Assembly: GCA_021734945.1 (NCBI GenBank)
Contig: JAIPIA010000001.1
Span: 244,415 to 308,414 of the forward strand
From: Minisyncoccota bacterium
GTDB taxonomy: Bacteria; Patescibacteriota; Minisyncoccia; Phycocordibacterales; CAIZLB01
DNA length: 64,000 nt
Direction: 5' to 3'
A model generated the notes under the pieces. It saw nothing but the letters and a program-made list of their open reading frames with translations. It was not told the origin of the DNA and ran no database searches. This document shows, one piece after another, positions 1 to 64,000 of the stretch; positions within the stretch are counted from its first letter, which is position 1; each line of letters starts with the position of its first letter. A program made the position numbers and the translations under genes.

Positions 1-410
1 GGAAATTTAGAATTCACAAGAACTGCTAGTTTTTTTGAATTGGTTCCCTCAGGAATAGTAATTTTTACAGGTATATATCCAAAATCACCTGATGCAATTT
101 TTTGAGAGACTTTAAACACATTGAGTGGTTGTTTAAAGATGTATGTTCCGGCAGGTATTTTTTTCTCTTTTCCGTTTGAAACAATAAGATTTTGGGTAAA
201 TTTTGGTTGTCGGACTATTCCATTTTCATAAAGTTCTCGAGAGATACTCTGTGCACCTTGCCCACTTTCGATTGTTATTCTTACAGGATAAACAGTGCTG
301 CTAGGTGCGCTAACCACATATATATAAAAAAGAATAACCCCAATAATAAAAATTGCAAAAAGAGTACTCAGTGAAATAATCACTTTTCTAACTAAAGAAT
401 TGTTATACAT
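1..410 (-). CDS. Partial (N-terminal part) MltG/YceG-family endolytic murein transglycosylase-like protein; runs off the window start.
   Basis: Manual minus-strand translation from the ATG at 410-408 gives MYNNSLVRKVIISLSTLFAIFIIGV... (TM anchor) then ...TIESGQGAQSISRELYENGIV...TIPEG, typical of the YceG/MltG N-terminal region. The ORF is not in the provided track because it is truncated. Confidence 0.5.
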   Translation of the reverse strand, partial: MYNNSLVRKVIISLSTLFAIFIIGVILFYIYVVSAPSSTVYPVRITIESGQGAQSISRELYENGIVRQPKFTQNLIVSNGKEKKIPAGTYIFKQPLNVFKVSQKIASGDFGYIPVKITIPEGTNSKKLAVLVNSKF

Positions 411-427
411 TGTGAAGTCGTTAATCA

Positions 428-1669
428 TTATATAGGTAAGTTTGCTGGTGGTTCGGCTTTCTTTGCTGTAATACGTGAAAGTGTTGGTGTCTTTGATACA
501 TCTCCTGGGAAGTGATATACCGTTGCGAGCTCTTCTGTTGTCATAACAAATGGTGTGCCGCTATAACCTGTTGGTATAAACTGTTCATAGAAAAACGCTC
601 GAGCTTTATATTTTCCAAAAAGACTTTTCTTCTGAGATAATACTTTTTTACCCTTGAGATCTTGCCATGGATATTTTACACCTGGGACTTTGGAAGCTTT
701 AAAACCATTTAGATTTTGGGCACCATACTGTCTAAATGAACCCGAAAGACCTGCAATAGTCGTCGGTCTAAATGCACTTGTTTTTGCAAGATACATTGCA
801 CGGATACCACAATCAAAAGGAATTTTTGAAAGGTTTTGTTCAATTGCATCAACTGCCTCCTTCTCACCTTTACTTAGTGACATCGTATTTGGATTTACGG
901 GCTTTTCCTTGTCTATCTTTACGTCACGCTTCATTCTCTTCTTGAGGTCTTCGTTTGCTTCATGCTTCCAATCCACTTTTTCAAACCAAGTTTTAGGTTT
1001 CTTTTTGTCTTTACCGTGGGCACGAATACAAATCTGAATCCAAGCTTGCTCACCTTTTCGCAATGATCCAAGAAATTCAATAACAGGAGTAATAGGGTCA
1101 ATCTTGAACTCTTCTTTTGGATCCTCGTGAAGTTTGTATGCAGTATATGTCTTTATCGGTACATGTGATGGACCAGATTTAACAAACTCACATCCCCAAT
1201 ACTGGTAACTGTCTGGGTCGAACGGTATTGCTCGTGCATAATCTTTGTCGGTAACATCAGCAATTTCAATATCTGGAAATTGAGAATACAATTGGGTTTC
1301 AATCATGTCTTTAAACTTTTCTTTTGTCCAAATGAAGAATCGCACAGAGCCGTCTATGGATACAAGTTCAAGAGAAAACCATGATCGCACAGAGCCATCC
1401 CAATATTTTCCAATCAAATCCCCTTCGCCACCAGGTTGGAACAATGAAGTTATAAAAACTTCCATAGCAAGCGGTGACTTTGTAATACCTTTCGGAATCC
1501 GTAGTTCGAGAAGGGCATATTTTTGCTTAGCAAAAAAAGCAGCCCGTACATAAGCAACCCAACTTTTCCAAAAAGATTTAATAACAAAAATAGTAACTAC
1601 TACTGATACAAGTAAATATAGTAATTTAAAAGCGAACAAAATTATTCCACTTGTAGAAATAGAATCCAT
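428..1669 (-). CDS. Conserved hypothetical protein with an N-terminal transmembrane anchor (413 aa); function unknown.
   Basis: Long ORF with a hydrophobic N-terminus (IILFAFKLLYLLVSVVVTIFVI) and a Lys-rich central region. I recognise no catalytic motif. Confidence 0.6.
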   Translation of the reverse strand: MDSISTSGIILFAFKLLYLLVSVVVTIFVIKSFWKSWVAYVRAAFFAKQKYALLELRIPKGITKSPLAMEVFITSLFQPGGEGDLIGKYWDGSVRSWFSLELVSIDGSVRFFIWTKEKFKDMIETQLYSQFPDIEIADVTDKDYARAIPFDPDSYQYWGCEFVKSGPSHVPIKTYTAYKLHEDPKEEFKIDPITPVIEFLGSLRKGEQAWIQICIRAHGKDKKKPKTWFEKVDWKHEANEDLKKRMKRDVKIDKEKPVNPNTMSLSKGEKEAVDAIEQNLSKIPFDCGIRAMYLAKTSAFRPTTIAGLSGSFRQYGAQNLNGFKASKVPGVKYPWQDLKGKKVLSQKKSLFGKYKARAFFYEQFIPTGYSGTPFVMTTEELATVYHFPGDVSKTPTLSRITAKKAEPPANLPI

Positions 1670-1789
1670 GTGCGTACATTTTAACTCATATATCAGATTA
1701 TATGAAGTGCAAAACCGTGATAATGGGGATTAGTAAGAGAAAGTAACAAAATATTGGAAATTCAGAATTTCAATATATCCAACTTATAA

Positions 1790-2330
1790 AATAAATAGAC
1801 CTGTACCGCCCGTCTATATGTAGAGTGGTAGGATTTGATGTCCACCATTGTTCTAAATATAAACAAGACGATACAGGCCGTTGTGATGAGCTGTCTATTG
1901 CACCATTGGCGCCAACTTGCGTGGACACTTAGTTATGCAATGTGCAGCTCGGCAAGTTCAAGCAGTTGATCGAGGATGGAAGCCTCGGTGTTTTATGCTG
2001 GCACCCTGCCTTGGAGTGGAGACGACAACACACAAAGATGTGCCACAGGCAACCCGTAGGTTGTGGCTGTGGTAAAAATCTTCCGAACCGGTCTGTGTGT
2101 GGTTGCTTGCGATGAACATTTTCATGGCGGTTTCTCCTGTTGAGGTTAATTAACACTTCTAAAGCCAAACCTTCAGCTCTAGATGCACCTGCGTCTTGCT
2201 CGCAGCACTTTAGGATATGACCTTTGTGCTGAATAACACTACGGATTGCATGCTTTAAATATACACCCACTTTTTGAAACTGTACAAATGCTGTTTTGCA
2301 CAAGTAAATGACAAAAAAACCACACATCTT
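1790..2330 (-). ncRNA. Candidate structured non-coding RNA of unknown class (GC-rich, ORF-poor about 540 nt); some RNase P RNA-like motifs on the minus strand, but the motif order does not fit a canonical RNase P.
   Basis: G+C is clearly elevated relative to the flanking genes and there is no credible ORF. Many local helices are present, e.g. CCACAGCCACAACC-UAC-GGGUUGCCUGUGG and UGCACAUUG...CAAUGGUGCA. On the minus strand, GUCGUCUCCACUCCAAGGCAGGGUGCCAG resembles the RNase P P4/P5 region, GUGCAAUAGACAGC...AACGGCC resembles P10/11, and ACAGACCGGUUCGG resembles the P4 3' strand but lies 5' of the other two. A weak hairpin plus U-tract on the minus strand near 1778-1816 could terminate it. Confidence 0.3.
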
Positions 2331-2386
2331 AGGTGTAGTATTTTTGAATAGAGTCTAAATTTTATTTAATTTTCTACAAACTTGAT

Positions 2387-3436
2387 TTATTTGAGAGCTT
2401 CTCCAAGTGTGTATTTTCCTTCTTTATCTTTTTTGAAAAACTTAGAGTTCTGAAGATTTACGAGGATAGTATTTTCTTTTACATATCGCTCCTTCATAAC
2501 TTTCTGGATGATTTCCTCTTTTGTTAGTGGACCATGCTTTTCAATCATCTTCTTTATAACTTCTTTTACAACACCACTTGCATATCCCCATTCTGTAAGT
2601 GCATAGAGTCCTCGCCCAACAAGTACAAACCGTTTATCTTTGATAAGTTCGTTGTGAGTTGTCGCAATGTGTGCCTTTTTATTAAAAAGTTTCTCGATAA
2701 GTTTAGCAATATCACGGAAGTGAATAGGTGATCCATGTTTCCGCATAGCTAGATATGCATAATCTCGAATACCTTTTGTCTTGACGTTTTGTGAGTTAGA
2801 TTTTCCCCATTCGCCGAGTGGATTCTTTGACATGTTCTTAGAGATACCAAGCCATCGCTTAGCAACTTCTTCGTTTCGGTATTTTTCATTTACATCCTTG
2901 AGGTGGTCAAGAAATGATTGAACCATTTCTGATTCTGGAACAAGATCGTCATCGTTGAGACTCTTGTACATCTTTCGGAGTGCATCATGAATCTTCTTTG
3001 AAAGAGAAACATCTACATGCCATCGGTGTTTAAACTCTGGATCTTCCTTTTCTTTTTTGAATGCGTCACCAACAACAAGCATGAAGTGAACATGGTTTTG
3101 AGTTGATTCATCTTTTGCAAAATGTTTGAGAAGCTCTTCTTCGCCAACCATACCGCCGAAGTCGTGGATGTGAGTATAGAGTTCTTCAAAAGTAGCTTTC
3201 TCTTGTTTGTAGAATGCAGACTTTCGAATGTTCTGAAGAGCTGCATGCTCAATCTGTCGTACTCGCTCTCGAGTAATAGAATACATCTCACCAATAGCTT
3301 CAAGAGTCATTCGCTCGTTGTTTTTGTCGAGACCGTAACGCTTTGTAACTACGAGACGTGATCTTTCAGGTAATGCTGAAAGCAATCTTTTTGTAATATT
3401 TTTCGGCTTAAATGATAATTCGGCGATGTTTGTCAT
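2387..3436 (-). CDS. Sigma-70 region-4-like HTH domain protein with an uncharacterised C-terminal winged-helix-like domain; not a canonical RpoD.
   Basis: The N-terminus (RLLSALPERSRLVVTKRYGL...MTLEAIGEMYSITRERVRQIEHAALQNIRK) matches sigma-70 region 4.2. The remaining roughly 270 aa have no sigma region 2 or 3 motifs. Confidence 0.5.
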   Translation of the reverse strand: MTNIAELSFKPKNITKRLLSALPERSRLVVTKRYGLDKNNERMTLEAIGEMYSITRERVRQIEHAALQNIRKSAFYKQEKATFEELYTHIHDFGGMVGEEELLKHFAKDESTQNHVHFMLVVGDAFKKEKEDPEFKHRWHVDVSLSKKIHDALRKMYKSLNDDDLVPESEMVQSFLDHLKDVNEKYRNEEVAKRWLGISKNMSKNPLGEWGKSNSQNVKTKGIRDYAYLAMRKHGSPIHFRDIAKLIEKLFNKKAHIATTHNELIKDKRFVLVGRGLYALTEWGYASGVVKEVIKKMIEKHGPLTKEEIIQKVMKERYVKENTILVNLQNSKFFKKDKEGKYTLGEALK

Positions 3437-3542
3437 AGGTTTATGCTGTTATTTTTAGCACATTGTTCAATAATAGTCAACATATGCTAATGGTTCTTGT
3501 CAAGGGTAGGTCTTGACAACTAAAAATGGCTAGTAATAAGGC

Positions 3543-6182
3543 TTAAATTGCAGGAGCAACAAAGTTAATCAACTTACCTTTCACATATATTACCTTAGTT
3601 GGCTTAGTATCACCCAATCTTTTAACTATCTCGTCAAGCTTAAGAGCGAGCTCAACTACATGAGCTTCTGTATCATCAGATACAGTCATTGTTGCACGAA
3701 CTTTACTGTTAATTTGGACTACAATTTTGAATGTACTTGATTGTAATTTTGTAACATCATATACAGGCCACGCTTCTAAGTGGATGCTTTTTTTGTTTCC
3801 AAGTTGTGACCATAAATCCGCTGTAACATAAGGCGCAAATGGAGCGAGGAGTTTAAGTAATATTTCGTAGTTCTCTCGACTTATCTTGCGCTCTGAGAGT
3901 TCCTTTTGCTCTAATTGAGTATTTTGACCTACAGACTGTGTTTCTTTTTCGAGTGCGTTTAAAAGAATCATAAGAGATGAAATTGCAGTATTGTGTGCAA
4001 AACTTTCTATATCCTCCCCTACTTTTTTAATAGTTCGGTGGATCAATGATTCAAGTTCATCATTTGAAGTCTGCTCAGATTTTTTAGTAGTTTTTGATTC
4101 AACTTTTTGTAATAGCCGATACACACGCTCAATAAATCTACGTGACCCAATCATATTGTCTGTACTCCAGGCTATTCCGGCTTCAAATGGACCCATAAAC
4201 ATTTCATATACTCGAAGTGTATCTGCACCATAAAGCTTTACGATGTCATCAGGATTAACAACGTTTCCATACCTCTTACTCATCTTTCTACCGTCAGGAC
4301 CTGCAATTAATCCCTGATTCTTTAGCGACATGAATGGTTCAGATGTTGAAACAGCTCCAATGTCATACAAGAATTTGTGCCAAAAACGAGCATATATAAG
4401 GTGACGTGTAGCGTGTTCTGCTCCACCTACGTACATATCTACTGGCTGCCAATACTTTTCTTTTTTCGGGTCTACGAGAGCTTTGTTATTTTTAGGGTCA
4501 ATAAATCGGAGATAGTACCAACATGAACCGGCCCATTGTGGCATTGTATTTGTTTCTCGCTTTGCAGGAGTCTTACAAACTGGACATTTTACATTTACCC
4601 ATGCATCAATAGCTGCAAGCGGTGATTCTCCTGTGCCTGTAGGTTCGTATGACTTTACGTTCGGGAGCTTGAGAGGAAGATCCTTCTCAGGAACAGGAAC
4701 AACTCCACATTTTGGACAATGTATAAGTGGAATAGGTTCACCCCAATATCGCTGTCGTGAAAACACCCAATCTCGGAGTTTGTAGTTCGTAACAAGCTTT
4801 CCAAATTTCTGTGCAATTTGAATCCGGGCATCTTCAGAAGATATATTTGAAAATTCACCAGAGTTACAAGTACGTCCGAGATGTAAGATTGGACCTTCTT
4901 GTTTTATATATTCTAATTCATCACATTTATATTTTTCATGAAAATTAGCTGAAGCATTTCCATCCATGAATACAGTCTGTTTAAATTCCAAATTATACTT
5001 TTTTGAAAAAGCCCAATCACGTTCGTCATGAGCTGGTACTGCCATTACTGCACCAGTTCCATACCCTGCTAATACATAATCAGCAAGCCAAACTGGAATC
5101 TCTTCATTGTTTGCTGGGTTTATAGCTTTGATACCCTTAATTTCAACTCCGTTCTTTTCCTTCCCTTCAGCTGTTCTTTCGATGTCAGTCTTACCTTTGA
5201 GGGATTCAATAAAAGAATTTATTTCATCCTTATTTGTTGACTGTCCTAGAAGTTGATTAACAAGTTTGTGTTCAGGAGCAAGGACAACATATGTAACACC
5301 AAAGAGCGTGTCCGCTCTTGTTGTAAAGACAGAAATTTTTGTATTCTCTATTCCAGAATATCCATCAACTTTTATTTTAAAATCAAATTCAGCTCCTTCA
5401 CTTCGTCCAATCCAATTTCGCTGTGATTCTTTGATTGATTCAGGCCAATTGAGTGCGTCTATATCTTTAAGAAGTCTGTCTGCGTACTTAGTGATTTTAA
5501 TAATCCACTGTCGTATAGGTTTCTGCTCAACAACTGATCCACATCGTTCGCATTTACCGTCTTCGAGGTCTTCGTTTGCAAGACCAGTTTTACATGATGG
5601 ACACCAGTTGATTGGTTCATGCGATTCGTGTGTAAGACCTTTTTTATGCATCTGCAAAAATGCCCACTGAGTCCACTTGTAGTATTCAGGATCTGTTGTA
5701 TTTATTTCTCGTGACCAGTCATAGTTTAATCCGAGTATTGAAAGTTGCTCTTTAAAGCGTTTAACATTTGTTTTTACTGCAATACTTGGATGCACTTTAT
5801 TTTTGAGAGCGAACTCTTCGGCTGGTAAGCCAAAAGCATCCCAACCCATTGGGTGTAAGACGTTGAATCCCTTCATAGTTTTAAATCGAGAGTATGAGTC
5901 TGTAGCGATGTATCCTCTTGGATGACCAACGTGTAAACCTGTGCCAGATGGATAAGGAAACATATCGAGTACGTACGCCTTAGGCTTGTTCTTATTTTCC
6001 TGAGTCTTGTATATCTTGGTTTTATCCCACACTTTCTGCCACTTTTTCTCAATCTTTAAATGGTCATATGCTTCAACTTTTTTTGGAGAACTAATTTTTG
6101 TTTTGGTAGATATCTTAGCTTTTGTAGTTTTTTTTAATGCCTTCTTTTTACTTGGTTTCATGTGATTTTCTTGTTTTAGCAC
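3543..6182 (-). CDS. leuS: Leucyl-tRNA synthetase with a Lys-rich N-terminal extension.
   Basis: YVLDMFPYPSGTGLHVGHPRGYIATDSYSRF (HIGH-type motif), the KMSKRYGNVVNP (KMSKS) motif and an editing-domain insertion; 879 aa. Confidence 0.95.
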   Translation of the reverse strand: MLKQENHMKPSKKKALKKTTKAKISTKTKISSPKKVEAYDHLKIEKKWQKVWDKTKIYKTQENKNKPKAYVLDMFPYPSGTGLHVGHPRGYIATDSYSRFKTMKGFNVLHPMGWDAFGLPAEEFALKNKVHPSIAVKTNVKRFKEQLSILGLNYDWSREINTTDPEYYKWTQWAFLQMHKKGLTHESHEPINWCPSCKTGLANEDLEDGKCERCGSVVEQKPIRQWIIKITKYADRLLKDIDALNWPESIKESQRNWIGRSEGAEFDFKIKVDGYSGIENTKISVFTTRADTLFGVTYVVLAPEHKLVNQLLGQSTNKDEINSFIESLKGKTDIERTAEGKEKNGVEIKGIKAINPANNEEIPVWLADYVLAGYGTGAVMAVPAHDERDWAFSKKYNLEFKQTVFMDGNASANFHEKYKCDELEYIKQEGPILHLGRTCNSGEFSNISSEDARIQIAQKFGKLVTNYKLRDWVFSRQRYWGEPIPLIHCPKCGVVPVPEKDLPLKLPNVKSYEPTGTGESPLAAIDAWVNVKCPVCKTPAKRETNTMPQWAGSCWYYLRFIDPKNNKALVDPKKEKYWQPVDMYVGGAEHATRHLIYARFWHKFLYDIGAVSTSEPFMSLKNQGLIAGPDGRKMSKRYGNVVNPDDIVKLYGADTLRVYEMFMGPFEAGIAWSTDNMIGSRRFIERVYRLLQKVESKTTKKSEQTSNDELESLIHRTIKKVGEDIESFAHNTAISSLMILLNALEKETQSVGQNTQLEQKELSERKISRENYEILLKLLAPFAPYVTADLWSQLGNKKSIHLEAWPVYDVTKLQSSTFKIVVQINSKVRATMTVSDDTEAHVVELALKLDEIVKRLGDTKPTKVIYVKGKLINFVAPAI

Positions 6183-6222
6183 TATGGTTGAGTCTATAAA
6201 ACTCGCGATATGCCCTTATGTG

Positions 6223-7233
6223 TTAGTTTTGCTGTTTAATATACTTCTTATTTAGGTAATAGGTCAAATATCCCAGGGCTATGATAAGCAGACCAGAAAC
6301 AAGGAGTGCCAGCGAGAAACTAATACTATCTGCAAAATATTGAACTGATATTTTTATACAATAAATACCTATTGCAATTGATGTTATGACTAAGCCAATT
6401 TGAGTCCTTAAATTAATACTTAATACTACTGCTCCTATAGCTAAGAATGCATAGATGAAATTCCAGAAACCACCTAGGAATAGAGCTGCAAACATAAATA
6501 GAGCAAAAGCAAGGAATGTATATATTGACGAGAGGGTTCTGTTACTTTTAGACGCTATATTACTGTTGTCTTCAACAGCTTTTTTGACCCATGATCCATA
6601 CATGAGATATCCAATCGCTAGAATCATTGAGGCGTATGTTACGACGTCTTTGAGTACATACAAATCGAAACCACTTCCCTTTAAGAATTTAGCGACACAT
6701 GCATAATACGCGACTGTAAAGAAAACAGTTAAAATAATATGAAGTATTTTTTTATGAGTTGCATACAGAGCAACGGCGAATATAGCAAAAAGTACAGTTG
6801 AGACGAGCAGTGAAGAATTGGCAGTGTCCCATGAAGTGGTGGCAACACCATTTATCCAAACAAAACCACCAATAAACAATGTTATAGACGAAACAGTTAG
6901 AAAAACTTGAGTGAGAACATTGTATTGCTCTTTTTTGTATACAAGGATTGCTGAAACAAATGTTGCTAGGCCAAAACCTACTGTTACAAGCCATCTGCCA
7001 GCAAATCCAATTGCATTCCAATTATTTGAAAGCAATACAATTACACCAATAACGGCAATGACACCTCCAATAGTATAAAGAACTTTTGGAACTATCGAAC
7101 TTTTATCAGATGTATCGGCTGTCCCCGTAGTAGCGAGGGTGTGACCTGTTGCGACAGCGATTACCTCGTCTTTCGAAACGATGTTTTGATCTATAGACTC
7201 CTTGATTGTCTTTAAAACTTGTTCTTTGTTCAT
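6223..7233 (-). CDS. Polytopic integral membrane protein, hypothetical (DUF2157/DUF4401-like architecture).
   Basis: A soluble N-terminal segment followed by at least 8 hydrophobic helices. Confidence 0.55.
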   Translation of the reverse strand: MNKEQVLKTIKESIDQNIVSKDEVIAVATGHTLATTGTADTSDKSSIVPKVLYTIGGVIAVIGVIVLLSNNWNAIGFAGRWLVTVGFGLATFVSAILVYKKEQYNVLTQVFLTVSSITLFIGGFVWINGVATTSWDTANSSLLVSTVLFAIFAVALYATHKKILHIILTVFFTVAYYACVAKFLKGSGFDLYVLKDVVTYASMILAIGYLMYGSWVKKAVEDNSNIASKSNRTLSSIYTFLAFALFMFAALFLGGFWNFIYAFLAIGAVVLSINLRTQIGLVITSIAIGIYCIKISVQYFADSISFSLALLVSGLLIIALGYLTYYLNKKYIKQQN

Positions 7234-7244
7234 ATTGTATTTGA

Positions 7245-7934
7245 TTAATTTGTTGAATTTTCCGTTGAACTTGCTGTGGTAGTACTTGTTACATTGCCCA
7301 TTGGGCTAGATATTGATTGCAGGGGTTCAATCCATGTCAGAAAATTAAAGTTATTGTCATAGTATGAAACGTCATTTGAGTCTTCGATACTAGTTTTCAT
7401 GTAAGTATTTTTCTTAGAAATATACACTCCTCCATTTGCACCTCCAAATAGTTCTAGTATCCCTCTATTAACAATTCTCTTTGAAACTGAAAAACCATCT
7501 GGAGACAGAGTCTTGCCTTTTACTTCAAGTTTTGTAGCAGCTTCAAAAGAAATTGGGTATACGGTATCTTCCGCAGTTCGATACACAAATAGTTCTGGCA
7601 CTTCTTGTTGAACGACACGGCTATATCCGTAGCAAGGTTCTGCAACTTCTCGCTTATCAAAAATACTGTTTATGTAAGGTTTTTTTACAAGAAAACCATT
7701 TTCAATATCGTAATAACTTGAATATGCGACGCATGAATTATTAATATATTGAGATCGAGAAGTTTCTTTTATAAATAAGAAATCATACTTTGGTTTTGGA
7801 CCAAGACTAGGAAGAATAGATAGGAAGCCGATAATAAGAACTAATAATATAGGCAACGAGATTGCAATAATAGCTGGCAGATTCTGTCGTAAGGTTTCCT
7901 TTTTCATATGATTTAGCGAAATCATGTCGCGCAA
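7245..7934 (-). CDS. Hypothetical protein with an N-terminal signal anchor; extracytoplasmic.
   Basis: N-terminal TM helix (LPAIIAISLPILLVLIIGFLSILP) followed by a hydrophilic domain. Confidence 0.5.
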   Translation of the reverse strand: MRDMISLNHMKKETLRQNLPAIIAISLPILLVLIIGFLSILPSLGPKPKYDFLFIKETSRSQYINNSCVAYSSYYDIENGFLVKKPYINSIFDKREVAEPCYGYSRVVQQEVPELFVYRTAEDTVYPISFEAATKLEVKGKTLSPDGFSVSKRIVNRGILELFGGANGGVYISKKNTYMKTSIEDSNDVSYYDNNFNFLTWIEPLQSISSPMGNVTSTTTASSTENSTN

Positions 7935-8140
7935 TGTCCGATTCTGCTGAATCGTGTCGAGCCTCCGTCCTATTGGGCTCGACCTGCGAGGCGATGCTTT
8001 AGCATAAAGATTATACCATGAAAGCAGGCTTTTATTGGAAGTCTTCAGGATACCTTTCTTTTATTAAAGATGGTTGAACTATATATTAAACACGGAATTC
8101 AATTCATTCCACGCTTCGCTCTGAATTCCCGAATTTTGAG

Positions 8141-9247
8141 CTAGACTCTAAACTCAATCACATCACCATCCTTCACTATGTACTCCTTACCTTCAGTTCG
8201 TACCAACCCTTTTTCTCGCGCTGTCGCAAATGAACCGGCATTGAGAAGTTCATTCCAAGCGATGACTTCTGCGCGAATGAATTTTTCTTTGAAGTCTGTG
8301 TGAATAGCAGTTCCTGCCATAGGCGCATTCCACCCCTTTTCAATAGTCCACGCACGAGTTTCCTCTACTCCAGTTGTAAAATATGTCTGGAGATTGAGTA
8401 AATCATACCCACCTTTAATTAGATCGTTGATACCATCATCTTTTGCACCAAGTTCAATTCTAAACATTTCTTTTTCTTCACCAACGAGATCCATGAGTTC
8501 ATGCTCAACTTTTGCGTCCACAACAACCCATTTAGCGTTTCGCGCTGTCATGTATTCTACCAAAGCTTCATATCGAGCCTCGTGGCCATCTTCGAGTTCA
8601 TCGAGATTTACTCCTCCAGCCTTTTTATTCAAAATATACATAATCGGCTTCATGGTCAGAAGTGCCAAACTTTGAATAGTGAGTTGTTCATCTTCTGTGA
8701 GTCCTGCAGTTTGAGCTAACTCTTCGGCTTCGAGTACTTTTATTACCTTTTCAAGTACTGCTTTTTCAGCAATTGCTGGTTTGTCACCACGCTTCACATC
8801 TTTCTCAACATTGCCAAGACGCTTTGTGACAGTTTGCATGTCAGCAAGGATAAGCTCAAGGTTTATAACCTGAATATCATTCACAGGATTAATTTTTCCA
8901 TCAACGTGAATTACATTTTGATCCTCAAAGATTCGCACAACTTCGGCAATGGCATTTACCTCTCGAATATGTGAGAGAAATTTATTTCCAAGACCCTCAC
9001 CTTCTGACGCACCTTTTACAAGTCCTGCAATGTCAACGAACTCTACTATAGCTGGAACCGTTCGATTTGTTTTTGAGAAATCTGCGAGCTTATGGAGCCG
9101 TTCATCAGGCACAGCAACAACACCTACTGATGGATCAATAGTACAGAATGGATAGTTTTCTGCTGGAACAGATTTCTTTGTTAATGCATTAAAAAGAGTT
9201 GATTTACCAACGTTTGGGAGGCCTACGATGCCGATTGCGAGTTTCAT
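8141..9247 (-). CDS. ychF: Ribosome-binding ATPase YchF (Obg-family GTPase).
   Basis: MKLAIGIVGLPNVGKSTLFNALT (G1), NYPFCTIDP, and a C-terminal TGS domain (VRAEVIAWNELL...). Confidence 0.9.
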   Translation of the reverse strand: MKLAIGIVGLPNVGKSTLFNALTKKSVPAENYPFCTIDPSVGVVAVPDERLHKLADFSKTNRTVPAIVEFVDIAGLVKGASEGEGLGNKFLSHIREVNAIAEVVRIFEDQNVIHVDGKINPVNDIQVINLELILADMQTVTKRLGNVEKDVKRGDKPAIAEKAVLEKVIKVLEAEELAQTAGLTEDEQLTIQSLALLTMKPIMYILNKKAGGVNLDELEDGHEARYEALVEYMTARNAKWVVVDAKVEHELMDLVGEEKEMFRIELGAKDDGINDLIKGGYDLLNLQTYFTTGVEETRAWTIEKGWNAPMAGTAIHTDFKEKFIRAEVIAWNELLNAGSFATAREKGLVRTEGKEYIVKDGDVIEFRV

Positions 9248-9287
9248 ACCGTGCAGTCTAACAGAAAAAAGGGCTTAAATAAAGGGA

Positions 9288-9530
9288 TTACTTCTGTCCT
9301 CCCTGCATCAACTTCTGCAATTCACCTTGATGCTTTCGCATAACTTCCATAGTTGCAGCCATTTGATCTCGTCCCTGCTTCTTGAGAGCATCAACTTCTT
9401 TGCCAATATTTTCGAAAAATTCTGGATTACTTTCTACTAAACTGATAATTCTATCCTGCTCTGCTTCAGGCACCCCTTTCATCTGGCGCTTGAGCATCTG
9501 CTTCATTAAAAAGTTTTTGAAAAATGCCAT
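9288..9530 (-). CDS. Small hypothetical protein (80 aa), Met/Gln/Lys-rich.
   Basis: ORF of reasonable composition between ychF and the kinases; no recognised motif. Confidence 0.35.
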   Translation of the reverse strand: MAFFKNFLMKQMLKRQMKGVPEAEQDRIISLVESNPEFFENIGKEVDALKKQGRDQMAATMEVMRKHQGELQKLMQGGQK

Positions 9531-9585
9531 ATGGAGATAAGTTTAACAGAAATTAGAGGCCGGCACAATTGACCGATTTAAAGCT

Positions 9586-11151
9586 TTAATTCACAGGCAA
9601 AACAATGTTAAAAGTAGATCCCTTACTCTCTCCTTCTGACTCAGCCCAGATTCGTCCTTTGTGTTTTTCGATTATATCCTTGGCAATAAAAAGTCCGATT
9701 CCCATACCTTCAGTATCTATGTGCCGCGCATTCACTGCTCTGAAGAATTTTGAGAATACATGTGGGACGTCGTCCATCTTGATACCAATACCAGAATCTT
9801 TAAATGAAATATGAATCTCTCCATCTTTTTTTGTAACTGAAACAGTTATTGAGCCACCTTGAGGTGTATATTTGAGAGAATTTTCAAATATAATTTGTAA
9901 TGCAAATTGTAAGCGTGCTTTATCCGCATGAATTACATCTATTGCAGGGTCGATTTCAAAATGAACTACAAGATTCTTTTGTTCCACTTCATCTTTGTGT
10001 GCTTTATCAATATCTTGTATTAAATCCTTAACACTAACTTCACCAAATCTGTACAAAGCAAGGTCGTTTGTATTTTTTGAAGCACCGATTACAGCACTTG
10101 TAAGTTCAAAAAGTCTCATACTGGCAAATTGGATTTGATCGACAGCTTTTATTCTATCTTCTCGATTATCCATGTCTCGAAATTCTTCAGCTAGCCATCG
10201 GATGTGTGTAAGTGGAGTACGAAATTTGTGACTAATGTTGTTAATGAATTCATATTTGAGGAGATCGGCTTGGCGTAATTGATTCCAAATAGTGATTCCA
10301 ACAAAAAGTACCAGTAATGCTGAGATAAGTGGCAAAATCCAGATTGGAAAATCAGTATATAGGACACTGAAATAATTGTTGAGCAAATTTACGGCAATAA
10401 TAGAGCCACCAATAAAAACAAGAAAGAAACTATACAGGAAAGTGCTTTTAATTGCTACATTTATGTTAAGCAAATCATATTTGTAAACACCATAAGCTAA
10501 CGGAAGTGTATATAAACCCATCAGCGGTGTTAATACCATGAGATTAACGCCATACGGCACGTTCAAAATCACCATATATATAGGTAATGACCACAAATAG
10601 CCCCACCCAAACCCTGCAAAGAAGTATTTGAGTCGGTTCTGTTCATTAGCATCTACTCGCTTATAGTGTTTTATGAGTATTGAAAAGAAGTAGATAATTA
10701 CAACAAAAAAGAAAACCATGTACATCCAGTAGTATGGGCCGGGTACAAAAAAGTTTGGAAAGTATCCTTTGGGTGCAGATACTAGTCTAAAGTTGTATGA
10801 ATCTAGGGCGTACGAGACGTACATCAAGATGAGAGCGCTATACATTACCACAAGACCTTTTGTGTGTTCTTTCACAATATTGAAAGTTGAGAAAGCCAAG
10901 TGTGCGTTGAAACATGGTGTTGTAGCTGCAACCATCATTAAAAATGCAAAAATAGATGAAGAGTGTGAGTCTTGAATATTTACAGCTAGTAAATAGACAA
11001 TGCAATATGCGAAATATGAAAGCCCGGTAAGGAAAATAAGTTGGTAACTACGCTTATGAACTCCCTTCATTAAAATAAAGAAGGCTAAAATCACACTAAT
11101 CAATCCTGAACATATATATCCAAAGTTATGAATTAAAAGTTCTATTGGCAT
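9586..11151 (-). CDS. Sensor histidine kinase with a multi-pass membrane N-terminal domain (paralog 1).
   Basis: Six or seven N-terminal TM helices, then an H-box (NISHKFRTPLTHIRWLAEE) and an HATPase_c domain (GIGIKMDDVPHVFSKFFR...TEGMGIGLFIAKDIIEKHKGRIW). Confidence 0.85.
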   Translation of the reverse strand: MPIELLIHNFGYICSGLISVILAFFILMKGVHKRSYQLIFLTGLSYFAYCIVYLLAVNIQDSHSSSIFAFLMMVAATTPCFNAHLAFSTFNIVKEHTKGLVVMYSALILMYVSYALDSYNFRLVSAPKGYFPNFFVPGPYYWMYMVFFFVVIIYFFSILIKHYKRVDANEQNRLKYFFAGFGWGYLWSLPIYMVILNVPYGVNLMVLTPLMGLYTLPLAYGVYKYDLLNINVAIKSTFLYSFFLVFIGGSIIAVNLLNNYFSVLYTDFPIWILPLISALLVLFVGITIWNQLRQADLLKYEFINNISHKFRTPLTHIRWLAEEFRDMDNREDRIKAVDQIQFASMRLFELTSAVIGASKNTNDLALYRFGEVSVKDLIQDIDKAHKDEVEQKNLVVHFEIDPAIDVIHADKARLQFALQIIFENSLKYTPQGGSITVSVTKKDGEIHISFKDSGIGIKMDDVPHVFSKFFRAVNARHIDTEGMGIGLFIAKDIIEKHKGRIWAESEGESKGSTFNIVLPVN

Positions 11152-11197
11152 TATAGTTGTAGTACTACTTTTATGTAGTTACATTATAAACTAGAAA

Positions 11198-12757
11198 CTA
11201 TACAATCGGCAATGCAACACTAAATACAGAGCCTTTATTTTCACCATAAGATTCTACCCAAATTCGCCCATTATGCTTTTCAATAATATTTTTTGCCATA
11301 AATAACCCAATTCCCATACCCTCAGTATCTGCATGTCTAGCATTTTGACTACGATAAAATTTTGAAAATACATGTGGTAAATCAGCAGCGTTTATACCAA
11401 TACCGCTATCTTTAATACTAACAATTACTTCCCCACCAATTTGTCTTACTTTTACTTCGATAGTACCGCCTTCTGGAGTATATATAAGAGCATTTTCATA
11501 CATAATTTGTAGAGCAAATTGTAGTCTTGTTTTGTCAGCTTTGACCTTAGGTACGTTTGGTCCTATATCTATGTGAACTTTTAATAATTTATGGCTAATT
11601 TGATCATTGTGAGAATCACTTATTTCTTTAAAGATATTTGAGATACCTACACTTGTGAAGTGATATAGATACAAATCATTATTGCTCTGTGAAGCATCAA
11701 TAACAATATTTGTAAGCTCAAAAAGTCTCATACTTGCAAATTGTATCTGTTCAACAGCCTTGCTTCGCTCTTCTTCTGTTCGTATATCACGTAGATCTTC
11801 TGCCAACCATCTTATATGCGTAAGTGGAGTACGAAATTTGTGACTAATGTTGTTAATGAATTCATATTTGAGGAGATCGGCCTCACGGATTTGCCTCCAA
11901 ACAAATAAACTTACAAGCATCACTGTTATTCCAGATACAAGTGGAAGAATCCAGATTGGAAAATCGTCGTATGTAGCCGTTAGATAATTATTAAAAATAT
12001 TAACAAAGACTATAGCTACTCCAATAAATAATGAATAGAAGGCATAAATTAGTGCATTTTTAGCTGCAATATGAATATCTATGATGTCATATTTAAAAAC
12101 TCCATATGCAAGCGGTATTGAATAAAGGCCAATGAGAGAGATATACAGAGGGTCGATTTCTATTACCCCAAAAATAGTTGAAAAAAGAATACCAGCCATC
12201 AGGTAAGCCCAACCAAACGCAAGAAAAAAATACTTTAGACGATTTTTCTCTGCTGGCTCAGCTTTTTTGTAAAGTCCAACTATCCCACTGAAAAAATAAA
12301 TAACCACTAAGAAGAAATAAGTTGTAAACAACCAGTAATATCGTCCAGGTGTATAGTAATTTTCTAAGTAGTGGTAAGAGGTTGAAAGTTCCAAAAAACG
12401 AGAAATATCTGTAGTAAAGAAAATAATTAGAGCTATACCTGAAGTATACATAACTCGAAGCCCAAGTTTATGCTCTTTTACTTTGTTAAACATTGCAAAT
12501 GCCAAGTGTGCATTAAAACAAACTGTAAGGATGGTTATAAGTGTAAATCCTAAATAAAACCTTGATTCGTAAGGATCAGGAGTATTAACACCTAATAAAT
12601 ATAGAAAAACATAAGCTACAAAGGTAAGACTTGTGATTCCAAAAAGAATATTTGGGAGTTTTGTCTTTCCTCTTACAAAAACAATAATTGCCAGTATAAG
12701 ACCCAAAAGTGCTCCTGCTATAAAGGCTAGATTATGTACGAATAGTTCAATTTCCAT
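11198..12757 (-). CDS. Sensor histidine kinase, tandem paralog 2 with the same architecture.
   Basis: Same domain order as 9586..11151. It shares a perfectly identical 61-nt block (gtaagtggagtacgaaatttgtgactaatgttgttaatgaattcatatttgaggagatcgg) at 11829..11889 versus 10210..10270. Confidence 0.85.
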   Translation of the reverse strand: MEIELFVHNLAFIAGALLGLILAIIVFVRGKTKLPNILFGITSLTFVAYVFLYLLGVNTPDPYESRFYLGFTLITILTVCFNAHLAFAMFNKVKEHKLGLRVMYTSGIALIIFFTTDISRFLELSTSYHYLENYYTPGRYYWLFTTYFFLVVIYFFSGIVGLYKKAEPAEKNRLKYFFLAFGWAYLMAGILFSTIFGVIEIDPLYISLIGLYSIPLAYGVFKYDIIDIHIAAKNALIYAFYSLFIGVAIVFVNIFNNYLTATYDDFPIWILPLVSGITVMLVSLFVWRQIREADLLKYEFINNISHKFRTPLTHIRWLAEDLRDIRTEEERSKAVEQIQFASMRLFELTNIVIDASQSNNDLYLYHFTSVGISNIFKEISDSHNDQISHKLLKVHIDIGPNVPKVKADKTRLQFALQIMYENALIYTPEGGTIEVKVRQIGGEVIVSIKDSGIGINAADLPHVFSKFYRSQNARHADTEGMGIGLFMAKNIIEKHNGRIWVESYGENKGSVFSVALPIV

Positions 12758-12780
12758 GGGTTATTAGTATACTATGATTT

Positions 12781-14199
12781 TTAGAATATATCCTGTGGAT
12801 AGGAACCCTTTTTATAAATTATAGGCTTATTTTTCTTACTAATTTTTGATATTCGTTTTACTTTTTCAATAAAGGCCCAACCAGACTTTATCTGCCTAAA
12901 ATCAATAAATCTATTTGGATTATAGTTGAATGCATCCATGAAAATTTGTTCATACGCATCCCTCTCTCCATATCCATTTACAAGAATTTCAATTGGTTCA
13001 GCCAACAAATTGGTTTTTACAGATTTTGACGCCTTACCAGATTTCTTGGGTGAACAAACAGGATGCAGCTTAATAGACGCCCCAGCTTCTTTGAGAGCCT
13101 TTCCTCCTACAAGCTCAATTGAAACGTCAGACCATCTTTTTGAAATAATGCTTGTACTTTTTTTAAGATTAGCAAAAATTCTAAAGAAAGTTTCTGTAGT
13201 TGAATCCTCCTTAACCCCTTGAGTTTTAGTAAAGGAGTCATATTGTCCAAGAATTGGTTTGTACTTTTGTTGCTTTGGAATCTCAAGAAGTGACAGAGCC
13301 TCACCTCTAAGTTGAGCCAGAGTAAACTGCTTATTTGTAGTAGTACAGTAAGACATCTCAGGAATAGCTAGTGTCGTAGCAAGCATATGCAAAATATGAT
13401 TTTGCCCGATGTCAGATAAAGCACCCACCGAATCGTAAAATATTCCCCTATTTGAAACATCAATAGATTCATTAAGCTGTACTTCGATTTTGCTGATAGT
13501 TTGATTACAGAGAATGTGTTTAAAAATACCTTGGCTTGCAACTGCCTCTATCTCTACTAACGCTTGTTTACCTGCATAGTGGTCAACTCTCAATATCTGG
13601 CTTTCGTGAAGTTTATGTGTCAAAAAGGCATCCAGTTTTTCTGAAGACGCAGTATTTGATCCGTATGGTTTTTCGAGCGCAAGTTTTCTATTTGAGATTT
13701 TGACAGACTTAATCAAATCCGGGGCCTTTTTAATAACACCACTTGATAGTAACAAATGTGCTACTTGATATTGATACATTGGAGGCAAGGACACATATAT
13801 AACGGTGTTTGACGCCTCCAATAAGGAAGCCAATTTTTTGTAGCCAGATATATCGTCTAATTCAGATTCAACATATGACCACTGGGCTGAGAAATTGCGG
13901 ATCTGGTTTTTGTGGGCAGTGTATGATTCATCATCTGAAGTACTATTTTTTTTCGCGCTCTTGTGTTTTTTACTTACACTTTCAATTTTTGAAAAATAAG
14001 AAACTAATACGTCTTCAATAAAAGCCTGAAATTCAATTTTTGAAAAGTTTCTTCGCCCAAAGCCAATAAATGAGCTTTTCTTGTCTATTTTCCGTGTGCT
14101 ATACAGGTTATATAGTGCAGGTATAAGTTTCAGCTTAGCCAGGTCACCTGTAACACCAAATAATACTAGTTCATTCATAATTGTTTCAGTATACACCAC
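12781..14199 (-). CDS. zwf: Glucose-6-phosphate 1-dehydrogenase-like (divergent Zwf).
   Basis: N-terminal LVLFGVTGDLAKLKLIPALYNLY (the G6PD NADP-binding motif), ALEKPYG, and RVDHYAGKQ (the RIDHYLGKE active-site motif). Confidence 0.75.
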   Translation of the reverse strand: MVYTETIMNELVLFGVTGDLAKLKLIPALYNLYSTRKIDKKSSFIGFGRRNFSKIEFQAFIEDVLVSYFSKIESVSKKHKSAKKNSTSDDESYTAHKNQIRNFSAQWSYVESELDDISGYKKLASLLEASNTVIYVSLPPMYQYQVAHLLLSSGVIKKAPDLIKSVKISNRKLALEKPYGSNTASSEKLDAFLTHKLHESQILRVDHYAGKQALVEIEAVASQGIFKHILCNQTISKIEVQLNESIDVSNRGIFYDSVGALSDIGQNHILHMLATTLAIPEMSYCTTTNKQFTLAQLRGEALSLLEIPKQQKYKPILGQYDSFTKTQGVKEDSTTETFFRIFANLKKSTSIISKRWSDVSIELVGGKALKEAGASIKLHPVCSPKKSGKASKSVKTNLLAEPIEILVNGYGERDAYEQIFMDAFNYNPNRFIDFRQIKSGWAFIEKVKRISKISKKNKPIIYKKGSYPQDIF

Positions 14200-14277
14200 T
14201 CAAAATTGAATATCCCCAGTTCTTAAAACATCATTTTAAGATGACTAGTATCAATATATTGCCTCAGTGATAAAGAA

Positions 14278-15624
14278 CTAGTTAGAAGTAGTTGTACTGT
14301 CAGTTGAAGAAGCTGTAGCATCAAGAGTTGATGAGGCAGCCGTTATTTCTGTAGAAGTAGCAGTAACTTGTGGATCAGCGTGCAAGAAATTTGGCTGAGA
14401 AAGTGCATCGTTAATGAGCTTAGTAAGAGCTGGGTCAGATGAATATTCTGCAGTTATAAGAGTTTCTGCGTCAATGAGGTATTGGCTTGCTTTTTGTATA
14501 TCCATCAAAGCATCAGAGTATGAACTTGAAGCAACTTTTTGAGAAGCAGACGAAACAAGTGCATCAGATTCCGCAATGTATGAAAGTGATGTAGATGCTC
14601 GAGCAGAAGATGAAATAGGAGTAGTACTTGCTATTCGTTTAATTTCAATAGACTTAAGTTTAATTTCCATAAGTCGAGCTAGTATTTTATCTTTATTTTG
14701 AGAATCGTCTTTTACTTCTGTTTCTTGCAATAGTGCACGTGCAGCTGTTGTCGTAGCAATTTGGCTTTTAATAGTAGCAATAAGTGCTGCTATGTGAGTA
14801 GTATCTGAAGCAACCGCTATCTTAGACACAGCAACAGTACTTGTAGAAAATTCATCTGTAGTTGAAGCCGTAGTCGAAGCTTGCTTACTCATTGCTAAAG
14901 CGACGCCAATACTCGTTGAAGCAGTATCATTAGTCTGACCTGAAATTTTTTCTAAAATAAGCTCATGAGCTCGGAGTGAAGATTCAAAATTGAGACTAAT
15001 CTCCTGTGCTGCTCTAATATCTTTTGTAGAGACTAGTGAAGCTACCTGGTTTTTGATCTGGCCAGCCTGTTTGAGAAGTTGATTTTGGATAATAGAACTT
15101 GTTTCAGCATTCAAAAGTCCCTTTGATGAAAGAAGAGCTACCTCCTTGAGACGTCTATCAGTAATTTCAAGAGCGAATTTTGCTTTCGCTTCTGGAGTTA
15201 TTGCAGTAAAGCTTCGAACCTGTTCATTGAGTCCGATTTTTACTGGATATAGAAGTTCACCTGGCAAAGCTTTTTCTGCCGCGAGAGACGTACCACCTGT
15301 CGCCAAAAGAAGTAGTGCAAAAGAAAGGGCGGGCACAAACTTTTTCTCCATAAAATATGAATACCATGCACTCTTGAGAGATGTAGTTACTGAAAGGTCG
15401 TGCTTGCCAACCTCAACGATACGTCCCAGATTTGTTGAAAACTCATGTGCAGCCTCAATCTTTTCAATAGTTGACCAAGAACGCATAAGAACCTCAGATT
15501 TTTCATCTGCTGTCATTTTTACATTCTGTAAATCCTCTATTAAGTTGTTAAGTTTGTGGTGCTTCATTTGGTTTGTTTGAAAACTATTGCTTCTCGAAGA
15601 GGTCTTGAAGTTCTTTGAGAGCAC
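14278..15624 (-). CDS. Probable membrane-spanning anti-sigma factor with a Ser/Thr-rich C-terminus, partner of the upstream ECF sigma factor.
   Basis: Lies immediately downstream of the ECF sigma factor and overlaps it by 41 nt if the first ATG is used. There is a single TM helix (ALSFALLLLATGGTSLAA) and a large extracytoplasmic domain. Confidence 0.5.
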   Translation of the reverse strand: MLSKNFKTSSRSNSFQTNQMKHHKLNNLIEDLQNVKMTADEKSEVLMRSWSTIEKIEAAHEFSTNLGRIVEVGKHDLSVTTSLKSAWYSYFMEKKFVPALSFALLLLATGGTSLAAEKALPGELLYPVKIGLNEQVRSFTAITPEAKAKFALEITDRRLKEVALLSSKGLLNAETSSIIQNQLLKQAGQIKNQVASLVSTKDIRAAQEISLNFESSLRAHELILEKISGQTNDTASTSIGVALAMSKQASTTASTTDEFSTSTVAVSKIAVASDTTHIAALIATIKSQIATTTAARALLQETEVKDDSQNKDKILARLMEIKLKSIEIKRIASTTPISSSARASTSLSYIAESDALVSSASQKVASSSYSDALMDIQKASQYLIDAETLITAEYSSDPALTKLINDALSQPNFLHADPQVTATSTEITAASSTLDATASSTDSTTTSN

Positions 15625-16102
15625 GATGGATTTTTACGGACACTGTGTTCTCTCTTTCTTCAAGGACTTCGGATATCTCTTTTACCGATAATCCTTCGAC
15701 ATACCGGAGAAGGATAACCTCCCGTTCTTTTGGATTGAGCTTGTTTACGAGCTCAAGAGACCTCTTGCTGTCCAGACTTCGAATCATAGTGTGATGGTTC
15801 TCAGTGTCGGCGGGGTCAAATCCATCATCTTGAAGAATATCAAGTGATATCTCCTTCTTTTTGCGATAATTGTCAATAATAGCGTTATTTGCTATTCGAT
15901 ATAAAAATGCTTTTACGTTCTCAACCTGACCATCAGCTGCGATATATTCCCAAAATCTAACAAATGTATCTTGGACTATATCTTTGGCTTTTTCACGATC
16001 AGATAGCTTGAAAAACGAGAACCTAAACAAAGCATCAGAATGAAGCTCATATGCCTCGTGGAAGTCTTTTTTTAGTATTTCTATATGTTTCTTGTTCTGC
16101 AT
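15584..16102 (-). CDS. ECF-family RNA polymerase sigma factor (sigma-24 type).
   Basis: Region 2 (DIVQDTFVRFWEY...FLYRIANNAIIDNYRKKK) and region 4 (EREVILLRYVEGLSVKEISEVLEERENTVSVKIHRALKEL). Confidence 0.85.
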   Translation of the reverse strand: MQNKKHIEILKKDFHEAYELHSDALFRFSFFKLSDREKAKDIVQDTFVRFWEYIAADGQVENVKAFLYRIANNAIIDNYRKKKEISLDILQDDGFDPADTENHHTMIRSLDSKRSLELVNKLNPKEREVILLRYVEGLSVKEISEVLEERENTVSVKIHRALKELQDLFEKQ

Positions 16103-16157
16103 AACTAATGACGCGAAAAGCTCGCATTTATTACATCATTGGATATAATATTAACAT

Positions 16158-17126
16158 ATGAAGAAGCAAAGGGTAACTAAAACACCTAATTTACGTACAT
16201 CTTCACGCAAAGATGTAAAGGTGAGTAGATCACTCAAGCTCCTTTCTATTTTCATGCTTTTGGTAGTGTCTTTACTTATGACGGGAACAACAGCTTTTCT
16301 TTACAAGTTTGGTTTAGACCCTGTCGAATTCTATTCAAATATGGCCAATCCGTATATGAAATTGGTCAATGTTCCTGCAGGATTGCGACGAGAAGAAATA
16401 GCCTTAAAGTTCGCAAACATACTTTCTTGGGATCAATCGGATATAGACAGTTTTTTAAATACAGCACCCCGAGATGAAAGAGGTACTCTTGATGGTTATT
16501 ATCTTCCCGGCCCATATTGGGTAAAGATAACGGCAACAGGATCAGACGTAGCACACCAAATGCTTCGTAATTTTAATTCCAAAGTGTCAGATCAAATTTT
16601 GGCTGATTCTTTGAAAAAAAGTTCAGAGAATTCAAAATCCAGCGTTGTTTATAAAAAGATTAATCTCGATACAGCCGTACGAATAGCTTCTATTATTCAA
16701 AGAGAAGCAGCAGGAGGTGCAGACATGAATATAGTTTCTGGAGTTATATGGAATAGAATATTTAAAGGTATGTCGCTGGACATGGATGCAACATTGCAAT
16801 ATGTAAAAGCAAGTGAGCAAGAAAAGAATTTGGTAGCAGCGATTGCAAATGGAACTAGCTCTTCAACTTCAGACTCAATAATATGGTGGCCAAAAGTTGA
16901 AAGTAAAGACAAGTATATTGATTCCCCTTTTAACACATATCAAAATGAAGGTCTACCACCTACTGCGATTTCAAACCCAAGCCTCGCAGCCATAAAAGCT
17001 GCATTTAATCCAACAAAAACAGACTGCATATTTTATATACACGACAACAACAGAAATATACATTGCGCTACTACATATGCGGTACATAAACAGAACGTAC
17101 AGAAGTATTTGGTTGGAAAGAGGTAG
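16158..17126 (+). CDS. mltG: MltG/YceG-family endolytic murein transglycosylase (second copy in the window).
   Basis: N-terminal TM anchor, then LDTAVRIASIIQREA and the C-terminal SPFNTYQNEGLPPTAISNPSLAAIKAAFNP...CIFYIHD motif characteristic of YceG. Confidence 0.75.
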   Translation: MKKQRVTKTPNLRTSSRKDVKVSRSLKLLSIFMLLVVSLLMTGTTAFLYKFGLDPVEFYSNMANPYMKLVNVPAGLRREEIALKFANILSWDQSDIDSFLNTAPRDERGTLDGYYLPGPYWVKITATGSDVAHQMLRNFNSKVSDQILADSLKKSSENSKSSVVYKKINLDTAVRIASIIQREAAGGADMNIVSGVIWNRIFKGMSLDMDATLQYVKASEQEKNLVAAIANGTSSSTSDSIIWWPKVESKDKYIDSPFNTYQNEGLPPTAISNPSLAAIKAAFNPTKTDCIFYIHDNNRNIHCATTYAVHKQNVQKYLVGKR

Positions 17127-17152
17127 AGATTAGACAAAAAAATAAAAACTTA

Positions 17153-17183
17153 CCCCGCATATTACTGCGGGGGTTTAAAGTTT
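17153..17183 (+). terminator. Rho-independent terminator after mltG.
   Basis: CCCCGCA-tattac-TGCGGGG hairpin followed by a T-rich run. Confidence 0.55.
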
Positions 17184-17223
17184 GTAGATTATTTTGTTTA
17201 CTCAGAATTGCAGTTTTTGTAGT

Positions 17224-17784
17224 TTAAGGCTCTTTAAAAAACCACCTACTCCCTGCGTACCAAGTAAACGCCGCATTTTCTCGATGCCTGATTGCTTCGT
17301 TTTCTTCCTCGTGAATAATTGGATAGCCTCCAATCCCCCAACCTCTCCACTTTAAAGAATACTTTACATGGACAATATGACACTGAGGTTGTTCTTGATT
17401 GTCATTCACAAAGAAAAAGTTTTTTCGCCCATTCATGTCTAGTACATCAATTTCCATCTTTACTTGCTGAACAACCAGATTGTAGACATCGACTAACTGA
17501 ACAGGTTTAAGTCTTTCTTGTTGTGCTGACAGCAAAATTTGGCGTCCTAAGGCATTCTGACTCAACCTAAAAGGCAAAATCATATACTGAGCCTGTCTCG
17601 CTGGTTCACCTTTGTCACGTTCTCCTGTCATGAAGTTTTTTCGGAAGTAGTCGCCTACCCAAATCATATTTATTTCATGCCGTGGGTCGTTAATCTCAAA
17701 GTGATCAGAGGCCCAAAAGTCTATCTCAGTGCGTCTAGCTAAAAACGGCTGACCTTCTTGAATTATTAAATCAATACTCATCAC
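17224..17784 (-). CDS. Hypothetical protein (186 aa).
   Basis: ORF with coding-like composition; no recognised motif. Confidence 0.45.
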   Translation of the reverse strand: MMSIDLIIQEGQPFLARRTEIDFWASDHFEINDPRHEINMIWVGDYFRKNFMTGERDKGEPARQAQYMILPFRLSQNALGRQILLSAQQERLKPVQLVDVYNLVVQQVKMEIDVLDMNGRKNFFFVNDNQEQPQCHIVHVKYSLKWRGWGIGGYPIIHEEENEAIRHRENAAFTWYAGSRWFFKEP

Positions 17785-17969
17785 TCAAAGACCTTTCATT
17801 ACCCATTAAAGGGTTGTTAATTGTTTAGGATACTGACCTATGTCGCATCCCTTACTCCTCTTTCTAAACCACAAAATACTACGTTCCTGGCTGAGAGTCA
17901 AAGACGTAGTATTTTTTTAATTAAATTTTTGAGGAATCGTTTCCTCTAATTCTGTGAATCTTTTTCCTC

Positions 17970-19001
17970 CTACTCCCCGCCCTGAGCTTTCTTTGCGTCT
18001 GCTGCATCTGATTCACTTGTGTTGTGAGCCTTTGTATCCACTTCGTATGAAGTGTTTTGTGCTTCAAAGAAGTTTACAAGCTCATACACATCAGTTGCTG
18101 TAGCCATCCATTTTGCTGGGTTAGCCGCATTGTAGTGCTTTTCGAGACCAAGTTCTTCGAGTCGTCGGTCAGCAACGTACTGCACATACTGATTTACATA
18201 GTCTGCATTAAGACCAAGAATTCCATTTGGAAAAAGGTCTTTGTTGTACGCAAGCTCTACATCAACACCATCAATGATAATTTGTTTAATCTCGTCAGCA
18301 AATTCTGGAGTCATAAGTTCCTCATTTTCCTCAAGAATGGTGTGGATGAGGTTGATACCGAACTTGAGGTGCAAACTTTCATCTCGAAGCACCCAGTTAA
18401 TCATAGAGGCAAAGTTTCGAAGTTGGTTTCGTTGTCGGAATGACATCACCACCATAAAGCCTGAGTAGAACCATGTCCCTTCCATTACAATGTTTGTAGC
18501 AACAAGGTTTCGTACAAAATCTTTTTTACCTTCAATAGTTTCAATATCGAGCTTCACATCTGTCATTCGTGTGAGGTATTTTTCAATATATGCCTCTTTT
18601 GCAACCATAGATGGAGTATTGAGATGATTGCCATATACTTTTTCTTTGTCGAATGGGAATGTTTCAAGTACATACTCGAATGATACGCAGTGGTTTGCTT
18701 CTTCAAACATCCATCGAGCCAAGAATAAATGAGCCTCAGGAGATTTTAGATATGGGTATAGACCTAGAGCCACAGAACGGTTTACCATAAGCTCTGCAGG
18801 GTTAAAGAATGACATAACAAACTCTACAGCATGTCGTTCGTCCTGTGTCATTTTAGCGAAATCTTGCAGGTCTTCTTTGAGAGCGATTTCATGTGGAAAC
18901 CAACTGTTTCGTACAGCTTGGTTATAGAGTTCATACGCCCATTTATATTTAATAGGATGAAGTGTTGTGTCTGTTGGTGAGGGTCGTCCGATGATTGCCA
19001 T
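17970..19001 (-). CDS. nrdB: Ribonucleotide reductase class I beta subunit (R2).
   Basis: Di-iron ligand motifs (EANHCVSFEY, RDESLHLKF) and the conserved R2 fold signatures. Confidence 0.9.
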   Translation of the reverse strand: MAIIGRPSPTDTTLHPIKYKWAYELYNQAVRNSWFPHEIALKEDLQDFAKMTQDERHAVEFVMSFFNPAELMVNRSVALGLYPYLKSPEAHLFLARWMFEEANHCVSFEYVLETFPFDKEKVYGNHLNTPSMVAKEAYIEKYLTRMTDVKLDIETIEGKKDFVRNLVATNIVMEGTWFYSGFMVVMSFRQRNQLRNFASMINWVLRDESLHLKFGINLIHTILEENEELMTPEFADEIKQIIIDGVDVELAYNKDLFPNGILGLNADYVNQYVQYVADRRLEELGLEKHYNAANPAKWMATATDVYELVNFFEAQNTSYEVDTKAHNTSESDAADAKKAQGGE

Positions 19002-19072
19002 TTGATTTTGGTTATTGTTTATAATTTTTTAAATAATTTTAAGTAAAAATTTATTTACTTCAAGCTACGCTT

Positions 19073-21793
19073 TTACTGACAACCATCGCACACCATTGAT
19101 TCTCCAGGATCAACTCCAAAATCATTTGGATTAATCATATTAGGTTTACTTGTATTTCCCCCTGTACTTGTTCCGCCAAAACCTTGTGATGTTTGATCGA
19201 GTGGCTTACCAGCTGCTTGCATAGTTGCTTCGACGTCCACTGTGATAGTTGAATTCTCAGGATTAGCGTGAGCTGATGCTTGGATTGTTGCAATGTTACC
19301 GTTAGAACCCTGTGAGACAGCTTGTGATACACGTTCTGCAAGACTTTCTCCCGCTACAGCCATAACTGGTGCCATTCTCATAGCTGCAAAGCCTCGCTTA
19401 CCTGTCTCACTTTGTTTGTTTACGTTAACTGTACTTTGCTCTGCATTGTGTTGAGGCTTCATATGTAGATAATATGTAGACTTGAGACCTTTTTTCCATG
19501 CCGCAGCGTAGATATGCATAAGCTGATTGATATCTCGTGTTTCAAGATACATGTTTCGTGAAAGTGCCTGGTCAACCCATTTTTGTGCTCGCGCAGCAAC
19601 TTCGATAACAGCATATGGAGATACTGAGAATGAAGTCTTGTAAATTTTCTTTACACTGTCTGGAATTTCTTCAATAGATTCAATGTCTCCACGATTTTCA
19701 ATAATCTTTGTCTTTACTTTATCCCAAATACCAAGTGCTTCGAGGTCGTATACCAAGTTGTGGTTAATATCGAGGTATTTTCCTGAGAATTTATTTCTTG
19801 AAAAAGCCTGAGCAAATCGAACATCGATACCAGGAACAGTCCCTGCGAGTAGACCAATGTTTGCATTTGGAGCTACCGCCATAAGAGTCGCGTTTCTAAT
19901 TCCCTTCTTAACTTTCGCTCGAACTGTATCCCAGTTTAGGTCTGGATTAAATCTTTCCTTTGTAACAAGAAGCTGTTCTCCTCGAGACTTTTCGAGGATT
20001 GCGAGTGAATCATACGGTACAAATCCTTTTGACCACATAGAACCCTCAAAATGGTCATACGCACCTCGTTCTACTGCTAAGTTAGCACTTTCATCAATCG
20101 CCATATAACTAATGAATTCAAAGAGTTTATCTGCTAGGTTAAATGACTCTTCACTGTCATATGCAAAGCCATATTTTTCTATAAGATCTGAGAATCCCAT
20201 TACTCCAAGTCCAACAGCTCGGTTTTCCTTGTCTGACTTTGCAGCTTCAGGTACTGGTGGCTTGTTAATATCAATAAGGTTATCGAGATGTCGTACAGCA
20301 AGACGAGTTGTCTTTTCAAGTTCTTTCCAATCAATTTCTTTTACAATAGTTTGTTTACCTCCGAGATCAGAAACAGTTTTTTCTACTAAGTGAGCAACAA
20401 TATTGAGAGAAGCTAAGTTACATACAGCGATATTCTCCTTGTCCTGAGGAAGACAAATTTCAGTACAGAGATTAGACATGTGAATTGTACCAGTGTTGTT
20501 GTTGAGTGCTCGTACATTGATAGTATCCTTCCATGTAAGCCATGGATGTGATGTTGTCTGTAGAGATACCAACATTTGTCGGTAAAGTTCTTCCGCTGGC
20601 ATTTTTTTGAACATAACCATTTTCCCAGCTTCAGCCATCTCTATATACTCAGCATATCGTTTACTGAAAGCCTCACCATAAAGTTCATTAAGGTCTGGAG
20701 TCTCTTTTGGATCAAAAAGGTACCACATACCACTCTGGGAAACTCTTTTCATGAACTCATCTGGAATGTAAGCAGCTGTATTAGCTGTTCGCATTCTCAT
20801 ATAGTCATCTCCGGCGTTGTGACGCCAGTTTATGAATTCTGGAAAATCAAAGTGCCAGTTTTCCATATAGAAACAAAGTGCACCCTTTTTCTTTCCTCCT
20901 CGTACGATAGCTTGAATAGCAGTGTCCATAATCTTTGCGAACGGAGTTGGACCTGAAGAAGTTGTGTTTGAAGACTTAAGAATAGATCCTGTTGCTCGAA
21001 GTTTTGTAATAGACACACCGAGACCTCCAGTTCCTTTTGAAATAAGCATAACGTCAGACACTGACTTAGCAATATGTTGCATGTCATCATGAACCTCAAG
21101 GAGGTAACAGTTTGAAAGAGCTGGCCACGGAGTACCTGCTGTAAGGTTTGTCGAACCGCCAGCAATATACTTGTGCTGAGACATTTGTTCGTAGAACGCA
21201 ATAGCCTGAGCTGTAGGATCTTTTTCGTGATATGACATTCCCATAGCTACTCGCATGAAAAAATACTGAGGAGTTTCAAGAGGTTTTAGATTTTTATCTT
21301 TAATAGAATATCGATGCAAGAATGTTGAAAGTCCAGCGTACGCAAAAATCTCATCTCGAGTAATATCGAGTGCCTCAGCTATCTTTTTGAGGTCAAAACA
21401 TTTTTCCATATCCGCATGGAGAAGTTCTTGTTCAATAGCACTTTTAATGTGTGGAGCAAAAGCTTCTTTGTGCTTTTTTACGAGATCATCAAAATCATCT
21501 TTATCGTATTCTGGTACTACTCGTCGATACACTGTCTTCAAGAGAAGTCGTGTTGCAATCTTGTCATAACGAATGTCGTCTGAGACATTTTGGAGAGCTG
21601 CGTTTATAGTAGCCTGATCGAGTTCATCACTCGTAATTCCTTCATATAACGTCAACTGGGTTTCACTGGCTATTTGCGTTACATAGCTCGCGATGTTTGG
21701 TAAACCCTCACAGGCTCGTTCAATAGATTTATTGATGTAGTCTGCATTGAATGGAACTTTTGATCCATCCTGTTTAGTTACTGATATGTTCAT
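19073..21793 (-). CDS. nrdA: Ribonucleotide reductase class I alpha subunit with an N-terminal ATP-cone and an extended C-terminal tail.
   Basis: N-terminal ATP-cone (VTKQDGSKVPFNADYINKSIERA), the active-site NLCTEICLP motif, and C-terminal redox cysteines (CDGCQ). Confidence 0.9.
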   Translation of the reverse strand: MNISVTKQDGSKVPFNADYINKSIERACEGLPNIASYVTQIASETQLTLYEGITSDELDQATINAALQNVSDDIRYDKIATRLLLKTVYRRVVPEYDKDDFDDLVKKHKEAFAPHIKSAIEQELLHADMEKCFDLKKIAEALDITRDEIFAYAGLSTFLHRYSIKDKNLKPLETPQYFFMRVAMGMSYHEKDPTAQAIAFYEQMSQHKYIAGGSTNLTAGTPWPALSNCYLLEVHDDMQHIAKSVSDVMLISKGTGGLGVSITKLRATGSILKSSNTTSSGPTPFAKIMDTAIQAIVRGGKKKGALCFYMENWHFDFPEFINWRHNAGDDYMRMRTANTAAYIPDEFMKRVSQSGMWYLFDPKETPDLNELYGEAFSKRYAEYIEMAEAGKMVMFKKMPAEELYRQMLVSLQTTSHPWLTWKDTINVRALNNNTGTIHMSNLCTEICLPQDKENIAVCNLASLNIVAHLVEKTVSDLGGKQTIVKEIDWKELEKTTRLAVRHLDNLIDINKPPVPEAAKSDKENRAVGLGVMGFSDLIEKYGFAYDSEESFNLADKLFEFISYMAIDESANLAVERGAYDHFEGSMWSKGFVPYDSLAILEKSRGEQLLVTKERFNPDLNWDTVRAKVKKGIRNATLMAVAPNANIGLLAGTVPGIDVRFAQAFSRNKFSGKYLDINHNLVYDLEALGIWDKVKTKIIENRGDIESIEEIPDSVKKIYKTSFSVSPYAVIEVAARAQKWVDQALSRNMYLETRDINQLMHIYAAAWKKGLKSTYYLHMKPQHNAEQSTVNVNKQSETGKRGFAAMRMAPVMAVAGESLAERVSQAVSQGSNGNIATIQASAHANPENSTITVDVEATMQAAGKPLDQTSQGFGGTSTGGNTSKPNMINPNDFGVDPGESMVCDGCQ

Positions 21794-22333
21794 ACGGTGT
21801 ACTCTGTTATTTTGTACTAATAATTCAATTGGCGTGAATAAAATTTTACACCTAAATAACTCCTCTGTGATGTGGATAAGTCATAAAATTTTGATAAATT
21901 ATGCGCTCGGACACGTCTTTCTTTTTGACGCAATACGTTCTAAGAAATGAAGCATATTTTGAGGTTTTTTTTAATAAAATTTTATATTTGAAGCCGTTTC
22001 ATTAATTCAAAAAAATAGCAAGAAAATTTGAGAGAAAACAAAAAAATAATTTAAAAAATTCTAAAAGATTATTTATAAAACGAATTTGAAACAATTAATT
22101 TATAAGCAAAACAACCCAATCAATAGTGGGTTGTTTTAGCTTAACCAGTTTACCTTTTTCGAGCGATAAAGTGGGTACATTCGCTTACTGTTATCGGAAC
22201 TCAATTAAGAACTCCTCAAAGAATAATGCTTGGATGTTCCCTGTAAACAATCGTTATAAGGTAACTCAATGGTTACACATATAGAGCCGATGTATTATAG
22301 TTTTTCTTACCATTTTTTTAAAAAATCTTGCAA

Positions 22334-22933
22334 CTACTCTAAAACATCCACAACGCTATCAACAATTACATCAATATCAATTGATTTTCTTTCATCCTCA
22401 CAAGCGGTTTTTTGTGGATCGTCATAGTTAAGACACTGTACAGCCCGTAGAGTAAATTCGAGGACATCCGTCGTCTTAGCTCCGCCACCATTTGAAGATG
22501 CGAATTTATATATATAAGTTGTATATGTACTTCCCGCAGCCCCTTCACTTTCTTGAGTAATACAATATGTTCTAGTGCCAATTGTTCGCATTGTAGTCTG
22601 CCCGCCTTGAGATATAGGGAGTCCTGTTTGATCTGAGACTGCAGATTCAGTACATGAAAAAGCCTGATCTAAAGTGCTAAATTTTGGTGGCCATTCTACT
22701 GGATGAATATATTGCTCAATCCATTTATAATCGACGAGTTTTGTAGTTGTTGAATTTTGCGCTGTTGAAGTAGATGATGAAGGAGTCGAAGAAGCTGTTT
22801 GTGAGTCTGTATTGATATCTTTATTTGGCGAAGATATTGAATATATAAAACTTGCTAAGACTACTAAAACCACAGCAACGAGAAGTCCTAAAATACTTTT
22901 ATTAAAGTTATTGGTAGAGATTGAATTATTCAT
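22334..22933 (-). CDS. Secreted or membrane-anchored Ser/Thr-rich hypothetical protein.
   Basis: N-terminal signal anchor (ILGLLVAVVLVVLASFIYSI), an S/T-rich linker and a C-terminal domain with cysteines. Confidence 0.5.
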   Translation of the reverse strand: MNNSISTNNFNKSILGLLVAVVLVVLASFIYSISSPNKDINTDSQTASSTPSSSTSTAQNSTTTKLVDYKWIEQYIHPVEWPPKFSTLDQAFSCTESAVSDQTGLPISQGGQTTMRTIGTRTYCITQESEGAAGSTYTTYIYKFASSNGGGAKTTDVLEFTLRAVQCLNYDDPQKTACEDERKSIDIDVIVDSVVDVLE

Positions 22934-23066
22934 ATGGCTACATTGTATTCCTTATATTTGCAAAAAGATATAAAACAAAAATCCGCCTACCTTACAGCAA
23001 GTGGATTCTTGCTGGGGTGAGCGGGTGTAGGGTATTTAGGATTCAGAAGAAGAGATCTTAGTAATC

Positions 23067-23705
23067 TTATATTGTAATTTTTGGGACGTAAGAGTCTACA
23101 AGAGTCCAACCACCTTGAACGAGTACTGACTTGTTTTCATCCTTCGCAATTCTAATTACAGACTTCTCGATTACAGTTGGACCTCTATAAATGTCATTTC
23201 CAAGAATCGTGCTTTCTTCCCAAACATTTGCTTCGCGATTAGAACCTCTGGTGGATTTTGTCTCGAATTTAACTCGGTCCGATTCTTGTGGTTCAACCTC
23301 GCTCACCTTCCTCTTACCCTCCTTCTTCAGCTTCTTGTAGTTTTTACGCTTCAAGCAGACGGTTTGATAGCCTTCAGCTGGATACTGGGGGTTTATTCCC
23401 AAAACACCTTCTGATTCTTTGACCAGGCGCTCTAACACATCGTCAGGCAAGTAATTGTAGAGTTTGTCTGTGCATTTTACATCTCCGTCGAATACAACTT
23501 CGTTATATGAGTCACCAACACAAAGTTTCCCTTTTACGGTCTTGAATCCCTCTTTATAGAGCCATTTCAAGATCTGAGTGATTGCTTCACGTCTGTCAGT
23601 TGCTTCGACTTCAATTTTTTTCAAAAATTTGCCAGCCTCATCTGAGACAATACCCACATAGGAGTAAGTTGGTTCATCACTAACTTTTGGCTTTTTCTTG
23701 TTCAT
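23067..23705 (-). CDS. Hypothetical protein (212 aa), Lys-rich.
   Basis: ORF with coding-like composition; no recognised domain. Confidence 0.45.
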   Translation of the reverse strand: MNKKKPKVSDEPTYSYVGIVSDEAGKFLKKIEVEATDRREAITQILKWLYKEGFKTVKGKLCVGDSYNEVVFDGDVKCTDKLYNYLPDDVLERLVKESEGVLGINPQYPAEGYQTVCLKRKNYKKLKKEGKRKVSEVEPQESDRVKFETKSTRGSNREANVWEESTILGNDIYRGPTVIEKSVIRIAKDENKSVLVQGGWTLVDSYVPKITI

Positions 23706-24008
23706 TCAGATACCTTTCTTTTGATTTTTAATTTTCAAGTTTCTTAAATATTTGAAAAATAGTACAAATAAAATTTGGATGCGTCAATACCTGTAGTTTA
23801 AGTTACTTGGTGCGTCCAAGCTATTGAACCATTACGCTAATAATGGGTGCACATGAACACGCTGGGGTCTGGCGCAAAAGCCTGTTTGATGATGCACAAG
23901 ATCAGCTGGAAAAAGAAGCACTCGAAGCAAAAAAGTAGAGAGCAACCCAACTAACTGAAACCTAGTCCGCAATGTTGCAGGACCTTCTTGTAACAGAAGA
24001 CTGATACA

Positions 24009-24042
24009 CCCTCTCCGGAAATGTTCCGGAGAGGGTTTTATG
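24009..24042 (+). terminator. Strong rho-independent terminator on the plus strand.
   Basis: Perfect 11-bp stem CCCTCTCCGGA ... TCCGGAGAGGG followed by TTTTAT. Confidence 0.7.
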
Positions 24043-24211
24043 ATTTAAATAATCAAACCTCTTTGAATTTTAGAGACAGAAAACCCGCCATCTCGCGACA
24101 GCTAAGGTTAACTGTGTTGAGTCATGGCGAGTAAAATCACAATGTAGACGTGATGATTATAATAATATGTTGAATGAAGCAGCTATTTACACTGCTACTA
24201 ATATGGGCCAA

Positions 24212-24775
24212 CTATGCGGCTTTTCTCCTTTTCGCAGAAGTCTTTGACATGGCTTTTGATGTTACCCTAGTCGCCGTCTTTAGCATTTTTTTCGACAGTG
24301 TGCTTTTAACAGCAACATGAGCATGAGACTTCGGGCTCTCGCTCTTGGGCATTGATTCAACGACTTTTTGAATCACCAAAGGCAAAGTCCTAAGACTTAG
24401 GTCTTCTAGTACAGGATTAGCATTTACATTGAAGCCTCCCTTATTTTTCCATAGGAAATGCACTCCTAATTGTTCATCCGTACTTGAAATGCCAAGAACT
24501 ATTTTTCCAGCACAACCAGGAAGCAACTTCTCACCGAAGTACTTCACTTCTTCGCCAGTAGGTGTTCGCGCATCATGAAGACGCTGATCAAGTAGAACAA
24601 GTTCCACATCAGACTCTAAAATCATAACCTTTGCTTTGTCTACGTCTTTTGGAAACTCCAGAAATGTATTTTTTGATTTGAGACCAAAGATCTCAACGAT
24701 GTGACCTAAGTCACGCAGCACTTCAGCGATACGTAAAGCTATTGGCTTCACGTCTTCAACGATAAGAATTTTCAT
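24212..24775 (-). CDS. Stand-alone response-regulator receiver (CheY-like) domain protein with a basic Lys/Ser-rich C-terminal tail.
   Basis: MKILIVEDVKP..., and ...VLLDQRLHD with the phospho-acceptor Asp in context. No DNA-binding output domain is recognisable. Confidence 0.65.
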   Translation of the reverse strand: MKILIVEDVKPIALRIAEVLRDLGHIVEIFGLKSKNTFLEFPKDVDKAKVMILESDVELVLLDQRLHDARTPTGEEVKYFGEKLLPGCAGKIVLGISSTDEQLGVHFLWKNKGGFNVNANPVLEDLSLRTLPLVIQKVVESMPKSESPKSHAHVAVKSTLSKKMLKTATRVTSKAMSKTSAKRRKAA

Positions 24776-24952
24776 CAGTATTTGTGATCTTTTATGGTTT
24801 ATGACAAAGTACTAACACCTAACTATTTCGTATTTAAATTATATCAACAGAAGATTAAAGTGCAATTTATGTGGAAGAGTTTTTAAAAAAAGAAAAGGCC
24901 CCGCGAGATTTGAAGTCGTATGAGGACTTTTCTCGCGAGGCTCAAAGCGTCA

Positions 24953-25912
24953 CTATTTTTTACCAGCAATCCATTCGTCATACAGTGACGCCAGCTCTGC
25001 AAGACCACAAAGCAGCATCAACTGCTGGGTTGCACCATCGAGGTTATGACAAGATATCTCCCCTCCTGATGTATAACCAATGATTCTGCTCCATTCAATA
25101 CTAAGGTGACAGGCATTTCCAGGACAATCGAAATGTGTCTGGCCTACCCTTGTATAGCAAGCAAAACGATCAGTCCGATCCTTGCTTCTTAGACGAGATT
25201 GGACGCTTCTCATCACTGTGACAACCGACGGAAAACGGAATTCCTTATTCTGAGAAGTAATGAAACTTTCCATGAATCTAATAAACTCCGGACTTGTATA
25301 TCCACCAACCGCATGCCCATCTCTCCCCACATTGGTAAGCGAGGTGATTGTGAACAATTGTTTTGAAGCAGTTGGAATGTTGCTGTCACCGAACGAAAAC
25401 CGCAGAGCCTTGAAGAGTAAACTTAGTGAAAAGCAAGTCTCATCAATTGCAATGTAATCAAGAAAACTATCGGTCTTTCTTCCATTGCAAGCATAGCAAA
25501 CCCCTTTAAAAAGGTGTTCCGGCTGTCTCTTGCCAGTTCCCTCACAGGTTTTACATACGAATCTGCTCTCATGGTGGACACACGGGACCTTAACACGATA
25601 TGTCATCCACTCACCATCCTGCTCGACGAGCGTGATGGAATCATTGATTCCGAAATACGACTGACCAAGCCGCGATTCGCACTTGTCAAAAAGTGGCAAG
25701 TAACTTGGTGTGGTAATAAAATCCCTGAAGTAGGGCTCAAAATTCTTGATCTCGCAATTCTCCAGAAAAAACCGGTGAATACGAATGAAGAGCCCTTGTT
25801 TCTCCTTATTCCAGAAAAGATGATACCAGCGTGGTACATCCTCCTGTATTAACAGCTTTTTCATTGTGAACGTACCTCCTTGGTTAGGTGTTTTCAGTGG
25901 TGTGATTACCAA
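24953..25912 (-). CDS. GC-rich Cys-rich hypothetical protein with two DnaJ-type CxxCxGxG zinc-finger motifs; the true start is possibly the internal Met at about 25864.
   Basis: Motifs CKTCEGTGKR and CYACNGRKT plus further Cys/His-rich segments. The G+C is markedly higher than in the adjacent R-M genes. Confidence 0.5.
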   Translation of the reverse strand: MVITPLKTPNQGGTFTMKKLLIQEDVPRWYHLFWNKEKQGLFIRIHRFFLENCEIKNFEPYFRDFITTPSYLPLFDKCESRLGQSYFGINDSITLVEQDGEWMTYRVKVPCVHHESRFVCKTCEGTGKRQPEHLFKGVCYACNGRKTDSFLDYIAIDETCFSLSLLFKALRFSFGDSNIPTASKQLFTITSLTNVGRDGHAVGGYTSPEFIRFMESFITSQNKEFRFPSVVTVMRSVQSRLRSKDRTDRFACYTRVGQTHFDCPGNACHLSIEWSRIIGYTSGGEISCHNLDGATQQLMLLCGLAELASLYDEWIAGKK

Positions 25913-25989
25913 AGAATTCTGAGCGTTAGGATACGCTTATTTGGAAGGGATGTCTATAACAGATTTAAGATATTTTTTGAAATAAAACT

Positions 25990-28689
25990 TTAACTGATTA
26001 ATTTAACATATTCTTTTACAAATTCATCATTATTGCTTTTATTGAAGAGAGGAAGCCCAATTAAGTCATAATTTTTACCTTCAATTTTAAGTATTTTTTT
26101 GTCTGAATATTTTTTAGTAATTTCTTTCAAAAACGCATTTTTCCATTCATCTTTTTCCAATAAATTATCACCCTTAGGTTCAATGAAGATTTGATAATAT
26201 AAATCAGATTTATCTTTTAGGAAAAGAATGAAATCTGGTTGAAAACCTCTTCCTTTCTCAAAATCATATATTTTATATTGTTCCTCATTTCTCAATAAAT
26301 AGACTTCTTTATATGTACTTTTAAGGTTGATAATTGTCTCTTTCATGAATTCAATTAACCCCTTTTCTTCGCTTGTTCCATAAAATTGATCTACAACATA
26401 CCAGTCTTCATACTTTAATTCATCTTCAAGCCTTTGACTATACTCATCTTTTTTCACATTTTTTCGCACTTCTTCACCAAAAAATTCAGTCAAATTATAT
26501 GCATCAAACTCAGTACCTTTATATGGATTTATATGTTGTTTAAGTTCCGTAAATATTATATCTAAAGCTTTGAGAAGTACACTCAACTTTTCCTTATTAG
26601 TGATTTCATCAAAACTAGATTTTGTTGTTACAAGTTTAATTTTTAAGTCCCCAATTAGTTTTACTCTAAAATCTTCCACTGATTCTATATTTTCAACTTC
26701 TTGCTGTAAAAATTCAAACCGTAAAAGAGAGGACTGCTTTTTAGATTTTATATTTACTGCCTTATCAAAAATATGCTTTTCGAAATCTTTAATTGATTTG
26801 GTTATAGTCCTCTTATTTACATCATTAATATTCAATCTTTCGGTATCAGAATCTTGTTTATCAAAATCAATTTGCTCTTCTGTAATTCCAAGACTTTCTA
26901 AATCAAATTTTAGATCTAGAGTTTCTTTTAGGTAATCTAAGGTCTTTTGTTTTCTTTCTGGGTTTTCAATCTTTTCATTTTTCCAAATCTTTACATCCTT
27001 AAAAAAATCAGTGCTTGTAAAACTAGATTTCATTTTAAACTTCTTTTCTATCCTATTATCCTGAATGAACCCTTTTTCTTTTAACTGACTCTTCAGATCT
27101 GAAATATATCTATGGTCTGAATCACTATGATAGTACAACTCTTCAAGCACTCTCATTTCACAACCGATATTTTCATCAAACTTTCGTTTATTTTTTATCT
27201 TATCTTTGTATGAAAAAGGATAATATCTAACACCTCGTCCAATTAATTGAATTTCAGAGATTGCTGTACCCGTAAAAACTCTTTCGCCATTTCTACCTTC
27301 TGAGTCAATTCTACCGTCATACAAGCGCACAATATCAAAAAGATTTAAAACATCCCAACCTTCAGTTAATCTATTTACAGTAAAGATTGCTCGTATATGA
27401 TTATCTTTGTCTTCAAGATTGTTTAGAAGCTTATCAGTGTCTTCGTCAATATTTTCTTTTGTTTTAGCTTTGTTACTTTTAGAGTTTGTAATAACACAGT
27501 TCCTTTCTGTAAAATTATCTCTAATAAAATTTATTATTTCAGATTTACTAATTCCCTCGTTTTTTATAAATTTAATTAAATCTAAAACTCTCGACTTACC
27601 TTGTTCATACGCGTCTTCACCTTGGGTAAATTTTTCTTCAATGTTTTTTAGGAAGTCAAAATCAGATACCTTTAGGTTCTTTACCATTATTAAAAACTCT
27701 TCAAAGTCAGTTTTTGATTCTTCAATGGTTTTGCTTCTAAAAAGTATTACTGGCTTCCAGTTTGATAGGTTATTCTTAAGAGCAATTTTATGTCTGTACC
27801 AGTTAAAGACTAAAGCCTGCAGTACTCTTTCTTTTTTTTCTAAAGTAGAAGAAAGGATGTTTATTTCCTTAGTATACCCAGCAGATAAAAACTCTTTTAA
27901 TCCAAACTTATATATAGTTTTATCAGTATATTTATCAATTACTTTTTGAATTTCGGGGATAGTGGCAGTAAACTCTAGAAGTATGTTTTTATTATCTTCT
28001 TTCTTTCCATTTTTGTTTAACAATAATTCAATAACGGTATGCTCCCAACCTTTCTTTTCAATTTCTACTTCACTTGTCTTGTCATTAAGTTCTGTGTGTA
28101 AATCTAATTCTCCTTGAAGTTTCTTTGTATCAGTATTTAAATGATGAGCTTCATCAGCCAGCATTACGATATCTTTCTTAATTAAATCATCCAGTAGCAC
28201 CTGATTCTCTTTTTGAATATGAATATCGTTGTAAAGCTGTTGTATAGTAGTCAATTTTATTTCAATACTTTCATTGCTTTTTGAGAAAGTTTCAACTTTT
28301 TTAATATTGATGGTTTCATCTTCCATCACAATCTTATCTGCAAAAAGATATTTATTGTGATTACTATCAATAAAATTATTTTCGGTTTTATAGATAATAT
28401 TCTTTTGATTTACAAAAAAGATAAACTTTCTATATCCCTTTTTGTAATAATGCAAAATACAACTAGCCATTACTAGTGTCTTACCTGTACCTGTTGCCAT
28501 ATTAAACATCAAGTGAGTAGGTTCATTTTTACCTTCTGTCCTTTTTTCATTAAGTAGTAGATACTGAAAAGCTTCTTTTTGCCAGTCAAAAAACGGGTAC
28601 TTTAAATTACTTAAAATATAATCAGGTATTTCAGGTTTTGGAGTACCAAAGTCTACGGCATTTTTTATTTGTTCGTGTAATTCTGCCAT
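25990..28689 (-). CDS. res: Type III restriction enzyme Res subunit (SF2 helicase-like, DEAH).
   Basis: Walker A MFNMATGTGKT, the DEAH box (LADEAHHL), and the size and position immediately after an N6-adenine methyltransferase. Confidence 0.85.
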   Translation of the reverse strand: MAELHEQIKNAVDFGTPKPEIPDYILSNLKYPFFDWQKEAFQYLLLNEKRTEGKNEPTHLMFNMATGTGKTLVMASCILHYYKKGYRKFIFFVNQKNIIYKTENNFIDSNHNKYLFADKIVMEDETINIKKVETFSKSNESIEIKLTTIQQLYNDIHIQKENQVLLDDLIKKDIVMLADEAHHLNTDTKKLQGELDLHTELNDKTSEVEIEKKGWEHTVIELLLNKNGKKEDNKNILLEFTATIPEIQKVIDKYTDKTIYKFGLKEFLSAGYTKEINILSSTLEKKERVLQALVFNWYRHKIALKNNLSNWKPVILFRSKTIEESKTDFEEFLIMVKNLKVSDFDFLKNIEEKFTQGEDAYEQGKSRVLDLIKFIKNEGISKSEIINFIRDNFTERNCVITNSKSNKAKTKENIDEDTDKLLNNLEDKDNHIRAIFTVNRLTEGWDVLNLFDIVRLYDGRIDSEGRNGERVFTGTAISEIQLIGRGVRYYPFSYKDKIKNKRKFDENIGCEMRVLEELYYHSDSDHRYISDLKSQLKEKGFIQDNRIEKKFKMKSSFTSTDFFKDVKIWKNEKIENPERKQKTLDYLKETLDLKFDLESLGITEEQIDFDKQDSDTERLNINDVNKRTITKSIKDFEKHIFDKAVNIKSKKQSSLLRFEFLQQEVENIESVEDFRVKLIGDLKIKLVTTKSSFDEITNKEKLSVLLKALDIIFTELKQHINPYKGTEFDAYNLTEFFGEEVRKNVKKDEYSQRLEDELKYEDWYVVDQFYGTSEEKGLIEFMKETIINLKSTYKEVYLLRNEEQYKIYDFEKGRGFQPDFILFLKDKSDLYYQIFIEPKGDNLLEKDEWKNAFLKEITKKYSDKKILKIEGKNYDLIGLPLFNKSNNDEFVKEYVKLIS

Positions 28690-28690
28690 G

Positions 28691-30751
28691 CTATTTTTTA
28701 GAATAAAAAGCTTTTGTCATCTTTTGGTCTTCGGTAAATATCCCATATTTTTTATCTGCCATTTCACTTTCATTTACATACATTTGATTCAAATCAAGCA
28801 TAGATAAAAACATCCTCTTCTGTTGGTCTAGAGTAAGTTCCTTAAACTCTTCTTCTTCCAATATCTTTTTCTTGAAGTCTCTTATTTTCACGTTATAATT
28901 AAGGAAATATTTTTCAATTAGAATATCAAAAAGTTTTGAAAGAGTAGTTAGATCTTTTGCATTTTGAATCTCCTCTTTTACTTTTTCATTCCATTTTGCA
29001 AGTTCGCAATAGACAAAGTCTCCACCACCTTGCCAATTTACATGTTTAGATATCCCAGATTTGTCACCTAATACAACACCTTTCATTCGTTCTTCTGGAT
29101 TATTATCTTGATAATCAAGTTGTTCAATTCCTATCCATTGCCTGTTAGTTTTGTGTGCTACAGCACAAGTCGTACCACTTCCAGCATGGAAATCTAAAAC
29201 TATATCACCCTTATCTGTAGCAAGTTCCAAAATTCTTTGAAGTAATTTTTCTGGTTTTTTTCCTTTCTTTAAGGATACACCTCCTTCAGAATGTAAATCA
29301 TTCGGCAAAACATCATTCCAAATATCAGAGAGTGGCTCTGAAAATACCAATTTTCCATCTATTTCGATTAACTTATTTGATAAAAATAGTATTGCCTTTC
29401 CATTATATATATAATAGTCATTTTTACCTTCTCGTTTTATATGAAATATTTTTGAAGGCTCTTTGATTGATTGATATTTTGTTTTTACAACTTCATCAGA
29501 CACCGATTTATCATCAAGAGTAACAGGTTGGAATATTTTATCTGCATTATCGTAATAAAACTTTTCAATTTCGTCATCATAAGAATTACTAAAATGCCTC
29601 TTTAAATCTTTCTTTGCAATACCTACATCATCTGCCCATGCATCAAGAACTGTGCAAAATTCCCACTGAGTGTGATTCTTATCAAAGTTTTTAATAAAAC
29701 TACTGTAACGAGTATCCCTCTCCTTCTCTCTAAATATACGATTTATTTTCCATTGTTTTGGATTTTTTGAATAAATTAGTATAAATTCAGAAACATTGAC
29801 CAATCCTAGATTAAATACTTTTGCTCCAGATATTGCACTTCTTTTAATTGTAACAATATTTTTTTTATTATTTTCTCCAAAAATTTCATCCATTAAAATT
29901 TGGAGGTAGGCTATTTCATTATTGTCAATAGAAATAAATATTGAGCCATCATCTCTCATTAAATCTTTAGCAACTTCTAAACGATTTTTCATAAAAGTTA
30001 ACCATGTTGAGTGATTAAAATTATCATTATAAGCAAAACTGTCATTCTTTGTGTTATACGGAGGATCAATGTATATAAGTTTTATCTTTCCACAGAATTC
30101 AGATTTTAAACTATGCAGAGCAAGGAGATTATTACCTTTAATAATCATATTTTCTTGTATTAAACCTGTTTTATCTCTCTTTATTTCTTTTACCACTTCT
30201 CCATCACTCTTGCTGTCTTTGGTGAATCGTTTCCAATTTACAAGAGCTTTCTTATCAAAGAGTCTATCTATCTCATCATGAGCAAGTACTTGATTGAAGA
30301 ATATTTCATTTCTCTTTCCATTTTTTTCTTCGTATATTCCATTTTTTTCGGAGTATTCAAAATATGTATCAGTACCCTCTTCAGTACTTTGTCCTCCTTC
30401 CAAGATACAGTCCTTGAAAGGAAAATCTAAGACAACATTGCTAACATTTTCCAACAATCCATTCTTGTCCGATAAACCTATTTTGTTTGCGTATTTGGTA
30501 TATGAATTATCAACCTTATTTTCATCTAAAAAGAATTTAAAATCCTGAATATTAAAAACATACACATCTTTAATTTTAATAAAGAATTTTGATTTTAGTT
30601 CCTTATTGTCAGCAAGGAGAGAGATGAGCTTTTCATCAATCCTGTCAGCATAATCTTTTACTTTTATGTAATTCAATTCTCCTGATTCAGAGTCAATATA
30701 TTTAGACTCTGCTTTTAATGTTTTCTCGAGAATTTGTTTTATTTTACTCAT
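28691..30751 (-). CDS. mod: Type III R-M Mod subunit (N6-adenine DNA methyltransferase, beta class).
   Basis: IYIDPPYNT catalytic motif followed by VLDFHAGSGTT (FxGxG AdoMet motif). It abuts res with a 1-nt gap. Confidence 0.85.
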   Translation of the reverse strand: MSKIKQILEKTLKAESKYIDSESGELNYIKVKDYADRIDEKLISLLADNKELKSKFFIKIKDVYVFNIQDFKFFLDENKVDNSYTKYANKIGLSDKNGLLENVSNVVLDFPFKDCILEGGQSTEEGTDTYFEYSEKNGIYEEKNGKRNEIFFNQVLAHDEIDRLFDKKALVNWKRFTKDSKSDGEVVKEIKRDKTGLIQENMIIKGNNLLALHSLKSEFCGKIKLIYIDPPYNTKNDSFAYNDNFNHSTWLTFMKNRLEVAKDLMRDDGSIFISIDNNEIAYLQILMDEIFGENNKKNIVTIKRSAISGAKVFNLGLVNVSEFILIYSKNPKQWKINRIFREKERDTRYSSFIKNFDKNHTQWEFCTVLDAWADDVGIAKKDLKRHFSNSYDDEIEKFYYDNADKIFQPVTLDDKSVSDEVVKTKYQSIKEPSKIFHIKREGKNDYYIYNGKAILFLSNKLIEIDGKLVFSEPLSDIWNDVLPNDLHSEGGVSLKKGKKPEKLLQRILELATDKGDIVLDFHAGSGTTCAVAHKTNRQWIGIEQLDYQDNNPEERMKGVVLGDKSGISKHVNWQGGGDFVYCELAKWNEKVKEEIQNAKDLTTLSKLFDILIEKYFLNYNVKIRDFKKKILEEEEFKELTLDQQKRMFLSMLDLNQMYVNESEMADKKYGIFTEDQKMTKAFYSKK

Positions 30752-30803
30752 ATTATGTATTCTCCTAATACTAACAAATTTATAGATAAATGGCTAAACT
30801 ATA

Positions 30804-30985
30804 AGGACTCGGTCACAGGTTCTTTTTGCTCCGCAAAAAGCCCTTCGACCCCACCTCACTCGCAGCAATTCGCCGTGTAAATCCTTCCGGCTCATATAGC
30901 TGCTTCGCTCCGGCTTTCTTCGTCCCCAGAGTCCATATGCATAAATAAAAATACTACATCTTGATAATGTAGTATTTTTATTATG
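30804..30985. repeat. Degenerate copy (unit C) of an approximately 175-nt tandem unit that begins with a fragment of the tRNA-Ala 3' end.
   Basis: aggactcggtca (30804..30815) matches unit B 30998..31009. The following roughly 100 nt align loosely with unit B (e.g. ...tttttgctccgc...cccttcgaccccacctc...tcgcc). Confidence 0.5.
30947..30979. terminator. Perfect AT-rich 13-bp inverted repeat (hairpin), candidate bidirectional terminator.
   Basis: aaaaatactacat-cttgata-atgtagtattttt. Confidence 0.45.
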
Positions 30986-31159
30986 TGTGGACCCTACAGG
31001 ACTCGGTCAGGAATAGTTTTTCGCTACCCGCTCAAAACCTTTCCCGACCCTACCTCGCAGTCTCGCCTACTGGCTCGACATTTGCTCCGTTTTTCTCATC
31101 CTTCAGGTATTCATTAGACAAAAGAAAAAGCCCAACGCAGGTTGGACTCTTTCTTTTGT
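30986..31159. repeat. Unit B of the tandem repeat. Its first 20 nt (30986..31005) are an exact direct repeat of the 3' terminal 20 nt of tRNA-Ala (31160..31179), i.e. an att-like site.
   Basis: tgtggaccctacaggactcg is identical at 30986..31005 and 31160..31179. The sequence diverges immediately afterwards. Confidence 0.65.
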
Positions 31160-31161
31160 TG

Positions 31162-31235
31162 TGGACCCTACAGGACTCGAACCTGCCACCTCCTCAGTGC
31201 AAATGAGGCGCTCTAGCCAGATGAGCTAAGGGCCC
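31162..31235 (-). tRNA. tRNA-Ala (anticodon UGC).
   Basis: The minus-strand sequence GGGCCCUUAGCUCAUCUGGCUAGAGCGCCUCAUUUGCACUGAGGAGGUGGCAGGUUCGAGUCCUGUAGGGUCCA folds as a cloverleaf. It has a 7-bp acceptor stem with the G3:U70 Ala identity pair, anticodon loop UUUGCAC, T-loop UUCGAGU and discriminator A. CCA is not encoded. Confidence 0.88.
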
Positions 31236-31379
31236 GTCTATTTCGTCGTGAAATTTGTTTGTTTAAGTATGTCTCGTCAAAGTCTGGCAACCCGACTAAA
31301 TCTACCTACAAATTTTCAACTAAAAACACGGCTTCCGTACTATTGCACATATACAAGTAACCGCGTAAGCACTATATTA

Positions 31380-32699
31380 CTATTTCTTGCTTTGAAGAGC
31401 AAGTCGGAGGACGTGATCTAAAAATTCATGGTGTTTTACACCTCCAGCGTCCAATGCTTTATACACTGGTGAGTGTTCATGCAAACTTGGATCTGTATTT
31501 ATTTCCAAAAGATAAACACCTCGCTTTGGGTGAACAATAAAGTCAGCTGTGGCAAAATGTCGCAAACCAAGAGAGTCACGAATCTTTTTTACAGCGTCCT
31601 CAATTATTCTCTTTTCATCATTTGTAATATTTGCAGGCGAAGTATGGTCATACAATCCAGCATGTTTTGCAATCCAGTTGAAAATAGAATGTCTTGGCTT
31701 CTTTTGAAGTACAGGATTGTTAAATAATGGAATTGATTCAGTCACATCCAATCCACTAGCACTTCCTACACTTTCATCAAGACCCTCACCACTAGTTGAC
31801 CCACTACTTACACCACTCACTGCAATACGATTTGCAATCTCTTGCTCCTCAGGCGAAAGATCCTCTATGCTTGTTTCAGAGCTTTTTTCATCACCCACTA
31901 TGTCAGTCATTGAAGGTTTAACACCATCAAAAATCTCCAACCCTGTTTGTGATATGTAACCATTTTGTCCCATTAACCCTTCTACACTCGATGCGAGACT
32001 AGACTCTTGTGTTCGCTGATGTGGTTTAACTTCCACTGGAAACATATGATACAAATCTTGCCCTCGAAAATCATCAATAAATCCTGAAATTATTTCTTTT
32101 CCAGTGAGATATTCTTCAACAATAACCTCATCAGAAAATCCACGAGCATGATCAAGTGCTTCTATTAGTTCATCAAAATTTGATGCAAACGAAACCCCAA
32201 GCGATGAACCCTTTCCAACTGGCTTTACAATGACTGGCATAGGGAAACTTCGAAACACATCCAACGCTACTGGGTGTAAATCTTTGTCTTGTGGCAAATT
32301 CAATTCACGGAAGTACGGCGTCTTAATTCCATGCTCTTTAAAATGCTTTTTAGATAATGGTTTGTTTTGTGTAAATGATGAAGCATACCCTTTCGTACCC
32401 ACAAAAGGCACAGCAAAGGATTCAAGAATAGAATGGAGTGGAGTTCCTGTATCAAAATTCCCTTTTGTAGCATTAAAAATAACATCAATAGTCCGTAGAA
32501 CCTGTTCAGGACTTTGTGCTGTACCATCGACATGCCACACGCCCTCTTTATCTATGAAAATATCTGTACCTTTGTATGTTTTTGACAGAGGCTCAGCTTT
32601 CAACATATTGAGAATGTGTTGACCTGTCTTCAGAGAGACATCATATTCATCAGTAGGTCCGCCTCGTAATACCCCCACATTAATCAGTGACATATGCAT
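31380..32699 (-). CDS. ddl: D-alanine--D-alanine ligase with a Ser/Gly-rich internal insertion.
   Basis: N-terminal VGVLRGGPTDEYDVSLKTG and SILESFAVPFVGTKG (Ddl N-terminal and central motifs), and an ATP-grasp C-terminal part (FATADFIVHPKRGVYLLEINT). Confidence 0.75.
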   Translation of the reverse strand: MHMSLINVGVLRGGPTDEYDVSLKTGQHILNMLKAEPLSKTYKGTDIFIDKEGVWHVDGTAQSPEQVLRTIDVIFNATKGNFDTGTPLHSILESFAVPFVGTKGYASSFTQNKPLSKKHFKEHGIKTPYFRELNLPQDKDLHPVALDVFRSFPMPVIVKPVGKGSSLGVSFASNFDELIEALDHARGFSDEVIVEEYLTGKEIISGFIDDFRGQDLYHMFPVEVKPHQRTQESSLASSVEGLMGQNGYISQTGLEIFDGVKPSMTDIVGDEKSSETSIEDLSPEEQEIANRIAVSGVSSGSTSGEGLDESVGSASGLDVTESIPLFNNPVLQKKPRHSIFNWIAKHAGLYDHTSPANITNDEKRIIEDAVKKIRDSLGLRHFATADFIVHPKRGVYLLEINTDPSLHEHSPVYKALDAGGVKHHEFLDHVLRLALQSKK

Positions 32700-33016
32700 T
32701 TGATTATACAGTCACTTTGAATTTATAAAAGATACTAACCCCCAGAAATCATCTACATTATGCGCAAAATCTATGGCATAAAAACAAAAAGAGCCTTACA
32801 CGAGGTAGGCTCTAAGACATATATGTTGCTTGTACCGAGGTACTTGCAGTTTCTTTTTGGGAGGTAAAACAAACCTTTGAAAGATTCCATGACACCAAGT
32901 GTTTAGGAATGTTTCTTAAAAGAACTTATGCGATTACAATATCGCGAGTTGAGCGGTGAGTTAGATTATTAATCCGTACTCTTTGCTCAAAGAACTTAAA
33001 TGCGGACGTTCCGCAT

Positions 33017-33172
33017 TGTTGTGTGGGTGGCCCCGGCAAAGATCCCTTTAGAGACCTTAGTATCTGGTGTTTGCACCAAGACGGTTTCCCTCAGGGAACC
33101 TTCACCGGGACCTTGGTCCAACAACCTCAGCTGAGGTTACCAATGGCGTTTAGGCATGCGAAGCCACCACAC
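33017..33172 (-). ncRNA. Candidate small structured RNA (about 155 nt) closed by a terminal helix; class unknown.
   Basis: GC-rich ORF-free patch. Minus-strand 5' GUGUGGUGGC pairs with 3' GCCACCCACAC. Internal hairpins include ACCUCAGCUGAGGU, GGACCAAGGUCC, GGUUCCCUGAGGGAAACC and GGUGCAAACACC. It lies upstream of ddl and downstream of the terminator of the preceding gene. Confidence 0.25.
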
Positions 33173-33261
33173 ACGTCTGAAACAGTACGCTCTTTTAAGA
33201 TTTCTGTCAATAGCCTTTGGTAATGTATATACATTAATTCTAAAACCTTCCTACTTATTCC

Positions 33262-33322
33262 AACACAACAAAAAACCACCGGGCGTACACTACTATTATT
33301 GTAGAGGCACGTATCCGGTGGT
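33262..33322 (-). terminator. Hairpin plus U-tract terminator (minus strand) for the lipoprotein gene.
   Basis: ACCACCGG ... CCGGTGGT 8-bp stem, followed on the minus strand by UUUUUUGUUGUG. Confidence 0.45.
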
Positions 33323-33341
33323 GTTGTCCCGTCAGCAGATA

Positions 33342-33959
33342 TTACTTCTGCTCAAGAGGAGTTGTTTGAAGGGTCGCGGCTGGAACTGTTGCCACCTTCG
33401 GCACCAACAGGTTTGATCTACCGAAAGCATTCTTGCTCGGCGTATCATCGAGGAGATCAGCGAGGATTGCTCGCTTGGCTTCGTCGAGTTTAATAACACC
33501 GACGCGTCCGATCTTTTCATTCGTCAAAATGCGACCGCCTGTTGTGCTGTCAGACACGCTACCAATACTGCGGATGACTTTGTAAACCACAACCTGCGCC
33601 TTGTCACCAGCTTTGAGCTGTTCATCTGCGGTGTACGTGATTTGGACGCCGTCGATTGTGACGAAATTGGTCACGATTCCAAACCGATCTTTCAACGTGA
33701 CTACTTCCCCGACATTGACGTCGGAGACCACTTCCGGATTTGCATCCTCAGTAGTGTAGATTCGCTGAAGGACTAATGGGTAAGTCATAGGCTGTAATGC
33801 CTCTGCCTTGGCCGGAGCAGGACTGGTGGCAGCTTTCTCGCTGCAGCCAGTGAAGCTGAGCATGAGGATGATAACAACAGCGACTCCCATCAAGGGTTCG
33901 AAGCAGTCGAGAATGTCCGCCAGCGCGTGCTGGGGCTTGTTAACTTTATTAATTTTCAT
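33342..33959 (-). CDS. GC-rich putative lipoprotein (205 aa).
   Basis: Signal peptide with a lipobox-like LSFTGCS. G+C is clearly above that of the neighbouring genes. Confidence 0.55.
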   Translation of the reverse strand: MKINKVNKPQHALADILDCFEPLMGVAVVIILMLSFTGCSEKAATSPAPAKAEALQPMTYPLVLQRIYTTEDANPEVVSDVNVGEVVTLKDRFGIVTNFVTIDGVQITYTADEQLKAGDKAQVVVYKVIRSIGSVSDSTTGGRILTNEKIGRVGVIKLDEAKRAILADLLDDTPSKNAFGRSNLLVPKVATVPAATLQTTPLEQK

Positions 33960-34060
33960 AAGGATCTAAGTATGTTGGACTGGATTGTAGGGTGTATTGT
34001 CTGTGCATCGGACATCTGCCGATTTTCATAATAGTACACAAATATTCGATTTAGTCAATA

Positions 34061-35602
34061 TTAAATACCTCTCGAAAGTGATCTTCGCTTTCTGTGTGTA
34101 GCAATGGCAAAACGGTGACACTCTTGGTTCAGTGAAATTACATCCCCATCGTCAAAATTAGTCACGTCATCGCCCTCATTTACCCGAACTATCTCTCTCG
34201 CTTTATGTGTCTCATCTTTTACAACTGCAATGAATTTAATTTTCACCTTAGATATCGATAACTCCAGCGATTCACTATAAAAATTCTGTAAAACCTCTTT
34301 AGCGACATTGATCTGAGCTGTACTACCATCAACCACAATATGCGTTGGCAAAGGCCAATCTTTGTGAGCAAGTCTTCGTTCAAGCACTTGTTTTAAAGCA
34401 CCAGTATCATTTGATGCTTTTATTTCTCTAATATTAAATTTCTTATACTGATCTTTTACAAAATCGCCATCTTGCATTACAACCATTACACCAACCATGT
34501 CCTTACCTGACATGTGTGCTATATCGTACGCTTCTGCACGTACTGTAAAGCTCTGTGTCTTTGAAGTATTTTTTCTTGACCCAACATATCCAAATTCAGC
34601 GTCTTTTTTGATCATTGAAATATCATGAATATGTACAAGCGCACTCAAGGTCTTCTTAATCTCGTTCGCCTCTTCAAACTTTTGCTCTTTTGCAAGTGAG
34701 AGCATTTCTTGTTTAAGGTCATCCATTACTGCTTGCTTTTTTCCTTTAAAAAATTTGCGAATATGTGAAATCTGCAACGAATATTCTTCTTGCGATATTT
34801 CACCAGTACACACACCAGGACAAAGTCCAATAGAACGGTTAAAACATGGCTTCCCTTTCATATATGTATTTTTGAGAGTGGCGCCGTCTGCTGAGATTTG
34901 GATTCCAATAGGCTCGCTCTGAGTACTTTTTTGAATATCATCTATTGTGTCGTTTTTTTCAACACTATTCATGTGATTCTGTTTATTGGCTCCAAAATTA
35001 AACGGCTCACACTTATCACGGAATGGAAAAATACGTCGGATAAGTTTCATGGCTTCTTTGAGCTCCGCTCCAAATGGAAATGGACCAAATACATCAGTGT
35101 ATTCAAAACCAAGTGAGTCTATTTGCTCCTGTTTTGTTGTGCCAGCCTGATTTGCCTGTTCGAGATTTCGCCCACGTACCACAAGCACTCGTGGAAAATC
35201 TTCTTTTGTAATCACAACGTAGTTAAAACTCTTATTGTCTTTCTCTTTTGTATTGTATCGAGGTAGATACTGCTTAATAAGTTCAGACTCAAGAATAAAG
35301 GCTTCGAGCACAGAGTCTGTCTCTTGAAATGAAATCGTATCAGCCTGCGCCACCATATCTACGAGAAGTCGACCTCGAGTTTTTATGAGGTCATCATTAA
35401 AATAGCTTCGCACACGTTCACGAAGACTTGTAGCCTTGCCGATATAAAGGGTTTCGGGACCTGTTTGCTCCTGACTTTTGAGTTCAGTTTCACTCTTTGT
35501 AGACGCAGCGCTGACGCCGGCATTAGTATCTGCATTTTTCTTAAAAAAATACACCCCTGGTCCCTCTGGCAGATTAAGTTTTTTAAATTCTTCGAGGTTC
35601 AT
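34061..35602 (-). CDS. uvrC: Excinuclease ABC subunit C, short form lacking the C-terminal (HhH)2 domain.
   Basis: N-terminal GIY-YIG (GVYFFKK...LYIGKATSLRERVRSYF), a UvrBC-interaction region and an RNase H-like endonuclease domain. Confidence 0.85.
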   Translation of the reverse strand: MNLEEFKKLNLPEGPGVYFFKKNADTNAGVSAASTKSETELKSQEQTGPETLYIGKATSLRERVRSYFNDDLIKTRGRLLVDMVAQADTISFQETDSVLEAFILESELIKQYLPRYNTKEKDNKSFNYVVITKEDFPRVLVVRGRNLEQANQAGTTKQEQIDSLGFEYTDVFGPFPFGAELKEAMKLIRRIFPFRDKCEPFNFGANKQNHMNSVEKNDTIDDIQKSTQSEPIGIQISADGATLKNTYMKGKPCFNRSIGLCPGVCTGEISQEEYSLQISHIRKFFKGKKQAVMDDLKQEMLSLAKEQKFEEANEIKKTLSALVHIHDISMIKKDAEFGYVGSRKNTSKTQSFTVRAEAYDIAHMSGKDMVGVMVVMQDGDFVKDQYKKFNIREIKASNDTGALKQVLERRLAHKDWPLPTHIVVDGSTAQINVAKEVLQNFYSESLELSISKVKIKFIAVVKDETHKAREIVRVNEGDDVTNFDDGDVISLNQECHRFAIATHRKRRSLSRGI

Positions 35603-35654
35603 AGGGGTAATATAGCATATTTAGCACTACCGACATGACAACACCCTTGCCCAT

Positions 35655-36308
35655 TTATTTTGACTTAATTTTTTCCATAGCGCCCGTTTTTTTAGGTTTA
35701 GCTTTTGACTTTTGTGACAATGACTTATTCTGCTGACTCGCAATCAATTTCAAAAATTCTTTTTCAGTAATAACATCCTTACCTTTTATTCTATCTAGGA
35801 AAACAATACCTTCGAGGTGATCATGTTCGTGTTGAAAAATTCGAGCAATAAAATCTTTAAACTTTTTATTTTGCTTTTTTCCATGTCTATCAGTGTATTC
35901 AATTTCTATAGATTCAAAACGTGGTACAAAACCTCGGATACCCGGAAAGCTTAGACAACCTTCCCAACCTTTAACTTTATTTGATGACTTCTTGATTATT
36001 TTTGGATTAATCAATGCATCAGGTCCAAACTCTGGTGCGGTTGGATATCTAGGGCTTGGAGATGAATGGATAATCATTGCACGCTTTGATTCGTAAATCT
36101 GCGGTGCAGCAATACCTACGCCAGAAGAGTCTTTGAGTGTAGCTATCATATCATCGAGCAGATTTTGAAATTCTTGAGTAGCTATTTCCTCAGCAGTGAC
36201 AGGAGTCGCCTTTTTACGGAGTACTTCATGACCTAGTTCTGCAACTTTGAGAAGTTTTGGTGTGTGGTTATTTGTATTTTTTTTCGGTGTTTTGGCTAGT
36301 TCTTTCAT
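35655..36308 (-). CDS. def: Peptide deformylase.
   Basis: GIAAPQI, EGCLSFPG and QHEHDHLEG motifs. Confidence 0.9.
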   Translation of the reverse strand: MKELAKTPKKNTNNHTPKLLKVAELGHEVLRKKATPVTAEEIATQEFQNLLDDMIATLKDSSGVGIAAPQIYESKRAMIIHSSPSPRYPTAPEFGPDALINPKIIKKSSNKVKGWEGCLSFPGIRGFVPRFESIEIEYTDRHGKKQNKKFKDFIARIFQHEHDHLEGIVFLDRIKGKDVITEKEFLKLIASQQNKSLSQKSKAKPKKTGAMEKIKSK

Positions 36309-36355
36309 TTGTTTAAATACTACGCTTTCAGGCCTTAAAGTGCAAATAGGGTGTT

Positions 36356-36910
36356 TTACATAGCCGTATCTTCAAGATATTTCATCATAAAAGTCTCATC
36401 CCGAACAATAGAATCAGGATACAAATCAGGTGAAGGATTTGTTCTAATAAGACGAATAGCTTCTTGAATATCTACCCACATTACACTTTTTCCTTCAGCT
36501 ATTTCTTTATTAGTTAAAGTTTGATCTCCTTTCTCACCAACAACGCGTGCTATAAAACAAAATGTTTCGTTAATAAGATTTTTACTTTTTATGTATTCCT
36601 TGAATATTCCAATTTCACCAGTAATCTCAATATCACAGCCTATTTCTTCCTTTGCTTCACGAATAGCTCCTAACTCTAAGGATTCAGATTCTTCTACTCC
36701 TCCACCTGGCAGCTCATAATATCCCCTATTTTTTGCATTAATAAATGCAATTTTATTTTGTGTTTCACTTTCTGAATTATTATCAAAAGCAATAACTCGA
36801 ACAGTTCGTCTGTGTTTGTAAGTCTGAATTTCTTCCTCAGTTAGGTTATCTATGTTTAGGAGTTTGAGTAGTTGCATGCAATAGATTTTATCATACATAC
36901 AAACCACCAC
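36356..36910 (-). CDS. NUDIX hydrolase.
   Basis: Nudix box GGGVEESESLELGAIREAKEEIG. Confidence 0.8.
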   Translation of the reverse strand: MVVCMYDKIYCMQLLKLLNIDNLTEEEIQTYKHRRTVRVIAFDNNSESETQNKIAFINAKNRGYYELPGGGVEESESLELGAIREAKEEIGCDIEITGEIGIFKEYIKSKNLINETFCFIARVVGEKGDQTLTNKEIAEGKSVMWVDIQEAIRLIRTNPSPDLYPDSIVRDETFMMKYLEDTAM

Positions 36911-39868
36911 TTAATACATCCTATTCTTCCTCTGCTTCAAAACTTTCGCCAAGTACTGCCCTGTATAACTCTTCTCAACGTTCGCAACTTCCTCTGGAGT
37001 TCCCTTTGCTACAACGTTACCACCCTTCACTCCACCTTCTGGACCAATATCGATAATGTAATCAGAACATTTAATAATATCCATACTGTGTTCGATAACT
37101 ACAACAGTGTTACCTTTTTGCACAAGCTTTTGCATGATTTCAATAAGCTTTCGTACGTCTTCGTAGTGAAGTCCAATAGTTGGTTCGTCGAGTAGATAAA
37201 TAGTTTTCTGAACATGCGGTCGATAGAGCTCAGCTGAGACTTTTACACGCTGTGCCTCTCCTCCAGAAAGCGTAGTGGCAGACTGACCAAGCTTGAGATA
37301 TCCGAGACCTACTTCATTGAGAGTTTGAAGTCGATCTGAAATAGACGGAATATCTTCGAAAAACGTCATTGCCTCTTCAATAGTCATTTCAAGTACTTCA
37401 AAAATATTCTTTTTTTTGTACTTAACTTCGAGAGTTTCTTTCATAAAACGCTTACCTAAACACACATCACACTGTACATATACCGTTGGGAGAAAATGCA
37501 TTTCTACTTCAATCATTCCATTACCCTGACATGTTTCGCATCGTCCACCTTTTACGTTGAATGAAAAACGACTCGCTCCCCAGCCTCGCGCTTTTGCCTC
37601 TGAGGTTTCAGCAAACATTTCTCGAACATGAGTCCATGCACCAGTATATGTAGCTGGGTTTGAACGTGGAGTTCGTCCAATAGGACTTTGGTCAATGAGA
37701 ATAGTTCGTCCAAGATACTCAGTACCACTGAAGCTTGTACAATTATATATGTTTGCAGTTCGATGATCTCTATCGAGTCGTGCTAACAGATTTTTGTGGA
37801 GAATTTCATACACAAATGAAGATTTACCAGAACCTGACACTCCAGTAACGGTAGTGAGTCGCCCTAGTGGAACATCAATATTCATATTTTTAATATTATT
37901 CACATTTCCTCCTGTGATTTTAAGCCAACCTTTGTTTTCATCACGTCGTCGTTCTGGCACTTCTACTACTCGTGTACCTCGAAGATAGTCGAGTGTTACT
38001 GACTCTGTAGGATTTTTCTTTGCAGTGAGTAATTCTTCAAGCCATCCAGCAGCAACCACATGTCCACCATGTACGCCAGCTCCTGGACCAATATCTACGA
38101 TGTAGTCTGCGGCAAAAATAGTATCTTCATCGTGCTCAACAACAATCACAGTATTACCCATATCTCGAAGCTGCACGAGAGTTTTGATAAGTCGGTCATT
38201 ATCACGCTGGTGAAGTCCAATAGTTGGCTCATCGAGTACGTAAAGCGCACCTACGAGTCCAGAACCAAGTTGTGACGCAAGACGAATACGTTGTGCTTCA
38301 CCCCCAGAAAGAGTGTTCGCTTTTCGATCGAGTGAAAGATAATCAATACCCACATCGTTCATAAAAACGAGTCGTGACATGATCTCTTTTATAATCACTC
38401 GTGAAATTTCTTGTTCTTTTTGATTTAATGGAAGTGTACTGAAAAATTCAAGTGAGTCTGCAATAGACATTGCAGTAAGGTCAACAATGTTGATTTTTAC
38501 ATCGCCATTTTTATCAATGCCTTTTGTCTCACCAGATTTTGGTGCGGCGTTTTTTGCGTCTTTTGCAGAAACCTTAGAGTCACCAAAATTTGCAACATGC
38601 TTTCCAACAAGAAATACATGCAATGCCTCAGGTCGAAGTCGTGCACCCTTACATACAGCACAAGGATCTTTTATGAAAAATTCACGAGTACCCAAACCAT
38701 TACATTCAGGACACGCACCATACGGAGAGTTGAATGAGAAAAGTCGTGGTTCAACTTCTGGAAATGAAAATCCGTCATGAGGACACATAAACTTTGATGA
38801 GATGAGGTGATTACCAACTGTCTGATCTTTGGCTTTTGGATCATGTTCATCTGTAATAATTCGAAGAAGTCCATCTGCTTCGTGAAGTGCTCGCTCTACT
38901 GCTTCATTAAGTCGCTCTCGGAATGCTGGAGTATTTTCCAAAATTTCAGAATAGTAAAATTGGTCAACAAGAACATCAATATCATGCTTCTTTGTTTTTG
39001 AAAGCACGATTTGTTCTCGAAGTTTCTTTGTAACACCATCAACTCGTACTTCACTGTACCCTTTTCCAAGTAGATCGTAGAGCATCTGATAGTACTCACC
39101 TTTTCGTCCAACAACTAGCGGTGCATACACTTTGAACACTCGATTATCAAGAGTGACGCCCATAACAGTTTTTGTACCTTCCGCACCAGACGCGCCATTT
39201 GTGCCGCCCTTTTTCTTGAGAAGTGCTTTTGTTTTAGTTCCACCGACACTGTCAGGTTTCTTTTCACCTGTTACAGCATCAACAGATCCAGCTACCAATT
39301 CACCATTTGTATCAACACCAGCATCATGCGCTGTACTTTGAACAGTATTAAAAATAGTTTGGAGAATTTCTTCTTTTGAAAGTTTTTTTATTTCACGTCC
39401 GCACTCTAGACAATGAGGCTTTCCAATTCGTGCAAAAAGAATACGTAAGTAGTCGTAAATCTCAGTAATAGTCGCCACTGTTGAACGTGGGTTATTTGAT
39501 CGAGATTTTTGATCAATAGAAATAGCTGGAGAAAGACCGATGATTTCATCAACATCAGGCTTTTGCATTTGTCGAAGAAATTGTCGTGCGTATGATGAAA
39601 GTGATTCAACATATCGTCGCTGACCTTCGGCAAAAATAGTATCGAATGCAAGCGATGATTTTCCAGAACCAGAGAGTCCAGTGATCACCACCATCTTATT
39701 TCGAGGCATCTCTACTGTGATGTTCTTGAGGTTATGAGTTCGCGCACCACGCACAATAAGCATGTCACCAGCTCCAGCTGACATGTCTGTTTTTGTAGCT
39801 TTTATGGGCGCGTTTTTCTTGTCGCCTTTGTGCCCGCTTGATGTGTGTGAATGGTTTTGTGCGCTCAT
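36911..39868 (-). CDS. uvrA: Excinuclease ABC subunit A.
   Basis: Two ABC ATPase modules ([17 protein letters not shown] twice), zinc-finger insertions, and the [13 protein letters not shown] start. Confidence 0.95.
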
Positions 39869-39902
39869 AAATGTGTGCGTAGTATATGCTTTTTATATGA
39901 AA

Positions 39903-39942
39903 ATGTAAAAACCCCCTTTCGTCGTGTACGACTACTCGGGGG
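39903..39942 (-). terminator. Rho-independent terminator (minus strand) after the GC-rich kinase gene.
   Basis: CCCCC...GGGGG stem with an inner GTCG/CGAC helix, followed on the minus strand by UUUUUACAUUUU. Confidence 0.55.
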
Positions 39943-39969
39943 CCTAAGCGAGATCGAGACTCGCCTACT

Positions 39970-40683
39970 TTACGCAATCAGTTTGAGATGCAGATCATTG
40001 TGGTGACCAGCGGACGTAGCCAAGGAGATGAATGTCTCTTGAACAGTTTCCTTGGAATCCACTTCGATGACTTTGAAGTCGCAGTATTGACGGAATGCAG
40101 TCAACACGCCCTCAACTTCCGCTTCATAGATTTCGACTCGACGACGGTTCTTTACCTCATCCAAATCAGTTGGACGAGGGGTTCGGCCAGCGGCGATATC
40201 TTCCTCGGCGCGTTTGCGTTGGCGAAGAACTGCGTCGTCTGCTGTAAGCTTGATTTTCGCGACAACAAATGGGATCAGGCCTTCCATGAAATACTCCACT
40301 TTTTGGAAAGCGAAGTGGACCTGCGCGGCCATACGGAAAATACCGCTGGCCACGATCGGTTCATCCTTGTTGATGGACTGCATATAGCGCTCAAAGCGCG
40401 GCAGAATTTCTTCATCAGGGACGAGTTCTCCTTTGCTGCTGCATTCGGCAAACAAGTTGCCGAAGCTCGTGTCGAATGCCGATGCGACTTTGCAAACCCT
40501 GCTCATGTCAACGAAGTGAGATGAGGGGTTGAGCAAGGAAGCGAGCATTCGACCGTGTGTTGTCTTACCTGATCCTGGAGCTCCGAAGATCACGTAACTG
40601 GGGTGTGCTGTTTTCAACATAATGGACTGAGTGCTAGTGTTGGTGGTTCTGGGTGAAATGAAAAGCTTGACTGAATTAGCCAA
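39970..40683 (-). CDS. Divergent GC-rich P-loop nucleoside monophosphate kinase (adenylate-kinase-like) paralog.
   Basis: VIFGAPGSGKTTHGRMLA (P-loop) and LVPDEEI, but it lacks the canonical DGFPRT motif. G+C is much higher than in the adjacent adk. Confidence 0.55.
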   Translation of the reverse strand: MANSVKLFISPRTTNTSTQSIMLKTAHPSYVIFGAPGSGKTTHGRMLASLLNPSSHFVDMSRVCKVASAFDTSFGNLFAECSSKGELVPDEEILPRFERYMQSINKDEPIVASGIFRMAAQVHFAFQKVEYFMEGLIPFVVAKIKLTADDAVLRQRKRAEEDIAAGRTPRPTDLDEVKNRRRVEIYEAEVEGVLTAFRQYCDFKVIEVDSKETVQETFISLATSAGHHNDLHLKLIA

Positions 40684-40741
40684 GCGCTAGCACTATAACA
40701 CGCAACACCATACCAATCAATAATTAAGATAAGAGCAAAAA

Positions 40742-41431
40742 CTACTCAAACAACCTTTCCAACACATCACTGTGCACCTCATGAATCTGTTTAGCTCCGT
40801 CAAATTCATGTAAGTGTGCTTTTCCTTCAAACGCCGCATTGAGATGTGGAATACTGTTGAAATAAATACCAAGTCGCTGTGCAATAGCTTCTGGAGTGTC
40901 ATCAACACGAGCTTCCTTCCCTACTTTTATTAAACCCTCTGCGCGATCAAGACATCGCTTCATTGCATCAGCGTGTTCAAGCTTCATTCGTACGATTGCA
41001 ATCGGTGCTTCTTCCATTCCGTGATACACACGTGAAAGTTCATACAAATGCTGAGTTTGTAAACTAGTTCGTGGAAATCCATCAAATATTAAAACTTCTT
41101 TTGTATCTCCGCTTTGCTGTTTTTTTGAAAAATAATCTTTGAGAATTTCAAAAGTTAATTCGTCAGGAATAAGAACACCTGAGTACATCATTTGCAATGC
41201 CTCTTTATGTTCTGGCTTTTCACTAAATGGAAGTATACTTCGCAAAATATCTCCTACAGATGCATATTCAGCATCAATTTTATCTAAAATAAGTTTCAAC
41301 TGTGTAGTCTTACCAGACCCCTGTGGACCTGTGAGCGCAAGTACTTTGTATTTTGGTTTAAGTTTTTTTGAGTGCGGTGAGTGTGTTGAATTTGTTGAAT
41401 CTGATGTGTGCGGCTGATGTGATGTGGACAT
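40742..41431 (-). CDS. adk: Adenylate kinase with a Ser/Thr/His-rich N-terminal extension.
   Basis: GPQGSGKTTQ, LIPDEL, IFDGFPRT and RVDDTPEAIAQRL. Confidence 0.85.
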   Translation of the reverse strand: MSTSHQPHTSDSTNSTHSPHSKKLKPKYKVLALTGPQGSGKTTQLKLILDKIDAEYASVGDILRSILPFSEKPEHKEALQMMYSGVLIPDELTFEILKDYFSKKQQSGDTKEVLIFDGFPRTSLQTQHLYELSRVYHGMEEAPIAIVRMKLEHADAMKRCLDRAEGLIKVGKEARVDDTPEAIAQRLGIYFNSIPHLNAAFEGKAHLHEFDGAKQIHEVHSDVLERLFE

Positions 41432-41664
41432 TTATGTGCGTGTTTTATGGAAATATTTTTGAAATAATATATGTACGTTTTGCATATATTTCTAGAGGGG
41501 TGGTGAAATATTCTCAATTTTCCACTTCTAGATATGCATTTTATATGTAAATGTGAAAATTACAAAACATCCCGAATATTAGCCATTACTTCAGCTTTTA
41601 TTGCAATATTCCCTTAGACTGCTATATTTGCCTTAGAAAAAAGTGAGCGAACAACCACTTAACT

Positions 41665-42528
41665 TTGGGTAAGGAAAAATTCAACAACCAAAACAACAAT
41701 ATGAAAACAAAACTGAACCCTCTGAGAAAGACGGTTCGCCGTTTTGTCTCAGTTGGAGAACAGAGATGGCTTCGCAAGATCCGTAAGGACGAGCAAGACC
41801 ATATGGATGAATTAGATCCAAGTACTCGGGTTAAAAGACCCAAGAAACCCGAGGAAAGTTCCTTTGTAAAGTTTATGAATCAGCTTAAGATGAGAGGTCC
41901 TAAAACACCTAACCTCTACGATCAATGGACAAAAGAGATTCATGAACGTATGCGGGAAAAAGGTACCTGGCCGACAGGCATGACTGACTGGGACCTCAAC
42001 ATTCTAGCTCAGTATCTCCAAGAACTTATGAAGAAATTTTGGAGATCAGTACCTCAACAGATACGCGAAAGAACTTTGTTTAAATGGTGCGATTCCTATG
42101 CTCACGATATGTGGGAGCGATGGACAGAGGTATTCGATTGCCCTGGTGTCAAACTCTTTAAAGACTATGACGCGCAACAGCAGGCTAAGATTTCCTTTGT
42201 GCGATCACTCAGAACCTACAAAAAGATTCACCACAGAATCCGCGAACATGGACGACGTAAAAAATTGTTCATCATGGCAACTTGGTCGCAACGAAGGAGT
42301 CTAACCCGTAACTACATTGATCACTACCCTGCAAGTGGGCACGGTAGATTTAGAGTTTGGAGTGAACACGACTGGGCAATCATGTACGAATCCTATGTTA
42401 AAGTCTCTCCTATTCTGATCATGCCTCACGTTATAAAAAAACTTGATCGCATAGATGATAACCACTGGACAGAACAGCGTATTCCGAAGTCAATGACCGA
42501 GGAAGAGCTCATGACCGCATTACTTTGA
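41665..42528 (+). CDS. GC-rich Trp/Arg-rich hypothetical protein (287 aa). The start is possibly the internal Met at about 41701.
   Basis: Isolated plus-strand ORF with elevated G+C; no recognised motif. Confidence 0.45.
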   Translation: MGKEKFNNQNNNMKTKLNPLRKTVRRFVSVGEQRWLRKIRKDEQDHMDELDPSTRVKRPKKPEESSFVKFMNQLKMRGPKTPNLYDQWTKEIHERMREKGTWPTGMTDWDLNILAQYLQELMKKFWRSVPQQIRERTLFKWCDSYAHDMWERWTEVFDCPGVKLFKDYDAQQQAKISFVRSLRTYKKIHHRIREHGRRKKLFIMATWSQRRSLTRNYIDHYPASGHGRFRVWSEHDWAIMYESYVKVSPILIMPHVIKKLDRIDDNHWTEQRIPKSMTEEELMTALL

Positions 42529-42574
42529 AATATAGGTGGTGCGGTTTTTGCTTTTTTTGACCTTTAAATTCGCA

Positions 42575-45500
42575 TTACTGCAAACTCTGTCTCTTCGCCC
42601 GAATCCCCTTTACATCATCTTTACGTTTTTTTTCCGCGCGTTTTGCGTCACTTTCAAGTCGGGCTTTCATAGCTTTAATTTCATCACGTAAAATAGCAGC
42701 GGTTTCAAAATCAAGCTGTGCAACAGCTTCATCCATTTGAATTTCTTTAGCTCGAATAAACTTCTTTGGATCTTTATTAAATTCACTCGCATCGAGCACA
42801 AGTAAATTGTTTACAGTTTTCTGATGTTCACTCAAAATCTGCTCAGTAATATCCTGAATCTTTTTAGCAATAGTCTTTGGGGTAATACCATGCTCCGCAT
42901 TGTAAGCAAGCTGAATATCACGTCGTCGGTTTGTCTCTTTTATGGCTCGCTCCATTGAACCGGTCATCTGATCAGCATAGAGAATAACTCGTCCATCTAC
43001 GTTTCGCGCAGCACGACCGATAGTCTGAATGAGTGCTGTTTCAGAACGCAAAAATCCTTCTTTATCGGCATCGAGAATTCCAATCAAAGAAACCTCTGGC
43101 AAGTCGAGACCTTCTCGAAGTAGGTTTACTCCAACAAGAACATCGAACTTCCCTTTTCGAAACTCCGTCAAAATCTGAATACGATCAAGCGTCTCAATAT
43201 CACTGTGTATATAGTTTGTTTTAATTCCTCTTTCTTTGAGGAATTCTGTGAGGTCCTCCGCCATCTTTTTCGTAAGTGTTGTAGCAATTGCTCGCTGTCC
43301 ACGGACAATAACTTTTTCAGCTTCTTCAATGAAGTCAAAAATTTGCCCTACGTATTCTGCATTTTTTATTTTTTTTGCAGATTTTGCATTCTCTTTTGTT
43401 TCTTCTGGAGTTGCTCCCTTTTTACCTTTTGATTCATTTTTGAGATTTTCTTCAGCTTTACTTCCATGAGCAAGAGCTGTAATAGGCTTTACGACAAGTA
43501 CAGGATCAATAAGTCCAGTTGGACGAATAATCTGTTCTGCAATGTTTTGACTGTGTTCATACTCGTATGCACCAGGTGTGGCAGATGTATATATGAGCTG
43601 ACCAACTCGTTCTTCGAACTCAGCAAACTTAAGTGGTCGATTATCAGCAGCTGATGGAAGTCGAAAACCGAAATCAATAAGGTTTTTCTTTCGTGAAGCA
43701 TCACCCGCAAACATTCCACCAATCTGTGGAATGGCCACGTGTGATTCATCAACAACAGTTAGAAAATCTGGTACCTTTTTATTTTCAAGTTTACCTGTCT
43801 TAGGATTTTTTACTTGAATAGTTTTATGTGGAAAATATGAAAGCAATGTATCAGGCGCTTCCCCGGGAGCCTTTCCAGCAAAGTGTCTTGAGTAATTTTC
43901 AATACCACTGCAATATCCAACTTCACGTATAAGTGCAAGGTCATATGTTGTTCGTCGCTTGATTCGCTCTGCTTCTATAATTTTTCCAGCGTCCAAAAGT
44001 TTTTTTACCTGTATCTCCATCTCAGCTTTAATATCATCTATTGCTCGCTGTCGTTCATCCTCTGGAGTAACGAAGTGTTTAGCTGGAAATACAAAAAAAG
44101 CGTCCACTTCACCTTGGATAGCACGAGTAATGGCATCAATTTGTAAAATTTCCTCTATCACACTGAAACCTGGCGCCTGACCAATACCAAACGCTAATCG
44201 ATATACAACACGTTCATTCACAGGCATGATTTCCATAGTGTTTCCAACAGCACGGAATGTACCAGGAGTAAGATCTGCATTTGTTCTTGTAAATTGGAGA
44301 GAAATCAGTCGTCGGATAAATTCAGAACGATCCGCTTTCATACCTTTCTCAATTTTGAGATTTACTTTTTCATATTCTTCAGGTGAACCCAAACCGTAGA
44401 TACAAGAAACTGATGCAACAATAATCACGTCCTTACGTGTAAGGAGTGCTTGTGTTGAAGCATGCCGAAGTCGATCGATTTCCTCGTTGATCTGCGCTTC
44501 TTTTTCAATATATGTATCTGAGTGAGCGATGTATGCTTCAGGCTGATAGTAGTCATAGTACGAAACAAAATAGTGCACTGCATTTTCCGGAAAAAATTCT
44601 TTGTACTCTTGTGCAAGCTGTGCTGCGAGAGTTTTGTTGTGTGCAATTACAAGTGTAGGCTTCTGAACTTGAGCAATGACGTTAGCTGCTGTGTACGTAT
44701 TATGAACAAACATACCTCCATGACCCACTAGGAATGTTTCATTATCCTCTACTGAGAAATCGTATACATATTTTTCTCCTTCGATTTCTTGTATTTTCTT
44801 TACAGGTGACCAAAAGACATTTAACATGTTTTCTTTTTCAGCAATTTCTGAAGCAACAGACTCAAATTTTGAACTCAATTTCTTATTCAACGTCATATTC
44901 TTAGTTTTAAAGTAGGACAATATTGCAGTTGCAACATCTCTAGATGGCATTCTTAAACTTGATTCATAAAAAGAAATTAAAGATCTTGATATATTACAAT
45001 GATTAGCTAAATCTTCTTGAAATAGATTTAATTTTTCTCGCACTTCCTTAATCCAACTACCTCCAAGTGGAACAATGTCAACATTTGTATTATAAGTTGG
45101 GGCAATTTTCTCAGACAATTTTTTATTTTTTCTATTCAAACTGAATCCTATGTGTTTTTGAAATAATAAGAGATTCTTCTGACCTGATACAGTGAGCTTC
45201 CAAAAAGTATTTCTTACTTCCTTATTTGGAACTTTAACAAGTCTCTCGGAAAGACGTGTAGTGATACCGAATCTTAATAGAGCAAGAGATAATTGAGAGA
45301 TAAGTTCTTCGCTAGCTGACGTACATGTAATCTGGACACCATCAACCCCGCCATCGGCAGAGAAATAGGCCTTGAGCATTTCTGCAAGATTTTGATTTGA
45401 TAGTTGAGTCCAAAAGCTTGGTAATTTCTTATTTTGAGCATGACTTCCAAATAAGTTTTTAAATACATTCGCAATTATAGTAGAACTTGCTTGGTAATCA

Positions 45501-46720
45501 TAACTATCTTTTCTGTGAAAAACATGGAGTCCTAATTTACTTAGTGCACTTGAAAAATCAGATATTATCTCTGAATCAGCCGAAGAAATAACAATATATC
45601 CATTTGAAGCATGACCTTCAGCAATAAAATAACCAAAAAGTCGACACATTTCTTCGTCTATATTTATAAAAAGCGGAAGTGACACTTTCTTTGATTCGCT
45701 ACCAACGCCTTTTTCAAGATCAATTTCCAAAGATGGAAAATATGATGACAAAGTATCAAAATCTTGGACTTGAATTCTCTCTTCTGAATGAATCGCACTA
45801 TAGACCTTTTGATACATACCCATTTTTCTTAAACTAGCTTTTTCATGGTTAAAAATATTGAAGGGGTTTAGCATCGAACAATACATTTTTTCATGTATTG
45901 TGCAGTAATCTCTTATATTGAATGATGTAATAATGAATTTTGGCTCTGAAAGTCTTAATGGTGTTGGGACATAATCTCCTATTTGAACATCCCGAGTCTC
46001 TTTGAGAATTAGTTTGCCAGTTTTTTTATCTAAAACAAAAAAATTATGATTGTCTGTAACATTAACGTTTCGACCACAAGATGTTTCTATTTTATATAAA
46101 ACCGATGGAGAAACATGCCTTGTAAATTGCCTAATAGGCTTCCATTCAACTTCATTTGTAATAGGACTTATACTCAAGGCTTCAAAACCTAACTTTTTAG
46201 ATTCTAAAACTTCAGTATCATCTATAGTTTTAATCTCTGTATGTTTAGATAACAAATTTAAATCTATAAGCTGACCTATTCTTACAGTTTTTTCAATACC
46301 ATTTTCTCTAATATATACCTGGGTATCCCCTGTAACGCTTTTTCCTGAACCAGTCACACCAAGAAGTGTCTGATGTCGCAAACCCTTCTTTACGCCGTCC
46401 ACAAGGCTTTTTATGGCTTTTGGTTGGTCTCCAGCAGGCTTATACTCAGTGTTAAGTTTGAATCCAGCGTCACCAACAGAAGAAATATTACCCTCACTCC
46501 CAAAACCAGTTACCTGAGCATGTTCAGCGAATGAACCCTGAGTAATATCATCAGGATTATTTTTGGCATTTTTAGCAACCTCCGCCAAACGCAAAAAAGC
46601 ATCATCACGGTGTGCTTGGTTTGTTTTTTTAACCGGCTTTGGAACTTTCGGTGTTTTGACAAGTTTTTTAGGAATGTCATTTGTATTGTCTTCATAAACA
46701 CCTTTGGGCGACTTTTTCAT
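42575..46720 (-). CDS. uvrB: Excinuclease ABC subunit B interrupted by a large intein, with a Lys-rich N-terminal extension.
   Basis: Exteins: LLGVTGSGK|...|TYTAANVIAQVQKPTLVIAHNKTLAAQL, helicase motifs (DESH, GRAARN), and a C-terminal UVR domain (FETAAILRDEIKAMK). Confidence 0.9.
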   Translation of the reverse strand: MKKSPKGVYEDNTNDIPKKLVKTPKVPKPVKKTNQAHRDDAFLRLAEVAKNAKNNPDDITQGSFAEHAQVTGFGSEGNISSVGDAGFKLNTEYKPAGDQPKAIKSLVDGVKKGLRHQTLLGVTGSGKSVTGDTQVYIRENGIEKTVRIGQLIDLNLLSKHTEIKTIDDTEVLESKKLGFEALSISPITNEVEWKPIRQFTRHVSPSVLYKIETSCGRNVNVTDNHNFFVLDKKTGKLILKETRDVQIGDYVPTPLRLSEPKFIITSFNIRDYCTIHEKMYCSMLNPFNIFNHEKASLRKMGMYQKVYSAIHSEERIQVQDFDTLSSYFPSLEIDLEKGVGSESKKVSLPLFINIDEEMCRLFGYFIAEGHASNGYIVISSADSEIISDFSSALSKLGLHVFHRKDSYDYQASSTIIANVFKNLFGSHAQNKKLPSFWTQLSNQNLAEMLKAYFSADGGVDGVQITCTSASEELISQLSLALLRFGITTRLSERLVKVPNKEVRNTFWKLTVSGQKNLLLFQKHIGFSLNRKNKKLSEKIAPTYNTNVDIVPLGGSWIKEVREKLNLFQEDLANHCNISRSLISFYESSLRMPSRDVATAILSYFKTKNMTLNKKLSSKFESVASEIAEKENMLNVFWSPVKKIQEIEGEKYVYDFSVEDNETFLVGHGGMFVHNTYTAANVIAQVQKPTLVIAHNKTLAAQLAQEYKEFFPENAVHYFVSYYDYYQPEAYIAHSDTYIEKEAQINEEIDRLRHASTQALLTRKDVIIVASVSCIYGLGSPEEYEKVNLKIEKGMKADRSEFIRRLISLQFTRTNADLTPGTFRAVGNTMEIMPVNERVVYRLAFGIGQAPGFSVIEEILQIDAITRAIQGEVDAFFVFPAKHFVTPEDERQRAIDDIKAEMEIQVKKLLDAGKIIEAERIKRRTTYDLALIREVGYCSGIENYSRHFAGKAPGEAPDTLLSYFPHKTIQVKNPKTGKLENKKVPDFLTVVDESHVAIPQIGGMFAGDASRKKNLIDFGFRLPSAADNRPLKFAEFEERVGQLIYTSATPGAYEYEHSQNIAEQIIRPTGLIDPVLVVKPITALAHGSKAEENLKNESKGKKGATPEETKENAKSAKKIKNAEYVGQIFDFIEEAEKVIVRGQRAIATTLTKKMAEDLTEFLKERGIKTNYIHSDIETLDRIQILTEFRKGKFDVLVGVNLLREGLDLPEVSLIGILDADKEGFLRSETALIQTIGRAARNVDGRVILYADQMTGSMERAIKETNRRRDIQLAYNAEHGITPKTIAKKIQDITEQILSEHQKTVNNLLVLDASEFNKDPKKFIRAKEIQMDEAVAQLDFETAAILRDEIKAMKARLESDAKRAEKKRKDDVKGIRAKRQSLQ
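44699..46339 (-). mobile_element. Intein (547 aa) with a LAGLIDADG-type homing-endonuclease module, inserted in the UvrB Walker A motif.
   Basis: It begins with Ser immediately after GVTGSGK and ends ...GMFVHN, followed by Thr (+1). Removing it restores GVTGSGKTYTAANVI. The internal motifs LFGYFIAEGHASNG and LKAYFSADGGVDG are LAGLIDADG-like. Confidence 0.8.
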
Positions 46721-46834
46721 ATGGGTATCATACTAAACTTGCGGATAAGTTACAAAAGATTCAGAAAATGAAAAACCCGCCTTACAATCGGCGGGATTTC
46801 CACAGATTTGAGGCGGGGTGAGACAACTGGTAAC

Positions 46835-47239
46835 CTAACCTTCAATTTTCGGCTTTAACCAAGACCACACTGAGTCTTTGATAAACTCCAAGAAGTACAA
46901 GCAAAACGGAGTTGGAATTATAAAGATAGCGATTAGCCAACATGGCGGGTTGAGCCAGTTCGGACCAATCACAAACCCTTCCGTTACCTGATACGTGAAA
47001 TTAAACAATCCAACTACCGTATACAGCACCCATAAACTAGTGAAGGACACAGAGACGAGTGCGAAAACGAACTTGAAGAGTCCAATGAAAAACTTGGTAA
47101 GCATTGAGCCTAAACTATTTGGGTTGTCGACGACCACCTCGTTATTTTCAATGATGGAGAACCATATTGCCAGTATTCCAGCAAAAGACATTGAAATTTT
47201 GAGCCACTGAACGAGAAGATTAACTTTGAGAGTATTCAT
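46835..47239 (-). CDS. Small polytopic membrane protein, hypothetical (134 aa).
   Basis: Three or four hydrophobic helices. Confidence 0.45.
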   Translation of the reverse strand: MNTLKVNLLVQWLKISMSFAGILAIWFSIIENNEVVVDNPNSLGSMLTKFFIGLFKFVFALVSVSFTSLWVLYTVVGLFNFTYQVTEGFVIGPNWLNPPCWLIAIFIIPTPFCLYFLEFIKDSVWSWLKPKIEG

Positions 47240-47380
47240 GAGAGGAGACCAAATCGCTGAAGTTTTGAAAGACCGGCAGAATTACCGAATCTACCTTCAA
47301 TTCTTACTCTTTTAATCATTGAAGTCAACCACACTAACAGCTTGCATACATCTAAGGTAAATTTAAATCAGAACAAATAT

Positions 47381-48787
47381 TTAGTCCCTTTTTAAGTAAA
47401 GTGCTAAAAACTCAGCCTTAAATTTCGCAAAATTATCATCGAGAATTGATTGTCGAATCTTTTTAACCAAATTTATTGTGAAATATAAGTTATGGACAGT
47501 TGCTAGAGTACCACCAAGCATTTCTTTAGCTTTAAATAAATGATTTAAATAAGCACGAGTATATTTTTTACAAGTATAACAACCACAACCTTCTTCGAGC
47601 TGAGTAAAATCATCTTTATACTTTGCATTCATAATATTAACTTTTCCAAACTTTGTAAGGAGTGTACCTGTTCGCCCGTTTCGTGTCGGCATTACACAAT
47701 CAAAGAGATCACAGCCATTTTCTACAGCATCAAAGAGATCTTCAGCTTCGCCAATACCAAGTAAATGCCGTGGTTTATCTTCAGGTAAAATTTCATTAAC
47801 CCATCGCACTGCATCACCCATATCTTCTTTTGCAAATGAACCACCAATTCCGAAGCCGTCAAAAGAGACTTCACGCACTTCTTCAGAACTACTGTCAGCA
47901 CCAGTTGCGTCCTGAATTTTAACTTTCATATTCGCCAATACCTCAGCACTTTCTTTTCGAAGTCTCTCATGTCGCCCACCTTGAACTATTCCGAAAATAG
48001 CTTGTTTGTCAGATATGAGCTCACCTGTTTTTGAATCACGAGCATTCTTGTGATATTCGAGTGACTGCTTAGCCCATCGATGTGTACGATCAAGTGATTC
48101 TGCCTGATATGCATAGGGCTCGTTTGGTGACGTGCATTCATCAAATGCAAAAATCATATCTGCACCTATATTGTGCTGAATTTGTATAGATTTTTCAGGA
48201 GTAAAATAGTGTACACTGCCGTCTATAACAGAACGAAACATCACACCGTTTGCATCTATTTGTGCAGGTTTCAAAACTTGTCCATCTTCACGAAGAATTG
48301 CATCTGCTTCTGATTTTGAGGCATTTTTTGAACCAGATTTTGCTTCAGGCGCAGGTGCTTGTATCTGTGGTTCAGCAAGTTCTCCATTTGCAGACTTTGT
48401 AAACTTGGTGATATTTTTTCCAAGAGCAACACCAAGTGAAAAAACTTGAAAACCACCAGAATCAGTCATTGTTGGACCATTCCACCCTGAAAATCCTTGT
48501 AAACCTCCAGCCTTAGCGATGATCTCATCTCCTGGTTGGAGATATAAGTGGTAGGTATTGGCAAGCATTACTTCGGCACCAGCTTCTTCAAGCATCTCTG
48601 GAGTAATCCCCTTCACAGTTGCCTTTGTACCTACTGTCACAAACGCAGGCGTATGAATCACACCATGAGGTGTAGTCAAAATACCAGCACGTCCAAGTGG
48701 TGCTCTATATAGAGATTCTTCATTTGTTGCTGAATTTTTTCCACTCACTGTGAGCTTTTTTTCAATTTTGAAATTAATTGCTGACAT
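47381..48787 (-). CDS. tgt: Queuine tRNA-ribosyltransferase with a low-complexity insertion.
   Basis: GVIHTPAFVTVGT...LANTYHLYLQPG, LLGIGEAEDLFDAVENGCDLFDCVMPTRNGRTG, and Zn-site cysteines (CGCYTCKKY...H). Confidence 0.9.
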   Translation of the reverse strand: MSAINFKIEKKLTVSGKNSATNEESLYRAPLGRAGILTTPHGVIHTPAFVTVGTKATVKGITPEMLEEAGAEVMLANTYHLYLQPGDEIIAKAGGLQGFSGWNGPTMTDSGGFQVFSLGVALGKNITKFTKSANGELAEPQIQAPAPEAKSGSKNASKSEADAILREDGQVLKPAQIDANGVMFRSVIDGSVHYFTPEKSIQIQHNIGADMIFAFDECTSPNEPYAYQAESLDRTHRWAKQSLEYHKNARDSKTGELISDKQAIFGIVQGGRHERLRKESAEVLANMKVKIQDATGADSSSEEVREVSFDGFGIGGSFAKEDMGDAVRWVNEILPEDKPRHLLGIGEAEDLFDAVENGCDLFDCVMPTRNGRTGTLLTKFGKVNIMNAKYKDDFTQLEEGCGCYTCKKYTRAYLNHLFKAKEMLGGTLATVHNLYFTINLVKKIRQSILDDNFAKFKAEFLALYLKRD

Positions 48788-48818
48788 GATTTAGATAAAC
48801 AGTTTATACCACACATTA

Positions 48819-49538
48819 TTGATATATAGAAAGAGATGTAGTAGTTTATCTACAGGACAGGATTCAACAACCTCGCAATCAGAAAAAGAGACAACTCACC
48901 CACCAGAAACCAAACCCCAACACCCTCACCAATTGAAACCTATGAAACTTGACATACTTGACCCTCTTATCCAAAGAATGAAGGAAATTCTTGCTGAGCT
49001 TATGCAAATGCGTGCCGTAAGGGCAGAGCAGTTCGTCGCTGAGATGGAAAAAATTCCTCTCGTTACATTAAAAAGAATTTCGGTTCAAATGGGTCACACG
49101 ATTCCTTTTTGCACCGTAATCGAAGTAAACAAAGCTGGAACACTTGCTGATATTATTAAATCTGCAGGAATTAATATTCCCGTGCCTCAAACTGCCAAAT
49201 ATTCATACACCGTTAAGGCTGGCGACATGAGCACTGAGACGAGAATCATGCAGCACTTGACCACTGGAGGTTTTCTTCTCTACAGATACCAAATTCAAAT
49301 CCTAGACGAACTTCATCCAAACCCCATTCATGCGGTGATAACAGAAGATGGTGTAGTTCACCGTGCTGGAAGTGTTTTCATTTCAGACTTTACGGAAGTG
49401 AGAGCCTACAAAGGCGGACCAGCTCGTAAAACACCTGCGGCTTCAGCATCTGATAAAGAATTCACCTCTGTATTGTTCTCAAGTATTTGGGGTCCTGGCA
49501 CAAAGGTCTACATGTGCATTCCAGATACCTCAAGCTAA
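48819..49538 (+). CDS. GC-rich hypothetical protein (239 aa).
   Basis: Plus-strand ORF ending just before a good terminator; no recognised motif. Confidence 0.45.
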   Translation: MIYRKRCSSLSTGQDSTTSQSEKETTHPPETKPQHPHQLKPMKLDILDPLIQRMKEILAELMQMRAVRAEQFVAEMEKIPLVTLKRISVQMGHTIPFCTVIEVNKAGTLADIIKSAGINIPVPQTAKYSYTVKAGDMSTETRIMQHLTTGGFLLYRYQIQILDELHPNPIHAVITEDGVVHRAGSVFISDFTEVRAYKGGPARKTPAASASDKEFTSVLFSSIWGPGTKVYMCIPDTSS

Positions 49539-49560
49539 GAGCCTAATAAAAAGAACACCT

Positions 49561-49606
49561 AGACCGCCGTTGCGCTTTCATGCACTTCGGCGGTCTTTTT
49601 ATTTAT
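49561..49606 (+). terminator. Rho-independent terminator.
   Basis: AGACCGCCG ... CGGCGGTCT 9-bp stem followed by TTTTATTTATT. Confidence 0.65.
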
Positions 49607-50362
49607 TAATAAACTCTGTGTCGCTAAAAAATTTTACACCTAAATATCAACAAACAAAAAGCCGCACCATAAAGGCGCAGCTTGATTGGAATATAACGGA
49701 ACCTCCGCTATACGTTTATTTGAAGTTTGGGAGTGGAGCTGAGCTCGGCACAAAGTTTGCTCCATCTAAAATGGAACCAACGTGACCTACACTACCTATC
49801 TGAAAAGTTAAAGCATTTGGTATAAATGCGAATACCTTATCAGCCAAATGAAAGAACGATACTGCGGTGTGATTAAATGCGTGAAATACATCAGGCAAAA
49901 ATACTCGCAGTGCAATGAGACCGATTACCAAACCAATTGATCTGAACATGTTGGTTAGTTGAGGGGGGTATTATTTCGCTTGCTGACTAAGCAAGTGTCG
50001 GCTCATTGCCAACTTCCCCCTCCGATGACAGCAGTCTGTTTTGTGACTTTGTAAACCGCGTATAGCGTTTGATCTTTGCCACTTCGAGTTTTACAAACAA
50101 AAACTACTCATTTTTTCGATGTGAGTAGTCTATGTTTTTATACAGTTTTAAATTTCTGAGAATTTCGGCAAAACCAACAAAGAGTAGGTTCATCATAGAC
50201 ATCTCCCATCGGGGAGGGACGTTGACTTCGTATGAAGTGCGTCTATGTCAATGACCTTGACATAGCTAATATATCATTACTTTAAAAATGATGCAAGTAT
50301 TTTTCTCTTACAAAATTCTCCATAAACACTCTCTATACAAATACAAAATTCTAAACTAGAGA

Positions 50363-51715
50363 TTAATTCAAACTAACTGAAGCTTCCTCGTAGTAGGCAT
50401 TTTTCTTGAGGAAGTTTATAAGCTTCACAGCATCACCTTCTCTATCATCACTTTTAAGTAATACTATTACAACTGGACGCTTTCCTCCTTTTGCCATTGT
50501 TACATCAAATATAGATACTGTAGTTTTTTTAGCTTCATCAATGTATCCATTTTTTCCGCCAATAAAAGTGTCATATGTCAGAAAACGATTTTTGTTAAAC
50601 CATGTATGCTTCAAAATCGAGTACTGTCGAACATGGGTCATATCAAAGATTGAAGGATGCTTTTGATATATAAAACGGCCGAGTTTTAACAAATCTTCCA
50701 CAGAACTAACATTCTTGGGATTTAGTCCACTTGGATCTTCATAGTATGTATTATGCATTCCAAGTTCAGCAGCCTTCTTATTCATAAGAACCATAAAGGC
50801 ATCTCTTCCCCCATTATATGCTTCAGCAAGTACCTCTGCGCCGTCGTTACTTGATTCCATAAGGAGTGGATGCATTAAATCATAGAGTTTAATTTTTTCT
50901 CCGAGCAAAAGTTCGCCTTCTCCTCCGTATGTATTGTATGCATCACGGGAAACTACAGCTATCTTTTGCATATCAAGATTTTCGAGAGCTATCACAGCTG
51001 TCATAAGTTTTGAAACTGATGCTATTGGAGCTACGAGTCCCTCATTTTTATCATAAATTATTTCGCCAGTTAACAAGTCTGCAACGAGATATGAGGTTGA
51101 TGTAAGTTTAGGAAATGCAGCCTCATCAGCTAGACGGTATTGGTTTATATTTGTGGAACTTGCATTTAAAGAATCATCTGAACCATATCCCTCACTCTGT
51201 GAGCTTTTTGAATCTGCAAGCACTCTATTAGTTTGTGAACTATTTTGATTTTGAAAATTTGATGCATTTTGCTCTGCCAACAGTACATCAGATGCAGATG
51301 GACCAAAGACAACATCTTTAATAGTTAAAACTCCCTGCGTAATAAAAGAAGTAACTGAGATACCTATAAAGAGTGCAAGAATTCCATATTTTATAAGCGA
51401 CGAGTTACTTGTCTCTTCAAAAATAGTTCCGCTTGGGATAAGTTTAAAATGTGGAGCCTTCATCTTTGTTGGTTGTTTTTTTTCTTCTAAAATTACACTC
51501 GGCGTATATTCCTCAGCATAACGGTCTCTAGGTGCACCTAAATTTGCAAAATAGCTTTCTTTTTTTTGCTCTTGTACTTGTACTTGACTTACGTCTTCTA
51601 CCTCTTGCATATCAGCCCCTTCAAACACTTCAAAATTTTCAATTTTAACCCCTCCTACTTGAACCTCTCCATCTTGATCAGAATTATTCTCTTTTACCCT
51701 GAGTAATTTATCCAT
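50363..51715 (-). CDS. Serine-type D-Ala-D-Ala carboxypeptidase (PBP5/6 family) with an N-terminal extension and TM anchor.
   Basis: SxxK (ASVSKLMT), SxN (ESSNDGAEVLA) and a KTG-like GGKNGY motif. Confidence 0.75.
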   Translation of the reverse strand: MDKLLRVKENNSDQDGEVQVGGVKIENFEVFEGADMQEVEDVSQVQVQEQKKESYFANLGAPRDRYAEEYTPSVILEEKKQPTKMKAPHFKLIPSGTIFEETSNSSLIKYGILALFIGISVTSFITQGVLTIKDVVFGPSASDVLLAEQNASNFQNQNSSQTNRVLADSKSSQSEGYGSDDSLNASSTNINQYRLADEAAFPKLTSTSYLVADLLTGEIIYDKNEGLVAPIASVSKLMTAVIALENLDMQKIAVVSRDAYNTYGGEGELLLGEKIKLYDLMHPLLMESSNDGAEVLAEAYNGGRDAFMVLMNKKAAELGMHNTYYEDPSGLNPKNVSSVEDLLKLGRFIYQKHPSIFDMTHVRQYSILKHTWFNKNRFLTYDTFIGGKNGYIDEAKKTTVSIFDVTMAKGGKRPVVIVLLKSDDREGDAVKLINFLKKNAYYEEASVSLN

Positions 51716-51737
51716 AAAGTATGAACAGTATTATATA

Positions 51738-52712
51738 TTAATTTTTAACTGTTGACGAAGCTTTGACCTTTTCATCAGTATTCTTGTCTATTTTATAGAA
51801 GACTTTATTGCCAAAACGTACATCTATATATTCAAAGTACGGTGGTAGGGTGATTTTGAGTGGACTAGAAGAAGATGAAAAAGTAGAGATAGATGAAGGT
51901 TTATGAGTAGAATTAGTAGAGCTTGTACCTACAAAAACACTTGAACTAAGCGAAGACTTTAGGTCATCGAGTGAATCTTCAAACGTCTTTCTATCTGAAA
52001 AAATAAGTTTTCCTCCTGTACTTACATTAAAAACAATCTCGTCTCTACTAAATACATGAACAGAATCAATAGTAATACCAATTTTTTGCAATTCCACGAC
52101 GGTATTTTGTATATCAAAATACAATTTTTTAGTAAATATACTTTTACCAATTGGCTCAGGTCCGACAAGTTGATCACCTCCAAATAGTTTTATTAAATTT
52201 TCATCTGTATCAGTAGTAGAAGCTACAGTGTCTAGCGCTGGTTCATGATATTCAGCAAAAAGATATCCGTTTTCATCTGCAAGATAACACTGTATTGCAG
52301 CACACCATATCGAAGTAGCCTCTCTTTCTTTTACTTTAATATTAAGTATCTCAAATGACTCTGTCTCCATACCTACTTCAGATATTCTTGGGTAGAGATT
52401 AGTTAATGCCTTTTCAATTTTCTGTTTCGGGTAAATAAAAGCGTTTCTTTTAGAAAAGAGCCCTAAATAGGTATCATTTAAATAACTCTCACTAATCCGC
52501 TGAATTTCATCTGAAGTAATGTTAGCGTTCCCAACAACAACGATTTTTTTAATCGCCATGCTTGGTAATGAAATAACCCAAGTCACTAATGCTATCAAAC
52601 AACAAAGACAGAAAAACATTAACCAAAGTTTTATAATTCTTTTTTTTCGTCTTCGACGAGTAAGAGACTGAGACCTTAAAAAATCTTTTTTACTAGTGCG
52701 AGTAGAATGCAT
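51738..52712 (-). CDS. ftsQ: Cell division protein FtsQ/DivIB-like (POTRA domain).
   Basis: Basic N-terminus, one TM helix, then a POTRA-like IKKIVVVGNANITSDEIQRISESYLNDTYLGL. Confidence 0.55.
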   Translation of the reverse strand: MHSTRTSKKDFLRSQSLTRRRRKKRIIKLWLMFFCLCCLIALVTWVISLPSMAIKKIVVVGNANITSDEIQRISESYLNDTYLGLFSKRNAFIYPKQKIEKALTNLYPRISEVGMETESFEILNIKVKEREATSIWCAAIQCYLADENGYLFAEYHEPALDTVASTTDTDENLIKLFGGDQLVGPEPIGKSIFTKKLYFDIQNTVVELQKIGITIDSVHVFSRDEIVFNVSTGGKLIFSDRKTFEDSLDDLKSSLSSSVFVGTSSTNSTHKPSSISTFSSSSSPLKITLPPYFEYIDVRFGNKVFYKIDKNTDEKVKASSTVKN

Positions 52713-52797
52713 TGCATGAATATATTAGCACATGAAATGCATTTTTTCGCAAAGATTTAAATATTGTAGCCGTGGAAAACTTTAAAACTTACACACA

Positions 52798-54069
52798 TTA
52801 CTTTCTACCAATATATTCCTGTCCACCCATATACGGACGAAGTGCAGCTGGAATTTTAATTGAACCATCTGCTTGCTGATGATTTTCAATAATAGAAACA
52901 AGAAGACGTGGAGTTGCCGCCGCTGTATTGTTTAATGAATGGGCAAATTTGATGTTTCCTTCAGCGTCTCGATACCGAATATTAAGTCGTCGAGTCTGGA
53001 AATCGTGGAAATATGATGCTGAGTGAGTTTCTCGATATGTATTTTCAGCCGGAACCCAACACTCAATGTCGTATTTTTTAACTTGTCCAAGACCTAGATC
53101 CCCTCCACACATTACTAGCACATGATATGGAATCTCAAGTGCCTGAATCAGTTTCTCAGAGTTTGCAGTGAGTTCTTCGTGGAAAGTTACTGATTGTTGG
53201 TGGTCAGCTTCACAAAGAATTACTTGCTCCCATTTATAAAATTCATGTACACGGATGAGTCCCCGAGTGTCTTTTCCATGACTTCCCGCTTCTCGTCTAA
53301 AACATGGTGAGAATGCAAGAATCTTTTTTGGAAACATAGCCTTGTCTAAAATCTCGTCACTATAGTATGCCATTGTAGCCACTTCGCCAGTTCCTGATAG
53401 ATAGTCACCATCCTGAGTTTTATAAAGATCGTCCTCACCTTGTGGAATATATCCAGTACCCATGAGAGTTTCCCGCTTTACAAGTGATGGCACCATCATT
53501 GGTTCAAAGTTGTTCTTCAAAAATGAATCAAGAAGAAATTGCCAAAGTGCAAAGTGAAGTCGCACTGCATCATTTTTCAAAAAATAACCTCGAAAACCTG
53601 CAACCTTTGTACCTCTATCAAAATCAACCATGTCATGTGCAAGCATCAAATCGATATGACTCTTAGGTTCAAAATCAAATTTTGGAATTTCACCCCATGT
53701 CCGAACCTCAACGTTTTCATCTTCAGTCGCACCCTCTGGCACTGACATATCTGGAATATTTGGAACAGCAACCATAAGCATTTGCCACTCTTTCATTACT
53801 TCTTGAAGTTTTTCTTCTTCAACTTTCATTGAATCTTTAAGCACTCGCATTTCCTCAATGAGTTTAGTTCTCTCAGCTTGATCTGCAGTCGTAGTAATCT
53901 GCTGACTTACTTTGTTTTGTTCAGCTTTCTTCGCCTCTATAGAGGTAATAATCTCACGACGAACAGCATCAACTTCTACAAGTCTATCTACGTTAAAATT
54001 CATGTGCTTTTTTCGAACACCATCTTTTACTAAATCTTTATTTTCTCTAATGAATTTTATATCGAGCAT
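52798..54069 (-). CDS. serS: Seryl-tRNA synthetase.
   Basis: N-terminal coiled-coil arm and class II motifs (FRREAGSHGKDTRGLIRVHEF; GYIPQGEDDLYK). Confidence 0.9.
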   Translation of the reverse strand: MLDIKFIRENKDLVKDGVRKKHMNFNVDRLVEVDAVRREIITSIEAKKAEQNKVSQQITTTADQAERTKLIEEMRVLKDSMKVEEEKLQEVMKEWQMLMVAVPNIPDMSVPEGATEDENVEVRTWGEIPKFDFEPKSHIDLMLAHDMVDFDRGTKVAGFRGYFLKNDAVRLHFALWQFLLDSFLKNNFEPMMVPSLVKRETLMGTGYIPQGEDDLYKTQDGDYLSGTGEVATMAYYSDEILDKAMFPKKILAFSPCFRREAGSHGKDTRGLIRVHEFYKWEQVILCEADHQQSVTFHEELTANSEKLIQALEIPYHVLVMCGGDLGLGQVKKYDIECWVPAENTYRETHSASYFHDFQTRRLNIRYRDAEGNIKFAHSLNNTAAATPRLLVSIIENHQQADGSIKIPAALRPYMGGQEYIGRK

Positions 54070-54264
54070 GTTTGTTTGATGTTTTGTATTGTTGAATTGA
54101 TTTTAACTGCGTTTTCTATTGGCATCTATTTTTTACAAAGCTGCCAAACACGAAGCTATTTTAGAAATTTTAAGTTCTTTTATGTATTGCTTTAGAATTT
54201 CTTTATGCTCACATCATATCAAAAGCCTATTATTTAGCCAATTACAAGAAAACCATATCAAATC

Positions 54265-55206
54265 ATGCCATTTGAAACAAACAATTCACAATATATAGAG
54301 CTTTCCAAAAAAATTACCAATATTCCTCTACCATATTTATTAGGACAAATTTCTGACCCACCAAAAAAGCTTTTTGCCCTAGGTAACACCTCTCTCTTTG
54401 ATGATTCATCTATTAAGTTTCTTTGCATTGTTGGATCAAGGAGGTATTCATCGTACGGATATGACGCAGTACGCCAGATTATACAGTCACTTAAAGGCCA
54501 CCCCGTCGCAATTGTTTCAGGACTAGCACTCGGTATAGACAGTATTGCCCACACTACTGCTTTAGAGATCGGACTACCTTGTATTGCTGTACCTGGGTCT
54601 GGATTAAACAAAGATGTTCTATACCCCCGAACACATCTAGGTCTCGCTGAATCAATACTTAAAAATGGAGGTACACTCCTCTCAGAATTTGAACCAGAGT
54701 TCCGAGCTAGTCCATGGAGTTTTCCTATGCGTAACCGAATCATGGCTGGATTATCACATGTAGTACTTGTTATTGAAGGTGAGGAAGATTCAGGAACACT
54801 CATAACTGCAAGACTGGCCTTAGACTACAACAGAGACGTGTGTGCCCTGCCTGGTTCCATATTTTCAGAAACATCAAAAGGCCCCCTCACACTTATAAAA
54901 GGTGGAGCGGTGCCTATATGTACACCCGAAGACTTACACAAGCTCCTTGGTCTCAAAACCGACCTCGTTCTCGAAGATGCACCCGAGAAGGCTGAAGAAT
55001 ACATTCGCGAAAAAATTGATAGGTGTTCAGATGAAGAAAAAAATATTATGAGTAAATTGAACGAACCCAAATCTCGCGAGGAACTTTTAGCTGAAACTGG
55101 TATTGAGCTTTCAAAATTACAAATATCAATTTCGATGCTCGAAATTCGTGGATTAGTTACTGAAGAATATGGTTATGTTCGAAAAGTTAGAAGTATCCAT
55201 ATATAA
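54265..55206 (+). CDS. dprA: DNA processing protein A (Smf).
   Basis: IVGSRRYSSYGYDAVRQI...VSGLALGIDSIAH...GTLITARLALDYNRDVCALPG (Rossmann-like DprA core) and a C-terminal winged helix. Confidence 0.85.
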   Translation: MPFETNNSQYIELSKKITNIPLPYLLGQISDPPKKLFALGNTSLFDDSSIKFLCIVGSRRYSSYGYDAVRQIIQSLKGHPVAIVSGLALGIDSIAHTTALEIGLPCIAVPGSGLNKDVLYPRTHLGLAESILKNGGTLLSEFEPEFRASPWSFPMRNRIMAGLSHVVLVIEGEEDSGTLITARLALDYNRDVCALPGSIFSETSKGPLTLIKGGAVPICTPEDLHKLLGLKTDLVLEDAPEKAEEYIREKIDRCSDEEKNIMSKLNEPKSREELLAETGIELSKLQISISMLEIRGLVTEEYGYVRKVRSIHI

Positions 55207-55325
55207 TATTTTACCTTAAAATTTGACTCAAGTATTGCAAAAATTTTATTTTAAACAAAAGTTCAAAAAAAATTAAAATTTGGCAAACAGACAATACTTA
55301 TGCAATACTGAATCAAACACATCAT

Positions 55326-57731
55326 ATGAAGAGCACAAAATTACTCATTGTAGAGTCACCAGCAAAAGCAAAAACAATCGGGAAATACCTTGGTAGTGAT
55401 TTCAAAGTGGTTGCCTCTATTGGACATGTGCGAGACCTACCAAAGAGCAATAAAAGTGCGATCGATATTGCTGGAGGATTCATCCCCCACTATGTTATTT
55501 CTCCTGGAAAAGAGAGAGTTATAAACGAAATTAAATTTCTAGCCAAAAATGCATCAGAAGTACTCCTTGCATCCGACCCCGACAGAGAAGGAGAAGCTAT
55601 TGCATGGCATATAAAAGAGGCTATCGGTCTCAAAAATCCAAAACGAGTTGTCTATCATGAGATTACAAAAGAAGCCATTCTCGATGCTATAGCTCACCCA
55701 CGTGCTATAGATGAGAATCTCAAGACTGCACAAGAAGCAAGACGTGTACTTGATAGACTTGTAGGTTATGATCTTTCTGGTCTTATCTGGAAAAAAGTTA
55801 GATACGGACTTTCAGCAGGACGTGTTCAGTCTCCAGCTCTACGAATTGTCATGGAAAGAGAAAGAGAAATTCGAGCTTTTAACCCTGTTCAATATTTTGT
55901 AATCCAAGCTGAAGTTGAGACACTTACAGGCGGGGCCGGTGCAAACAAAATCGGCGGTGAAAAAATGTTGTTAACATGCGTTAAGGAACCAGACAATCAA
56001 AAGGAAGCAGAGCTTATAGTAGAAATCGCAAAGAAAAATAACTGGCATGTCTTAGACATAGAAGAGTCAGAGGCAAAGCGTTCCCCTAAAGCACCGTTTA
56101 TCACATCTACTATTCAACAAGCTGCAAGTTCACGACTTGGGTTTTCACCATCTCGGACTATGGGTCTTGCACAAAAGCTGTATGAAGCTGGACACATTAC
56201 ATACATGCGAACCGACAGTACAAACCTCAGCAAGACCGCGGTCGCTGATGCACTCCGTGTTATCGAAACACAATACGGAAAAGAATACGTATCGCCTCGA
56301 AGTTTTGCTTCAAAAAGTAAAAATGCACAGGAGGCCCACGAAGCTATTCGACCCTCACATATGGGTGTTGAGGTTGCTGGGAATAATGATGATGAAAAGA
56401 AACTCTATCGTTTGATTCGTGCACGTACAGTTGCATCGCAGATGACAGATGCTCGTATTGCTCGTACAAAGATTATTGCAAATATAAAGGATGATACTAG
56501 CGACGCATCAAAATCAATCCCCGACTTTGCAGTTGTTGGCAGTCGAGTAATATTTGATGGTTGGCTCAAAGCTGATCCTGATGCACGAGGTGAGGATGTA
56601 GAACTTCCAAAAGTTTCAGCAAAAGACAATCTCAAGCTTCTTGATGTTGTTTCAACAGAAAAGTGGACTGAACCACCAAGTCGATATACAGAAGCTGGTC
56701 TTGTAAAAGAGCTCGAAAAGCGTGGTATTGGGCGCCCATCTACATATGCGAGTATTATTCGAACTCTCGAAGAACGTGAATACGTCACAAAAACTAACAA
56801 ATCACTCGTACCAACTGACACAGGAGACGTCGTAAGTTCATTTCTCGAACAAAATTTTGCAGAATATATCAGTGACAGCTTCACAGCTGAAATGGAAGAC
56901 AAACTCGACCTCATTGCTGAAGGTAAAGCAGAGTATGTAAAAACTCTCAAAGATTTTTATGGACCATTTACAAAAGATATTCAAGAAAAGGACAAAATGG
57001 ATAAAATCACTAATCTAGGTGATGCTGACGTCAAATTTGTTTGCCCAAAATGTGGTAGTCATATGATTGTTAAACTGAGTCGCTCTGGAAAATTCCTCAG
57101 CTGTTCAACATATCCAGTTTGTACAGGCGCACTTACAATAAACGGTGAAGAAATTAAATCAGACACACCGCTAGGTCACGATCCAAAAACCGGTCTTCCT
57201 ATTTTTGTAAAAGTCGGTAAATACGGACCATATGTTCAGCTTGGAGACAAAGAGTCTCTCGAAAAAGCTATCTCAGAAGGCAAAGATATAGGACAGGATA
57301 CCGTCGTTGAACCTGCTATCGAAACAACAACATACTCAGCAGGTGCTGAGCCAACAAAAGTTGAGCTTACAAAAGCTGGTAAACCTAAAAAAGTTCGTGT
57401 AAAAAAGCCAAAAAAAGCTACTCTTAAGCCTCGTATGGCAAGTATTCCAAAAGGAAAAGATATCACTGCTGTCACAGTAGATGAAGCAATGGTTTATCTT
57501 TCACTTCCACGAAGACTTGGAACAATGCCAAGTACAGGAAAAGTTATAACCGCAAATGTCGGGCGTTTTGGCCCGTACATTGTTCACGATGGAGATTTTC
57601 GATCACTCAAAGGTGAAGACAATCCTTATACTATTACACTCGAACGAGCACTTGCTATTCTTAGCGAACCTAAGAAAGTAAGCACTCGAGGACGATGGGC
57701 AAAGAAAAAGACTGAGGATACGCAGAAGTAA
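55326..57731 (+). CDS. topA: DNA topoisomerase I.
   Basis: Toprim (LLIVESPAKAKTIGKYLG), active-site region, a Zn-ribbon (CPKCGSHMIV...CSTYPVC) and C-terminal repeats. Confidence 0.95.
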   Translation: MKSTKLLIVESPAKAKTIGKYLGSDFKVVASIGHVRDLPKSNKSAIDIAGGFIPHYVISPGKERVINEIKFLAKNASEVLLASDPDREGEAIAWHIKEAIGLKNPKRVVYHEITKEAILDAIAHPRAIDENLKTAQEARRVLDRLVGYDLSGLIWKKVRYGLSAGRVQSPALRIVMEREREIRAFNPVQYFVIQAEVETLTGGAGANKIGGEKMLLTCVKEPDNQKEAELIVEIAKKNNWHVLDIEESEAKRSPKAPFITSTIQQAASSRLGFSPSRTMGLAQKLYEAGHITYMRTDSTNLSKTAVADALRVIETQYGKEYVSPRSFASKSKNAQEAHEAIRPSHMGVEVAGNNDDEKKLYRLIRARTVASQMTDARIARTKIIANIKDDTSDASKSIPDFAVVGSRVIFDGWLKADPDARGEDVELPKVSAKDNLKLLDVVSTEKWTEPPSRYTEAGLVKELEKRGIGRPSTYASIIRTLEEREYVTKTNKSLVPTDTGDVVSSFLEQNFAEYISDSFTAEMEDKLDLIAEGKAEYVKTLKDFYGPFTKDIQEKDKMDKITNLGDADVKFVCPKCGSHMIVKLSRSGKFLSCSTYPVCTGALTINGEEIKSDTPLGHDPKTGLPIFVKVGKYGPYVQLGDKESLEKAISEGKDIGQDTVVEPAIETTTYSAGAEPTKVELTKAGKPKKVRVKKPKKATLKPRMASIPKGKDITAVTVDEAMVYLSLPRRLGTMPSTGKVITANVGRFGPYIVHDGDFRSLKGEDNPYTITLERALAILSEPKKVSTRGRWAKKKTEDTQK

Positions 57732-57790
57732 AAGTAAAATTTTGTAGATGACCTAAATTACATAAATTATTCATGTAATCTTTCAGTTCT

Positions 57791-58468
57791 CTATTTTATT
57801 GGTTTTCCTGCTGCCTCCCATCTTTCTCTCGTAGATGCTAGCAATGTCTCAATTTCAGCACGTTTTATTGCTATCTCCGGAGTGTTTCTTGCCCAAAATC
57901 TTTTAAATTGAGGATTAGTCAACGCAGTATATAAAAGTGGAATTGCATCTATAAGTGCACCAGTTTCAATTTTCTCATATGCTTTCTTTAATTTAGATTC
58001 GATAACTGCTTCTACTTTTTCCTTTGGACTTTGTAACTCAAGCATAGATTCAAGCTTCTTTATAGCCTCTTCATAAGTTAAAAATATAGAAGCAGAATGA
58101 ACTTTTCCAGATGAACCTCTCATACTCAATTCAGCTCTATTTCTTTCAGCAGTAAGAAAATCCAATGATTCACGAATTAATTCTAATCTAGCACGACCCT
58201 TAACTTTATTAATTTCAGACATCATAGACCCAACAAGTTCTTCTGCCTGTTCAACTAACTCCGCCTTCATTGAATTTACAATTTCACCAGAAATCAAAGT
58301 TGCTCGCCCCATCTCACTTCGTTTGTCAGCTGACTCAGGAGCAGCTACATCTCCTAACTCAATAGAATCAACAGACTCAGCAGATTCAGCAGATTCGACC
58401 TCTGCAGGAAGTGAATCCATTTCAGGTTCCGTATTGTCTGACGATGACATTGGTCCTGATTCTTTCAT
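57791..58468 (-). CDS. Acidic hypothetical protein (225 aa).
   Basis: ORF with coding-like composition; no recognised motif. Confidence 0.45.
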   Translation of the reverse strand: MKESGPMSSSDNTEPEMDSLPAEVESAESAESVDSIELGDVAAPESADKRSEMGRATLISGEIVNSMKAELVEQAEELVGSMMSEINKVKGRARLELIRESLDFLTAERNRAELSMRGSSGKVHSASIFLTYEEAIKKLESMLELQSPKEKVEAVIESKLKKAYEKIETGALIDAIPLLYTALTNPQFKRFWARNTPEIAIKRAEIETLLASTRERWEAAGKPIK

Positions 58469-58642
58469 ATGTTGAATAGTAACATAAAAATTTTAGATGA
58501 GATTTAATTGACACTACCCAACAAATAGGCTAATTTGTCGGAGTTCTTTCACATGTGTTAATTTGCCATATATTTCGTTGCACAACAAGCAATACAATAG
58601 GTACATAAACACTCAAACTTTCACCCCGAACCCATTTTCACT

Positions 58643-59059
58643 ATGCTAGAAGTTGAATATGCTCACGTACGTAGATGTCTTACTACGGGATGTTGGGTTG
58701 TTTCCGATTCAGAACACGAAGAAGTATTCCACGAATTCGCTACAGGCATTATGACTGGAGTTGATTTCGATGGAAATACAATTCCAATCAGAGATTTAGG
58801 AGAAGACACTTCCGGTGAAGCAATTGGCGATCTGTCTGCGTATACTGTTAAGGAATTTGAAGCAGACCCTAAAAAGTCCGCATTCTCTTTTCCTGAAGAT
58901 GTTATGTACAAGGCATTTGTAAGGTACTCAAGTGGTCGTGGCTGTTTTATGGCCAAAGAGAATATCACGAGCATTGCCTACCAGGTGACATCATGTGATT
59001 ACTTGCTGCTTATGCCAGATGGAACAGCATATTGTGGCTGGCGTCAAAAACCAAGCTAA
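58643..59059 (+). CDS. Hypothetical protein (138 aa) with several Cys residues.
   Basis: ORF followed by a clear terminator. Confidence 0.45.
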   Translation: MLEVEYAHVRRCLTTGCWVVSDSEHEEVFHEFATGIMTGVDFDGNTIPIRDLGEDTSGEAIGDLSAYTVKEFEADPKKSAFSFPEDVMYKAFVRYSSGRGCFMAKENITSIAYQVTSCDYLLLMPDGTAYCGWRQKPS

Positions 59060-59077
59060 AAAAGCTAACGCTGAATG

Positions 59078-59135
59078 GAAGAAAGTTTCTTCTCCGCACT
59101 CTCAAGTTCAAATCTTGTTGTGCGGTTTTTTTTGT
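59078..59135 (+). terminator. Rho-independent terminator.
   Basis: GAAGAAAgTTTCTTC and CCGCAC...GTGCGG hairpins followed by TTTTTTTT. Confidence 0.6.
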
Positions 59136-59167
59136 TTTAAATTTATTACGATAAAAAATTACTAAAA

Positions 59168-60766
59168 CTAAATACTGAAATTCTTTATAGAATACAAATC
59201 TTCATCTTCTTTTGCGTCAGAAGGAGTCGAATCATCTACTGGAGATAAATTATTAGCAGGAGTACTAAATGAGCCAGTTACCCCATTATCTTCATCAGTT
59301 CCATTCACAATTTCATGTTCCATCTGCATAGCCGCACTATGTGAATTCGCAGACGGCTCAAGGTGCGCAACCATACCATTTTCACCAAAACTGTTTATAC
59401 CAAATTCGCTAGGTTCGATTTCAGTATGAACTAATTTTATAATATCCGTATCACCAGCATTTTGACTTGCCATCTCACCCATATTATTTAGAGAACTTGC
59501 AATAGAACTCAACGCACTAAAATTCTGACTTACTTTTTCATTTGTATCAATGTCAACAATGTTTCCATTTAGTACATCTCTCGCCTCAGAGTGAGTCGTT
59601 GTAGTGGTTGTTGTAGATGTCTGTGTATTTCCTGGAACATATTCAGGCATACTATTAAAAAGAGGTTTAAGCACTTCAGGAATACCTTGAGAATTTACGA
59701 CAGCAGAACCTGAACCATCACGTCGCTCCAACATATCAAGCAAGTGACGTAGGTCCTGATTACTAAAGAAATCAATAACCACCTTACCTCCCTGCTCTCG
59801 CTTTTCAATCATCACACGAGTACCTAGAGCTTGATTAAGTTTTGTTTCAAATTCACGAATCTCAGGATCAGGAGTATTTGCGTCCTTCTTTCGAGTCCTC
59901 TCTACAGCTACACGACGAGCTATACTTTCTGCTTCACGCACTGTTATTTTTTTGAATACAATTTCTTTAAAAAGAGTTTCTTGTTCCTCGGGTCGGTCAA
60001 CAAGCATAAGAAGAGGTCGTGTATGACCCTCACTGATACGCTTTTCAGAAAGTGCAGTAAGCATATGTTCAGGAAGAGACAAAAGTCGAATACTGTTAGT
60101 AACATATTCACGACTCTTACCCATTTTTTCCGCGATCTGTACGTGTTTAAGACCAAACTCATCAGCTAAACGTTGGAATGAACGTGCTCGATCCACAGCA
60201 TTGAGATCTTCTCGCTGAAGGTTTTCAATGATAGCAAGCTCAAGTTTTACACGAGCATCTTCTTCACCAGCACGGATAATAACAGGAACCTGTATAAGTC
60301 CTGCAAGCTTTGATGCACGTAGTCTTCGTTCTCCAGAAATAAGTTCATACTGAACAACAAGACCACCATCTTCCTTGATAATTTCTCGTCGAGTAACGAC
60401 AAGTGGCTGGAGCAATCCATACATACGAATAGATTCTGACAGATCCTTGAGTGCATGAGGATCAAATTCTCTTCGAGGTTGATATGGATTTGGAACAATT
60501 TTTTCTACCTCGATCCAAAAAATTGAGTTGTTAAAATACTGTGAGCCTGTTTTTGGTAACGGAACACTAGAACCAGCTTGATTTGATACCGTTGCGGTGA
60601 CTGCTTCTGGAGAAGATGAAGATAAAGATAAAGATGGCTCAATTGGTGTAGTCGACATAGCTGCTGTATTGAAAGCTATTGCTGCGCTTGTCATATCACT
60701 CTGTATGTTAGTTGATGTATGTGGTGTCGTCGGGTGTGTAGAATTGTTCGGTGTAATTGGTTCCAT
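59168..60766 (-). CDS. parB: Chromosome partitioning protein ParB/Spo0J with long N- and C-terminal low-complexity extensions.
   Basis: ParB box region (LQPLVVTR...YELISGERRLRASKLAGL...IIENLQREDLN) and an HTH. Confidence 0.85.
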   Translation of the reverse strand: MEPITPNNSTHPTTPHTSTNIQSDMTSAAIAFNTAAMSTTPIEPSLSLSSSSPEAVTATVSNQAGSSVPLPKTGSQYFNNSIFWIEVEKIVPNPYQPRREFDPHALKDLSESIRMYGLLQPLVVTRREIIKEDGGLVVQYELISGERRLRASKLAGLIQVPVIIRAGEEDARVKLELAIIENLQREDLNAVDRARSFQRLADEFGLKHVQIAEKMGKSREYVTNSIRLLSLPEHMLTALSEKRISEGHTRPLLMLVDRPEEQETLFKEIVFKKITVREAESIARRVAVERTRKKDANTPDPEIREFETKLNQALGTRVMIEKREQGGKVVIDFFSNQDLRHLLDMLERRDGSGSAVVNSQGIPEVLKPLFNSMPEYVPGNTQTSTTTTTTTHSEARDVLNGNIVDIDTNEKVSQNFSALSSIASSLNNMGEMASQNAGDTDIIKLVHTEIEPSEFGINSFGENGMVAHLEPSANSHSAAMQMEHEIVNGTDEDNGVTGSFSTPANNLSPVDDSTPSDAKEDEDLYSIKNFSI

Positions 60767-60939
60767 AATGTGCTGATTTTACCACATTAAACTATTTCAA
60801 GGGTGTTGATAATTCAATTTTAAGACACAAAATGATATTAGAAAATAGTATTTAATAAGTGCAAAATTTTTCCAGTACAAAACCGGCAGGAGGGGTTAAT
60901 TCCTCGTGCCGGTTGTTTGTTGAAGTACTGACTTGTGAA

Positions 60940-61098
60940 TCTAGGACTTCAACTTGAGAGTTATCGCCAATGCAAGCATCAGCAAGATCAGCATTGCGTA
61001 CAAAGCTTTGGGATGTTCGATCGCCCAAGTTTCAGCAACAAGTAGCGCCTTACGGATTCTGTATTCTGCACTATCTTTTCTCCTTCTGTTCATGTTCA
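60940..61098 (-). CDS. Candidate small membrane protein (52 aa; MNMNRRRKDSAEYRIRKALLVAETWAIEHPKALYAMLILLMLALAITLKLKS). Speculative.
   Basis: Manual minus-strand translation: basic N-terminus plus one C-terminal TM helix. A near-perfect 12-bp hairpin (60882..60913) lies just downstream. Confidence 0.2.
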
Positions 61099-61348
61099 TG
61101 ATTTGGTCCTCTGTTTGTTACTGGATTCAGTTTGGCTGTTGGTTTTACTTTGGTTGAAAAGGTTCAAATTTATCGTGAAAATTTTATCCATACTACCCCT
61201 TATTTGGGGCAGATAAATTAATCTTCATATTTAATATCATAACACATTTATGTCTATTTTGCAAGTTTATAATTTTGAGCTAATATAGACGCACAAAACG
61301 TTTTTTTAGGATATTTTACCTAGTAAATAGTACAGTTTTGTACAAAAT

Positions 61349-61431
61349 GCCGGAGTGACGAAATGGTAAACGTACTCGACTCAAAATCGAGCGCTCGCAA
61401 GGGCTTGTGGGTTCAAGTCCCACCTCCGGCA
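61349..61431 (+). tRNA. tRNA-Leu (anticodon CAA), class II with a long variable arm.
   Basis: GCCGGAG acceptor stem, anticodon stem-loop CUCGA-CUCAAAA-UCGAG, variable arm CGCUCGCAAGGGCUU, T-arm GUGGG-UUCAAGU-CCCAC, CUCCGGC, and discriminator A. Confidence 0.85.
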
Positions 61432-61433
61432 CA

Positions 61434-62069
61434 ATGCAAATTGGAAAATTAATTATTGCGCGTCATCATGAGTCTGATTGGAATGAAATGGGTCTCTGGA
61501 CAGGAAAAAGAGATCGGCATCTTACTGAATATGGATTTGCAAAGTCTCTCGAAATGGGATTGCTCCTAAAAGATATTCCAATTGATCGCGCTTTTGCATC
61601 TATGCAAGTTCGTTCCATTGAAACACTTTCATGTATGCTTGATGCATTAGAATTATATTCAGTTCCTACTGATCACACTTCATCACTCAGTGAGCGGGAT
61701 TATGGAGATTATACAGGTAAGGATAAATGGGAGATGAAGAAACAGCTTGGAGAAGATGGCTGGAATACTGTTAGACGAGACTGGGATTGTCCAGTACCAA
61801 ATGGAGAAACTCTCAAGATGGTTTACGCCAGAGCTGTTCCCTATTTCTTGGAAAATATTTTGCCTGAACTCAAAAAAGGAAAGAATGTACTGCTTGTATC
61901 TCACGGTAATGTTATTCGAGCCCTTCAAAAATATATTGAGAATATTTCAGCTAGTAATATTAAAAATGTAGAAATGCTTTTTGGTGGAATACTTATTTAC
62001 ACCCTCGATCAAGAGGGTCACATGGTTGAAAAAGAAACACGACATGTAAACTCGCGTGTTAATGCATAA
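61434..62069 (+). CDS. Histidine-phosphatase-superfamily phosphoglycerate mutase (GpmA-like). Start placed at MQIGK, immediately after the tRNA.
   Basis: LIIARHHESDWNEMGLWTGKRD (RHGE motif), a second His in LVSHGNVIRAL. The track ORF start at 61407 would overlap the tRNA. Confidence 0.7.
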   Translation: MQIGKLIIARHHESDWNEMGLWTGKRDRHLTEYGFAKSLEMGLLLKDIPIDRAFASMQVRSIETLSCMLDALELYSVPTDHTSSLSERDYGDYTGKDKWEMKKQLGEDGWNTVRRDWDCPVPNGETLKMVYARAVPYFLENILPELKKGKNVLLVSHGNVIRALQKYIENISASNIKNVEMLFGGILIYTLDQEGHMVEKETRHVNSRVNA

Positions 62070-62071
62070 AT

Positions 62072-63073
62072 ATGACTCAAAGTACCAGTAAATCCCTCCC
62101 TAAACTCATAGTAGTCCTCGGCCCTACAGCTGTTGGCAAAAGTGACATGGCTGTGGAGATTGCATTAGCTATTGCTGAGGTAAGTAAAAATAAAAAAGTA
62201 GACGGCCTAGCGTCACAATCATCTAAGATAGCGAAATCTCAAATTGTTAAAGCAGAAATTATTTCAGCTGACTCAAGGCAAATTTATACAGGTTTAAATA
62301 TTGGTGCAGGAAAAATTACAAAAAAAGAAATGAGGGGTATTCCCCATCATTGTCTTGATATTGTTTCTCCAAAGCGAAGTAAACAATTTTCAGTAGCAGA
62401 ATTTCAACAACATGCAAATAAAGCAATCGCTGAGATTATTGAACGTGGAAATATTCCGATTTTATGTGGAGGAACTGGATTTTACATTAATGCAATAGTA
62501 GATGGAATAGTACTACCGGAAGTAAAGACCAACCTTGCACTTCGTAAAAGACTTGAAACATATGCAACTAAAAAACTTATCAATATACTTTCAAAATTGG
62601 ATCAACATCGTCTAAACGAAATTGATAAAAACAATAGAGTGCGTCTCATCCGATCTATTGAGATAGCAGATGAACTTGGGAGTGTTCCTAAACTAATAAA
62701 ACAAAAAAAGTTTGATACTTTGCTTATAGGGCTCGATATTGAAAAAGAAAAACTTATGGACAAAGTTCATACACGTGCTATTAAACGCCTAAAACAAGGT
62801 ATGGTTGCTGAAGCCAAAAATCTTCACGCGAGTGGGGTTTCTTGGAAAAGAATGAAGCAACTAGGTCTTGAATACGGACTTCTTGCAGATTTTTTACAAA
62901 GTAAAATTACTCGAGCAGAGTTTGTAGAAAGGCTTCTCATAGAAACGTGGCAATACGCCAAACGCCAACGAACTTGGTTTTATAAAAAAGAAGGAGTACA
63001 GTGGTTTGATCCTACGTCCCCTGCTGATATTAAGAAAATTTTGAAGTTATCTTTAGATTTTGTGCAAAACTAA
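62072..63073 (+). CDS. miaA: tRNA dimethylallyltransferase.
   Basis: LIVVLGPTAVGKS (P-loop), IISADSRQIYTGLNIGAGKIT and PHHCLD. Confidence 0.85.
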   Translation: MTQSTSKSLPKLIVVLGPTAVGKSDMAVEIALAIAEVSKNKKVDGLASQSSKIAKSQIVKAEIISADSRQIYTGLNIGAGKITKKEMRGIPHHCLDIVSPKRSKQFSVAEFQQHANKAIAEIIERGNIPILCGGTGFYINAIVDGIVLPEVKTNLALRKRLETYATKKLINILSKLDQHRLNEIDKNNRVRLIRSIEIADELGSVPKLIKQKKFDTLLIGLDIEKEKLMDKVHTRAIKRLKQGMVAEAKNLHASGVSWKRMKQLGLEYGLLADFLQSKITRAEFVERLLIETWQYAKRQRTWFYKKEGVQWFDPTSPADIKKILKLSLDFVQN

Positions 63074-63139
63074 ATTGAGTTTTATTATTATATTTATTGC
63101 TGGCTGGTATGAAATCGCATTGTGTATGTTTGTGTTATT

Positions 63140-64000
63140 ATAAAAACATATGGAAAAAACAAACGAAAACATTACAAATATTGAAAACCTCAAAGATACA
63201 CAAAATATTTTCGATTCCCTCAAATCAAATTTTAAAGGAGATATTGATACCACAGATGCGTCACTGAAAACATACTCAAACGATGCCAGTCTCTTTGAAA
63301 TTCGCCCGCGTGTGATTGTTTTCCCAAAAGACTCTACTGACATCAAAGCTCTCGTAAAATGGGTTAATGAAAATAAAGAAAAAGACCCTACCCTATCTAT
63401 TACTGCTCGCTCTGCGGGTACAGATATGTCAGGTGCTGCTATTGGTAGTTCTATTATCGTAGATTTTACTCGATATATGAATGTGATTGTACAAGTTGAA
63501 TCAGAGTTCGCTATTGTTCAGCCGGGTTGTTACTATCGAGATTTTGATGCTGCTACACAAAAGATTAATCGCTTCATGCCTGCATACACAGCTTCACGAG
63601 AGATTAACGCCGTAGGTGGAATGGTTGGAAACAACAGTGGTGGAGAAAAAGCTATCAAGTACGGCAAGACTGAGAATTTTATAAACTCACTCAAAGTGAT
63701 TCTTTCTGATGGCGAAGAATATGAAATCAAGTCGCTTACAAAAGCTGAACTTGAACAAAAGATTGCCGGAGGTGCTGGATTTGAAACAGAATTATATAAA
63801 AAACTGTACGCTCTCATTACAGAAAATTATGATGAGATAATGAAAGCAAAGCCAGCTGTATCAAAAAATTCTGCGGGCTACTATTTGTGGAATGTATACA
63901 ATAGAGAAGCTGGTACATTTGATCTATGCCAACTTATCGTCGGCTCACAAGGCACGCTTGGTATTGTAAGTGAAATTAATTTTAGAATTGTTCCTACACA
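63140..64000 (+). CDS. FAD-binding (PCMH-type) oxidoreductase, GlcD/D-lactate-dehydrogenase-like; partial, runs off the window end.
   Basis: Manual translation from the ATG at 63140 is open to the window end. It includes VIVFPKDSTDIKALVKW, RSAGTDMSGAAIG and GSQGTLGIV, consistent with the FAD-binding-4 domain. Confidence 0.6.

Follow-up and report, generated by a model that had tools for sequence, protein, structure and literature searches.

A conserved RNA-structured element family behind tRNA genes of Patescibacteria, with two tandem copies downstream of a tRNA-Ala gene

Introduction

What do the repeated pieces of a tRNA-Ala 3' end mean when they lie between the intact tRNA gene and the mod gene of a Type III restriction-modification (R-M) system? 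A duplicated tRNA 3' part beside an intact tRNA is the classical footprint of a genomic island (Islander, PMC4383910), and for tycheposons it has been documented that repeated integration pushes older elements outward (bioRxiv 10.1101/2020.12.28.424599). A first, sequence-only reading of the window, i.e. the whole 64-kb stretch analysed here, followed this logic and described a decayed tandem array left by tyrosine-recombinase integration, with the R-M genes as part of a tRNA-associated island. The question has a wider interest, since the Patescibacteria (CPR) represent a large share of bacterial diversity and have tiny genomes whose non-coding RNA is almost unexplored.

Results

Repeats and units at the tRNA-Ala locus

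The 20-mer TGTGGACCCTACAGGACTCG, which in tRNA sense reads CGAGUCCUGUAGGGUCCACA and runs from the T-loop C56 to the discriminator A73, plus CA, was found exactly at 30986-31005 and at 31160-31179. The recurrence claimed for the tRNA-Ala 3' end was thus verified at both positions, and the 20-mer is restricted to them: no further match with up to three mismatches was present in the 64 kb (chance expectation 0.00). The repeats are copies of the tRNA 3' portion made at the tRNA gene and not a dispersed repeat. A shorter third piece had been read as tRNA-derived as well. The 12-mer AGGACTCGGTCA is indeed exact at 30804-30815 and 30998-31009 (chance expectation 0.10), but only CGAGUCCU is common to the third copy and the tRNA, the remaining UGAC being the unit's own sequence.

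The repeat-bounded stretches, of 154 nt and about 175 nt, are non-coding and contain two units, A and B (Table 1). Unit A starts 34 nt past tRNA-Ala and ends in the 20/20 copy of the tRNA; unit B is the second member of the tandem pair, of whose tRNA repeat 8 nt are retained. Each unit is preceded by its own U-tract hairpin, and unit B continues into the mod leader with no terminator in between (mod RBS and ATG at 30749-30766). That the units are homologous yet diverged, as first described, is borne out by a column identity of 73% in the alignment, with indels. Tandem Repeats Finder made no array call at the locus, because one helix (P2) differs by large indels between the units.

Both units align over their full length to the covariance models. 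Model R1 scored 85.7 bits for unit A and 88.7 bits for unit B, and model R2, which was built without the window's sequences, scored 74.5 bits (E = 4e-19) and 76.8 bits (E = 9e-20), respectively, and matched only these two units in the 64 kb. Units A and B do not form a decayed array; both are intact and belong to a conserved family of structured elements. Their 5' strands are only partly complementary to the 3' ends (rank 6 and rank 18 of 48).

Table 1. Features of the tRNA-Ala locus and of the adjoining R-M genes (positions in the window)
Feature	Position	Strand	Evidence
tRNA-Ala(UGC), intact, anchor of the array	31161..31235	-	ARAGORN; Rfam tRNA 61.1 bits
Repeat copy 1, T-loop C56 to A73 + CA of the tRNA itself (CGAGUCCUGUAGGGUCCACA)	31160..31179	-	exact 20-mer
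Hairpin 1, terminator-like, 19-bp stem then U-rich tail, between tRNA and unit A	31118..31159	-	inverted repeat I1; fold
Unit A, element copy adjoining the tRNA	30986..31117	-	covariance models R1 + R2; fold z-score -6.8
Unit A, 5' strand + P1-5'	31098-31107	-	
Unit A, junction GAGAAAAACGGAGC	31084-31097	-	
Unit A, P2	31057-31083	-	
Unit A, GAGGUAGG	31049-31056	-	
Unit A, P3 hairpin	31005-31049	-	
Unit A, 3' strand = repeat copy 2, 20/20 identical to the tRNA end	30986-31005	-	
Hairpin 2, terminator-like, perfect 16-bp stem, A-tract and U-tract flanks, between units A and B	30944..30982	-	inverted repeat I2; fold
Unit B, distal element copy	30791..30943	-	covariance models R1 + R2
Unit B, P1-5'	30922-30931	-	
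Unit B, junction GAAGAAAGCCGGAGC	30907-30921	-	
Unit B, long P2	30858-30906	-	
Unit B, GAGGUGGG	30850-30857	-	
Unit B, P3	30811-30850	-	
Unit B, 3' strand CGAGUCCUUAUAGUUUAGCCA, tRNA match kept only in first 8 nt	30791-30811	-	
Type III R-M genes (context only, outside the element): mod 28691-30751, res 25990-28689	25990..30751	-	Pfam, PADLOC; GC 0.27-0.32

A family of elements linked to tRNA genes

The two units belong to a conserved, RNA-structured element family of about 150 nt that lies behind tRNA genes of Patescibacteria and has not been described before. With a motif drawn from them, 31 loci were recovered from metagenomes and about 19 true ones from Patescibacteria MAGs, and 48 distinct copies were recognized in these metagenomes and MAGs. 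The repeat-to-repeat length is usually 117-190 nt, with no protein gene (about 20 independent loci); only one copy, L046, encloses an ORF, and many copies are truncated or low-scoring. Rfam 15 gave no match to the window units even at E <= 10, the copy L022 had none at E <= 1, and none reached the gathering score in nine loci with the best family members. In the searchable literature we found no published description. The family is probably specific to Patescibacteria. Two kinds of candidates were discarded: low-scoring miRNA and sRNA matches in Rfam, which were merely terminator hairpins, and collection matches in high-GC Actinomycetota, Streptomyces, Gordonia, Nocardioides, Dehalococcoidia and others, which fail the covariance model and are due to chance.

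A same-strand tRNA gene is located at most 100 nt upstream in 36 of the 48 distinct copies, with 17 anticodons in all. The 3' end of the element typically corresponds to 11-27 nt of the neighbouring tRNA counted from C56; the exact match usually spans 19-20 nt and ends at position 74-75. Furthermore, the repeat tracks its tRNA even when the T-loop reads CGAAUCC, CAAAUCC or CGAUUCC, and P1-5' covaries.

These contexts bear on a possible role of the units as cis-regulatory leader of Type III mod, for instance as a tandem riboswitch. The open passage from unit B into the mod 5' leader and a compact three-way-junction core, as in many aptamers, would suit such a role. The 47 other copies have unrelated downstream neighbours (other tRNAs, assorted genes), their constant partner is the upstream tRNA, and no R-M genes were seen beside them. 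A leader function is already contradicted by the genomic contexts of the family, and we give it practically no chance.

Six copies sit within a pseudo-tRNA-Gln (positions 1-54) that is closely followed by an intact tRNA-Gln, and they read tRNA-Gln positions 1-54, element, and then positions 56-67. In addition, L041 and L046 carry a sense copy of tRNA-Lys positions 44-53 ahead of the element, and acceptor-5'-like and T-stem-5'-like strands are retained in many copies. Such arrangements could be expected if the elements were relics of interrupted tRNAs, that is, a second tRNA copy with an intron-like insertion in the T-loop (or a split or permuted tRNA) that is now degenerate. Against this origin, the typical copy has neither D arm nor anticodon arm, P1-5' complements T-loop nucleotides 57-60, which are partnerless in a tRNA, and the pseudo-tRNA-Gln parts are decaying (e.g. 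L025, L030). The 5' strands of L013, L022 and L042 differ from the tRNA's 5' acceptor strand at informative positions, which also excludes a simple copy of that strand; the 5' strand may stem from a fold-back or owe its match to selection. Moreover, the group I introns known from Patescibacteria tRNA genes are much larger and occupy position 35/36 in the anticodon loop (PMC13011429). We consider this origin highly improbable. A group I intron proper was rejected too: the element junction is in the T-loop, the length is about 100 nt and no Rfam group I model matched.

A structured core on the tRNA-sense strand

Read along the tRNA strand, the element begins with a terminator-like hairpin and continues with the 5' strand (A' and P1-5'), the core and the tRNA 3' copy; in one subfamily an additional hairpin, P0, is inserted between 5' strand and core. 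The 5' strand complements T-loop nucleotides 57-60, the T-stem 3' strand and the acceptor 3' strand of the tRNA. The highly conserved core is a three-way junction composed of GAAA, the short GCC/GGU helix, the tandem G·A, the variable P2, then GG, the long P3 and UGAC, after which the second copy of the tRNA 3' portion follows, with the junction exactly at T-loop C56. The window units fit the core motifs (GAAAGCCGGAG, GAGGURGGGUCG and UGACCGAGUCC) as well as the covarying helices P1, P2a and P3.

Covariation was measured on a MAFFT alignment built blind to structure. P3 was paired in 95.7%, with compensatory changes in 9 of 14 pairs; overall 76.7% of the cells were paired vs 38-45% in slide controls, and none of 500 shuffles reached the observed pairing. 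G·U cells greatly outnumber A·C cells (127 vs 28 overall, 71 vs 3 in P3), and therefore the fold sits on the tRNA-sense strand. An extra helix in columns 41-104 comprises 22 G·U, 16 A-U, 9 G-C and no A·C. The element may be expressed as RNA, of which the strand-specific G·U pairs are an indirect sign. Transcription is counted here as unproven, because a terminator-like hairpin usually stands between tRNA and element and the promoter scan showed no sigma-70-like promoter for the units.

A fold of this kind raises the question of whether the copies are a resident family of host RNA genes, i.e. functional non-coding RNAs with a partner-matched terminal helix, and not mobile DNA. As a switch, such an RNA could be made by read-through, and its 5' strand could pair either with the 3' part of the real tRNA, blocking the folding or maturation of the latter, or with the decoy copy. 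As a mimic, it could present a tRNA end to RNase P, RNase Z or the CCA-adding enzyme. The identity with the tRNA would be upheld by selection or by short-tract gene conversion. Several observations speak for a host function. Several Patescibacteria lineages share deeply conserved junction nucleotides and covarying helices, and the element is always on the tRNA strand, directly downstream. In 23 of 35 copies, the sequence that begins at tRNA C56, crosses the terminator and reaches A' forms a single long hairpin (in L013 at -64.6 kcal/mol). L016 and L031 have kept a 5' strand (A') that matches the tRNA while the 3' repeat has decayed, and L027 and L037 present compensatory double changes in the terminal helix; these four copies indicate long residence under selection.

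Some structural candidates were judged by eye and not computed. A hammerhead was rejected since the order of the junction strands is unfit, and a canonical kink-turn since the tandem G·A carries a 1-nt bulge. The P0 loop (AACUGCUU) is complementary to the P3 loop (CAGCAG), also by eye; the two loops occur in different subfamilies and therefore form no kissing interaction inside one RNA.

Gain, loss and stacking of copies

Relatives with a 77-81% identical Ddl carry ddl, tRNA-Ala and the terminator without the element. An empty tRNA-Ala site in relatives, proposed at the outset as a comparison to be made, was found at L003 to L008, without element and without R-M genes. Within the homologous Cys/Leu/Lys tRNA cluster, the tRNA that has the element behind it changes from lineage to lineage. 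Other loci yielded tandem doubles as well as decayed copies and orphan fragments of tRNA ends, and the occurrence of doubles at other tRNAs too is in line with the first reading in taking the stacked copies as repeated events at tRNA-Ala. The P2 helices of tandem copies are unrelated to each other.

The closest match to a given core belongs, for 31 of 44 copies, to an element at another tRNA type. L011 (Val) and L042 (Asp) are 94% identical in the inner core but not in A', P0, P1-5' or the 3' repeat, each of which matches the copy's own tRNA. This pattern is not predicted by a simple cut-and-paste unit and fits core exchange between resident copies or a mechanism of end rewriting. Near-identical inner cores in differing, locus-matched scaffolds can also be accommodated by a host RNA family. 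Against such a family stand the patchy presence at orthologous tRNA sites and among close relatives, the truncated or low-scoring copies with their orphan repeat fragments, the unrelated P2 helices in tandem copies, the embedding of Gln-type copies in decaying pseudo-tRNAs, the intrinsic-terminator-like hairpin that separates tRNA from element, and the copies whose 3' repeat is perfect but whose 5' strand matches badly (unit A, L028, L056-Val and L060). Taking both sides together, we regard a resident host RNA family as doubtful, though the least so among the alternatives.

The reading that we hold to be probably correct is that of a small non-coding insertion or duplication element, of about 130-170 nt plus hairpin, which targets the T-loop of tRNA genes and makes an RNA mimicking the tRNA end, the locus holding two successive copies. 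A new copy would arise by insertion or recombination in the segment from the T-loop to the 3' end of the tRNA gene, with an enzyme presumably acting in trans. The event would keep the tRNA whole and put the duplicate 3' part at the element's distal end, whereby later events would stack copies behind the same tRNA; units A and B may represent two such events. The element would be transcribed with the tRNA through read-through, and its RNA could close on itself, the 5' strand pairing with the copied tRNA end into an acceptor/T-arm-like helix capped by the junction. This helix would be a tRNA-end mimic, possibly recognised by tRNA-processing enzymes; alternatively, the 5' strand might pair with the 3' part of the real tRNA. 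We infer mobility from distribution only, because no recombinase, transposase, or circular or empty-site intermediate was identified for the element.

Integrases, phages and the R-M block

Do the units represent the decayed ends of tyrosine-recombinase islands in tRNA-Ala, with the R-M genes as cargo? The footprint and the outward stacking cited above agree with it, and so does the R-M block, which is low in GC (27-30% vs about 38%) and missing in relatives. The block falls into a variable region of 9.3 kb that extends from about 21.9 to 31.2 kb, with tRNA-Ala and nrdA on either side, for which no homologues were found downstream of tRNA-Ala in the relatives L003 and L007. The absence of an integrase, remarked on from the beginning, held up: no tyrosine or serine recombinase domain was detected in any ORF between 21.9 and 31.2 kb, and tblastn of the L011 serine recombinase against the window returned nothing. 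Past the last repeat come the R-M genes, which no further repeat or element copy in the 64 kb bounds. Of the proposed tRNA-associated island, what stands is a low-GC variable segment that relatives lack. This Type III R-M block is separate from the repeats, which do not bound it.

Large serine recombinases that target tRNA 3' ends, at tRNA-Val and tmRNA, exist in Patescibacteria, which lends the island model some plausibility. L011 is the only related locus where an integrase accompanies the element: tRNA-Val and element are 5.1 kb apart with a large serine recombinase between them. About 15 nt separate the element's hairpin from the end of this island, which carries a 9-nt tRNA-end remnant of its own; the island was therefore inserted beside an element already in place. 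A full-size element island at L011 was rejected on account of that remnant and of five related recombinase islands without the element; in the homologous serine-recombinase islands L068, L071, L073 and L074 it is absent.

A scan of 2.9 million viral contigs with two patterns gave no motif match, and therefore the element is not phage-borne. It is independent of integrases and phages. The 117-190 nt spacing and the covarying interior at about 20 independent loci are unlike random deletion remnants. The footprint of tyrosine-recombinase integration is thus not upheld: there is no recombinase, and the units are conserved, structured and usually free of protein genes. The att-site model is already largely refuted here, and we rate it as very unlikely.

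Discussion

Comparison with known systems

The element resembles tRNA islands (Islander/TIGER-type, and the arrays of Prochlorococcus tycheposons) in that an intact tRNA is followed by a displaced 3' copy, events at one tRNA stack units and scatter partial tRNA copies downstream, and the tRNA hot spot adjoins variable, horizontally acquired genes. Unlike them, it has no integrase, usually no protein gene and about 150 nt instead of kilobases; its interior is conserved, covarying, strand-specific and RNA-like; and it carries a complement of the tRNA end that is matched per tRNA. Among the features of a classical island, the locus shows the empty site in relatives, but neither an integrase nor a multi-gene, repeat-bounded island.

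With MITEs and similar repeats (Correia, RPE, REP, PATEs) the element shares a short, non-coding, multi-copy, patchy and foldable nature and, if it is mobile at all, mobilisation in trans. It differs from them in lacking fixed terminal inverted repeats, since its outer helix is target-derived and covaries with the tRNA; in being confined to the T-loop C56 of tRNA genes in a single orientation; and in duplicating about 19-20 nt, far above the usual short target-site duplications. The termini of its RNA would form an acceptor/T-arm-like helix with a discriminator-like overhang, as in tRNA-like RNAs (the tRNA-like domain of tmRNA, YrlA Y RNA, mascRNA, viral TLS), and therefore processing by tRNA enzymes is plausible. 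Unlike in those RNAs, the helix copies the neighbouring tRNA, with a partner that varies by copy, and there is no T-loop, because the junction core takes its place. The Rfam models of tRNA, tmRNA and mascRNA did not match the element.

Integron attC sites and folded single-strand att sites (CTX phage attP) also form arrays at one fixed site, with a strand-specific folded site of two inverted arms and a recombinase outside the unit. The element lacks an IntI or Xer context and the attC R and L boxes, and its arms are tRNA-derived, with a conserved three-way junction between them; an integrase is missing from the window, and the conserved motifs are unrelated to GTTRRRY boxes.

The guide RNAs of mobile elements (IS110 bridge RNA, IS200/605 omega/reRNA, group II intron EBS-IBS) are likewise structured RNAs at an element end, of which a part is complementary or identical to the insertion-site flank. 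In contrast to these, the element has no gene for a recombinase, nuclease or reverse transcriptase, and no sequence or structure similarity to them. That its RNA might act as a guide is advanced as a hypothesis only. In a bolder reading the element RNA would be programmable, its 5' strand, which complements tRNA positions 57-73, and its 3' copy being written from, or guiding to, its own tRNA. It may then be an RNA-guided, protein-gene-free insertion system for tRNA T-loops, or it may provide one switch or decoy RNA per tRNA that controls or backs up the 3' half of its partner in minimal genomes. We judge programmability to be unlikely and keep it alive because the near-identical inner cores of L011 and L042 sit in entirely different scaffolds, each a perfect match to its own tRNA.

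Implications

If the element is mobile, as we favour, it would represent a new parasitism of the most conserved DNA of the cell, the T-loop, in which the tRNA survives and no recombinase is carried. If it is a host RNA, tRNA-specific mimics or switches of the acceptor arm would add a new layer to tRNA biology. At a practical level, programs that search for islands by taking partial tRNA repeats for att sites will be confused by these units, and the units explain 'orphan' tRNA fragments in CPR genomes.

Two structured units behind tRNA-Ala

The sequence-only reading had described repeats of the tRNA-Ala 3' end in this region, and both its 20-mer (TGTGGACCCTACAGGACTCG) and its 12-mer (AGGACTCGGTCA) are indeed present as two exact copies each. 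No third match to the 20-mer was found in 64 kb at up to 3 mismatches, with 0.00 expected by chance. Read in the tRNA sense it is CGAGUCCUGUAGGGUCCACA, which runs from C56 of the T-loop to discriminator A73, plus CA. The two units behind the tRNA are homologous, as had been proposed: they align with 73% column identity, and large indels fall in one helix, which is why Tandem Repeats Finder called no array here. Their P2 helices are unrelated. The tRNA-end repeat is complete in unit A (20/20) and reduced to 8 nt in unit B. Separately, a 21-nt unit occurs twice (85% match) at 30316-30356, within the 5' part of the Type III mod coding region.

Features of the window between tRNA-Ala and the Type III mod gene
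Feature	Position	Strand	Remark
tRNA-Ala(UGC)	31161-31235	minus	ARAGORN and Rfam
20-mer, first copy	31160-31179		exact
Hairpin 1	31118-31159	minus	after tRNA-Ala, before unit A
Unit A	30986-31117	minus	
12-mer, first copy	30998-31009		exact
20-mer, repeat copy 2	30986-31005	minus	exact; end of unit A
Hairpin 2	30944-30982	minus	between repeat copy 2 and unit B
Unit B	30791-30943	minus	
12-mer, second copy	30804-30815		exact
Third repeat copy, decayed	30791-30811	minus	after unit B
Type III mod	start 30751	minus	RBS and ATG next after third repeat copy; then res

Fold and distribution of the family

A hairpin GGUCG...UGACC occurs in each unit, and its two versions differ in compensatory ways; the fold of unit A plus terminator is far more stable than that of shuffled sequences (z = -6.8). 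Neither unit had a match in Rfam 15, even at E <= 10. The motif common to both, GAGGTRGGGTCG-N(25-45)-TGACCGAGTCC, matched 31 loci in metagenomes and none in viral contigs; slightly relaxed, it matched 28 loci in the genome collection. The true matches of the latter set are Patescibacteria MAGs (Saccharibacteria, Nomura-, Campbell-, Kaiser- and Yanofskybacteria, Paceibacterota), and those in high-GC genomes, which did not pass the covariance model, were discarded as chance. The window too belongs to a MAG, of Candidatus Pacebacteria, and its Ddl shows 100% identity with a MAG protein at NCBI. The covariance model gave about 60 matches, among them extra copies that these loci carry behind other tRNAs, as well as tandem pairs (at tRNA-His, tRNA-Gln and elsewhere). 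When a second model was built from 40 members, none of them from the window, its sole matches in the window were unit B (76.8 bits) and unit A (74.5 bits), with E about 1e-19. The units are therefore intact members of the family and not the decayed tandem array that they had been taken for.

RNAalifold, applied to a structure-blind MAFFT alignment of 25 members, recovered P3 with both-side changes in 9 of 14 pairs. In the same alignment, pairing of the named structure, which comprises P1 with its outward extension and P3, was 76.7%; sliding it lowered this to 38-45%, and none of 500 shuffles equalled it. G·U outnumbers A·C among paired cells by 127 to 28, and by 71 to 3 in P3 alone; the fold is therefore placed on the tRNA-sense strand, as RNA, single-stranded DNA being the less likely alternative. 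The short helix GCC/GGU, which precedes an invariant tandem G·A, is formed by G·U 22, A-U 16 and G-C 9 times, and never by A·C.

Two further observations concern the family. In locus L055 (7230-7640, minus strand), a member reaching 99.9 bits shares its contig with a class A RNase P RNA. That contig is labelled as an uncultured Gammaproteobacteria MAG, and loci L056 and L058 are labelled Bdellovibrionales and Elusimicrobiaceae; these three are either mis-binned CPR DNA or a sign that the family reaches beyond Patescibacteria. In family alignment A3, the conserved loops of P0 (AACUGCUU) and P3 (CAGCAG) are complementary to each other. Pairing inside one RNA is excluded because the two loops belong to different subfamilies (e.g. 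loci L011, L033, L063 vs L016, L020, L044); two RNAs, one from each subfamily, could conceivably pair in trans.

Association with tRNA genes

Thirty-six of 48 distinct copies start at most 100 nt downstream of a same-strand tRNA. Another six are embedded in a degenerate copy of tRNA-Gln (positions 1-54) and closely precede an intact tRNA-Gln, and one is cut by a contig edge. The remaining five are explained singly: two are second members of tandem arrays, and in the others an island is inserted between, another copy and an ORF lie between, or the contig is very short. The anticodons involved are 17 (four Leu, Asp, two Arg, Trp, Cys, Val, His, Met, Lys, two Gln, Ala).

Directly after an invariant UGAC, the 3' end of a copy is that of the neighbouring tRNA from C56 on, exact over 11-27 nt (mostly 19-20 nt, ending at position 74-75). 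Unusual T-loops (CGAAUCC, CAAAUCC, CGAUUCC) recur in the 3' strand of the element, and the opposite strand of P1 covaries with them (GGGAUUU, GGAAUC). The 5' side is the complement of tRNA positions 57-73, interrupted in one subfamily by the extra conserved hairpin P0; in about 40% of copies this strand is specific for the cognate 3' end (rank 0-2 among 48 alternatives). Because both repeat copies are identical, it can pair with the 3' part of the real tRNA too. In 23 of 35 copies, a single long hairpin reaches from C56 of the tRNA across the terminator hairpin as far as the 5' strand (e.g. -64.6 kcal/mol in locus L013).

Indications of gain, loss and movement of the element

Relatives with 77-81% identical Ddl carry ddl, an identical tRNA-Ala 3' end and a terminator, with the element absent; this is the empty site for which the sequence-only reading had suggested looking. 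In a homologous Cys/Leu/Lys tRNA cluster the element sits, by lineage, behind Leu(CAG), Leu(UAA), Leu(UAG) or Cys. Some copies with tRNA-end repeats are orphans or decayed (e.g. a third copy, of 12 nt, in L022), and for 31 of 44 copies the closest core sits at a different tRNA. These observations favour an origin by insertion or duplication at the T-loop, units A and B being two separate events. Copies would thus arise by insertion or duplication at the T-loop of a tRNA gene, a reading that we favour with some reserve. No enzyme, intermediate or transcript was seen for the element, and its mechanism of spread and RNA function are inferred.

The main rival, a resident family of tRNA-specific RNAs, appears rather unlikely to us, and several facts that a simple mobile element would not explain speak in its favour. 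Between the GAAA junction and UGAC, the inner cores of L011 (at tRNA-Val) and L042 (at tRNA-Asp) share 94% identity, whereas P1-5', P0, 5' strand and 3' repeat all differ, each fitting its own tRNA. In L016 and L031 the 5' strand still fits the tRNA and the 3' copy is decayed, and between L027 and L037 the terminal helix shows compensatory double changes. All this indicates selection on the RNA helix and long residence; cores may have been exchanged between copies, or the ends rewritten by some mechanism. An insertion element and a resident RNA family are not mutually exclusive. That the element is a programmable, tRNA-matched RNA, which would be a categorically new thing, we consider improbable, though the chance is not negligible.

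Returning to insertion or duplication, the short inserts behind tRNAs in L015 and L046, unmatched by the family model, end in a T-loop-to-3'-end repeat and may be deletion derivatives of the family, because they keep fragments such as GGGAGUCGAAGACC or CGACGAGGUGUG. That of L015 (830-1030) is of another kind, 78 nt long, with a 22-nt repeat from T54 at its end. That of L046 (5050-5240, minus-strand reading) has 55 nt and lies within a partial tRNA-Lys T-arm. L046 holds three tRNA-Lys-end copies and, between two of them and just upstream of an intact element copy, a 217-aa ORF (4359-5012, minus), the sole gene seen inside a repeat-bounded unit. In L042 (1691-1960), the tRNA-Asp 3' part, terminator, 5' strand and P0 start are repeated exactly over 95 nt with a period of 168 nt, which is either a very recent whole-unit tandem duplication or an assembly artefact.

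Relation to known systems

The footprint is like that of tRNA-targeting islands (Islander, PMC4383910) and of tycheposon arrays with their stacked partial tRNAs (bioRxiv 10.1101/2020.12.28.424599). However, those islands and tycheposons have a defining integrase and cargo, whereas the element has neither and consists of a structured, non-coding module of ~150 nt. Its ends change with the target, which sets it apart from MITEs; nor is it an Rfam family (no match), the group I intron recently reported from Patescibacteria tRNAs (PMC13011429) or an integron cassette. The searched literature held no description of it, and we rate it among the elements inserting at tRNA genes.

Serine-recombinase islands and restriction-modification genes

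The repeats had been attributed to an integrase island, with the admission that the window held no integrase. In agreement with the latter, the 9.3-kb variable region from tRNA-Ala to nrdA contains no recombinase. In L011, tRNA-Val and the element, which ends in an identical 21-nt tRNA-Val end, are 5.1 kb apart and separated by a large serine recombinase, an FtsK-gamma wHTH protein and an AAA ATPase. In five other loci a homologous recombinase adjoins tRNA-Val or tmRNA in like manner, its ORF overlapping the tRNA end by ~13 nt, and none of these five carries an element copy. At their right ends the islands of L011 and L073 align through GACGTCGC(T/G)CAC and diverge beyond; this leaves L011 with a 9-nt tRNA-end remnant, after which comes the element's own hairpin. 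The L011 element thus predates the island, which integrated between tRNA-Val and the resident element. The possibility that L011 is a full-size island carrying the element is rejected by the element-free loci and by the comparison of the L011 and L073 ends. The proposed integrase-island origin of the repeats was thus abandoned.

The Type III R-M genes, which had been placed in the same island, are real, have low GC (0.27-0.32 vs about 0.38) and are missing in relatives; they lie outside the repeats, though, and no further repeat or element copy bounds them in 64 kb.

The serine recombinases form a Patescibacteria family (L011 4427-9420; L068, L070, L071/L072, L073, L074) whose ORF overlaps the terminal ~13 nt of tRNA-Val or, in L070, of tmRNA. 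They head 5-9 kb islands with defence-type cargo, including an AAA_21/AAA_15 ATPase; the L071 island carries a Tsp45I-like R-M system, SLFN/AlbA_2, DUF8370/8371 and an HTH_17 excisionase-like gene. The tRNA-end remnant at the distal end in L011 is only ~9 nt, and the distal end of L073 looks the same, judged with the tRNA-Val of L068 as proxy (its own tRNA is off the contig). A LOOT RNA (Rfam RF03000, 73.7 bits) lies at 7114-7244 (minus) of L011, between the wHTH and ATPase genes of the island.

In the window, GC rises to 0.49 and 0.48 in the 1-kb bins 33001-34000 and 40001-41000 (background about 0.38). The first bin covers a 205-aa ORF (33342-33959, minus) with no Pfam match and a homologue in the relative L002.
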